NCBI GenBank assembly: GCA_030598325.1
Contig: JAUVQE010000002.1
Span: 1-37,970, forward strand
From: Nitrospirota bacterium
Lineage (GTDB): Bacteria > Patescibacteriota > Gracilibacteria > UBA1369 > LOWO2-01-FULL-3
Direction of reading: 5' to 3'
DNA length: 37,970 nucleotides
A program made the translations under genes and the position numbers. The notes under the pieces were generated by a model. It was not told the origin of the DNA. It did not search any database and saw nothing but the letters and a program-made list of their open reading frames with translations. Positions 1-37,970 of this stretch are shown here, one piece after another (within the stretch, counting starts at the first letter, position 1; each line of letters starts with the position of its first letter).

Positions 1-2556
1 AAGCTCCGTGAATTATCTATAAAAGTGATTCGCCATCTTGGAGTGATCGGGGAATGTAATATTCAGTTCGCGCTGGATCCTTTGAGCGAAGATTATCGTG
101 TGATTGAAGTGAATGCCCGGCTTAGTCGTTCGTCAGCTTTGGCGTCGAAGGCAACGGGTTATCCTTTGGCTCATGTAGCCGCGAAGCTGGCTCTCGGATA
201 TACCCTGCCGGAACTTAAAAATGCTGTGACCAAGACCACTACCGCTTGTTTTGAGCCGGCTATGGATTATCTGGCTCTTAAGATTCCTCGTTGGGATCTG
301 AATAAATTCCGCATGGTTTCGAAGCGGATTACTACCGAGATGAAATCGGTAGGGGAAATCATGGCACTTGGGCGGAGTTTTGAGGAAGTAATGCAGAAAG
401 GGCTCCGGATGTTACAGGTTGGATTGCACGGGTTGGTCGCGAATGAGGACGTAAAGATTGAATCGAAGCGCATTCAACAAGATATTGAAAATCCCACTCC
501 GAAGCGGATTTTGGTGGTTGCGGAGGCTCTGCGTAAAGGCTGGACGGTTGAAAAAATTTCAAAAATTAGCGGAATTGATAAGTGGTTTTTGGATAAATTG
601 AAAAATATTGTTGTGATGGAAAAGAAGTTGAAGCGGACTGATGATATGCGTCCGGAACTCATGCTGGAAGCAAAAAAGATGGGATTTTCAGATAAACAGA
701 TTGGATATTTGTATAGCTGGGATGAGCTTTCAGTTCGTGAAAAACGAAAGGCGATGGGAATTTTCCCATCAATTAAGCAGATCGATACTTTGGCGGCGGA
801 ATATCCGGCGGATACGAATTATTTGTATCTGACTTATCATGGAGACGGGCATGACGTTCGGCCTGGGTGTCGGAAAAAAGTGATTGTGCTGGGGAGCGGG
901 GCTTATTGTATCGGGTCGAGTGTGGAGTTTGACTGGTGTTGCGTGAACGCGGTAAAAACCGCCCAGAAAGCGGGGTATGAGACTGTGATGATTAATTATA
1001 ATCCGGAGACGGTTTCGACTGATTATGATATTTGCGACAAGTTGTATTTTGACGAGTTGTCGCTGGAACGGGTGCTGGATATTTGTGATTTTGAGCGGGG
1101 CGAGCCCGCCGGAGGCTCGCAGAGTCAGCTCCCGGGCACCCGCAGGGTCGGGACAGGCGGCGGAGCCCTTTCTAAGAATAGTGTGGAAGGAGTGATTGTG
1201 TCGACCGGAGGGCAAATTGCAAATAATTTGGCTCTTAAATTGCATAAAGCGGGGATTCGAATTCTTGGTACACACCCATCGAATATTGATCGGGCCGAGG
1301 ATCGGCATAAGTTTTCGGCGATGTTAGATAAATTGGAGATTGATCAGCCGAAGTGGAAGGAATTGGCGCAGGTTTCGGATGTTTACAAATTCGTAGGTGA
1401 CCCGTCCGGCGTCGGGCGTGGTGTGGGATATCCGGTTTTGGTAAGGCCTTCTTATGTTTTGTCGGGAGCGGCAATGAGTGTTGCTTATAGCCGTGAAGAA
1501 TTGGAGAGATTTTTGGGAAAGGCGGCGAAGATTTCGAAAGAGGCGCCTGTTGTAGTTTCGAAATTTGAGACCGGAGCGAAGGAAATAGAAATAGATGCGG
1601 TCGCTCATAAAGGGCGGGTTGTGATTTACGCGATCGCGGAGCATATTGAGAATGCGGGTGTGCATAGCGGGGACGCGACAATTGTTTTGCCTCCGCAGAA
1701 ACTTTATATCGAAACTATTCGTCGAATTAAAGTTATTGCGAAACAAATTGCGGAAGAACTTGATATAAGTGGCCCATTTAATATTCAATTTCTGGCAAAA
1801 AATAATCGGGTGATGGTTATTGAATGTAATCTCCGATCATCTCGTTCGTTTCCATTTTCGTCAAAGGTTACCGGATATAATTTTATTGAAATCGCGACAG
1901 AATCGATGTTGGCAAAATCTACCGGACGCATGAGCGCGAAGAGTAAAAAACGGCTTACTTATAGGAATTACAAGACTTTGGATTTGGATCATGTTGGAGT
2001 GAAAGCTCCGCAGTTTAGTTTCCCTAGATTGAAGGGAGCGGATCCGGTGCTGGGAGTGGAGATGGCGTCGACTGGTGAAGTTGCGTGTTTTGGTGATGAC
2101 CTTTATGAAGCGTTTTTGAAATCGATGATAAGTGTTGGGTTTGAATTACCGAAGAAAGGGATTTTATTTAGCGTTGGTGGGGTGGAGGCAAAGGCTGATA
2201 TTTTGCCTGCCGCAGAAAAGTTTGCAAAGATGGGATTTGAGATTTTTGGGACGGAGGGAACAAGTGAATTTTTTAAGGAGAATGGTTTGAAGTGTAAAGT
2301 TTTACATAAAATCTCTACGGGTAAGTCGCCCGGACTTTTGGACGGAATGATGGAGAAAGATTTTGACCTAATTGTAAACATTCCAAACGCATATTCGCGA
2401 ACATCTGTGACGGATGGGTACCTAATACGGCGGAAGTCAGTGGATTTGAACATTCCTTTGATTACAAATGTGCAGGTGGCGGGAATTGTGGCGGAAGCGC
2501 TTAGTCGGTACGGTGTGGAAGATTTGAAGGTGAAGGATTTGGATGGGTATTTTTAA
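1..2556 (+). CDS. carB: carbamoyl-phosphate synthase large subunit (5' end off window)
   Basis: The frame is open from nt 1 (KLRELSIKVIRHLGVIGECNIQFALDP...), so the ORF-track start at 25 is internal. There are two ATP-grasp signatures (IEVNARLSRSSALASKATGYPLA and VIECNLRSSRSFPFSSKVTGYNF). GVIVSTGGQ...GYPVLVRPSYVLSG and an MGS-like C-terminal domain are present. Stop TAA at 2554-2556. Confidence 0.95.
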   Translation, partial: KLRELSIKVIRHLGVIGECNIQFALDPLSEDYRVIEVNARLSRSSALASKATGYPLAHVAAKLALGYTLPELKNAVTKTTTACFEPAMDYLALKIPRWDLNKFRMVSKRITTEMKSVGEIMALGRSFEEVMQKGLRMLQVGLHGLVANEDVKIESKRIQQDIENPTPKRILVVAEALRKGWTVEKISKISGIDKWFLDKLKNIVVMEKKLKRTDDMRPELMLEAKKMGFSDKQIGYLYSWDELSVREKRKAMGIFPSIKQIDTLAAEYPADTNYLYLTYHGDGHDVRPGCRKKVIVLGSGAYCIGSSVEFDWCCVNAVKTAQKAGYETVMINYNPETVSTDYDICDKLYFDELSLERVLDICDFERGEPAGGSQSQLPGTRRVGTGGGALSKNSVEGVIVSTGGQIANNLALKLHKAGIRILGTHPSNIDRAEDRHKFSAMLDKLEIDQPKWKELAQVSDVYKFVGDPSGVGRGVGYPVLVRPSYVLSGAAMSVAYSREELERFLGKAAKISKEAPVVVSKFETGAKEIEIDAVAHKGRVVIYAIAEHIENAGVHSGDATIVLPPQKLYIETIRRIKVIAKQIAEELDISGPFNIQFLAKNNRVMVIECNLRSSRSFPFSSKVTGYNFIEIATESMLAKSTGRMSAKSKKRLTYRNYKTLDLDHVGVKAPQFSFPRLKGADPVLGVEMASTGEVACFGDDLYEAFLKSMISVGFELPKKGILFSVGGVEAKADILPAAEKFAKMGFEIFGTEGTSEFFKENGLKCKVLHKISTGKSPGLLDGMMEKDFDLIVNIPNAYSRTSVTDGYLIRRKSVDLNIPLITNVQVAGIVAEALSRYGVEDLKVKDLDGYF
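1114..1154 (+). repeat. GC-rich intragenic element, copy A (inside carB, in frame)
   Basis: Contains the exact 41-mer GGCTCGCAGAGTCAGCTCCCGGGCACCCGCAGGGTCGGGAC, identical to the reverse complement of 14316-14356. It is translated as GSQSQLPGTRRVGT. The copy sits in a roughly 28-aa segment absent from E. coli CarB as I recall it. Confidence 0.9.
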
Positions 2557-2596
2557 GGAGGGGTTGCTTTTATGCTTTTGTTGCAAAAATGGATAA

Positions 2597-2767
2597 TCAG
2601 TGGATCCATTCGCCATCCGGAGTTTTTATTGCTTGTTTATTTCTATTAATTATTTTTTCGACATCTTTCAAAAATAGTTGATCCAATAGTTCGTCTATTC
2701 GAGTACTAAATTCATCTGGTGTTTCGGGTTTTTCTTGTTGGTCCAGTTGTTCCGGAATTTTTTTCAT
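2597..2767 (-). CDS. possible small hypothetical protein (56 aa)
   Basis: Hand-translated ATG(2767)..TGA(2597): MKKIPEQLDQQEKPETPDEFSTRIDELLDQLFLKDVEKIINRNKQAIKTPDGEWIH. It is below the ORF-track cutoff and fills the otherwise empty carB-recR gap. I see no recognisable similarity. Confidence 0.25.
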   Translation of the reverse strand: MKKIPEQLDQQEKPETPDEFSTRIDELLDQLFLKDVEKIINRNKQAIKTPDGEWIH

Positions 2768-2881
2768 TGTTTTTTATATCAAAAAGCTGTGATACTTTGC
2801 CTGCTTTTTTTACTTTTGTCAACTCCTGTTTGGAATTGGTCGCTTGTGCTGTGGCCGGGGAGTTTCTAAAATGGGGTGGAT

Positions 2882-3481
2882 ATGGCTAAAATGTTACCAA
2901 AATCAGTTAGACGGCTTATAGAGGAGCTTTCGCGATTGCCGGGGATAGGTCCGAAGTCCGCTCAGAGATTGGCAATTTATCTTTTGCATCAGCCGGCGAG
3001 TCGTTTGAAGGACCTGGGAGAGGCGGTGCTTGGACTCAAGGAGGGGATTGTTTTTTGTGAAACTTGCTGGAATATCGCGGAAAGTAACCCGTGTGCGGTT
3101 TGTGTGGACGAGGCGCGTGATTGCCGGACGATTTGTGTTGTGGAAGAGGTGCTTGATGTCGTGGCCTTGGAGAAAACGCGGGATTTTAACGGGGTTTATC
3201 ACGTTCTTCACGGGGTTCTTTCGCCGATTGACGGGGTTGGGCCGGATCAGCTGAAGATCGATGCTTTATTTGAGCGGGTGCGTGGTGGTGTGGACGAGGT
3301 GATCTTGGCTACAAATCCGAGTTTGGAGGGGGAAGCGACCGCGCTTTATATTCAGAAAGAATTAAAGGGAATGGATGTGCGAATTACCCGTATCGCGCGT
3401 GGTCTGCCGGTTGGCGGAGATCTGGAGTATGCGGATGAGGTGACGTTGAGCCGGGCAATTAAGGGGAGGGGGGAGTTTTAG
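2882..3481 (+). CDS. recR: recombination protein RecR
   Basis: Has the helix-hairpin-helix LPGIGPKSAQRLAIYLL, the Cys4 zinc finger CETCWNIAESNPCAVC, and a Toprim-like VCVVEEVLDVVALE...DEVILATNPSLEGEATA. The start is ambiguous among GTG 2876, ATG 2882 and ATG 2891. Confidence 0.93.
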   Translation: MAKMLPKSVRRLIEELSRLPGIGPKSAQRLAIYLLHQPASRLKDLGEAVLGLKEGIVFCETCWNIAESNPCAVCVDEARDCRTICVVEEVLDVVALEKTRDFNGVYHVLHGVLSPIDGVGPDQLKIDALFERVRGGVDEVILATNPSLEGEATALYIQKELKGMDVRITRIARGLPVGGDLEYADEVTLSRAIKGRGEF

Positions 3482-3493
3482 GAAAAAATTCTG

Positions 3494-3522
3494 TTGCACA
3501 GATTGCATTTTATTGATTAAAT
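3494..3522 (+). promoter_or_regulatory. sigma70-type promoter (TTGCAC-N17-TGa-TTAAAT)
   Basis: -35 TTGCAC at 3494-3499, 17-nt spacer ending in TGA (extended -10), and -10 TTAAAT at 3517-3522. The ATG of the next ORF is only 9 nt downstream, so the mRNA may be leaderless or nearly so. Confidence 0.45.
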
Positions 3523-3531
3523 GAAGGTATT

Positions 3532-3963
3532 ATGAAAAATATTGAAGATTCAGGAGGTTTGTTTCGAGATGTGAGTGATGTGGAAAATTTCAAAATCACT
3601 TTGGGGGCGAGGTTAAGGGATGTCCTTAGATATAATTATGGTATTTCCCATATTCAAGCGATGCTGGAAGATGTGATAACCAGGCAATCTTTACAAACTA
3701 AAACTGATTTGATTTCAAGTGTTCAGGTGGCTTTTGGTGAAACGATTGGTGACCAGATCTCTCCTGAGACGATAAGTTTTCTTGTGAAAAATGCTTTGGA
3801 AGAAGTTTTGACTGGTAATTTTGGAGAGGACGGAGCAAATACAGGATTATCTATTAATGAAATGAGAGATTTTACGCGGGATTTACCCGATGACACGGGG
3901 GGTTCGAGAGGTCATTCAAGGCGTCATCGAGAATTGAGAGCAGAGGAAGAGTTGTCGTTTTAG
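3532..3963 (+). CDS. hypothetical small protein (143 aa)
   Basis: Clean ORF with its own promoter-like motif. I recognise no domain. The C-terminus is charged (GGSRGHSRRHRELRAEEE). It overlaps the convergent ispE stop by 4 nt. Confidence 0.6.
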   Translation: MKNIEDSGGLFRDVSDVENFKITLGARLRDVLRYNYGISHIQAMLEDVITRQSLQTKTDLISSVQVAFGETIGDQISPETISFLVKNALEEVLTGNFGEDGANTGLSINEMRDFTRDLPDDTGGSRGHSRRHRELRAEEELSF

Positions 3964-4718
3964 CAATATCTGTACGTTGCGGGGCCTGAGCCGGTGAGGT
4001 GGTGGTTTTTTGGTGGAGGTGTGAGGGTTTCAAAATCGTTTTGGAGGTTTTGTGTGATTAGAATGGGGTCTTGTTTTTCGATTCCTTTGAGGAGGAGGCG
4101 GGTTTTTTCGGTGTTTTTGCCGCAGAGTGAGAGGTCGAGGGAGGCGTACATTTGTGCGGTTTTAGAATGGGGAGACGTGGAGGAGGCAATACTTTTGAGC
4201 CATTTTGCCACTGAATCAATTTCGAATTTTACACATTTTATTGATTTTAATGGGGTTAATTTTTCTCCGAAATGTTCGCCTAGTGCTGTTCCGCCAAGAA
4301 TGAAGAATGGGACGTCCGCACCGAGTTGGGCGGCCAGGGATTGCAAGGTTTCTGTGGAGAGATTGAGGTTCCAAAGTTTATTTAAACCTTTTAGTGTTGC
4401 CGCCGCGTCTGAGGAGGCTCCGCCGAGTCCCGAAGCTATTGGAATATGCTTGTGAATGACTATTTTGGCGTTTTTTTTGATATTTTGAGTTTCTTTGAGA
4501 AGTTTCAGGGCTTTGTAAGCGAGATTGTCTTTTTGTGGAATACTAATGTCGTGTGTTGTTGCCACATGGTCGTTTTCTTTTGTTTCATAAATTTCCAGCT
4601 TGTCTGCGAGTTCCGGAAGTTCATGAAAAACCGTTCGGATTTCGTGGTAGCCGGAAGCCGTATGTTTAAGTATGTCTAGACAAAGATTTATCTTGGCCGG
4701 TGCTTGAATATTGATCAT
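3960..4718 (-). CDS. ispE: 4-diphosphocytidyl-2-C-methyl-D-erythritol kinase
   Basis: GHMP kinase motifs: APAKINLCLDI, GYHEIRTVF, IPIASGLGGASSDAAATL. I chose the start at ATG 4718 (MINIQAPAKINL), which forms an ATGA overlap with the ispDF stop. The ORF-track extension to 4793 is probably spurious. Confidence 0.9.
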   Translation of the reverse strand: MINIQAPAKINLCLDILKHTASGYHEIRTVFHELPELADKLEIYETKENDHVATTHDISIPQKDNLAYKALKLLKETQNIKKNAKIVIHKHIPIASGLGGASSDAAATLKGLNKLWNLNLSTETLQSLAAQLGADVPFFILGGTALGEHFGEKLTPLKSIKCVKFEIDSVAKWLKSIASSTSPHSKTAQMYASLDLSLCGKNTEKTRLLLKGIEKQDPILITQNLQNDFETLTPPPKNHHLTGSGPATYRYC

Positions 4719-5893
4719 TTTGTGGTTTTTTCTTTTACTATTGACGCTATCGCAAAACATTGGATACCCAATCCTTCTCCGAAGACTGTGCAATTTTCGC
4801 CTGATGTTGCGGTGATGCCAATGCGGCGGGTATTCAGATCAAGCAAAGCTGATAGGTTTTTTCGCATTTTTGGAACCAAGGGGTCAATTTTTGGCTTACC
4901 CGCTTCGATCATTAAGCCCAGAGAGTTTACTTTGAATTTTTCTTTTTTAATTTTTTTCAGAATAATCTGGAGATATTTTTTGCTGTCTTTAACGCCTTTT
5001 TCGCATTGTTCGTCCGCATAAAATCCGAGCGACATTTCTCCGATGGTCTGTGATAACGCGTTGAAAATCGCGTGTAAAATTACATCTCCATCAGAATTTG
5101 CTTTTAATTTGAGTTCGTCGGGGATTTTTATTCCGGCGAGAACAAGTCCTGTTTCCTCTTCCTCAAACATGTGGCTGTCCTGGCCGATACCTATTCGAAA
5201 ATCTTCGGGAAGATCGCCGAGAATCGTCCGGAGCTTTGCGTAATCCGCCTGATTGGTAATTTTGAAATTGTTTTCATGGGCTTTGACGTGGGTTGTTTTC
5301 TGACCTATGGCCTCAAACATCATTGCTTCGTCGGTAACTTCGAGTTTGTTTTTGATTGTGTTGTTTACGGCTTTTTTCATGATTTTGTAGGTGGCTGATT
5401 GTGGGGTTTGTGCTTCGAAAAGTTTTTTTCGGTTGTGGGTCTTGATGATGTGCTGATCGTCAATTTCTTTGATGGTTGAAGTGACATAATGACCGACGAC
5501 GCAAGCTCCGTGTTCTTCGGTTTTTTCTATGGATTCTGAAATTTCTTCGTGGGAGGGGAGGGGATTCGCTCCGTTGTGGACAAGAATAATGTCTGACGGC
5601 TTTGCTTCTGATTCCAGTTCTTTTACGCCTTTTTCAACGGAATTTTGCCTTTGGAGCCCGCCTTGGATGATTTTTGTGACTTTTGGAAAATGATAGGTTT
5701 TCATCAGTTTTGCGATGTTGGATTTATTGATTTTGTTCGCGACAACGGTGATTGTGTCTATTTCCGGGTGATCATTGAAAGTCATTATTGGGTAATATAA
5801 AAGCGGTCTTCCGCAAACAGGAAGAAACATTTTGTCTTTTTTGACAGCCATTCTTTGTCCCTGGCCCGCCGCCAGTATGATTACGTGGTTCAT
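4715..5893 (-). CDS. ispDF: bifunctional IspD/IspF (MEP cytidylyltransferase / MEcPP synthase)
   Basis: The N-terminus VIILAAGQGQRM...KMFLPVCGRPLL is IspD-like. The C-terminal half RIGIGQDSHMF...SDGDVILHAI...ITATSGE is IspF-like. Confidence 0.93.
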   Translation of the reverse strand: MNHVIILAAGQGQRMAVKKDKMFLPVCGRPLLYYPIMTFNDHPEIDTITVVANKINKSNIAKLMKTYHFPKVTKIIQGGLQRQNSVEKGVKELESEAKPSDIILVHNGANPLPSHEEISESIEKTEEHGACVVGHYVTSTIKEIDDQHIIKTHNRKKLFEAQTPQSATYKIMKKAVNNTIKNKLEVTDEAMMFEAIGQKTTHVKAHENNFKITNQADYAKLRTILGDLPEDFRIGIGQDSHMFEEEETGLVLAGIKIPDELKLKANSDGDVILHAIFNALSQTIGEMSLGFYADEQCEKGVKDSKKYLQIILKKIKKEKFKVNSLGLMIEAGKPKIDPLVPKMRKNLSALLDLNTRRIGITATSGENCTVFGEGLGIQCFAIASIVKEKTTK

Positions 5894-5914
5894 AATTTTC
5901 GGTGTTGGTTTGCT

Positions 5915-5942
5915 ATTTTAACAGATTTTTAATATTTTTCAA
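5915..5942 (-). promoter_or_regulatory. candidate promoter for ispDF-ispE (TTGAAA-N16-TGt-TAAAAT)
   Basis: On the minus strand, -35 TTGAAA at 5942-5937, a 16-nt spacer ending in TGT, and -10 TAAAAT at 5920-5915. It lies 21 nt upstream of the ispDF ATG. Confidence 0.45.
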
Positions 5943-5950
5943 CTTTGAGG

Positions 5951-5979
5951 TTGACACTAGGCGGATTGTGTGGTTAAAT
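5951..5979 (+). promoter_or_regulatory. candidate promoter for the receiver-domain gene (TTGACA-N17-TGg-TTAAAT)
   Basis: -35 TTGACA at 5951-5956, a 17-nt spacer ending in TGG, and -10 TTAAAT at 5974-5979. It is divergent from the ispDF promoter. Confidence 0.5.
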
Positions 5980-6009
5980 GTTTCCTTAAATTTATTAATC
6001 AAAATTATT

Positions 6010-6564
6010 ATGTCAGAAGAAGATAAGACACTTGGTGATTCTTTAGCGGAATTACATTCCGAATTACATTCCGGTGACCCTAAAAGAAATGTTGTTCTGG
6101 TTGTTGACGATGAGTCTACGGTAAGAAGGCTTTTATCAAGATTGATTTCCTATTCTCTTCCGGATATTAAAGATATTAAAATTGCGGAGGCCAAGAGTCC
6201 TGATGATGCCATTTCTCAAATTTCCGGTGAGCTTACCGGACGTGTTGCATTGATTTTTTCAGATATGCTAATGCCCGGGGGAAAAGACGGTATGGATTTT
6301 GCTAATGCTTTGAGAGGGGAAGACGCTGATCCGAATTTAAAAGAAGATATGAAAAAGGTTCCTTTTGTTATAAGTTCCGGGACTCACGATTATGCCGATC
6401 CTGGATGTGAAAAGGGAAGAACCATGCGGGCTCTTGTTGACAAAGGAATTGTTGATGTGTTTGTCCCGAAGCCTCTTTTTCTGGAAGACATTCAGAAGAG
6501 CATTGAAACAGCTATTGATCTTGTGAACTCTAGAGTTGACGAGCAAGATCAAGAAAGTCAGTAA
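6010..6564 (+). CDS. stand-alone response regulator receiver domain protein
   Basis: CheY-like motifs: VVLVVDDEST (acidic pocket), IFSDMLMPGGKDG (phospho-Asp), VISSG, FVPKP (Lys). There is no output domain. I chose the start at ATG 6010, downstream of the promoter; the ORF-track GTG at 5902 lies upstream of it. Confidence 0.85.
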   Translation: MSEEDKTLGDSLAELHSELHSGDPKRNVVLVVDDESTVRRLLSRLISYSLPDIKDIKIAEAKSPDDAISQISGELTGRVALIFSDMLMPGGKDGMDFANALRGEDADPNLKEDMKKVPFVISSGTHDYADPGCEKGRTMRALVDKGIVDVFVPKPLFLEDIQKSIETAIDLVNSRVDEQDQESQ

Positions 6565-7591
6565 AATTTATTTTGTTTTGGAGGAATCGTGTAATCAGTT
6601 GCTCTTCTTTTTCGAGGAATTGTGGCATTTTTGTGCGGTCGCGGTTGAAAGCTTCTGTGACGATTTTTATTCCCGGGAATGTTTTGTGGTCGGGGGGGAG
6701 GAGGGTGAATTCGTTTGGTTTGATGGGGCGGATTTCTCTGTTTGGGGCTTTTCCGATGGCTCTTAAGAGGGCGTTTTCGATATGTTCGCGCATGTCGGGT
6801 TTTGCAATATAGGCTACAGGTTGCGGGTCGTTTTCAAATTCTACAATTCCGTGGATTTGGCATTCAGGATGGATGCGGGTTTCGATTTTTTCCAGGGGAA
6901 GATTGAATAAATAATGAGCTTCGATGATTTCAAGGCCTTTGTTTAATAATGATGCCGATTCTATTGTGATTTTTGGTCCCATTTTCCATTTGGGGTGTAT
7001 GAGGGCTTGTTTTGTTGTGATGTTTGAGAGTTCTTCTTTTGTTTTTCCGAAAAATGGTCCGCCCGAGCAGGGAAGAATTATTTTTTTGATTTTTTTGTTT
7101 GGGTGATTCCGGAGGATTTCATAAATTGCGTTGTGTTCGGAATCGAGAGGAATTAGAACCAAATTTTTTGCGAGTCTCATTACTTCTTCCCCTTCTGCAA
7201 CTAACGACTCTTTGTTCCCAAGAAGAACTGTTTTTCCTGATGATAGAGCGGTTTTTGTGGGGTTTATTCCTGAAGTTCCCGAGAGAACATTGATAATAAT
7301 GTCGGCTTCAGGGAGCTGTGCGAGTTTGTTGAGGGCTTGTTCGCCGTCGCGCGATGCTAAAACGATATTTTCGTTGTCCCGACCCTGCGGGTGCCCGGGA
7401 GTTGACTCTGCGAGCCTTTGTTGCCGCGTTGTATTTTTAATTTCTAACTTTTGAGTCTGTTTTTCTAAAAATTTTCTGTTTGAATTTGCGGAAAGTCCGA
7501 TTACGCAAAAATCGTTTGGATATTTTTTTAAAACCTCTAGGGTTTGTGTCCCCAAAGAGCCTGTTGAACCTAGGATAACAACGTTTTTCAT
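6530..7591 (-). CDS. dxr: 1-deoxy-D-xylulose 5-phosphate reductoisomerase
   Basis: MKNVVILGSTGSLGTQTLEVL (NADPH-binding), LLGNKESLV, PLDSEHNAI, IHPKWKMG. It contains element copy B as a 22-codon insertion. Its 3' end overlaps the convergent receiver gene by 35 nt. Confidence 0.93.
   Translation of the reverse strand: MKNVVILGSTGSLGTQTLEVLKKYPNDFCVIGLSANSNRKFLEKQTQKLEIKNTTRQQRLAESTPGHPQGRDNENIVLASRDGEQALNKLAQLPEADIIINVLSGTSGINPTKTALSSGKTVLLGNKESLVAEGEEVMRLAKNLVLIPLDSEHNAIYEILRNHPNKKIKKIILPCSGGPFFGKTKEELSNITTKQALIHPKWKMGPKITIESASLLNKGLEIIEAHYLFNLPLEKIETRIHPECQIHGIVEFENDPQPVAYIAKPDMREHIENALLRAIGKAPNREIRPIKPNEFTLLPPDHKTFPGIKIVTEAFNRDRTKMPQFLEKEEQLITRFLQNKINFTDFLDLARQL
7376..7416 (-). repeat. GC-rich intragenic element, copy B (inside dxr, in frame)
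   Basis: The reverse complement matches the 41-mer at 40/41 positions (G>A at position 15). It is translated as RLAESTPGHPQGRD. Flank similarity to copies C and D extends to roughly 7367-7438. Confidence 0.9.
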
Positions 7592-7598
7592 AGTTTAA

Positions 7599-7627
7599 AT
7601 TCTTGAGTATTTGAAAGAGTATGTCAA
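7599..7627 (-). promoter_or_regulatory. candidate promoter for dxr (TTGACA-N17-AAGAAT), possibly leaderless
   Basis: On the minus strand, -35 TTGACA at 7627-7622, a 17-nt spacer, and -10 AAGAAT at 7604-7599. The dxr ATG (7591) starts 7 nt after the -10. Confidence 0.35.
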
Positions 7628-7642
7628 GAGAGGGATTTGTTA

Positions 7643-7671
7643 TTGACTTTTGGAAGCTATTTTCGTAATAT
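7643..7671 (+). promoter_or_regulatory. candidate promoter for infC-rpmI-rplT (TTGACT-N17-TAATAT)
   Basis: -35 TTGACT at 7643-7648, a 17-nt spacer, and -10 TAATAT at 7666-7671. A leader of about 50 nt precedes infC. Confidence 0.5.
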
Positions 7672-7722
7672 CCAGAGGCTTTATGCAGGCGTTGAGCCGT
7701 TATTATTTATTAATAAAATTTC

Positions 7723-8235
7723 ATAGCTAAACGATTACGTGTAAATGAGAAAATCAAAGCTCCCACTATTCGTCTGATTGATGATGAAGGGGAACAGCTT
7801 GGAATTATGGCTACGGACAAGGCTTTAGCTCTTGCTCAGGAAAAAGAGTTGGATCTCTGCGAAGTAGCTCCGAATGTAAATCCACCGGTATGTAAGATTA
7901 TGGATTACGGAAAATATCAGTACCATCAGAAAAAAATCGATACCAAACATAGAAAGACCCAGAAAAAAACAGAGGTAAAAGGAGTAAGGATGGGGTTTAA
8001 GACCGGAGAACATGACATGGAGACCAAGGCAAAGCAGGCGAAGAAATTCCTGGAAGTAGGCAACAGCGTAAAAGTTTCATTGATTTTCAGGGGAAGAGAA
8101 GCTATGTATAAAGACCTGGCGAAAGAGAAAATGTTGAAGTTTCAAGAGGGTTTGGAAGAATTTTGTTCGATCGAAACTCCACCCAAGGGTCAGGGAAATA
8201 CATTAATTATGATACTAACACCAAAAAAATCATGA
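7723..8235 (+). CDS. infC: translation initiation factor IF-3 (non-AUG start)
   Basis: The in-frame sequence upstream of the ORF-track ATG (7807) reads IAKRLRVNEKIKAPTIRLIDDEGEQLGI, the conserved IF-3 N-terminal domain. An in-frame TAA lies at 7714-7716, so initiation must fall between 7717 and about 7740. ATA at 7723 is the best candidate. The exact start is uncertain. Confidence 0.85.
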   Translation: MAKRLRVNEKIKAPTIRLIDDEGEQLGIMATDKALALAQEKELDLCEVAPNVNPPVCKIMDYGKYQYHQKKIDTKHRKTQKKTEVKGVRMGFKTGEHDMETKAKQAKKFLEVGNSVKVSLIFRGREAMYKDLAKEKMLKFQEGLEEFCSIETPPKGQGNTLIMILTPKKS

Positions 8236-8492
8236 AGCAGAAAACTCACAGTGGATTAAAAAAACGGGTTAAGGTGAGAAAAAGTGGAACTATAAGTGTT
8301 CAAAAATCCTGCAAAAATCATTTGCTTGATAATAAATCGAAGAGACAAAAGAAATCATTTAAATCAGGAATGCCTGTTGCGAACGGACGAATACAATCTT
8401 TAAGGAGATTGATGCCGGGAAAAATTAGATCGAGAAGAGTCAAAAAAGTTGAAGAGGTCGAAAAGGTTGAAAAGATTGAAGAAGCAAAATAA
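8232..8492 (+). CDS. rpmI: 50S ribosomal protein L35 (with C-terminal acidic extension)
   Basis: MKQKTHSGLKKRVKVRKSGTISVQKSCKNHLL is the L35 signature. ATG 8232 forms an ATGA overlap with the infC stop. The C-terminal tail reads VKKVEEVEKVEKIEEAK. Confidence 0.85.
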   Translation: MKQKTHSGLKKRVKVRKSGTISVQKSCKNHLLDNKSKRQKKSFKSGMPVANGRIQSLRRLMPGKIRSRRVKKVEEVEKVEKIEEAK

Positions 8493-8515
8493 TTAAAAAT
8501 TTAAATTAAAAAATC

Positions 8516-8863
8516 ATGACTAGGGTAAAAAGTGGCGAAAACGCCCACCGTAGGCACCGAAAAGTTGTAAAGGCTGCCAAAGGTTACAGAGGTCTAAGAA
8601 GCAAAACTTTTAAACAGGCCAAAAATGCTGTTATGAAAGCCGGTCAGCACGCTTACGCACATCGTAGGACACGAAAACGTGAATTTAGGCGACTTTGGAT
8701 TACGCGAATAAATGCCGCGTGCAGAGAACACGGAGTTGCTTATAGCCGTTTTGTTGATGGTATGACAAAGAAGGGAATTGAATTGAACCGCAAAATGTTG
8801 TCGGAGTTGGCAGTTCACGAACCCAAGGTTTTTAAAGCGGTGCTTGATGTTGCTATGGGATAG
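8516..8863 (+). CDS. rplT: 50S ribosomal protein L20
   Basis: MTRVKSGENAHRRHRKVVKAAKGYRG...RRLWITRINAA is typical of L20. Confidence 0.95.
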   Translation: MTRVKSGENAHRRHRKVVKAAKGYRGLRSKTFKQAKNAVMKAGQHAYAHRRTRKREFRRLWITRINAACREHGVAYSRFVDGMTKKGIELNRKMLSELAVHEPKVFKAVLDVAMG

Positions 8864-8864
8864 T

Positions 8865-9134
8865 TTATGTAATTTCGAACGAATCAAAATTATCCAGAGG
8901 TTCTCTCCAGGTAATTTCTACGTGTTCCACTTCTGCCGAGGGTGAACCTTCGTGACACCAAGCGATAAAGTCTTCGATTTGGTGTTTTTTCCCCTGTATA
9001 CAGACTACTACGCTACTATCCGGCATGTTTTTGACAAAACCTTTGAGGTTGAGTGCGACGGCTTTTTCTTGTGCGTTATCTCGGAAAAAGACTCCCTGGA
9101 CTCTGCCTGTGATTCTGAGCAAAGCTTCTTCCAT
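8865..9134 (-). CDS. acyP: acylphosphatase
   Basis: ITGRVQGVFFRDNAQEKAVALNLKGFVKNMPDSSVVVCIQG is the acylphosphatase fold signature. The start shares 1 nt with the upstream PPIase stop (TAATG). Confidence 0.85.
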   Translation of the reverse strand: MEEALLRITGRVQGVFFRDNAQEKAVALNLKGFVKNMPDSSVVVCIQGKKHQIEDFIAWCHEGSPSAEVEHVEITWREPLDNFDSFEIT

Positions 9135-9766
9135 TAGAATGTTTCTATTATTGCTTCTTCGAGAACAACGTCTTCTAGTGGCTTATCCATACCATCTTTC
9201 TCGACGTCTGCCATTTTTTCCACTACATCCATTCCTTCGTATATGTATCCGAAAATTGCGTGCGCTCCGTTGAGCCACGGAGTTCCCGCGCTGGCTTGGA
9301 CAATGAAAAATTGGCTTCCTCCTGTGTTTGGGCCGGCGTTTGCCATAGAAACTGCGCCGTATTTGTGTTCCAGTCCTTCACCGAATTCATCTGTCAGGTA
9401 GGTGTCCGGCCCTTTATAGCTGTGGCCGCCGGTCCCGTTGCTGTTTTCAAAATCGCCGCCTTGAATCATGAAATTATCGATGATTCTGTGGAAAATTGTG
9501 TCGTTGTACTTGCCTTCATTGCTTAATTCTATGAAGTTTTTTGTTGTTTCCGGGGCCTGTTCTGTGTAGAGAAGCATTTTGATTTCTCCCAGGTTGGTTT
9601 TTAATGTCGCGATTGTGTCGCCTTTTTCGGGAGTTAATTTCATTTCGGTTTGGGTTAAAGGTTTGTCTTCCGGCTGATCGGTTGTTTGTTCGGTGTCAGT
9701 GTCTTTTACACACCCGCTTGTAAGCAATGTGAAGATGAGTGTGGTTGTCAGTAGTGTTTTTTTCAT
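9134..9766 (-). CDS. peptidyl-prolyl cis-trans isomerase, cyclophilin type, lipoprotein
   Basis: Signal peptide plus lipobox (LLTSGC). Cyclophilin motifs FHRIIDNFMIQGGD and SMANAGPNTGGSQFFI. Confidence 0.9.
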   Translation of the reverse strand: MKKTLLTTTLIFTLLTSGCVKDTDTEQTTDQPEDKPLTQTEMKLTPEKGDTIATLKTNLGEIKMLLYTEQAPETTKNFIELSNEGKYNDTIFHRIIDNFMIQGGDFENSNGTGGHSYKGPDTYLTDEFGEGLEHKYGAVSMANAGPNTGGSQFFIVQASAGTPWLNGAHAIFGYIYEGMDVVEKMADVEKDGMDKPLEDVVLEEAIIETF

Positions 9767-9853
9767 GAGTGCTTTGGTTATAATTGCGAAAGCATTTTAG
9801 CAGTGGTAGACTGCTACGGCAACGGTTTTAAGGGCAAAATGTAAAATCACAAA

Positions 9854-10756
9854 ATGAAGTATAATTGGTCTATTATTGGCCACGAGAAGCAGTTAAAGCA
9901 AATTGAGGCGGATGTTTCTTCCGGAAATTTGGCGCATGCTTATCTTTTGGCCGGACCAAATAGTGTTGGAAAGCATACTGTCAGCCGTAAACTTGCGGGG
10001 ATTTTACAGTGTGAAAATAATTTTTGCCATAAATGTAAAACCTGTATCCAGATTCAGCAGGGAAATCATATTGATACCGTGGAATTACGCGATAACAAAG
10101 AATCCATCAAGCTTGGTGACGTAAAAAAATTAGTTGAGCGCGCTATGATGACCGGCCAGTCGCGGTATAAAATTTTTCTTATTCAAAGTGTTGAGAGAAT
10201 GACTGTCGAGGCTACAAATAGTTTTTTAAAAATTCTTGAAGAACCTCCCGCGGGGACTGTTTTTATTCTTACCACCAATAATATCCGTGGGCTTTTGCCT
10301 ACTCTTGTTTCCAGAGTGCGAGTGATAAAATTCAGCAGTGTCTCAGCAACGTATCTGGCCGACAAACTGAAAGAGCTTTATCCTGACAGATCCGACGCAA
10401 CCATTCGTCAGGCTAGCCTGCTTTCTTTGGGGAAAACCGGCAAGGCTATACATCTGATGGAAAATCCGGATTCTCTTGCGAATTATTTAAAAGTTTACAA
10501 TGATGTTCAGAATTTTCTTCGGATAAAGAATCGCGTTGATAGATTTTCTTATGTGGAAGATATTGCCGCTGATCAGCGGCAGGTTGATGTTTTTCTGAAT
10601 ATTTTGACTCATGTTTTGCGGAGCAAGGTTTTGGAAGGGGACGGGAATACTGAAAAACATGTAAAAACTCTTTCAAAAATCGAGGAAGCTGGTATGTTTT
10701 TGAAGAAAAATATAAATGTTAGACTTGTTTTGGAAAATTTAATGCTTTCCCTATAA
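9854..10756 (+). CDS. holB: DNA polymerase III subunit delta'
   Basis: HAYLLAGPNSVGKHT (P-loop-like), Cys cluster CHKCKTCIQI, FLIQSVERMTVEATNSFLKILEEPP, LPTLVSR. Confidence 0.85.
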   Translation: MKYNWSIIGHEKQLKQIEADVSSGNLAHAYLLAGPNSVGKHTVSRKLAGILQCENNFCHKCKTCIQIQQGNHIDTVELRDNKESIKLGDVKKLVERAMMTGQSRYKIFLIQSVERMTVEATNSFLKILEEPPAGTVFILTTNNIRGLLPTLVSRVRVIKFSSVSATYLADKLKELYPDRSDATIRQASLLSLGKTGKAIHLMENPDSLANYLKVYNDVQNFLRIKNRVDRFSYVEDIAADQRQVDVFLNILTHVLRSKVLEGDGNTEKHVKTLSKIEEAGMFLKKNINVRLVLENLMLSL

Positions 10757-10759
10757 ATT

Positions 10760-11614
10760 ATGGCAACTAAAGTAGTCGGTATAGATTGTGCTTATTCTTC
10801 TTCTGTCGTGGAGATACCTTTTTCAGAAAAGAGTGAGGTTGAAGCGGGGGAAAAGGTAATTTTTAAGGACGAGGAGGGAAAAGAAGAATATGGAGTTGTG
10901 AAATATGTAAATCAAGACCCTTTGGATGCCGATAAAATTCTTTTTTTGTCGAAGATTTTAAGAAAAGCCACCGCAAACGACCTGCAGAAGGAGGAAAGTC
11001 ATCTGGAACAGGTTGATCGGGCTATTACTCTTTGTAAGAAGTTGGTGCAAGAATTAAATCTTGAAATGAATATTTTTCGAGTTGGTTATTCTTTTGACGG
11101 AAGTAAAGTGCATTTTACTTTTACCGCTGATGAGAGGGTTGATTTTCGGGATCTTGTGAAAGAATTAGCAAAAAATCTTAAAAAACAAATTCATTTAAGA
11201 CAAATTGGCCCGCGCGATAAAGCAAAGATTGTCGGTGGTTATGGTAGGTGCGGAAGATCTCTTTGCTGTAATACTTTTTTGGGAAAATTGGTGAGTATAA
11301 ACATGGAAATGGTTAGGGAACAAGGTCTTGAGAGTAAAGGAAGTTCGAAGCTTTCCGGGGCTTGCGGAAAGTTATTGTGTTGTTTGAGATATGAGGTGGA
11401 GGCTTATAAAGAACTTCGAAAACATCTTCCTTCTGTTGGAAGTCTTGTTCGATTGAAAGAGTCTCCGTCCGCGTCAAAAGATGGACTTGTCGTTGCACTT
11501 GATGTTCTAAATCAAAAAGCCAGAGTCCAGCTTGGAGAAAAAGAGGATGCTATTGTTGTTGGTCCTTCCGGTATTGATAAAATCATCAAAGAACCTGAAT
11601 TAAATAAATCATAA
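10760..11614 (+). CDS. PSP1 domain protein (YaaT/RicT-like)
   Basis: PSP1 C-terminal signature FTADERVDFRDLVKELAKNLKKQIHLRQIGPRDKAKIVGGYGRCGRSLCC...CGKLLCCL. It follows holB, which is the conserved holB-yaaT arrangement. Confidence 0.85.
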   Translation: MATKVVGIDCAYSSSVVEIPFSEKSEVEAGEKVIFKDEEGKEEYGVVKYVNQDPLDADKILFLSKILRKATANDLQKEESHLEQVDRAITLCKKLVQELNLEMNIFRVGYSFDGSKVHFTFTADERVDFRDLVKELAKNLKKQIHLRQIGPRDKAKIVGGYGRCGRSLCCNTFLGKLVSINMEMVREQGLESKGSSKLSGACGKLLCCLRYEVEAYKELRKHLPSVGSLVRLKESPSASKDGLVVALDVLNQKARVQLGEKEDAIVVGPSGIDKIIKEPELNKS

Positions 11615-11623
11615 GTATTAGTT

Positions 11624-12388
11624 ATGTGGACATACCTCGCAATTCTTTTTAGTTTATTGGTTCTTGTCTCCGTGTTTGGAAGAAGAATTTATTTGTATGT
11701 AAGACAACAGAGTGGTCTTAAAAAAGTAGATGTTGATAAGGCAAACGAGAAGGTTGTCGCGGGGGACGAAGAGGTTAGGGAAGGCACAAAAGAGCTTTCA
11801 AAATCTGACGAAAAAGATGTGGCTGAACTTTGTAAGAGCGCGCAGTCCGCTTTGAGAGTTGGGAAGGAAGACGAAGCTATTAAGTTTTTTGTGCAGGCGT
11901 TGGCTGTTGACGAACTACATGTCGAGACCCAACATAAATTGGCCATGTTGTATATGAAAAAGAAAATGTTTAGCGCGGCTGCCGCGTTATTTAAGAGCCT
12001 GGGCGATATAACGGGTGAAGCGGTTCATTATAGCCATCAGGGGCTTGCTTTGTTTCAGCAAAATTTGTTTGAAGAGGCAAAAAATGCGTATCAAAAAGCT
12101 GTTGATCTGGATCCGTCCCGTCCCCAAAGGTTTGTCAGCCTGGCTCAAGTTTACAGATCTTTAGGACGGTTGAACAACGCTGTTGTCGCTTTGAATAAGG
12201 CTCTTGAGATAGAGGCGGAAAACCTGGATTTCCTGTTTTTGCTGATTGATGTTCAGGCGGAGCTTGGAAATTATAATGAAGCTTTGGAAATTGTCGGGAA
12301 GGTTTTGGAAATCGATCCGAAGAACGAAGAGGCTAAAAGCTATGTAAAAACTTTGAAAGCGGAGAGGGAAAATAAAAAAACGGTTTAG
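11624..12388 (+). CDS. membrane-anchored TPR repeat protein
   Basis: N-terminal TM helix (WTYLAILFSLLVLVSVF), then 34-aa TPR-like repeats (A..Y.KA..LDP..., ALEI.P.N). Confidence 0.8.
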   Translation: MWTYLAILFSLLVLVSVFGRRIYLYVRQQSGLKKVDVDKANEKVVAGDEEVREGTKELSKSDEKDVAELCKSAQSALRVGKEDEAIKFFVQALAVDELHVETQHKLAMLYMKKKMFSAAAALFKSLGDITGEAVHYSHQGLALFQQNLFEEAKNAYQKAVDLDPSRPQRFVSLAQVYRSLGRLNNAVVALNKALEIEAENLDFLFLLIDVQAELGNYNEALEIVGKVLEIDPKNEEAKSYVKTLKAERENKKTV

Positions 12389-12393
12389 GTTTT

Positions 12394-14187
12394 TTATTCC
12401 ACTCCTGTTCCTACCAAGATTTTTGCGGAGGTTGCGCGGTAGCTAGTGCTGATGGTTTCCGTTGTGAGATCTCCTTCCGCGTTGGTCAGGTGCCTGTACC
12501 ATAAAACGTTGAAGCCGGTGTGGGATTTTTCCACCTGTTTTGTTTGGCCGACCAGAAGTTTTTCCGTTTCTATGTAAACTGTCGGACCTGAGCCGTGATA
12601 ATTTGAAAGGTATGGTCCTTCCATTTCAACAGACCTTCCGTCAGATGTTCCGTAAAATACAAAATAAAGTTCATAATCGTCTTCTGTATAAGCCTGAATG
12701 AGTATGTGGTTTTCTGTGTCATTTACAAACCTGAGGTCGGCTCCTCCAAGGTAAATTGTCGCGTCCATACCATGCCCCATAACCTGTGAATAATAAGAAA
12801 CTGCGTAAGAGTGTTCGTTTCTTTCCACAATCGGAAGTCCCGAAAGCAGAATAGCCCTGTACATTGTTGTGGAGACCTGACAAACACCTCCTCCGTATTC
12901 GGGAATTGTTCCTTCAGGCTTTATTACAAGTTCTTTTCTGTAACCTGTTGTTCCGTCCACTCTTCCAAGATTTGTGTTGAAAGAGAATTCTTCTCCCGGA
13001 GCCACAAGCGTACCGCTGTGTTTTGTCGCCGCGGTTTTTATGTTGTGAATTCTGTTCGCCGGGGAACCGTAATACGAACTATGGCCGGTTCCTATTCTTT
13101 CAACGACCCCAAGAGCCATAAGGTCTTGAGAAATATTGATTTCCGGCTCTATTTCAAGGACCGGAATCGGAACGTCTACAATTTTGTTTTCTACGGCGAG
13201 CTCGATTGCTTTTTTTAAATCCTGTCTTTGAATTTCCAATCCATCATTGCCTTTTCCTTCGATTATCACCTCTTCTTCTTCGTTCATGTAGATGTTTACC
13301 GGGTCGGGAGGTCTATCGAGCCATTTTGAGATTTCTTCGTCAATAAACACGTCCAGAGCTTCCTGGTTGATTTTTATTGCGATTTTCTTTGCGGTTTCCC
13401 CTTTTATAAGCTGTTTTAGTGTTGCTGTTTCTTTTTCTTCAAAAGTTACCCAATCAATGTGGTCAATTAGCCTGACGTACCAGTCGTCGCTGTATATTGG
13501 GTCCAGCAGTGTAAATTCGTGCAAAAGCGCTTCTTCTATTTCCGGGATTTGTTCTTCCAGTTTTTCTTTGGTGATTTCGGGCTCTTTTTCCTCCAGTTCC
13601 AGTGTAATTTTTTGGGGGATGAACTCTTTCGCAGATGATTTTAGACTTTCTATAAGCGTTTTTTGGTTTAATCTTTTCCCGCTTTTGCCCTCCTCTGTCC
13701 GAAGTTCTCCGTTTTCAAAATAAAGTGTTGCTTCTTTTGGTTCCAGTTCTTCCAGCCCAAATGTTTCGTTAATTTTGTTAATTAATTTTTCGTGATCTAT
13801 TTTCGTCAAAACACTTATCGTTGTGGGTTCTTTTTCTTTGTATCTAAATAATTCGAGAAAAGAGGTTTTTGTGGCATCGGTTTCATTTATAATCTGTATC
13901 GTTTCGTCTACCAGAATGTCTACTCCCAGTTCTTCCGGAGTTAGCGGAATTATTAAGTCCCCCAGTTCGATTTCCAACAAAGAGTTTAGGTATTCTTCTC
14001 TGGCTTTTTCCAGAATGATTACTGTTTCTTCCGGAGTTTTGTACGAAACATCTATAGAAGAAATTGTTGTTCCCGGGGGAAATTTTCCGTTGATGGAAAA
14101 TTTTAAGGCAAAAATTCCTATCGTTATTACAACGCCTAAACACAAGCCTATTGCAATTGCGGCCGCAGTTTTTTTAAGTTTAAACAT
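12394..14187 (-). CDS. VanW family protein
   Basis: N-terminal TM helix and the C-terminal VanW signature GGGVCQVSTTMYRAILLSGLPIVERNEHS. Confidence 0.85.
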   Translation of the reverse strand: MFKLKKTAAAIAIGLCLGVVITIGIFALKFSINGKFPPGTTISSIDVSYKTPEETVIILEKAREEYLNSLLEIELGDLIIPLTPEELGVDILVDETIQIINETDATKTSFLELFRYKEKEPTTISVLTKIDHEKLINKINETFGLEELEPKEATLYFENGELRTEEGKSGKRLNQKTLIESLKSSAKEFIPQKITLELEEKEPEITKEKLEEQIPEIEEALLHEFTLLDPIYSDDWYVRLIDHIDWVTFEEKETATLKQLIKGETAKKIAIKINQEALDVFIDEEISKWLDRPPDPVNIYMNEEEEVIIEGKGNDGLEIQRQDLKKAIELAVENKIVDVPIPVLEIEPEINISQDLMALGVVERIGTGHSSYYGSPANRIHNIKTAATKHSGTLVAPGEEFSFNTNLGRVDGTTGYRKELVIKPEGTIPEYGGGVCQVSTTMYRAILLSGLPIVERNEHSYAVSYYSQVMGHGMDATIYLGGADLRFVNDTENHILIQAYTEDDYELYFVFYGTSDGRSVEMEGPYLSNYHGSGPTVYIETEKLLVGQTKQVEKSHTGFNVLWYRHLTNAEGDLTTETISTSYRATSAKILVGTGVE

Positions 14188-14593
14188 GTTCGTGTGGAAT
14201 CTTTTTTTCTATAGGTTCTTCTTTGGTGTCCTCCAGAGGCGGATGTGACAATGTTTTCGTTTCCACTCCTTCGGTGAGTACGGTGCTTGGCTTTGTACTT
14301 GTGTGCGTGTTCGTTGTCCCGACCCTGCGGGTGCCCGGGAGCTGACTCTGCGAGCCTTTATTGTCGTGTGTTGTGTCGTGGTTTTTTCTATATTTATTTT
14401 TCTTTATTCTTTTTATGATTTTTGATCCGCTTGTTTTTGCTTTTTTAGCGGCTTGTGCAAGTTCTTTTCGTGTTTCTTCCCCTTTTTTTGGCGCAATTGA
14501 TGCTCCCATTACAGAACCTATTGCTCCTCCGATTATTGCCCCCATCAGAACTTTGTCCAGGATATTTCTTTTTTTCTTTTTTTCTTCTCCCAT
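14180..14593 (-). CDS. YtxH-like small membrane-associated protein
   Basis: GAIIGGAIGSVMGASIAPKKGEETRKEL is the YtxH/Gly-zipper motif. It carries element copy C. It overlaps the VanW start by 8 nt and follows rny, so an operon is likely. Confidence 0.7.
   Translation of the reverse strand: MGEEKKKKRNILDKVLMGAIIGGAIGSVMGASIAPKKGEETRKELAQAAKKAKTSGSKIIKRIKKNKYRKNHDTTHDNKGSQSQLPGTRRVGTTNTHTSTKPSTVLTEGVETKTLSHPPLEDTKEEPIEKKIPHEHV
14316..14356 (-). repeat. GC-rich intragenic element, copy C (inside ytxH-like gene, in frame)
   Basis: The reverse complement is 41/41 identical to copy A. It is read in the same frame (GSQSQLPGTRRVGT). It shares the flanks TTCGTT...TTT(A/G)TTG(T/C)CG with copy B. Confidence 0.9.
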
Positions 14594-14611
14594 ATGTACA
14601 TATTACCCCTT

Positions 14612-16153
14612 TTATTTGGCTATTTCTAGGCTTTTTGTCCTTCTAACCACTTTGATTTTTATTTGTCCCGGATAGATAACGTTGTCTTCAATTTTTTTCG
14701 CCATATCTTGTGCCATGGCTTTGACGTTTTTGTCTGTGATTTTTTCGGGATTAACATAAACTCTGACTTCTCTTCCCGCCGACATTGTGTAGGATTTTTT
14801 TACTCCTTCAAATGAATTTACGGACTCATCAATCGCGCGCATTCTTTCCATGTATCTTTCGATGGAATCCTGTCTTGCGCCGGGGCGCCCTCCCGAAACG
14901 GCGTCAGCCGCTTTTACAATAAGCGCTTCCGGAGTTTCCTGTGGTGCCGCATCATGGTGTGTCCATGCGGCATGTATTGCTTCTTCCGGGAATCCATATT
15001 TTTTCATTAATTCTTTTGTTAATTTGTCGTGCGCGTCTTTTACGTCCGGGTCCTGATCGATCGCTTTTCCCAGATCGTGTAGGAATCCCGCGATTCTGCA
15101 GGTTTTTACATCCAGTCCCATTTCGCTTCCTAGTATTGTGGCTATCCACCCCACCTCCATGGAGTGTTTCATGATGTTTTGCCCATAGCTTGTTCTGTAT
15201 TGCAGTCTTCCAATAGTTCTTATGAAATCTTTGTCTTTTGAGATCACCCCCATTTTTTTGAGGGCTTTTTCTCCTATTCCGTAGAGCTCTTCATCTGTTT
15301 CTTTTTCCGCGAGTTTAATTGTTTTTTTGATCATGTTTGGGTCTATGTCTCCTCTTGTTTTAATTAGTTTTTCTATGGTTTTTTCCGCTATTCTTCTTGT
15401 TACCAGGTTGAATGCTGAGAGGCTTATTGTGTTTGGGAGATCGTTGAATACCACTGCGACGTCCAGCTCTTCTTCCAGGGCGAGAATGTTTTTTCCCTCA
15501 TTCCCCACTATTTTTCCTTTGATGTTGTCTTTTGGGACTTTTATCAGGACTGATCTTGTTTCTACTGATGTTGGGGAACAGAGCCTTTGCATTGATGTTA
15601 TTAGAATTTTTTTTGCTTGTTTTGGAGCTCTTTCTTTTAAGGCTTCCACCATGTCAGCGAGTTTCTTTTTTTCGTCTTGTTCTAATTCTTTTTGGTATTT
15701 ATTTAGCACGTTTTCTTTGACCGATTCGGCGCTTTCGCCGGTTTTTGTTGTTAGTTTTTCTTTTGTTTCTTCTTTCGCTTTTAATGCCGCGGTTTTTTTG
15801 CTTTGGGTTTCTTCTTTATATGAGACTATTTTTGATTTTATTTCGTTTATTCTTGTTTCCTTTTTTTCGATGTTTTCTTCTTTGGTTTTAAGTGAGTTTT
15901 TTATTTTTTCTATTCTTTCTTCCCTTTTTATAATTTCTTCTTTTAGTCTGTGTTTTACGTTGTTTACTCTTGTTGATGTTTCTGACAGGATTTTTTTTGC
16001 CTGTTCCCTGCTTTCGTTCAAAATTTGTTCGCATTTTTCCTTCTTTTTTTCAATATTTATAAACTTTTTCTTTTTTAATAGAAAGTTTGTAACCAAAAAC
16101 CCTGATATAGTTATTAATATTCCGACGACTGTATATATAATTATTAGGCTCAT
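14612..16153 (-). CDS. rny: ribonuclease Y
   Basis: N-terminal TM helix, K/E-rich coiled coil, KH domain (IGNEGKNILALEEE), and HD domain (GFLHDLGKA...WTHHD). Confidence 0.93.
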   Translation of the reverse strand: MSLIIIYTVVGILITISGFLVTNFLLKKKKFINIEKKKEKCEQILNESREQAKKILSETSTRVNNVKHRLKEEIIKREERIEKIKNSLKTKEENIEKKETRINEIKSKIVSYKEETQSKKTAALKAKEETKEKLTTKTGESAESVKENVLNKYQKELEQDEKKKLADMVEALKERAPKQAKKILITSMQRLCSPTSVETRSVLIKVPKDNIKGKIVGNEGKNILALEEELDVAVVFNDLPNTISLSAFNLVTRRIAEKTIEKLIKTRGDIDPNMIKKTIKLAEKETDEELYGIGEKALKKMGVISKDKDFIRTIGRLQYRTSYGQNIMKHSMEVGWIATILGSEMGLDVKTCRIAGFLHDLGKAIDQDPDVKDAHDKLTKELMKKYGFPEEAIHAAWTHHDAAPQETPEALIVKAADAVSGGRPGARQDSIERYMERMRAIDESVNSFEGVKKSYTMSAGREVRVYVNPEKITDKNVKAMAQDMAKKIEDNVIYPGQIKIKVVRRTKSLEIAK

Positions 16154-16224
16154 TTTTTTTTAAACATTACGTTGTTCCTTTTAAGAGTATATTCTTTTAA
16201 ACATTTTTTAAACAGTTTTTGCCC

Positions 16225-16271
16225 GGTTAATTTAATTTGTTGTTTTTTGGTTAATTTAATTTGTTGTTTTT
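16225..16271. repeat. tandem direct repeat (2 copies, 24 and 23 nt) GGTTAATTTAATTTGTTGTTTTT(T)
   Basis: Copies at 16225-16248 and 16249-16271, followed by a degenerate third unit GGCTAATTAAAGGGGTTGTTAATTTAAC. The same intergenic region has three TTTTAAACA motifs (16157, 16195, 16206) and a (TA)7T run at 16346-16360. Confidence 0.8.
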
Positions 16272-16437
16272 GGCTAATTAAAGGGGTTGTTAATTTAACA
16301 TATTTTTATTAAAAGTAAACAACCTTCTACTACTATTTTTAGTATTATATATATATATATTATTTGTTTATAAGAAAATTGTGTTGTTTTGGAAGAAATA
16401 ATCTTTATAATGCTTATGGCTTTTAACGAAATAGATT

Positions 16438-17544
16438 ATGAAACTTTTTTGTGCTCAAAAGGATTTAGATTATGCTTTAAACGTTGTAAACAAAGCAATA
16501 GGTTCGAATAATACCTTGCCGGTTTTAAACAATATTTTAATAAAAGCGGAGGGAAAAAAATTATTTTTTTCTTCTACAAATTTAGAAATTGCTATTAGCT
16601 GTTCAATTTCCGCCGACGTTCGTTCTGAGGGAGCGATTACTGTTCCCGCAAAACTTATTACAAATTATGTATCTCTTTTAACAGACGAAAAGGTTGAAGT
16701 GAGTGTGGTTGAGGGCGTTAGCTTGGCAGTGAACTCTTCTTCTTCACATACAAAAATTAAATGTATTAGTTCGGATGAGTTTCCTTTGATCCCGAAAGTG
16801 GAAAAAGGGCAAGAGTTCTCTATAGGCGTTGATGATTTTTATAAAGCAATTACAGAAACAGTTTTTGCCGCGTCTTTTAACACAACAAGACCTGTACTTT
16901 CCGGGGTTTTTGTAAAAACAGAAGGCGAAGAACTTAAAATCGTCGCGACAGACAGCTATAGGCTTGCTGAAAAAACACTAAAACCTTTAAAAACACCAAA
17001 GGAGAGTTTTGCTGTAATAGTTCCTGCTAAGACAATGATGGAGTTGGGAAAGATTCTTAGTAAGTCGGACGGGAAAGAGGTGAAAGCAAACGTTTCAAAA
17101 AACCAGATTTCGTTTAGCGTGGACGGAGTGGAGCTCATTTCTCGCTTGATAGAGGGAAAATATCCCGATTATGAAAAGATAATTCCAAAAGATTCTAAAA
17201 CGAAATTTGAAGTTTCTGTTGAGGATTTTTCGTTGGTTTTGAAGAGGGTCAGCCTTTTTGCAAGAGAGAACAATAATAGTGTAAAACTGAGTGTTACGAA
17301 CGACGGACGCCTGACGGTTTCATCAGAAGAAACAAAAGTCGGAGAGGAGAAAGCGGAGATCTCTGTAAAAGTAAGCGGAGAGAACAATAAGATTTCTTTG
17401 AATTCGCAATATCTTCTGGACGTTTTGACATATATTAGTGACGACAAAGTCTTGTTTTCTATGAACGACAAGGCGTCGCCTGCGCGGATTAGTCCTGTTG
17501 AAGGAGGGGGGTATGTTTATATTATTATGCCATTAAAGGTGTAA
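16438..17544 (+). CDS. dnaN: DNA polymerase III subunit beta (sliding clamp)
   Basis: MKLFCAQKDLDYALNVVNKAIGSNNTLPVLNNILIKAEG...ATDSYRLAE...IEGKYPDYEKIIP...YIIMPLKV. Confidence 0.93.
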   Translation: MKLFCAQKDLDYALNVVNKAIGSNNTLPVLNNILIKAEGKKLFFSSTNLEIAISCSISADVRSEGAITVPAKLITNYVSLLTDEKVEVSVVEGVSLAVNSSSSHTKIKCISSDEFPLIPKVEKGQEFSIGVDDFYKAITETVFAASFNTTRPVLSGVFVKTEGEELKIVATDSYRLAEKTLKPLKTPKESFAVIVPAKTMMELGKILSKSDGKEVKANVSKNQISFSVDGVELISRLIEGKYPDYEKIIPKDSKTKFEVSVEDFSLVLKRVSLFARENNNSVKLSVTNDGRLTVSSEETKVGEEKAEISVKVSGENNKISLNSQYLLDVLTYISDDKVLFSMNDKASPARISPVEGGGYVYIIMPLKV

Positions 17545-17558
17545 TATAAGTTGAAATT

Positions 17559-20500
17559 ATGGAAAATATTATATCCTTTTTCCCAAAGGAAGAGCTTAAG
17601 GAAGCTGAGAAGCTTTTTTATAAATCAAAAAATATTAGTTTTTCCGGGGCCGGGAACAGCTCGTCGAAAGCGATGCTGGTTTCGTCGATTTTTCGCGATG
17701 AGTGGGAAAATGCGGGAAACATTTTGTGGATAGTCGGTGACAGAGAGGAGCAAAACGAAGTTGTTAAAGCTGTATCTATGTGGGGGGACAGGCCTGTTTT
17801 TTTGTACAACAAGCGTCTTGACGAGGAAAGGTTGTCATTTTCGTCAACCGTGGATTTTGAGACGGCTTTAAAGGTGGACGCCGTAGAGTTTGTTTCGAGG
17901 ATTTGTGTGAATAAAAAAGCGATTTTCGTGGTTGATTTTGAATCTTTGTTACAAGATTTTCCTGACGTTTCTTTGATAATGAAAAGTAAATTTTCGATCA
18001 AGGAAGGCGGAGAGTGGGATAGCGTAAGCTTTATTGAAGAGCTTGTTTCTATAGGGTATGAGGCCACAGATCATGAGATTTTACAAAAGGGGCAGTATTA
18101 TCGGGTGGGAGATAGTTTGTATATTTTTCCCGTTAATGAAGAAGCACCAATCAGAATTAGTATTGGCTTTAGGAAGGTTGAGGAAATTATGCTTGTTGAT
18201 ATTGATGACTATAAAAAAGAGAAGGGGAGAAAGAAGATAGTTGATGTTTTTCCGGTTGAGTTTGACGAAGCCACGCAGGACATAGTTGATATTTTAGGGG
18301 AAAAAGGGGTTGTGGTTGAGGACGAGATAGATGTTGTTGATGAGTATTATGATGTTTGGAATTCGTTTATGGAATACGCGTCCAATACATTACGCACCAT
18401 TTCGTTTACATCGTTTAACGATGATGTGAAAAACCACAAACACTTACATTTTTTATCAGTGCTAAAGTATCGGAGCGGTTATGATATTGCGAACGATTTA
18501 AGAGACAAGATAAGCGCTGGTTGGAAAATTTTGTTTTTTACGAAAAATATGGATGAAGCCAGAGGGCTTTTGCGGGATCAAAAGGTTCCCTTTGTTGAGG
18601 GGATTTCCCGCGACAAACTCTTCGCGTCCTCGGTTTTTGTTATTGAGGTAAACAAAGAGGATGTTTTTCCGCAGTCTTTTCAGGCTCCAAAAAACAAACT
18701 GCTTTTGATTTCCGATATTGACATTTCTTTGGTTAGGGATGAAGGAAAAAAAGTTAGCAGCAGGACGGTTTTTGATGATTTTTTGACCAGCCTAAAGCCC
18801 GGGGATTTTGTGGTTCATGCGGATCATGGTATCGCCAGGTTTTTGGGGCTTGATAAAAAGACGGTCGACGAAATTACGAAAGAGTATTTAAAGCTTGGAT
18901 ATGCGGAAAACGACAAGTTGTTTGTTCCAATTGACCAGGCGGATAAGGTAAATAAATATATAGGCTCGGAAGAACTGATGCCAAAACTAACCAGACTTGG
19001 AAGCGCGGAGTGGAATACCGTTACGAGTAAAGTTAAAAAGGAAACGCAGAAAATAGCTAAAGAGCTTTTGAAGCTTTACGCGGAAAGGAAGTCCGCGAAA
19101 GGATATAAGTTTAAGGTGGACAATAAAAGTCAGGAACAATTTGAGGAAACTTTTCCTTATGATGAGACTCCGGGACAAATAAAGTCTATTGAGGATGTGA
19201 AGATGGACATGGAAGGGGGGACTCCGATGGACAGGCTGGTGTGCGGGGATGTTGGGTTTGGAAAAACCGAGGTTGCTTTGCGGGCGGCTTTTAAGGCTGT
19301 GCAAAGCGGAAAACAAGTGGCGGTAATTTCACCGATTACAATTTTGGCGGATCAACATTATAAGTCTTTTACAAAAAGGATGGATAAGTTCGGTGTTAGG
19401 GTGGAAATGTTAAGCAGGTTTAGAACACCAAAACAGCAAAAGGAAATTGTGGAGAAACTGAAAAAAGGTGAAGTTGATGTAGTTATCGGGACGCATCGTC
19501 TGCTTCAGCCGGATATTAAGTTTAAAGACCTTGGTTTGGTTGTTGTTGACGAAGAGCAGAGATTTGGGGTAAGGCAGAAGGAAAAATTAAAGGACTTACG
19601 AAAAGAAGTTGATATTTTGACCTTAACCGCGACACCTATTCCCCGGACTTTAAACATTTGTCTTAACAAACTTCGTGATATTACAACCATTACCACCCCG
19701 CCGTTTGGGAGGCTACCGATTATTACAGAGGTAAGGAAGTATTCCCCCAGCCTGATACGCGAGGCAATTTTAAGTGAGACAAAGAGGGGTGGACAGGTGT
19801 ATTTTTTACACAATAGGGTTCAGACGATTGATAGTTTCGCGGATAAACTGCGTGCTCTTGTTCCGGAGGCAAAGTTTATTGTTGCGCACGGGAAGCTTGG
19901 GAGTGGGGATTTGGAGGAGAGAGTAATGGCGTTTAAAGATGGAAAGTTTGATGTTTTGGTTAGTTCCACGATTATTGAGAATGGGATTGATTTGGCGAAT
20001 GCCAACACTTTGATTGTGAATAACGCCGAAAAATTCGGGTTGTCGCAGTTGTATCAGCTGAGGGGGCGTGTCGGACGCGGGAAGGTGCAGGCTTATGCGT
20101 ACTTTTTATATCATGGGCAGAGGTTGAAGCTGGACGCGAAAAAGAGGCTGAGAGCTATTGTGGAGGCGAGTGAGCTTGGGAGTGGATTTCAGATTGCGAT
20201 GAAGGACATGGAGATTCGAGGGACCGGAGATATACTGGGGGCCAACCAACATGGAGTTATTAACGTGGTGGGGGTTTCGCATTTTATGAGAATGCTTAAC
20301 AAGGCGGTTGAAGATTTGAAGGCCGGGCGGATATTTGAAGGGGAGGAAGAGATTTCCGACGTTTCTATTGAATTGCCTATTCCTTCATATATCCCTGATA
20401 GTTATATCGTTGATTCCAAACAAAAAATTGGTGCTTATCAGAAACTGTCTTCGGCGGACACTCTGGAATATTTGAAAGAGGTGGAGAATGATTTTGTTGC

Positions 20501-20816
20501 AGATTATGGGAAAATGCCCCGGGAGGTTTCTAATTTGTTTAAAATTATCGAATTGAAAGTTTTGGCGAAGAAGGCGGGATTGATTAACGTAAAAGCCGAG
20601 ACTGTTCCGATGAGCAAGGATAAGGAAATAGTTCTTTCTATGTCGAAAAGGGTAAAACCGGCGAATATTATCAGTCTTCTTGAACATAACGCGAAGTGGG
20701 TGATTAGTGGTACTAAATTGCGGATAAATATTAACGATCTTGGAGAGAAATGGTTTGAGGGGTTGAGGGTGAGCCTGGATGTTTTGGCGAAGAAGGCAAA
20801 ACATGGGAAAAGGTAG
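17559..20816 (+). CDS. mfd: transcription-repair coupling factor
   Basis: RNAP-interacting domain FVVHADHGIARFLGL. Superfamily-2 helicase motifs CGDVGFGKTEVALRAAF, DEEQRFGV, TATPIPRT, QLRGRVGR. TRG motif region also present. Confidence 0.95.
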   Translation: MENIISFFPKEELKEAEKLFYKSKNISFSGAGNSSSKAMLVSSIFRDEWENAGNILWIVGDREEQNEVVKAVSMWGDRPVFLYNKRLDEERLSFSSTVDFETALKVDAVEFVSRICVNKKAIFVVDFESLLQDFPDVSLIMKSKFSIKEGGEWDSVSFIEELVSIGYEATDHEILQKGQYYRVGDSLYIFPVNEEAPIRISIGFRKVEEIMLVDIDDYKKEKGRKKIVDVFPVEFDEATQDIVDILGEKGVVVEDEIDVVDEYYDVWNSFMEYASNTLRTISFTSFNDDVKNHKHLHFLSVLKYRSGYDIANDLRDKISAGWKILFFTKNMDEARGLLRDQKVPFVEGISRDKLFASSVFVIEVNKEDVFPQSFQAPKNKLLLISDIDISLVRDEGKKVSSRTVFDDFLTSLKPGDFVVHADHGIARFLGLDKKTVDEITKEYLKLGYAENDKLFVPIDQADKVNKYIGSEELMPKLTRLGSAEWNTVTSKVKKETQKIAKELLKLYAERKSAKGYKFKVDNKSQEQFEETFPYDETPGQIKSIEDVKMDMEGGTPMDRLVCGDVGFGKTEVALRAAFKAVQSGKQVAVISPITILADQHYKSFTKRMDKFGVRVEMLSRFRTPKQQKEIVEKLKKGEVDVVIGTHRLLQPDIKFKDLGLVVVDEEQRFGVRQKEKLKDLRKEVDILTLTATPIPRTLNICLNKLRDITTITTPPFGRLPIITEVRKYSPSLIREAILSETKRGGQVYFLHNRVQTIDSFADKLRALVPEAKFIVAHGKLGSGDLEERVMAFKDGKFDVLVSSTIIENGIDLANANTLIVNNAEKFGLSQLYQLRGRVGRGKVQAYAYFLYHGQRLKLDAKKRLRAIVEASELGSGFQIAMKDMEIRGTGDILGANQHGVINVVGVSHFMRMLNKAVEDLKAGRIFEGEEEISDVSIELPIPSYIPDSYIVDSKQKIGAYQKLSSADTLEYLKEVENDFVADYGKMPREVSNLFKIIELKVLAKKAGLINVKAETVPMSKDKEIVLSMSKRVKPANIISLLEHNAKWVISGTKLRININDLGEKWFEGLRVSLDVLAKKAKHGKR

Positions 20817-20887
20817 TAGTTGGGTTTTCGTTCTACGTTGGGAGAGTCCTTTGTTTTTTAAAAAAAGAAGTTTTTACGAGAAGGCAT

Positions 20888-20916
20888 TTGCCAATGGGAA
20901 ACAGAATTGATAAAAT
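20888..20916 (+). promoter_or_regulatory. candidate promoter (TTGCCA-N17-TGa-TAAAAT)
   Basis: -35 TTGCCA at 20888-20893, a 17-nt spacer ending in TGA, and -10 TAAAAT at 20911-20916. It lies 32 nt upstream of ATG 20949. Confidence 0.5.
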
Positions 20917-20948
20917 CGATATGATATATACAAGTTTAAATATTTTTT

Positions 20949-21317
20949 ATGAGAGGATTAAATATTGCGATTGATGACGATGCAGATTCAGAGACGATCT
21001 GTTCACAAATGGACTCGATACCATTGGGAATCGAGGTAAAAGATCTTAGGAGGGAAGAGTTTGTGGGTTTGTTGGCGGATCGTTTGACCAGTAATTCTCA
21101 AACATTTATTAAGAAAACGATGGAGATGTATGATGTTCCTGAGAATGTAATTCTTGACCCGGTAATTCAAGAGATAGTTCAAACACGCATAAGTGCTCGT
21201 CGTGCTTATATTATGGACAATCACGGTTCTAGATCGGAGGTGGATGGTGAATTGGTCGAAGAAGCTCGGGAGTTTATTAGGTACCTGGAGGAGACTTTTA
21301 AGATTAATTCCAATTAA
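20949..21317 (+). CDS. hypothetical small protein, paralog 1 (122 aa)
   Basis: It has its own promoter. It shares the block REEFVGLL...KKTMEMYDVPENV with the next ORF (REAFVELL...KKTMQDYDVPEDV). I recognise no known domain. Confidence 0.6.
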   Translation: MRGLNIAIDDDADSETICSQMDSIPLGIEVKDLRREEFVGLLADRLTSNSQTFIKKTMEMYDVPENVILDPVIQEIVQTRISARRAYIMDNHGSRSEVDGELVEEAREFIRYLEETFKINSN

Positions 21318-21318
21318 C

Positions 21319-21351
21319 AGCGAAGTAGTGTTGGAATTTGCTTTTTATTTT
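21319..21351 (+). terminator. weak candidate intrinsic terminator
   Basis: AGCGAA (21319-21324) pairs with TTTGCT (21337-21342), including one G-U pair, around a 12-nt loop. TTTTATTTT follows. Confidence 0.25.
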
Positions 21352-21397
21352 AAATATCGAATTGTTTCAGAATATCTGTGTTAGTTTTAACGCGCTA

Positions 21398-21412
21398 ATT
21401 ATACCACAAAAC
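21398..21412 (-). promoter_or_regulatory. extended -10 promoter-like 15-mer (GTTTTGTGGTATAAT) pointing leftward
   Basis: The minus strand reads GTTTTGTGGTATAAT, i.e. TGn plus a perfect TATAAT. It is identical to the 15-mer at 28899-28913, which sits 36 nt upstream of the K+ channel gene. Here no minus-strand gene follows, so it may drive an antisense or small RNA. Confidence 0.35.
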
Positions 21413-21484
21413 TGTCAAGGCGGCAGCATTCTTGACAGAGTGTTTAAGTGGTGGCATGCTTGTTTTCCTAATTTAACTCAAAGA

Positions 21485-21793
21485 ATGATAAGTGAAAAAG
21501 GGGGTGAAAAAATTTTACTGAAAAAAGACAGAAGCAGGCATGGTTCTCCCGAGTGTATGGAGAGAGAGGCTTTTGTTGAGCTGTTGTTGGTTCAGTTTCA
21601 GCGCGAGACTCTTTATTGTGTGAAAAAAACAATGCAGGACTACGACGTTCCGGAAGATGTCGTAGCGGAGCAAAGGATACAGTTCGCAGTTGTGACGAGG
21701 TTGGAGTCTTTGGGGGATTCTGCGGAATTGATGGATGCAGTTGACAGAGAATATTTGAGGAAGCTCGTGATGGGTCTTGACAGTTGCGGCTAA
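21485..21793 (+). CDS. hypothetical small protein, paralog 2 (102 aa from ATG 21485)
   Basis: Paralogous to 20949-21317. The ORF-track TTG start at 21338 lies upstream of a TTGACA (21432-21437), so ATG 21485 is preferred. The start remains uncertain. Confidence 0.55.
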   Translation: MISEKGGEKILLKKDRSRHGSPECMEREAFVELLLVQFQRETLYCVKKTMQDYDVPEDVVAEQRIQFAVVTRLESLGDSAELMDAVDREYLRKLVMGLDSCG

Positions 21794-21806
21794 TTGTTTT
21801 TATAAT
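21777..21806 (+). promoter_or_regulatory. candidate ssrA promoter (TTGACA-N18-TATAAT)
   Basis: -35 TTGACA at 21777-21782 and -10 TATAAT at 21801-21806. The mature tmRNA 5' end is 30 nt downstream, consistent with a processed precursor. Confidence 0.5.
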
Positions 21807-21835
21807 AGTGTACTTTTGAAAGTTCTTTGAAATGT

Positions 21836-22253
21836 GGGGATGTATTGGTATTCGACAGGATGATTTAGGTTTAATTGATTGCAGTCAGGGGATTACACTG
21901 TCTCCCCTTAGATCCGTCAGTGTACGATAAGTGCTAAAACACCTATCTCTGAGTTAGCTGCAAAACTTCGAGCTAGAGAATTTTCTCCAGCTTTTGTTCC
22001 TGTACTAGCTTAATTGTCTGACAAATTCAGACACGTCTGTGTTTCCGATATCTGCTGAGTTTCACAGGCGTAAATTAGCAGGTTAAGGTTTGGAAAGTTG
22101 CTCCGATTCCAGGCTCAAAAATTTAGGAGATAAGCGAATCCAGTTTTTTGTTTTTCCTCTATTGAATTCGATGAAAAATCAGGAGAAACTATGATTGTAG
22201 ATGTCGTTAGATCTCATCTCTGGACCCGGGTTCGACTCCCGGCATCTCCACCA
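21836..22253 (+). ncRNA. ssrA: tmRNA (transfer-messenger RNA)
   Basis: The 5' GGGGATG pairs with the 3' CATCTCC-A-CCA, giving an acceptor stem with a G3:U pair. The 5' GTATTCGACAGGA and the T-arm GGACCCGGGTTCGACTCCCGG are present. The internal tag frame ends ...AREFSPAFVPVLA-TAA (stop at 22011-22013). Confidence 0.9.
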
Positions 22254-22256
22254 ATC

Positions 22257-22273
22257 GCCCGCCGGAGGCGGGC
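22257..22273 (+). terminator. GC-rich hairpin immediately 3' of ssrA
   Basis: GCCCGCC-GGA-GGCGGGC is a perfect 7-bp stem, followed by TCTTTG (a poor U-tract). Its first 13 nt are identical to 1104-1116 in carB. Confidence 0.45.
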
Positions 22274-22276
22274 TCT

Positions 22277-22301
22277 TTGAAAACTTTAAGAAAGTTTTCA
22301 A
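22277..22301. repeat. perfect AT-rich hairpin TTGAAAACTTT-AAG-AAAGTTTTCAA
   Basis: An 11-bp perfect inverted repeat with a 3-nt loop. Confidence 0.8.
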
Positions 22302-22320
22302 TGCTTTCAAAATATAGGTT

Positions 22321-22424
22321 GTTCGCAAAAATTATGTTCGTCTAGCTTCGCATTTTTTTATCTGCGGGAACCCACGAGACTCGCAGATAAAATGCTACGC
22401 GTGCTCACATAGATTTTTGCTCAC
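22321..22424. repeat. long imperfect palindrome (about 45-nt arms)
   Basis: The outer arms are GTTCGCAAAAATTATGTTCG (22321-22340) and GCTCACATAGATTTTTGCTCAC (22403-22424). The inner arms are GCATTTTTTTATCTGCG (22350-22366) and CGCAGATAAAATGC (22382-22395). The loop is 15 nt. Confidence 0.7.
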
Positions 22425-22440
22425 GGTTAATAAACTTGTT

Positions 22441-23427
22441 TTAGAGAGGCCCGCTTTTGCCGCTTGCGTCTTCCCAGGGTCTTCGGGGTTTGGGGCTAGG
22501 TCCGTCGTTGTCGTATCGTTCGTCTAATTCGTTCGGGGGGTCTTTGGGTCGTCTTCGCAAGATTGTATTAGAAGTGCTTGTTGTTCGTGTTTTTGGAAGG
22601 CGACGTGTCTTGGGTGTTCGTCTGTTTTTTTCTCTTTTTTCTTCTTTTTCCTGAAATTCTATTCGCTTGTTATTGCTTTTGTTTGGCTCGGCCAAATGAA
22701 AGTGTTTTTTGCCTGTTTTGTTTTTTTCTTCCAGTAATTCAAGTCCTATTTTTTGCAAAAACCCTTTCAGTTTTTTTATTTTTTGGGGAAGACCACCTCG
22801 ACATTTTTTTATTCCTTCAGCAATTTCATTATAATCAACCCAATTGTTGTATTTCGAAGACAGTGCCAGGAATAATAATACGTCATGAAATTTGTTGGGG
22901 ATGAAGTCTAAATTTCTTGTTACTTTTTCGTATTGCGTGTCGCCTTTTTTGATTTTCTTTTTGTTTTTTTCTTTTGGAGATTCGGAGGGCTTGTTGATTG
23001 GTTCGACGATCAGATAGTGATTACGATGTCCGCCTTTTTTAATCTCTGTTATTTGAATTTTTTTAAGGCCTAATTTTTCCAGGGAGTTAAATAAGGATTG
23101 AAGTACGCCGCGTATATTGTTTGTTTTCGTTTGGTACATTCTGCTTAATTCAGATGTTCCAAAATCTTGAACTTCTGCTGTTTTTCTTGCGACATCAAGC
23201 ATTATACTTCTTTGCCTTCCTTGTTGTAGCTGTGCAGCAAAACTACGTAAAATATCTGCGGCTGATTTTGGCTTTTTTTGCTCCGGTTGAGGGGCTTTTT
23301 CTAATGTTGTCTTTACGTGCGAACTGGTTTGTTGGCGGAGTTCATCGGCTTCTTGGCTTTGTGTTGTGGAGTTTTTGTCCGGGGGATTGTGGTAAACGCT
23401 TTCAACCGTTCTTTTCAAATCGGGCAT
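22441..23427 (-). CDS. hypothetical protein with two internal repeat modules and a basic Pro/Arg/Lys-rich tail
   Basis: Two related modules: ...GVLQSLFNSLEKLGLKKIQITEIKKGGHRNHYLIVEP and ...KIKKLKGFLQKIGLELLEEKNKTGKKHFHLAEP. The tail reads RRTPKTRRLPKTRTT...RRRPKDPP. I chose the start at ATG 23427, downstream of a TTGACA-N17-TATCCT motif (23485-23457). Confidence 0.65.
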   Translation of the reverse strand: MPDLKRTVESVYHNPPDKNSTTQSQEADELRQQTSSHVKTTLEKAPQPEQKKPKSAADILRSFAAQLQQGRQRSIMLDVARKTAEVQDFGTSELSRMYQTKTNNIRGVLQSLFNSLEKLGLKKIQITEIKKGGHRNHYLIVEPINKPSESPKEKNKKKIKKGDTQYEKVTRNLDFIPNKFHDVLLFLALSSKYNNWVDYNEIAEGIKKCRGGLPQKIKKLKGFLQKIGLELLEEKNKTGKKHFHLAEPNKSNNKRIEFQEKEEKREKNRRTPKTRRLPKTRTTSTSNTILRRRPKDPPNELDERYDNDGPSPKPRRPWEDASGKSGPL

Positions 23428-23456
23428 AATATTTTTTAACGAATAACAAGAAGAGG

Positions 23457-23485
23457 AGGATAAAACCCAAAACACAATTTGTCAA
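23457..23485 (-). promoter_or_regulatory. candidate promoter (TTGACA-N17-TATCCT)
   Basis: On the minus strand, -35 at 23485-23480 and -10 at 23462-23457. It lies in the ugd-orphan intergenic gap. Confidence 0.35.
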
Positions 23486-23496
23486 CATGAAACAAA

Positions 23497-24834
23497 TTAG
23501 GCATGTTCCAGTAATTTTGCGGTTTCGTGGGGTTTTTGGTCTGGTTGGCCGATGCCGACATGTTTGAATCCTGCTTTTTCGACGATTTCTTTGTTGAGGA
23601 GGTTTCTTCCGTCGAGGATTAGGGGGTTTTTCATTACTGAGTGGAGGCGCTTGAGATCTGTTTGGGCGAATTCGTCCCATTCGGTCAGGATCACGAGGGC
23701 GTTTGCTCCGCTTGCCGTGTCTAAAGGGGTTTTACAGAATTCGATATTGAAAGATTCAATCATTTTTTTGGCATTTTCCGTAGCTTTTGGATCGTAGGCG
23801 TGGATATATGCGCCTGTGGCCTGGAGTTTTTTTATGATTGTAAGGGATGGTGCTTCTCTCATGTCGTCGGTTTTTGGCTTGAAGGACAGCCCCCAGATTG
23901 CGATCAATTTCCCTTCCAGCGCTCCCAAATGTTTTTGCAGTTTTTTGAAGAGGAGATTTTTTTGGTTTTCGTTAATTTCTTCAACGGCTTTTAGGAGAGG
24001 GAAGTCGCAGTCAAATTCTTGCCCTTTTTGGATTAGCGCTTTGACATCTTTGGGTAGGCAACTACCTCCGTATCCTATTCCGGCGTTTAAGAATTTTTTG
24101 CCGATTCGTTTATCGAGGCCAATTCCTTTTGCGACATCTTTGATGTTTCCGCCTGCTTTTTCGCAGAAGCCAGCCATTTCATTTATGAAGCTGATTTTTG
24201 TTGCGAGGAAGGAATTTGCGGCGTACTTGATGATTTCCGCGGTTTTTATATCGGTGAAAAGAATTGGTGCTTCGATTTTTTCATATAATTTTTTCATTAT
24301 TTTGCGAGCGTTGTTCGTTTCTGTTCCAATGACTATTCTATCGGCCTCCAAAGTGTCTTTTATAGCTGTTCCTTCCCGTAAAAATTCGGGGTTGGAAACT
24401 ATTTCGAATCCGAAGTCGACGTTTCTTTTTTTGAATTCGGTTTCGATGATTTTTTTGCAAATTTTTCCGGTTCCGACGGGTACTGTCGATTTATTTACAA
24501 AAACTTTCTGATTATTCGCGTGTTTTCCGAATGTTTCCGCTACTTCTTTTACGAATTGTAGATCAGCGTCGTGGTTTTTTCCCATAGGTGTGCCAACGGC
24601 TGAAATTACTATTTCCGCGAATTTTATCGCTTTTTTCGCGTCAGTGGTGAAATTTATTTTATTTTTCCGGACCATTTCTTCCAATCCCGGTTCATAAATC
24701 GGAATAATGCCTTTTTTTAGATTTTCGATTTTTTCTTCATTTACGTCTACACAAATAATCTCGTGCCCGATTTCCGCGAAGCACGTGCCTGTTGTCAGCC
24801 CAACATACCCTGTTCCAATAATTGCGATTTTCAT
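23497..24834 (-). CDS. ugd: UDP-glucose 6-dehydrogenase
   Basis: MKIAIIGTGYVGLTTGTCFAEIGHEIICVD (Rossmann fold), NPEFLREG, GYGGSCLPKD (catalytic Cys). I chose the start at ATG 24834. The ORF-track extension to 24888 overlaps a plus-strand promoter. Confidence 0.93.
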   Translation of the reverse strand: MKIAIIGTGYVGLTTGTCFAEIGHEIICVDVNEEKIENLKKGIIPIYEPGLEEMVRKNKINFTTDAKKAIKFAEIVISAVGTPMGKNHDADLQFVKEVAETFGKHANNQKVFVNKSTVPVGTGKICKKIIETEFKKRNVDFGFEIVSNPEFLREGTAIKDTLEADRIVIGTETNNARKIMKKLYEKIEAPILFTDIKTAEIIKYAANSFLATKISFINEMAGFCEKAGGNIKDVAKGIGLDKRIGKKFLNAGIGYGGSCLPKDVKALIQKGQEFDCDFPLLKAVEEINENQKNLLFKKLQKHLGALEGKLIAIWGLSFKPKTDDMREAPSLTIIKKLQATGAYIHAYDPKATENAKKMIESFNIEFCKTPLDTASGANALVILTEWDEFAQTDLKRLHSVMKNPLILDGRNLLNKEIVEKAGFKHVGIGQPDQKPHETAKLLEHA

Positions 24835-24881
24835 GATGTTGACACTATCAGAGTTGTTTTTGAGTTTCAAGAAGAGGGGGG

Positions 24882-24909
24882 TTGACAAAAACAGGGATTT
24901 TCGTAGAAT
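24882..24909 (+). promoter_or_regulatory. candidate promoter (TTGACA-N16-TAGAAT)
   Basis: -35 at 24882-24887 and -10 at 24904-24909, about 30 nt upstream of ATG 24939. Confidence 0.5.
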
Positions 24910-24938
24910 ACACCCCTTGTGATTAACTATTTGGACTT

Positions 24939-25364
24939 ATGGGAGAAGGAACGCGAAAATTTGTGAAGAGGTTGAACGAGAAAGATCTTTTTGAAGTGAT
25001 TTTAAGGGAAGGTATTTTTTATCGTCCCATAGAAATTTTGCAACTTCTCGACGATAATGACCCGAAAGTTTTGGAGATTTTTTTATCGGTGAGAAAAAGG
25101 CTGGAACAGGAGTGTCTGGAAAAGGGTGAGGGAAGGGGGGCGAAGGAGGCAGAGAGGCTGTTGAACGCTTTTAATAACGCTTGTAGGAGTGCCGGGATAC
25201 TTAGTGGAGGGGAAGTGACGATAGCACGATTAAACGTAGTGAGGAGAGTTCCTAGGGACCCTGAACCCTCTGAGGAGATAGAGAACTTAATTGAGAAGTT
25301 TCACGATCAAATAGGGGATAGCGGAGAATTTAAGAAGTCTGGCGGGAAAAAACCCAGAAAATAA
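24939..25364 (+). CDS. hypothetical small protein (141 aa)
   Basis: Clean ORF with its own promoter, a charged helical composition and a basic C-terminus (KKSGGKKPRK). I recognise no domain. Confidence 0.6.
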   Translation: MGEGTRKFVKRLNEKDLFEVILREGIFYRPIEILQLLDDNDPKVLEIFLSVRKRLEQECLEKGEGRGAKEAERLLNAFNNACRSAGILSGGEVTIARLNVVRRVPRDPEPSEEIENLIEKFHDQIGDSGEFKKSGGKKPRK

Positions 25365-25394
25365 GACCTAAGAGCAGGGGTTGGCATGCTGGTA

Positions 25395-25423
25395 TTGACA
25401 TAATTTATTGGTTGTGGGATAAA
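25395..25423 (+). promoter_or_regulatory. candidate promoter (TTGACA-N17-TGg-GATAAA)
   Basis: -35 at 25395-25400, a spacer ending in TGG, and -10 GATAAA at 25418-25423. Confidence 0.4.
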
Positions 25424-25449
25424 GAGGACCTTTTTAAAGTTAAAAGTTT

Positions 25450-26679
25450 ATGGATTTATATGTTGAAAAGCAATGTGTGGATAAGATGAAAGGAGGCGAC
25501 GGTAAGCAGTTTTTGTCGTTGCTGGACGCGAATTTTGTGGATGTTTATATGTACGTGGCTCGTCGTGTGGGTGATAGGGCGGAGGTTGAAAAAATTGTGA
25601 GGCTGACTTTTTTGGATGCTCTTGGGCAGATTGGCAATACCCCTACGGATGTTTCGTATTTGATTTGGCTTTATAGTCTGGCGAAGCCGCGGGTTTGGGA
25701 TTATATCGCGAAAGGGTCCGCTTCCGGCCAGAGCGGTCTTGTTACGCCTTTTGATTTGGAAAAAAAGGAAAACGAGGAGGTTGTGGGGAGGGTTGATAAA
25801 ATGATGAAAAAATTATCTCTCGAGGAGTGGGAGATTTTAAGATTGAAGTTTTTTGAAGAGGTTGCGGATGGAGATCTTATTGCTGTTTTGGGCATTGAAG
25901 AAGGGAAAGTGGGGAAGAGGATTTATCAGGTTTTGAAACGCGCTCATTTTTTGCTTTTTGGTGAAGAAGAGGGAAGAAAAAAAGTTTATTTTGGGAAATT
26001 GAGCGGGCTTTTTGAAAAAGTAAGGAGGCTTGAGGAAGTTGAAGTTCCCGAAGTATTGAAATTAAGCTTGAAAGCTGATTTTACAAACAGGATTGAAAGG
26101 AAAAATTTCGCGATTGCCGGTGAAGTTGTGGAGGAGAAAAAGCCGTTTAAAGTTAAAGAAAAGCTTGTTGGAAAGGGATCGAATGATCCCGCGAAAATTT
26201 TTGTTGAGGCGGTTAAGGAAATGAAAGAGAAGGAAGTGGAGAAAAGGATGCGTCAGCAGGATGAGCTGGACAGAAGGGAACGGACGTATGATTTTCTTGA
26301 TAGGTGGAAAGGCGTTTTTGCTCTTATTCCTCTTGTGCTTTTTGTGTGGATTGTAATTTTTGTTGTTTTACATTTTGGAGATTTTATTGGAGGTGTAGAG
26401 AGAGGGTATCCGAATTCCTGTGAAATTGCGGTTGATTTTGATGGTGATTTTAGTGACGGGGTGAGGAGGGGTGTTGATGTTGGGATTACGAATAGGATTT
26501 GTGATTACTTTGAGGTTTCGGAGATGCAGATTGTTTATGTTGATGAGCGGACTGTGAATGTTGAGGTTGACGTTATCGACTGGTTTCTGGAATATGAGTT
26601 TGTTAGAAAAGATAACGAATGGCGAATTCAAAAATATGCAAGAACTCCTTATAGCAACCAAGAATCCGGGCAAGTTTAG
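25450..26679 (+). CDS. ECF-type sigma-70 family protein fused to a TM helix and an extracytoplasmic domain
   Basis: Region 2-like AEVEKIVRLTFLDAL...WLYSLAKPRVWDYI. Region 4-like LSLEEWEILRLKFFEEVADGDLIAVLGIEEGKVGKRIYQVLKRA. Then a charged linker, a TM helix VFALIPLVLFVWIVIFVVLHF (about 26314-26376), and a C-terminal domain of about 100 aa. Confidence 0.7.
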   Translation: MDLYVEKQCVDKMKGGDGKQFLSLLDANFVDVYMYVARRVGDRAEVEKIVRLTFLDALGQIGNTPTDVSYLIWLYSLAKPRVWDYIAKGSASGQSGLVTPFDLEKKENEEVVGRVDKMMKKLSLEEWEILRLKFFEEVADGDLIAVLGIEEGKVGKRIYQVLKRAHFLLFGEEEGRKKVYFGKLSGLFEKVRRLEEVEVPEVLKLSLKADFTNRIERKNFAIAGEVVEEKKPFKVKEKLVGKGSNDPAKIFVEAVKEMKEKEVEKRMRQQDELDRRERTYDFLDRWKGVFALIPLVLFVWIVIFVVLHFGDFIGGVERGYPNSCEIAVDFDGDFSDGVRRGVDVGITNRICDYFEVSEMQIVYVDERTVNVEVDVIDWFLEYEFVRKDNEWRIQKYARTPYSNQESGQV

Positions 26680-27247
26680 TGAAATAACTGAAATTTTTTC
26701 GGCGGCTGAAAGTTGGCCTTTTGAGCTTGTTTTTTTGGGGGGGCTGGATGTTTCTGATGATGATTTTGTTGAGGATGGGGAAACTTTTGCGCAGAATGCA
26801 TTTAAAAAGGCGCGGTATTTTGCTGATAAGTTGAAGATGCCGACTTTGGCTGAGGATTCGGGGATTTTGGTTGATGTTCTTGGTGATGAGTTGGGCGTAA
26901 AAACCCGGAGGTGGGGTGCTGGAGAGGGTGCGAGTGATGAGGAATGGATTGAGTATTTTATGAAGAGAATGGAGGGGGAGGTTGATCGCGGGGCGAAGTT
27001 TGTTTGTAGCGCGTGTTTTTTGGATGGTGGGGTGGAACGATTTTTTGAAGGGGAAACCCGTGGAATGATTACCGAAAAATTAATGGCTCCGATTAAACGC
27101 GGTTTGCCTTTGAGTTCATGTTTTTTGCCGGAGGGGTGCGAAAAGGTTTATGCGGCGCTTGAAGAAGAGGAGAAAAACAGAGTGAGTCACAGGGGAAAGG
27201 CGATACGGGTTATGAGGTCATTTTTTGATGCTGATCAGAAGTCCTGA
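26636..27247 (+). CDS. rdgB: non-canonical purine NTP pyrophosphatase (RdgB/HAM1)
   Basis: LLIATKNPGKFSEI, EDSGI, SHRGKA motifs. I chose the start at ATG 26636, which overlaps the end of the sigma-fusion gene by 44 nt. Confidence 0.88.
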   Translation: MQELLIATKNPGKFSEITEIFSAAESWPFELVFLGGLDVSDDDFVEDGETFAQNAFKKARYFADKLKMPTLAEDSGILVDVLGDELGVKTRRWGAGEGASDEEWIEYFMKRMEGEVDRGAKFVCSACFLDGGVERFFEGETRGMITEKLMAPIKRGLPLSSCFLPEGCEKVYAALEEEEKNRVSHRGKAIRVMRSFFDADQKS

Positions 27248-27769
27248 TCCCAAGTGGAGCGTGTAGTTTTTCCAGTTCGGGTTGTTTTTTATGTTGTCGA
27301 AGTATTCTTTAAGGTCTTTTTTATGCGAAATTGCGTTGTCGGTTATTATCATTCCTCCTTTTTTGATGCGGTGTTCGATGGTTTTGAAATAATCTATATG
27401 TTCATATTTGGTGGCGTCAAAAAAGGCCATGTCGAGATGTTTGGGCTCTTTTGGGATCGCCTTAGGGGCATGTCCCAGGATGAGGGTAATATATGCGTTG
27501 AGGCCTGAGGATGAGAAGGTTTTTTTGGCGAGGTGATATCGATCTTTTTCGTGGGATTCAATTGTGTAAAGATGTCCTCCTGTGTGTGAAAGGGCTTCCG
27601 CGACCCATAGACCGGAATATCCGTTGGAAGTGCCGATTTCCAGAATGGTTTTAAATTTGCGGTTTTTTATCAATAAGTTTAAGAATTTTCCGGTTTGCGG
27701 AGAAATGTTGAAATATATTTTTCTTGTGAGCTCTAATTCTTTTAACAGATTTGAAATTTTCTTTTTCAT
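27218..27769 (-). CDS. class I SAM-dependent O-methyltransferase
   Basis: ILEIGTSNGYSGLW (SAM motif I), LYTIE, DMAFFDATK, GGMIITDN. It resembles caffeoyl-CoA/YrrM-type O-methyltransferases. Confidence 0.85.
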   Translation of the reverse strand: MKKKISNLLKELELTRKIYFNISPQTGKFLNLLIKNRKFKTILEIGTSNGYSGLWVAEALSHTGGHLYTIESHEKDRYHLAKKTFSSSGLNAYITLILGHAPKAIPKEPKHLDMAFFDATKYEHIDYFKTIEHRIKKGGMIITDNAISHKKDLKEYFDNIKNNPNWKNYTLHLGSGLLISIKK

Positions 27770-27846
27770 ATGTGTAAGGAACTGCGGATTGTTTCTGCGA
27801 GAATTTTAAAACTTCTTGAACACTTTGAACAGAGGATAAAAATTTC

Positions 27847-28863
27847 TTATTCCCGGATTATGTTTCTCGCGACAATAACCGTGAAGAGGGCCATTAAGGC
27901 GGCGCCGATGAAGCTTTCGAAGGCCGCTACGAAGCGCATAGCGCCGATTGCGTGGTAGTCTCCGTATCCGAGAGTTGTAAATGTGACTATTGAAAAATAT
28001 AAAGAGTTCCAGAACGAGTGATAATTCAGAGGTTCGTTGTGGAAGAGAAGACTGCTGTTTATTGTGTATAAGAGTGCGCAAAGAATCATTACCAATCCCG
28101 AAGCGATCATGACTCTTATAAATGAAGTTCCGTATTTGCATAAAAGATCTCCAAATATAAAGTTTATCCATCTCAAAGGGTGTGCCACGCTGACAATTTT
28201 TCTTTTTGAGCGCATTTCTTTGTAGTGGAAATGGTCGGCCAGATCGTGAAGCGAAGAATTTTTATACATTTCTTTGATTTGTTTGTATTCGATTGACGCG
28301 AAGTGGAAATTTTCTTCTTTTTCGGATTTTAATTCTTTTCCGAAAGTTGTTTTTTGGTCGACTATTGTCGTTGAATTTGTCAAATCTTTAATTATCGTGT
28401 CGACGAAACTGCAACTTATTAATTTTGCTCCGTTTAAATTCATTCCCGCGCAGTCTGCTTCCTGAAAGCCACAATTGTTTAGAGTGGCGTTTTTGAATTC
28501 CGCGTGGGTTAAATCTGTGTTTTCAAAAACGCAGTCGTGAATTTTTCCGTCCTGAAAATTACAGTGTTTGAGGATTGCACCCTCAAAATGGATATTTGAT
28601 AGAATAGCCAAATTTTCTGTGTATTCGCCGTCGTCTTCCTGGATGGGGACTCTAAAATCGAAGCCGGAAAGGTTTATTCCCCGTAAATCGATTTCATCTT
28701 CAAGCTCTTTGTCGTTTATTCCAGGGAAATTTCTAATTTTTTCTTTAAAGAGGACCGGACTTAAATAGCATCGGGAATTTTTGATGATTTTGATCAGCTT
28801 TTTTCCTTTTGGCGTAGTCCATCTATGCTGAAGTTCTTCTATTTTTTCTTTTGTGTAGAGCAT
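27847..28863 (-). CDS. pentapeptide-repeat domain fused to a 2-TM potassium channel pore
   Basis: Pentapeptide repeats (about aa 55-155, e.g. CNFQDGKIHDCVFENTDLTHAEFKNATLNNCGFQEADCAGMNLNGAKL). Then TM1, a pore helix, the K+ selectivity filter TTLGYGD (27958-27978), and TM2. Confidence 0.85.
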   Translation of the reverse strand: MLYTKEKIEELQHRWTTPKGKKLIKIIKNSRCYLSPVLFKEKIRNFPGINDKELEDEIDLRGINLSGFDFRVPIQEDDGEYTENLAILSNIHFEGAILKHCNFQDGKIHDCVFENTDLTHAEFKNATLNNCGFQEADCAGMNLNGAKLISCSFVDTIIKDLTNSTTIVDQKTTFGKELKSEKEENFHFASIEYKQIKEMYKNSSLHDLADHFHYKEMRSKRKIVSVAHPLRWINFIFGDLLCKYGTSFIRVMIASGLVMILCALLYTINSSLLFHNEPLNYHSFWNSLYFSIVTFTTLGYGDYHAIGAMRFVAAFESFIGAALMALFTVIVARNIIRE

Positions 28864-28898
28864 TTGGAATAATGTTTTCGCTACAATTTGATCGGTTT

Positions 28899-28913
28899 AT
28901 TATACCACAAAAC
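28899..28913 (-). promoter_or_regulatory. extended -10 promoter (GTTTTGTGGTATAAT) for the channel gene
   Basis: The minus strand has TGG-TATAAT, with the -10 at 28904-28899, 36 nt upstream of ATG 28863. The 15-mer is identical to 21398-21412. Confidence 0.5.
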
Positions 28914-28966
28914 AGCCCCAACGACTAGAGGCAAAGTCATGATTTTTGAGTAAGGGCGCGGAAATG

Positions 28967-31684
28967 TTATTTGTCTTTATCTTTCTTATCTGTTTCTTCG
29001 CTTTCTTCCACGATTTTTATTTCTATTGCCGATTGGGCGCTATATCCGAGACTGTCTATAACTTTTGCGATAATCAGGTGGCTTGATCCTTCTTCCAGGA
29101 ATTTGGAAATATTTAAGTACCCGTTATATGGGGCGGTTGTTGTGAAGAATTCTTTTTTGTCATCGAGGTAGAATTCGACTTTATCGACTTCATTTTTTGC
29201 TTCAACATCAACTTTTACCTGGAAATTTCCTGTTGCCAGAAGGCTCTGGGAAGTTGGATCAGTGATTGTTATTGATGGGGCTGAGGCCGCTGTTTTTTCT
29301 GTGTGAATGTCGTCATATGTTGTTGGAGGAACACCGATTCTTACCCCGTTTACTTCTCCGGAGGCATCGGTATTTTCGTAATATGCTTTTATTTCGCTTG
29401 CCCAGTTGAGCATGTCGGCTATCGGTTCGTAATTTTGGAAAGTGACTTCCTCGATTGCTTCTTCCGGTGTGTATTCCGTTGCGAGCAGTCCGGAAATTTT
29501 GTCTATTTTTACTATGAAAAAGATATTTTCTGTTTCTGTTGGAATGGAAAAGCTGGGAAATATTTCAGTTACGATCATAGAGGAGGGAGTGGAAGGTCCC
29601 GGAAGATTTCCTGAAGCCTTGGAGATTTTAACGTGTTTGATTCCTTCCGGCTCTGGGAAAGGTTCCGCGGGAATATCTTTTAAGGCCTCTGTCATAACTT
29701 CATTGAAAATGGGGGCGGCGGCGTCATAACCATTTGCGTTGTATCCGAGGCCGGCTCCATCGGTGTTTCCAACCCAAACGCCTGTTACGATGGTTGGGGT
29801 GTAGCCGATTGTCCATGCGTCCGAGGGTCTTACGCCTCCGCTGGAGTCTTTTTTGTTTTCTTTTGTGGAGGTTCCGGTTTTTGCCGCGTTTGGTTTTCCA
29901 CTTATAAATAGTTTTGACCCTACTGCTTCTCCCTGATCGGAAAGAATATCGTTTATCAAGTAGGCTATTTGTGGATCCAGGACTTCTTCAAAATCTTTTT
30001 GTACACGTTCTTCCAATACATCTCCGTTCGCGTTTTCAATTCTTAAAAAGCCTGTCAGTTCCGGTTTTTTCCCGTTGTTTGCGAAGGTGCCAAACGCCGT
30101 GACCATTTCTATTAAAGGAATTTCTCCCGCTCCGAGCGCGAGCGGGTATCCATAGCTGTGTGCTTTGTTTAATGTTGTGATTCCCATGTTTTCCGCAAGA
30201 TCTATGATGTTGTCTTGTTCTCCGGCAAGAAAGTAGGTTTTTATTGCGGGGATATTTCTGGATTGACCAAGCGCCCGCCTCATAGTGATTTGTCCCTGCC
30301 ATTTGCCGTCGTAATTTTCCGGGCGGTCGCTTCCGAGTTTTGTTGGAATGTCGTAAATGACATTTCCCGGGGCGTACCCGTTATAGAATGCCTGTGCGTA
30401 CACGATAGGTTTGAATGAGGATCCGGGTTGTCTTGGTCTTATTACCACATTTACGTTTCCATCTATTTCTTCGTTGAAATAATCTCGTGATCCGACCATG
30501 GAAAGGATTTCTCCTGTTTTTGCGTTGATTGATAAGATCGCAAGATTGTTTGCGCCAAATTTTTCTTCATTTAATTCTCCATATTCTTCCGCGACTTCTT
30601 CCGCTTTGGCTTGAATATCCGGGTCGATTGTTGTGTATACTTTTAATCCTCCCTGTTCAACCACGTCTTTTCCGTATTTGTCTTCCAGTTGTTGTTTTAC
30701 GTAGAGGACGAAGTGAGGGTGTATTATGGCTTCTTTGTAGTCGTTGAATTCTATTGCCTGCAATTCGTTTAGAGCCTCCTGCCGTTCGTCCGCTGTTATT
30801 GTTCCGAGGTCTGTCATGCGTTTTAAGACTAAATCTGTTCTTCCCAGGATGTAGATGCTTTCTTCGTTCCCGAGGTCGACATGCTGGCCGATCAGGCCAC
30901 GAATGTATTCTTCTTCTTCGAGATCTGATTCTTCATCAATATTTCTATAAGCGAGTTCTTCTTCCGTAAATTCTATCAGGAGATGGGAAAATTTATTATT
31001 TCCGTATGGATTGTAGCGGCTTGGGGCTTGCGGAAGAGACGCAAGAATTGAGCTTTCCGCGAGCGTAAGGTCTTTTGCGTCTTTATCGAAATAAACCTCA
31101 GATGCTTTTTGGCATCCATACGCATTGTTTCCGTATGGGATTCGGTTTAGATATAATTCCAGGATTTTTTCTTTATCATAAACGCGTTCAAGACGTATCG
31201 AGAGGATTAACTCTTTTATTTTTCTTGTGTAAGTTCTTTCGGACGAAAGAAAGGTGTTTTTTACATATTGTTGGGTAATCGTGGATCCTCCTCTTGGAGC
31301 ACCGATTCTAAAAAGTTCATACAATACGGCTTTTGCGATGGCGAATACATCAAATCCTCCATGTTGCCAAAATTCATCATCTTCAATTGCGACTGTCGCA
31401 GCTGTTAAGTAGGGGGAAATTTCTTCGTATGGAATTTGTTCTCTGTTTTCTTCACCATGAATTGTGTACAGGAGATTTCCTTCCCGATCGAAGATTTCCG
31501 TTGATTGTGCTGCGGTCAGGTTTTCCAGGTCCACTACGTCGGGCAGGCCTATTGATAATATCGCGATCATTCCTCCTATGGTGATTGTTCCAAGAAGGAA
31601 AAGGCCAATCAGTACTGTGAATACCCAGAAAGCTATTTTTTTGTAAATACTGACCTCTCTGTGTGGTAAGAATCTTTTTAGCAT
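28967..31684 (-). CDS. penicillin-binding protein 1A (bifunctional glycosyltransferase/transpeptidase)
   Basis: N-terminal TM helix. GT51 motifs AIEDDEFWQHGGFD and RGGSTITQQYVKN. Transpeptidase motifs SSFKP and KTGT. The C-terminal extension looks like an Ig-like beta domain and has an acidic tail. Confidence 0.93.
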   Translation of the reverse strand: MLKRFLPHREVSIYKKIAFWVFTVLIGLFLLGTITIGGMIAILSIGLPDVVDLENLTAAQSTEIFDREGNLLYTIHGEENREQIPYEEISPYLTAATVAIEDDEFWQHGGFDVFAIAKAVLYELFRIGAPRGGSTITQQYVKNTFLSSERTYTRKIKELILSIRLERVYDKEKILELYLNRIPYGNNAYGCQKASEVYFDKDAKDLTLAESSILASLPQAPSRYNPYGNNKFSHLLIEFTEEELAYRNIDEESDLEEEEYIRGLIGQHVDLGNEESIYILGRTDLVLKRMTDLGTITADERQEALNELQAIEFNDYKEAIIHPHFVLYVKQQLEDKYGKDVVEQGGLKVYTTIDPDIQAKAEEVAEEYGELNEEKFGANNLAILSINAKTGEILSMVGSRDYFNEEIDGNVNVVIRPRQPGSSFKPIVYAQAFYNGYAPGNVIYDIPTKLGSDRPENYDGKWQGQITMRRALGQSRNIPAIKTYFLAGEQDNIIDLAENMGITTLNKAHSYGYPLALGAGEIPLIEMVTAFGTFANNGKKPELTGFLRIENANGDVLEERVQKDFEEVLDPQIAYLINDILSDQGEAVGSKLFISGKPNAAKTGTSTKENKKDSSGGVRPSDAWTIGYTPTIVTGVWVGNTDGAGLGYNANGYDAAAPIFNEVMTEALKDIPAEPFPEPEGIKHVKISKASGNLPGPSTPSSMIVTEIFPSFSIPTETENIFFIVKIDKISGLLATEYTPEEAIEEVTFQNYEPIADMLNWASEIKAYYENTDASGEVNGVRIGVPPTTYDDIHTEKTAASAPSITITDPTSQSLLATGNFQVKVDVEAKNEVDKVEFYLDDKKEFFTTTAPYNGYLNISKFLEEGSSHLIIAKVIDSLGYSAQSAIEIKIVEESEETDKKDKDK

Positions 31685-31696
31685 ACGAATGTGATA

Positions 31697-33613
31697 CTAC
31701 TTTTTTTTGATATGGAGCGCAAGAGAGCATTGTTTCCCGAATCTTTCCAGGAATTCCGTTTCGATGAGGCGGAATTTTCCAGGATCTGTCGCGTATATGC
31801 TTAGTGTTCCTATGAATTTCCCGTTGATCATTAAAGGAATCAGGATTAAAGTTTTGAATTTGTGGGATTTTACGAGTTTTATTCCCTGGTGTTTTGTTGA
31901 GGCATCAATGTTCTGGATTATTATTGGTCTGCCGGTTTTGAAGGCGTCTTCCGCGAGACTGTTTTCCAGGGTTATTTTGCTTTTGTCCAGCCATTTGTGA
32001 TTAACGCCAAGACAGGATAGAAGCCTTAAGGTTCTTCCTTTTGGCTCCAGGAGTCTGAGTATCGCTCCGTCACATTTTGTGAGCATGCAGACGGCGCTTA
32101 CTATTAATTTTGCGACTTTGTCTATTTTTTCCTCTGACGTGGCAACGTCCGCGATTTCGTTCATATAATCGGCTTGTCTTTTTTGGATACCGAGCTCTTT
32201 GTATGCGTCCTGTATGGCTTCAAATCTTTTTTGGAGTTCGGTGTTAACTTTTTTTCTGTCGGTTATGTCGTTGTAGATGATGAGGTATCCTTTGGATCTT
32301 CCTTTTGAATCGGTTACTTTTGTTATGGAGAGCGAAACATCTATTTTTTCGCCGTTTTTGTGGTGGCGTTTTGTTTCGAAATTGTGGATGAATTTTTTCT
32401 TTTCAACTTCACTGATTATTTTTTTATTTTCTTCGGTAAGTTTTTTTGGGACGATGAGTGGTGATAATTTTTCGCCAAGAACCTCTTTTTCTTTGTATCC
32501 GAATATTTTCATGGCGCCCGCGTTCCATATCTTGATGTGATGGGTCTTATCCAGGATTACAATTGCTTCTGTTGAATTTCGGACGATTTGTTCTGAGATT
32601 CTTTGTTGTTCACGGTGTTTTTTTACCTGTGTCAGGTTTATATGCATGCCATAAGTTCCTCCGGTGTCGGTTGGCGCGCCAATGACTAGAACAGGAATTT
32701 TTTTCCCTTGTTTTGTGACGTATGTTGCTTCGTATTTTGAAGCTATGCCAACAGCCCTGAGCTTGTGGTGTTTGGTAATAGTTCTTTTGCTTTCTTCGTC
32801 AAAACAAAAGTCGGAAGGCTGTCTGATGCATTTTTCCAGGGAGTAACCCGTTGTTTCTTGGTAGACCGTGTTGGTATATATTGTTTTGTGGTGCTTGTTT
32901 CCGATCCAAAAACAGTGATCCATAGCGTTTGCAAGTCTTATCGAGTGCCTGTATTTGATAATAGTGGCTTGTTCTTTGGGTTTTAATGTTGATTTTATAA
33001 TTTTAAATTCTTTGTAGCCGACCAGCTTCAGTAGTTTATTGTCGTCACGACCCAATTTATCCGTTAACTGCATGTTTGTGAAAATCCCGATTGTGCCGCC
33101 ATTTTCAGTGGGTGTTCCGTTTACCAAAACCGTGATCATTTCTCCGTTTTTTTTGATTATAGTTGCTTCGTATTGAGAGGATTCTCCCTTAGTTCTTAGT
33201 TTGTGATGTTTGGCTACGGCTTTTTTGCTTTCCTCGTCAAAACAGAAGTCGGAACGTTTGCCAAGACATTCTTTTAAAGAATACCCGCTGACTTTTGAAT
33301 AAACAGGATTAGTGTAAATAGTATTGTGTTTTTTGTTGCCGATCCAGAAGCATTGATGCATTTTGTTCGCCAAGTTGATATGTGAGGCGACGTCGATAAT
33401 TGATTGTTTATCTTTGACCGAAAGGTCCTTTATTGTGTTGAAATCTTGTTCTCCAACTATTTTTTTGAGTTCTTTGTCGATGTACTCATATGTGTGCTCT
33501 CTGTCCCGACCCTGCGGGTGCCCGGGAGCTGACTTTGCGAGCCTGCGTTGTCGCGTTATTTTTTCTCTTTGCTGTGTGCCTGGTTGTTGCGTTTTGTTTG
33601 TAGTAAATTCCAT
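31697..33613 (-). CDS. PAS-PAS-PAS-GAF sensor protein without recognisable output domain
   Basis: Two tandem, highly similar PAS-like units (CFWIGNK.H.TIYTN.VY...GYSL..C....DFCFDEESK....KHHKLR). A third PAS unit follows (AIVILDKTHHIKIWNAGAMKIFGYKEKEVLG...PAC), then a C-terminal GAF-like domain. It carries element copy D near the N-terminus. ATG 33613 is preferred over GTG 33637, which lies inside the -10 of a candidate promoter. Confidence 0.85.
   Translation of the reverse strand: MEFTTNKTQQPGTQQREKITRQRRLAKSAPGHPQGRDREHTYEYIDKELKKIVGEQDFNTIKDLSVKDKQSIIDVASHINLANKMHQCFWIGNKKHNTIYTNPVYSKVSGYSLKECLGKRSDFCFDEESKKAVAKHHKLRTKGESSQYEATIIKKNGEMITVLVNGTPTENGGTIGIFTNMQLTDKLGRDDNKLLKLVGYKEFKIIKSTLKPKEQATIIKYRHSIRLANAMDHCFWIGNKHHKTIYTNTVYQETTGYSLEKCIRQPSDFCFDEESKRTITKHHKLRAVGIASKYEATYVTKQGKKIPVLVIGAPTDTGGTYGMHINLTQVKKHREQQRISEQIVRNSTEAIVILDKTHHIKIWNAGAMKIFGYKEKEVLGEKLSPLIVPKKLTEENKKIISEVEKKKFIHNFETKRHHKNGEKIDVSLSITKVTDSKGRSKGYLIIYNDITDRKKVNTELQKRFEAIQDAYKELGIQKRQADYMNEIADVATSEEKIDKVAKLIVSAVCMLTKCDGAILRLLEPKGRTLRLLSCLGVNHKWLDKSKITLENSLAEDAFKTGRPIIIQNIDASTKHQGIKLVKSHKFKTLILIPLMINGKFIGTLSIYATDPGKFRLIETEFLERFGKQCSLALHIKKK
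33503..33543 (-). repeat. GC-rich intragenic element, copy D (inside PAS/GAF gene, in frame)
   Basis: The reverse complement matches the 41-mer at 40/41 positions (G>A at position 9). It is read in the same frame as the dxr copy (RLAKSAPGHPQGRD). The shared flank GTTG(T/C)CGCGTT..ATTTTT extends to about 33565. Confidence 0.9.
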
Positions 33614-33637
33614 ATATGGCTTGTAAAAGGCAATCAC

Positions 33638-33666
33638 ATAATCAAGGTTTAATTGCTAAATGTCAA
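33638..33666 (-). promoter_or_regulatory. candidate promoter for the PAS/GAF-PBP1A operon (TTGACA-N17-GATTAT)
   Basis: On the minus strand, -35 at 33666-33661 and -10 at 33643-33638. Confidence 0.35.
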
Positions 33667-33685
33667 CAATAGTTGTCTAATCTCC

Positions 33686-33714
33686 TTGACAGGTGGCCTC
33701 AAAGTGTTTAGAGT
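33686..33714 (+). promoter_or_regulatory. candidate promoter (TTGACA-N17-TAGAGT)
   Basis: -35 at 33686-33691 and -10 at 33709-33714. It is divergent from the PAS/GAF promoter and upstream of ATG 33758. Confidence 0.45.
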
Positions 33715-33757
33715 TGCTTTCCATGATTAAGTGGGGAAGTTGACTAACTGTATTTTA

Positions 33758-35548
33758 ATGGAAAAAGGTGATGGTGATGCGGATGCGGGCGTTAATCCCA
33801 GACATTTGCTGGAAACTACTCTTATCGATATGGTTGAGTTGGGGAGTGGTTGTGCGGGGGATTGCGTGGCTTGCGGGGCCTTTCGAGAGGAATATACGGT
33901 AGAGGAGCGCAAGGTTTGTCCTATTACACCGGAACAATTAGAAGAAAATATATCTCAGGAGATTGTTGATGGTCGTACAGGAACGAGATATCGCCTGGTT
34001 GATTTATTTCGTAGATATATGACTACCGGGGTGGATATGGAGCCTTTGGAGTCTGATATATTTAATGAAGCCGCTGAGTTGATTTATGAGTTAAGCGATA
34101 GAAAGTCAAGGATGGTTGCTATTAGCCATGGGCTTAGGTGTAATGAAGTTCTTGATGAAGAGGGAAAAGTAATAGATTGGGTTCCCAAATCGGATCAGTT
34201 GACCAGGTTGGAAAGATTGGTTCAGTTGATGTTGGAAGATAAAATACCACTTTTTGTTTTATCTATGGATTCGGCGCGGGAGAAAGGTTTGATGGGAAGA
34301 AAGGCAAAAGAGTGCGATAGATTATTAAAAAAACTGGATGATCGAAATAGTCCTTTTATGAAAAGAGTCAGGTTTCAGGCACAAATGCAGCAGAGGGAGG
34401 AGGAGTTGGAAGATCCTGTTCAGCAGGAGACTGAAGAACAATGGGTTGAGCGACTGGCAGGGGTAAAGAAAGCCATTTTAAGATCTGTGCACGGGAAGAT
34501 TCAAAGAGGGATCGAGTTGAGTGATGAAGAATTAGTGATAAAAGAATATCTTAAGTTAAAAAGCGATCTTAGAGAGGCTGTGGTGGAGGCAAACGCTAGA
34601 AGTTACGCGGTGACTGTTTGTGCTCTTCGGCCGGCGATTGAGGCCGGGAAGAGAGTTGCTTTTTCTTTGCAGGGGGATAAGTTCGAGAAGAGTCCGGTTT
34701 ATGTTGGAATAACATATGAAATTTTGCAACGTATGTATAATATTCTTCAGAAAGAATATGGTGTTACCGGAGAGAAATTGTATGAATTAATCTCGCAAAT
34801 AGACATCCAACCTCCACGTTTTTATACCGGTTCGGGCAGGGCGAAAAATTTATTGGATATTGATGAAGATAGAGCGTGTACCGTGATTCCGGATAAAAAG
34901 TTTGTTAAAGGACCGTTTCGCGGTGATCCTTTTAAAATAAATCGTGGACGTGTAAGGCCGGACGGGACTCTTGGAATTCAGTTGTATCGCCCCAAAAGAA
35001 CTTATAACGATACTGTTGATCCAAAGGACAACCCCTGGAGAGCTGTTGATTTAAAGGAGCAGATTTTTGAAACGGTTGAAATAGCTGAGCCGGAGAATTT
35101 TTTGGAGAGACTGGAGTTTAACGCGGAGCCTCGTTTTGTGGCAACTCCGTCTGAACAATGGGTGGAGGATGTGAGTGGAATTTACCCACTGTCTTGTGTA
35201 GATGATGATCAATTTTTGAAGGAACTTGTTGAAAAGGTCTCTTTATATTTTGATTCTGCTGGTGATGATCTTGACTATTGTGGTGAAGATTTACCCGTTT
35301 GGCTTAAGAATTTGCGTCAATATATTGTTGAGGCTTTGATTTCCGATTTCGAAGTTGAAAGTTTTGGTGAGGAGGGAAAATCTTCTGAGGAAATAAGAAA
35401 AGAATTGGCGAATAGAATTATTGAGATGCATACTCCTGTTCTCGGGGAGGAAAATAAGTCTCAAGCTGGGGAGATGGGAAAGATTTTGGCGATTCAGGCT
35501 TTGTTAAAAGAGTTAGGTGTGAATATTGAGCTGGAGGACGAGTTTTAA
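33758..35548 (+). CDS. hypothetical protein with N-terminal CxxxCxxC motif (possible divergent radical SAM core)
   Basis: Long clean ORF. CAGDCVAC at 33851-33874, followed by TTGVDMEPL (GGE-like), MVAISHGL and LFVLSMDS (beta-strand motifs resembling radical SAM). The remaining roughly 400 aa are unrecognisable. ATG 33758 is preferred to GTG 33731. Confidence 0.65.
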   Translation: MEKGDGDADAGVNPRHLLETTLIDMVELGSGCAGDCVACGAFREEYTVEERKVCPITPEQLEENISQEIVDGRTGTRYRLVDLFRRYMTTGVDMEPLESDIFNEAAELIYELSDRKSRMVAISHGLRCNEVLDEEGKVIDWVPKSDQLTRLERLVQLMLEDKIPLFVLSMDSAREKGLMGRKAKECDRLLKKLDDRNSPFMKRVRFQAQMQQREEELEDPVQQETEEQWVERLAGVKKAILRSVHGKIQRGIELSDEELVIKEYLKLKSDLREAVVEANARSYAVTVCALRPAIEAGKRVAFSLQGDKFEKSPVYVGITYEILQRMYNILQKEYGVTGEKLYELISQIDIQPPRFYTGSGRAKNLLDIDEDRACTVIPDKKFVKGPFRGDPFKINRGRVRPDGTLGIQLYRPKRTYNDTVDPKDNPWRAVDLKEQIFETVEIAEPENFLERLEFNAEPRFVATPSEQWVEDVSGIYPLSCVDDDQFLKELVEKVSLYFDSAGDDLDYCGEDLPVWLKNLRQYIVEALISDFEVESFGEEGKSSEEIRKELANRIIEMHTPVLGEENKSQAGEMGKILAIQALLKELGVNIELEDEF

Positions 35549-35551
35549 GAA

Positions 35552-37970
35552 TTATTTTCCTCTGATTTTGCCGCCGAGCGATTCGAGGTTTTTGAAGATT
35601 GCTGATTGGGTTTTTGCCATATCTTTGTCTGTGAGGGTCCGGTCCGGAGTCTGCAGGACTATTTTGAAGGCGACCGCTTTTTTGTCTTTTTCCAGGTTTT
35701 CGCCTTCGTAGATGTCGAAAAGCTCGACTTGTTTTATTAATTCTTTGTTTGCTTTGAAAATAGCTTCTTTTATGGTTTTGATTTCTTTGGTTTTGTCGAC
35801 TATCACTGAAACGTCTAGGAGAATGCTTGGGAATTTTGGTAATGATTTGTAGCTTCTGAGTGGCTGGTCGAGCAAAAGAGCTTTCGTGAAATTGAGTTCA
35901 AATATTGCGATTGAATATCCATCCAGTTCGTGATTTTTTTGGACCTGTGGATGCAGGGTGAATACGTGCGCTAGTGTTTCACCGCTTTTACCTAAATATG
36001 CCAGGGCTTTTGTCGGATGTCCGTATGGGCAATTTTTGAGATCGTTTACCACTTTGACCTTTTTTATATTGAATTTTTCGAAGAATGCCTCCACCGCTCC
36101 TTTTGCTGTGTAGAATGGATCGTCGCTTTTACCTTTTTTTAGAATTACTCCGCCGACGTATTTTTCTTCTAATGGGAAATATTCGCCGATTTCTTTGTAA
36201 GTTCGGCCGATTTCGTAAATTTTGAAATTGTCGAAATATTTTATGTTGAGTTGTAGATTTTTGAGTAAGTTTGGTGAGAGAGATGTTCGTAGGTGAGTTT
36301 GGTCTTCAGATAAATAATTGAGTAATTTGACGTGATTTTTTTCGTCCAGTAAACAGTTTTTAACTTCTTTTTCTCCGTAAAATGAGTAATTGTAGACTTC
36401 GTCGAAGCCGAGCGCGTACGAGAAGAGTTCTCTTGCCCGATGTTTTTTGAATCTTTCGGTGTTTTCTTCCGGTAGGCGGGTTGGAAGCATTGGAAGTGTG
36501 GAGGGGATGTTTTCGTATCCGTAAATTCTTACTACTTCTTCTATTAAGTCGTCTTCGATTAGTACGTCTTTTGTTGAACGGAAGGACGGAACTGTGACTT
36601 CGAAGATGTTTTCGCTTCGCTGCCGCGTGTTGCTTGAAACTTCGAATTCCAGACTTTCCAGGATTTTTTTAATTTCTTTGTCGGAAATGTCTACGCCGAT
36701 TTTTGAGCGGGTTTTATCGGTATTTAGTTTAATTTTTATTGGTTTTTTGTTGAATTTTTCGGTGTCGGTAATAGGTCCCGCTATTTTTGCATTCGGGCAG
36801 ATTTTGAGGATTATTTCTGCTGCTCTTTTGATCGCGAGTTCTGCCATGTGTGGATCCAGAGATTTTTCGAATCTTTGTACCGCGTCAGTTCGGATTCCAA
36901 GTTTTGTTGATGATTTTCTGATGGACGTGGCATTGAAATTTGCGGATTCCAGGATGATTGAAGTTGTTCCGGAATTTATTTCGCTGTTTTCTCCACCGAT
37001 TATGCCGGCAACCGCTACAGGTTTTTCGTGATCGGCGATTACGAGCATATTTTCTGTGAGTTCGCGTTTTTTTCCGTCGAGTGAGGTGATTTTTTCACCT
37101 TTTTTTGCGCGACGGATTATTATTCCTCCCTTTATATAGTTTTTATCGAATGCGTGCATTGGTTGTCCGAGTTCTGTCATCACGTAGTTTGTGACGTCAA
37201 CGATGTTGTTGTGGTTTCCGTGTCCGGTTGCTTTTAGGCGTTTTTTTAGCCAGGGGGGAGAGTCTTCAACTTTAATATTATTAATAATTAGTCCGCAGTA
37301 TCTTGGGCAAAGGTCATAATCTTTGATTTTTACGTCGATTGTTTCTCCTTTTTTTGGAGGAGTGAATTTTGGTTTGAGTTCTTTGAATTTGTATCCTTTT
37401 ATTGCTGAAATTTCTCTCGCGATTCCGTAGTGTCCCCAAAGGTCTGGGCGATGAGTTAGTGATTTGTTGTCGAATTCGATCACGGTGTCTGTTCCTCCAA
37501 AAAGTTTTGCGAGAGGAGTTCCCGGAGTTGGCTTTTGCGCCGAAAGATCGAGAATATCTTCAGGGCCTTCGTCCGGATTTTCCAGGCCTATTTCGGCGCT
37601 TTGGCATATCATTCCATAGCTTTCTTCTCCACGGATTTTTGCTTTTTCGAGTGTGACCGGTTCACCTTCTCCATGCCATCGTACTTTTGCTCCTGGTAGA
37701 GCGACCGCGACACACATTCCTTCTCGTAAATTTTCTCCTCCGCATACAATTTGATGGGTAGATTTGCCTACAGAAGTTTTCGCAATTTTTAATTTGTCCG
37801 CATTTGGGTGGGGGAGTAGTTCTGTTACATGTCCCACAACCATATTTTCGAATTTTTCCGTGTCGTTTATTACGCCCTCTGTCTCGGCGGTTTTCAGCGT
37901 AAGTTCGTCCGCCAGATCACGCGGATCCGCATTCTTTGGAATTTCAACGAAATCTTTTAGCCAATCAAGT
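35552..37970 (-). CDS. pheT: phenylalanine--tRNA ligase beta subunit (5' end just off window)
   Basis: The frame stays open upstream of the ORF-track Met (37843) to the window edge: LDWLKDFVEIPKNADPRDLADELTLKTAETEGV, the canonical PheT N-terminus. tRNA-binding (EMAP-like), B3/4, B5 and FDX-ACB C-terminal domains are recognisable. Confidence 0.95.
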   Translation of the reverse strand, partial: LDWLKDFVEIPKNADPRDLADELTLKTAETEGVINDTEKFENMVVGHVTELLPHPNADKLKIAKTSVGKSTHQIVCGGENLREGMCVAVALPGAKVRWHGEGEPVTLEKAKIRGEESYGMICQSAEIGLENPDEGPEDILDLSAQKPTPGTPLAKLFGGTDTVIEFDNKSLTHRPDLWGHYGIAREISAIKGYKFKELKPKFTPPKKGETIDVKIKDYDLCPRYCGLIINNIKVEDSPPWLKKRLKATGHGNHNNIVDVTNYVMTELGQPMHAFDKNYIKGGIIIRRAKKGEKITSLDGKKRELTENMLVIADHEKPVAVAGIIGGENSEINSGTTSIILESANFNATSIRKSSTKLGIRTDAVQRFEKSLDPHMAELAIKRAAEIILKICPNAKIAGPITDTEKFNKKPIKIKLNTDKTRSKIGVDISDKEIKKILESLEFEVSSNTRQRSENIFEVTVPSFRSTKDVLIEDDLIEEVVRIYGYENIPSTLPMLPTRLPEENTERFKKHRARELFSYALGFDEVYNYSFYGEKEVKNCLLDEKNHVKLLNYLSEDQTHLRTSLSPNLLKNLQLNIKYFDNFKIYEIGRTYKEIGEYFPLEEKYVGGVILKKGKSDDPFYTAKGAVEAFFEKFNIKKVKVVNDLKNCPYGHPTKALAYLGKSGETLAHVFTLHPQVQKNHELDGYSIAIFELNFTKALLLDQPLRSYKSLPKFPSILLDVSVIVDKTKEIKTIKEAIFKANKELIKQVELFDIYEGENLEKDKKAVAFKIVLQTPDRTLTDKDMAKTQSAIFKNLESLGGKIRGK

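What the first reader, a model, noticed from the sequence alone, without database searches (positions are those of the whole stretch)
7367..7432. A near-identical 41-nt GC-rich element sits in frame inside four unrelated genes (family overview; the dxr copy is a clean 66-nt insertion)
Seen directly: GGCTCGCAGAGTCAGCTCCCGGGCACCCGCAGGGTCGGGAC occurs at 1114-1154 (+). Its reverse complement occurs at 7376-7416, 14316-14356 and 33503-33543. Two copies are 41/41 identical. The other two each differ by one G>A (position 15 in dxr, position 9 in the PAS gene). The core has 31/41 G+C in a visibly AT-rich window.

All four copies lie inside ORFs of unrelated proteins (CarB, Dxr, YtxH-like, PAS/GAF). 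All are in sense orientation relative to the host gene, and none interrupts the frame. Two different reading frames are used: GSQSQLPGTRRVGT in carB and ytxH, and RLA(E/K)S(T/A)PGHPQGRD in dxr and the PAS gene. Near-perfect nucleotide identity across different frames means the conservation acts at the DNA/RNA level, not the protein level.

In Dxr, removing the 22 codons TTRQQRLAESTPGHPQGRDNEN leaves KLEIKN-IVLASRDGEQAL. That aligns without a gap to E. coli EFSPRYAVMDDEASAKLL (recalled from memory), so this is an insertion. The core contains the palindrome CCCGGG and a small hairpin ACCC-GCA-GGGT nested in CCCG...CGGG.

The behaviour resembles Rickettsia palindromic elements (in-frame insertions) or mitochondrial GC clusters/byp elements. 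I know of no described equivalent in this kind of genome. Caveat: 4/4 sense orientation is only weak statistics, since chance is about 1/16 and the antisense strand has a TGA in one frame.
Basis: partly seen in the sequence, partly recalled or inferred. Interest (0 to 1): 0.85.

Follow-up and report, generated by a model that had tools for sequence, protein, structure and literature searches.

The report
Mini GC-rich repeat inserted inside genes
A GC-rich repeat of about 60-80 bases has copied itself into loops and tails of unrelated housekeeping proteins, and between genes, in a small group of Peregrinibacteria-like (CPR) bacteria; it almost always points in the direction of transcription and adds about 20-27 amino acids without breaking the genes, a new and unusually small example of the rare "selfish DNA inside protein-coding genes" first seen in Rickettsia.

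Summary
The 41-mer occurs four times in the window (0-1 mismatch; none expected by chance). Each copy is in sense and in frame, in carB, dxr, a ytxH-like gene and a PAS/GAF gene.

All are lineage-specific insertions:
- 16 closest Dxr homologues lack the 22 residues.
- Two relatives (84-86% nt identity) show the empty dxr site.
- About 20 CarB relatives lack the carB insert.
- The AlphaFold model puts the Dxr insert in the only disordered loop.

I found about 18 further copies in related MAGs, metagenome contigs and read assemblies. These include in-frame copies in ssb, rplS, rnpA, ispE, mnmA and a femAB-like gene. Others lie in operon spacers, 5' leaders and across stop codons.

Presence/absence polymorphisms between close relatives show that the element turns over. 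Ten of ten genic copies, and 16 of 17 orientable sites, are co-oriented with transcription. All three sense frames are used.

A central segment differs by genome rather than by flank subfamily, so copies exchange sequence. Core-less remnants also exist.

It matched no Rfam family, phage or plasmid. The window encodes no transposase.

Best reading: a new RPE-like, non-autonomous mobile mini-element, with an unexplained strand bias and an unknown mobilising enzyme.

The parts
1096..1182 (+). carB copy. Core 1114-1154. An 87-nt segment sits between GAG (..DFE) and GTG (VEGV..), where an unoccupied relative has 9 nt. It encodes RGEPAGGSQSQLPGTRRVGTGGGALSKNS.
   Evidence: Human CPS1 has 3 residues where the query has 31. 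14+7 relatives lack it. The L093 empty site is GAA|GGTAAAAGC|GTGGAA. The JBDRIE MAG has a copy at the same codon.
7367..7432 (-). dxr copy. Core 7376-7416. A 66-nt (22-codon) insertion encoding TTRQQRLAESTPGHPQGRDNEN. AAAATA lies on both sides (7432-7437 and 7366-7371) and is a possible target-site duplication.
   Evidence: Alignment A2. Empty sites in L007 and L008. In the AlphaFold model the only segment with pLDDT <50 is residues 52-74.
14304..14370 (-). ytxH-like copy. Core 14316-14356, in the C-terminal tail after the YtxH domain. Encodes ..NKGSQSQLPGTRRVGTTN..
   Evidence: The Pfam YtxH domain covers residues 16-65 only. The syntenic JBDRIE YtxH is 86 aa against 137 aa and lacks the element.
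33491..33557 (-). PAS/GAF-gene copy. Core 33503-33543, in the N-terminal extension. Encodes ..TRQRRLAKSAPGHPQGRDRE..
   Evidence: A promoter-like site lies at 33666-33638(-). ATG 33613 is the only in-frame start other than the GTG at 33637, which lies just past the -10 hexamer, upstream of sequence homologous to the second PAS repeat. The element is therefore translated (inference).
36608..36628 (-). Probable core-less remnant in pheT: ACGCGGCAGCGAAG|CGAAAAC. This equals the element's 5' extension plus direct repeat joined to the 3' tail, in sense, and encodes TRQRSEN.
   Evidence: A 14/14 match to the 5' extension of the L007 ispE copy; about 3e-4 expected by chance (my estimate). The loop is 5 residues longer than in solved PheT structures. 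Not checked against close orthologues.

Best explanation
This is a previously undescribed family of very short (about 60-80 nt), GC-rich, non-autonomous interspersed repeats in a narrow clade of Peregrinibacteria-like CPR bacteria.

Anatomy (shown):
- A variable 5' extension, roughly ACGCGRC..AGCGRAG.
- A near-invariant core. It holds two small stem-loops, GGCTC-GCA-GAGTC and TCCCG(GGC)ACCC-GCA-GGGT CGGGA.
- A short 3' tail that repeats AGCGRAG.

Behaviour (shown): copies are gained and lost on the time scale that separates genomes 84-89% identical.

Why it is tolerated (shown for the sequence, inferred for its role in tolerance): the core, and the full 66-nt dxr unit, have no stop codon in any of the three sense frames. 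Surviving genic copies are multiples of three. A sense-strand insertion therefore adds 20-27 hydrophilic, Gly/Pro/Ser/Arg-rich residues.

Selection (inferred): only insertions in surface loops, tails, leaders and operon spacers persist. Frame-shifted variants persist only outside genes.

Homogenisation (inferred from the pattern): copies within a genome exchange sequence by gene conversion or recombination. This, together with recent spread, keeps the core nearly identical.

Core loss (inferred): deletion between the flanking direct repeats removes the core and leaves small remnants.

Not identified: the mobilising enzyme, which must act in trans. The near-exclusive co-orientation with transcription is real but unexplained. 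It could reflect a strand-specific, possibly single-strand or transcription-linked, insertion mechanism. It could also reflect counter-selection of the antisense orientation.
For: Repeat family:
- 4 copies in the window, none expected by chance.
- 22 copy sequences at 20 distinct sites across five or more independent assemblies.

Insertions:
- dxr.
- carB.
- Disordered-loop placement in Dxr.

Turnover:
- dxr is filled only in the window.
- ispE is filled in L007 and empty in the window.
- The holB-PPIase leader is filled in JBDRIE, empty in the window and L091, and holds a 15-nt remnant in L092.
- Of 5 sites in the syntenic 16-21 kb, only carB is shared.

Tolerance:
- Stop-free sense frames.
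- All three sense frames are used: 5 GSQSQ.., 3 RLAES.., 2 ARRVSS...
- +1 indels occur in 4 intergenic copies and in 0 of 10 genic copies.

Orientation:
- 10/10 genic sites are in sense.
- So are 2 stop-overlapping copies and 4 of 5 co-directional spacer sites.

Exchange between copies:
- The JBDRIE MAG carries CCCGCCAAGGCGGGG in place of GGGCACCCG in 6 of 7 copies, across both flank subfamilies.
- The same flank subfamilies carry the standard segment in other genomes.
- The carB copies of two genomes are 42/42 identical in the shared core parts, although 4-fold sites of carB are only 54% identical.

No match to any known RNA family, phage or plasmid. No transposase among 31 window ORFs.
Against: - No transposase, terminal inverted repeats or autonomous parent was found, so 'mobile' rests on presence/absence patterns only.
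- A target-site duplication is seen in just one case (AAAATA at dxr), and in A-rich DNA.
- The sense bias is not predicted by a purely selfish model, because two of the three antisense frames are also open.
- The carB site is filled in two lineages but empty, with no remnant, in the sister of one of them. This needs precise loss, repeated insertion at one codon, or allele transfer. A sliding-window identity test was inconclusive.
- Gene conversion across arms of only ~20 nt is unusual.
- Copies were found with exact-match seeds, so conservation of the seed regions is partly a product of how they were found.
Confidence: 0.7

Rival explanations
1. The element is a functional, orientation-dependent nucleic-acid signal, spread by a mobile process but kept by selection. 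It could act in RNA, for example as a protein-binding, processing or stabilising site in mRNAs. It could also act as a hairpin on the non-template DNA strand.
For: - 16 of 17 orientable sites are co-oriented with transcription.
- Copies sit in 5' leaders directly after a -10 box and in spacers of the rplP-rpmC, ftsA-ftsZ and grpE-dnaK operons.
- The shared core is 42/42 identical between the carB copies of two genomes, against 54% identity at 4-fold sites.
- Loop substitutions fall on the middle base of both G-N-A triloops. One stem pair changes G-C to A-T on both sides.
Against: - No Rfam match.
- RNA and DNA folds are no more stable than shuffles, with z-scores of +0.5 to -2.
- RNAalifold finds no covarying pair.
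- Sites are polymorphic between close relatives, so no host gene depends on the element.
- Host genes are unrelated.
- The JBDRIE variant destroys the inner stem of hairpin 2.
Confidence: 0.17
2. The insert is removed after transcription, or skipped by the ribosome, as a mini-intron or a byp-like translational bypass element. On this view the host proteins are not really altered.
For: Nothing here directly shows that it is translated.
Against: - All 10 genic copies keep the reading frame and contain no stop.
- Length variants in genes differ by 6 nt, whereas +1 variants occur only outside genes. Such a constraint makes sense only if the sequence is translated.
- No match to intron or ribozyme families.
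- No matching take-off and landing codons at the dxr junctions.
Confidence: 0.03
3. Assembly or binning artefact: a repeat or contaminant stitched into contigs.
For: Two contigs end inside or right after a copy (L006, L007). The repeat therefore does break assemblies.
Against: - In each genic case the same gene continues in frame on both sides.
- Copies occur in at least five independent assemblies: the window, the JBDRIE MEGAHIT MAG, the JAACEU MAG, SDBT01 and Logan runs.
- Copies differ by substitutions, indels and flank subfamilies.
- Empty and filled alleles align base for base.
Confidence: 0.01
4. Ordinary REP/BIME-type extragenic palindromes, mobilised by a RAYT (Y1 HUH) transposase, that now and then stray into genes.
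For: The element is short and GC-rich with small stem-loops. It has many intergenic and operon-spacer copies, one tandem pair, strand specificity and no terminal inverted repeats.
Against: - Half of the sites are intragenic.
- No inverted pairs.
- The unit as a whole is not a palindrome.
- No Y1_Tnp hit among the window ORFs.
- Orientation follows transcription, not one DNA strand: the window has one + copy and three - copies, yet GC skew stays positive across nearly all of the window.
Confidence: 0.08

Closest known systems
Rickettsia palindromic elements (RPE; Ogata et al. 2000, 2002, as summarised in PMC10969869 and PMC3184786)
   Same: - Non-autonomous repeats found both between genes and in frame inside unrelated housekeeping genes.
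- They add a peptide at positions compatible with the fold.
- No associated transposase is known.
- They occur in small, AT-rich genomes.
   Different: - RPEs are ~105-150 bp and palindromic over their length, and are confined to Rickettsia.
- This element is 60-80 nt, is not a palindrome overall and is 75% G+C.
- It occurs in CPR bacteria, uses all three sense frames and is almost never antisense.
- No sequence relationship was tested.
Mitochondrial GC clusters and double-hairpin elements of fungi (recalled: Paquin et al. 2000; the term is confirmed in the literature)
   Same: - Short GC-rich hairpin units in AT-rich genomes.
- Mobile, nested, and sometimes in frame in coding regions.
- Here a separate mini-palindrome, CCCGCC-NN-GGCGGG, appears to have replaced part of the core in one genome.
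   Different: These are organellar elements, with different sequences and a different replication and repair setting.
REP/BIME elements with RAYT transposases
   Same: Short GC-rich stem-loops, high copy number, positions in operon spacers and 3' ends, no terminal inverted repeats.
   Different: - REPs are extragenic and usually occur in inverted pairs.
- REPs are tied to a Y1 transposase gene.
- None of these three features was met here.
MITEs (for example Correia, Nezha, ERIC)
   Same: Non-autonomous, with occasional in-frame fusions and effects on transcripts.
   Different: - MITEs have terminal inverted repeats, defined target-site duplications and a parental IS.
- No TIRs are present here.
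- A duplication is seen in only one case.
- This element is shorter than the MITE and repeat families listed in the reviews read here (about 100 bp and up; PMC3184786).
Mycobacterial interspersed repetitive units (MIRU; recalled from Supply et al. 1997)
   Same: Units of 40-100 bp in spacers of operons, oriented with transcription, with reading frames that overlap the neighbours' stop and start codons. The gspE and gap copies here likewise supply the stop codon.
   Different: MIRUs are tandem, minisatellite-like and intergenic. They are not found inside enzyme-coding sequence.

Membership tests
Rickettsia palindromic elements | In-frame insertion into unrelated protein-coding genes as well as intergenic DNA | tested here: met
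   10 genic in-frame sites and about 10 non-coding or stop-overlapping sites.
Rickettsia palindromic elements | Insert lies at a surface or disordered position compatible with the fold | tested here: met
   - The Dxr insert is the only segment with pLDDT <50.
- The CarB insert replaces a 2-3-residue loop.
- The SSB, L19 and YtxH copies lie in tails outside the Pfam domains.
Rickettsia palindromic elements | Length ~105-150 bp, palindromic along the unit, homologous to RPE-1..10, host genus Rickettsia | tested here: not met
   The unit is 60-80 nt and not self-complementary overall. The host is Peregrinibacteria-like. Sequence homology to RPEs was not tested.
REP/BIME (RAYT-mobilised) | Extragenic location | tested here: not met
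   Half of the sites are inside coding sequence.
REP/BIME (RAYT-mobilised) | Associated Y1 (HUH) transposase gene | tested here: inconclusive
   No Y1_Tnp or any transposase Pfam hit in 31 window ORFs. Complete genomes could not be searched.
MITE | Terminal inverted repeats | tested here: not met
   The ends are CAACG...CAACG (direct) in dxr. No inverted termini appear in the alignment of 21 copies.
MITE | Target-site duplication of fixed length | tested here: inconclusive
   AAAATA flanks the dxr copy. The other filled/empty pairs are too diverged or truncated to judge.
Translational bypass (byp) elements | Length not constrained to triplets; often holds stops; matching take-off and landing codons | tested here: not met
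   All genic copies preserve the frame and are stop-free. +1 variants occur only outside genes.
Known structured RNA families (Rfam 15) | Covariance-model match | tested here: not met
   Only the tmRNA passes the gathering score in the window. Nothing overlaps the element even at E<=10 in L003 and L004.

The most novel reading that the evidence does not exclude
The element is more than tolerated junk. On this reading it is an orientation-dependent signal, acting in mRNA or as hairpins on the non-template DNA strand. It would be inserted by a transcription-linked, transposase-independent or still unknown mechanism. It would be kept nearly identical by selection or by an active copy-correction (homing-like) process, in bacteria with some of the smallest known genomes.
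Probability: 0.17. Interest if true: 0.85.

Novelty: new variant of a known kind. Interest (0 to 1): 0.62.

Why it matters
- Streamlined CPR genomes (about 1 Mb) still carry proliferating selfish DNA inside essential enzymes: CarB, Dxr, IspE, MnmA, RNase P protein, SSB and L19. [quoted passage not shown]
- The element is unusually small, has no inverted ends and no transposase nearby, and follows the direction of transcription in 16 of 17 orientable cases. That makes it a clean system for asking how such units move and why strand matters.
- Practical points: it breaks metagenomic assemblies, since contigs end in it. It adds spurious 20-27-residue loops to protein alignments and structure models. 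It also gives natural maps of insertion-tolerant sites and strain-level markers for these uncultured bacteria.

Tried and rejected
1. Peptide census. A 48-aa query joining the three frame translations found no candidates in the word-indexed protein search. A profile of the two GSQSQLPGTRRVGT contexts, run against 1.84 billion representatives, gave only two unrelated repetitive proteins. The peptide is therefore not a widespread motif. Clustering at 50% identity would hide most carriers, so this is weak negative evidence.
2. Rfam at gathering and permissive thresholds gave nothing at the element.
3. Phage and plasmid blastn and two viral-contig scans gave nothing, so no vector was identified.
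4. Thermodynamics. RNA and DNA folds of the copies are not better than shuffles, and the two strands fold equally well. RNAalifold finds only invariant pairs. My idea that G-N-A triloops make the sense strand special rests on recalled literature and is not supported by these energy models.
5. Target-site duplications beyond dxr were ambiguous.
6. Recombination as the source of the shared carB insert. In a sliding-window identity test, JBDRIE is as close to the window as to its sister upstream of the insert, and closer to its sister downstream. The signal is noisy and not decisive.
7. Replication origin next to dnaN as an explanation for the mixed strands. There is no DnaA-box cluster and no GC-skew switch.
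8. Four exact 20-mer hits in Amycolatopsis, Bryobacterales, Planctomicrobium and Lentilactobacillus are chance matches lacking the rest of the element.
9. The window's own contig is not on record in the contig index.
Full report
**1. The observation**

The 41-mer GGCTCGCAGAGTCAGCTCCCGGGCACCCGCAGGGTCGGGAC occurs four times in the window:

| Position | Strand | Mismatches |
|---|---|---|
| 1114-1154 | + | 0 |
| 14316-14356 | - | 0 |
| 7376-7416 | - | 1 |
| 33503-33543 | - | 1 |

None of 100 shuffles gave a match. The core has 31/41 G+C in a window of 30-47% GC.

Each copy lies in sense inside a long ORF. Pfam identifies the ORFs as CarB, Dxr, a YtxH-like protein and a PAS/GAF protein. The rest of the window is an ordinary chromosome segment: recR, ispE, ispDF, infC, rplT, holB, RNase Y, dnaN, mfd, tmRNA, a PBP and pheT. 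None of the 31 ORFs scanned is a transposase.

The nearest homologues of Dxr and CarB are named Candidatus Peregrinibacteria or Peribacteria. The two closest MAGs are labelled Nitrospirota/Nitrospirae. I take the organism to be a Peregrinibacteria-like CPR bacterium.

**2. The copies are insertions**

*dxr.* The 16 closest homologues (59-87% identity) all have a clean gap of 20-22 residues where the window encodes TTRQQRLAESTPGHPQGRDNEN.

Two orthologous loci, 84% and 86% identical in DNA, read ..ATTAAAAAC ATA GTT.. and ..ATCAAAAAC ACA GTT... The window reads ..ATTAAAAATA|CAACGCGG...GGGACAACGAAAATA|TCGTT... This is a 66-nt insertion at 7367-7432, flanked by AAAATA on both sides.

An AlphaFold model of the protein is confident overall (mean pLDDT 86.5, pTM 0.87). 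Its only segment below pLDDT 50 is residues 52-74, which is essentially the insert (54-75). It lies between helix 39-48 and strand 75-79.

*carB.* Human CPS1 has 3 residues where the query has 31. Fourteen relatives from species genomes and seven from the protein database have only 2-8 residues there. One exception is L010, which has an unrelated 22-residue insert in the same loop.

*ytxH.* The syntenic JBDRIE YtxH is 86 aa against 137 aa in the window and lacks the element.

*PAS gene.* A promoter-like site lies at 33666-33638(-). The only in-frame start, other than the GTG at 33637 just past the -10 hexamer, upstream of sequence homologous to the second PAS repeat is ATG 33613. The element is therefore part of the translated N-terminal extension (inference).

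**3. The family beyond the window**

I scanned public collections with three exact seeds (a 3' 24/26-mer, a 5' 23-mer and a 5' 20-mer). I also ran an nhmmer profile over 431 kb of fetched loci.

Further copies appeared only in a few related assemblies:
- the JBDRIE01 MAG (7 copies)
- the JAACEU01 MAG (4 copies)
- the SDBT01 metagenome (5 copies)
- two Logan read assemblies (1 copy each)

Four other 20-mer hits, in GC-rich or unrelated genomes, lack the rest of the element and are chance matches. Viral contigs, phages and plasmids gave nothing.

Contexts:

| Context | Sites |
|---|---|
| In frame and in sense inside a gene | ssb (tail), rplS (tail), rnpA (inside the domain), ispE, mnmA (splits the HUP domain), a femAB-like gene (splits the domain) |
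| Overlapping a stop codon, in sense, with the element supplying the last codons and the stop | a T2SSE/GspE-like ATPase, gap |
| In sense in a co-directional spacer | rplP-rpmC, ftsA-ftsZ (two tandem units), grpE-dnaK, upstream of rplI |
| In a divergent promoter region, in the leader of the downstream gene | dxr in L093, the PPIase gene, a glycosyltransferase gene |
| Antisense | one copy, just after the stop of a DHH phosphoesterase gene (L005) |

Some gene names for the spacer sites rest on motifs I recognised by eye, not on Pfam.

**4. Anatomy**

The alignment of 21 copies shows a near-invariant core: GGCTCG-CAGAGTCAG(C/T)TCCC - centre - CAGGGTCGGGAC.

Before the core is a variable 14-16-nt extension. 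In the window's three minus-strand copies and in L007 it reads ACGCGRCA(A/G)C(A/G)(A/C)A. Elsewhere it is GCGNAGCC-GAA or GCGAGC-TAA, which can pair with GGCTCGC.

After the core is a tail, AG(G)CGRAG.. or AACGAA... This tail repeats the AGCGRAG that immediately precedes the core.

There are no terminal inverted repeats.

Two small stem-loops are possible: GGCTC-GCA-GAGTC and TCCCG(GGC)ACCC-GCA-GGGT CGGGA. Evidence for structure is thin:
- Fold energies are no better than those of shuffled sequences (z from +0.5 to -2).
- The two strands fold equally well in the DNA model.
- RNAalifold finds only invariant pairs.
- In favour of structure: three loop substitutions all fall on the middle base (GCA to GAA or GTA), and the L093 copy changes one stem pair from G-C to A-T on both sides.

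**5. Why it does not break genes**

The 41-mer, and the whole 66-nt dxr unit, are free of stop codons in all three sense frames. One of the three antisense frames has TGA.

All three sense frames are in use:
- GSQSQLPGTRRVGT in 5 genes
- RLAESAPGHPQGRD in 3 genes
- ARRVSS.. in 2 genes

Genic copies differ in length only by multiples of three; the JBDRIE variant is +6 nt. Four intergenic copies carry a +1 indel and no genic copy does.

Being 'in frame' is therefore a built-in property of a 3n-long, stop-free unit, and selection for translatability then maintains it. This argues against splicing or ribosomal bypass.

**6. Turnover**

- dxr is filled only in the window.
- ispE is filled in L007, where the contig ends inside the element. 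It is empty at exactly that position in the window.
- The holB-PPIase leader is filled in JBDRIE and empty in the window and L091. In L092 it holds the 15-nt GCGCGGTAGCGTAAA, which is the 5' extension plus one direct repeat without the core.
- The window's pheT contains ACGCGGCAGCGAAG|CGAAAAC in sense. This is a 14/14 match to the 5' extension of the ispE copy joined to the usual tail, exactly 42 nt short of a full unit. I read both short sequences as remnants left when the hairpin-bearing core is deleted between the flanking direct repeats (inference).
- In the 16-21 kb that is syntenic between the window and JBDRIE, only one of five occupied sites is shared.

**7. Exchange between copies**

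Six of seven JBDRIE copies carry CCCGCCAAGGCGGGG where all other genomes have GGGCACCCG. This holds across both flank subfamilies (GAGCTAAGG..CAGTT..AGGCGAGNNTAG and CGAAGG..CAGCT..AGCGRAG). The same subfamilies occur with the standard centre in other genomes. The centre therefore tracks the genome and not the lineage of the copy, which points to gene conversion or recombination among copies.

The inserted 15-mer is itself a small palindrome. It also occurs alone in these genomes, which suggests nesting.

carB is filled at the same codon in the window and in JBDRIE. The shared parts of the core are 42/42 identical, while carB as a whole is 81.6% identical and its 4-fold sites only 54%.

L093 is the sister of JBDRIE (CarB 94.4% identical in protein, against 89% to the window). 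Yet it has a clean empty site, GAA|GGTAAAAGC|GTGGAA. This needs one of three things: precise loss, two insertions at one codon, or transfer of the allele. A sliding-window identity comparison hints at a mosaic upstream of the insert but is not decisive.

**8. Orientation**

All 10 genic sites are in sense. If the five open frames were equally acceptable, the chance of this would be 0.6^10 = 0.006.

Adding the two stop-overlapping copies and the five co-directional spacer sites gives 16 sense to 1 antisense (sign test about 1e-4).

Within the window the copies lie on both DNA strands, one + and three -. GC skew stays positive across nearly all of the window, and there is no DnaA-box cluster by dnaN. 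The bias therefore follows transcription and not replication.

I cannot explain it from the sequence. Peptide toxicity is unlikely to account for it, and the RNA and DNA energy models are symmetric. It points either to a strand-specific insertion mechanism or to an orientation-dependent cost or function.

**9. Comparison with known systems**

The behaviour matches the Rickettsia palindromic elements. It also fits the wider observation that small repeats can fuse in frame with genes (PMC10969869, PMC3184786). It resembles mitochondrial GC clusters and double-hairpin elements as well (plus my recollection).

It is not a member of any of these families. It is half the size of an RPE or less, is not palindromic overall, lacks the inverted ends of MITEs and is not extragenic like REPs.

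My searches found no report of such an element in Peregrinibacteria or other CPR bacteria. The paper on the complete Peribacteria genomes mentions only indels of tens of bp in twelve proteins and no mobile elements.

**10. Verdict**

It is best filed as a new variant of the 'selfish repeat inside protein-coding genes' kind. Three features go beyond the known examples:
- its extreme brevity
- the near-absolute co-orientation with transcription
- genome-wide homogenisation of a 60-nt unit

The mobilising machinery and the cause of the strand bias remain open.

Noticed in passing
window 36608-36628 (-), inside pheT (35552-37843): The 21-nt ACGCGGCAGCGAAGCGAAAAC equals the element's 5' extension plus direct repeat joined to its 3' tail, with the 42-nt core missing. 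It encodes TRQRSEN in a loop 5 residues longer than in solved PheT structures. It is probably an excision or deletion remnant.
   Followed up: partly
window about 1405-1425 (+), inside carB: A second lineage-specific GC-rich insertion of 21 nt (..CCGTCCGGCGTCGGGCGTGGT.., encoding PSGVGRG). It is absent from the JBDRIE and L093 CarB and from all other relatives aligned. It shares GTCGGG with the element but is otherwise different.
   Followed up: partly
window 22257-22273; L004 2406-2423; L097 4801-4815; L100 1985-2000: A recurrent mini-palindrome, CCCGCC-(2-3 nt)-GGCGGG, occurs on its own. One instance lies right after the tmRNA gene, where it looks like a terminator stem. The same palindrome replaces part of the element's core in the JBDRIE genome.
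   Followed up: partly
L104 1640-1692 (-); L100 2028-2067 (-): Another GC-rich double-hairpin repeat: GGCCCGAA(A)GGGTCATG(C/T)CGC(G/T)GGC(A/C)CCCGAAGGG... It is weakly similar to the element's second hairpin and suggests a wider superfamily of such units in these genomes.
   Followed up: no
L092 about 4735-4750 (holB-PPIase spacer): The 15-nt GCGCGGTAGCGTAAA sits at the position where the JBDRIE genome has a full element and where the window and L091 have nothing. It looks like a core-less remnant.
   Followed up: partly
L010 1501-2160 (carB of Peregrinibacteria NC_groundwater_1792): A different, unrelated ~22-residue insertion (EAHENRRQGTGANVKLVKKGDN) sits in the same CarB loop. This loop is a general hot spot for tolerated insertions.
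   Followed up: no
L104 4572-5264 (+): A free-standing ORF of the LAGLIDADG type (Pfam LAGLIDADG_3) starts 9 nt from the 5' end of an element copy, in divergent orientation. This may be coincidence.
   Followed up: no
window 16154-16437: A very AT-rich (about 30% GC) spacer upstream of dnaN, with 2-3 direct repeats of GGTTAATTTAATTTGTTGTTTTT and a (TA)n run. It has no DnaA-box cluster and no GC-skew switch, so it is not evidently an origin.
   Followed up: partly
L001, L009, L090, L096-L100, L103, L104 (JBDRIE01 and JAACEU01 MAGs): These MAGs are deposited as Nitrospirota/Nitrospirae. Their gene order matches the window, and their Dxr and CarB group with Candidatus Peregrinibacteria, so they are probably mislabelled.
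   Followed up: partly
L006 13442-13607; L007 4199-4239: These contigs end inside or just after an element copy. The repeat fragments metagenome assemblies of these organisms.
   Followed up: no
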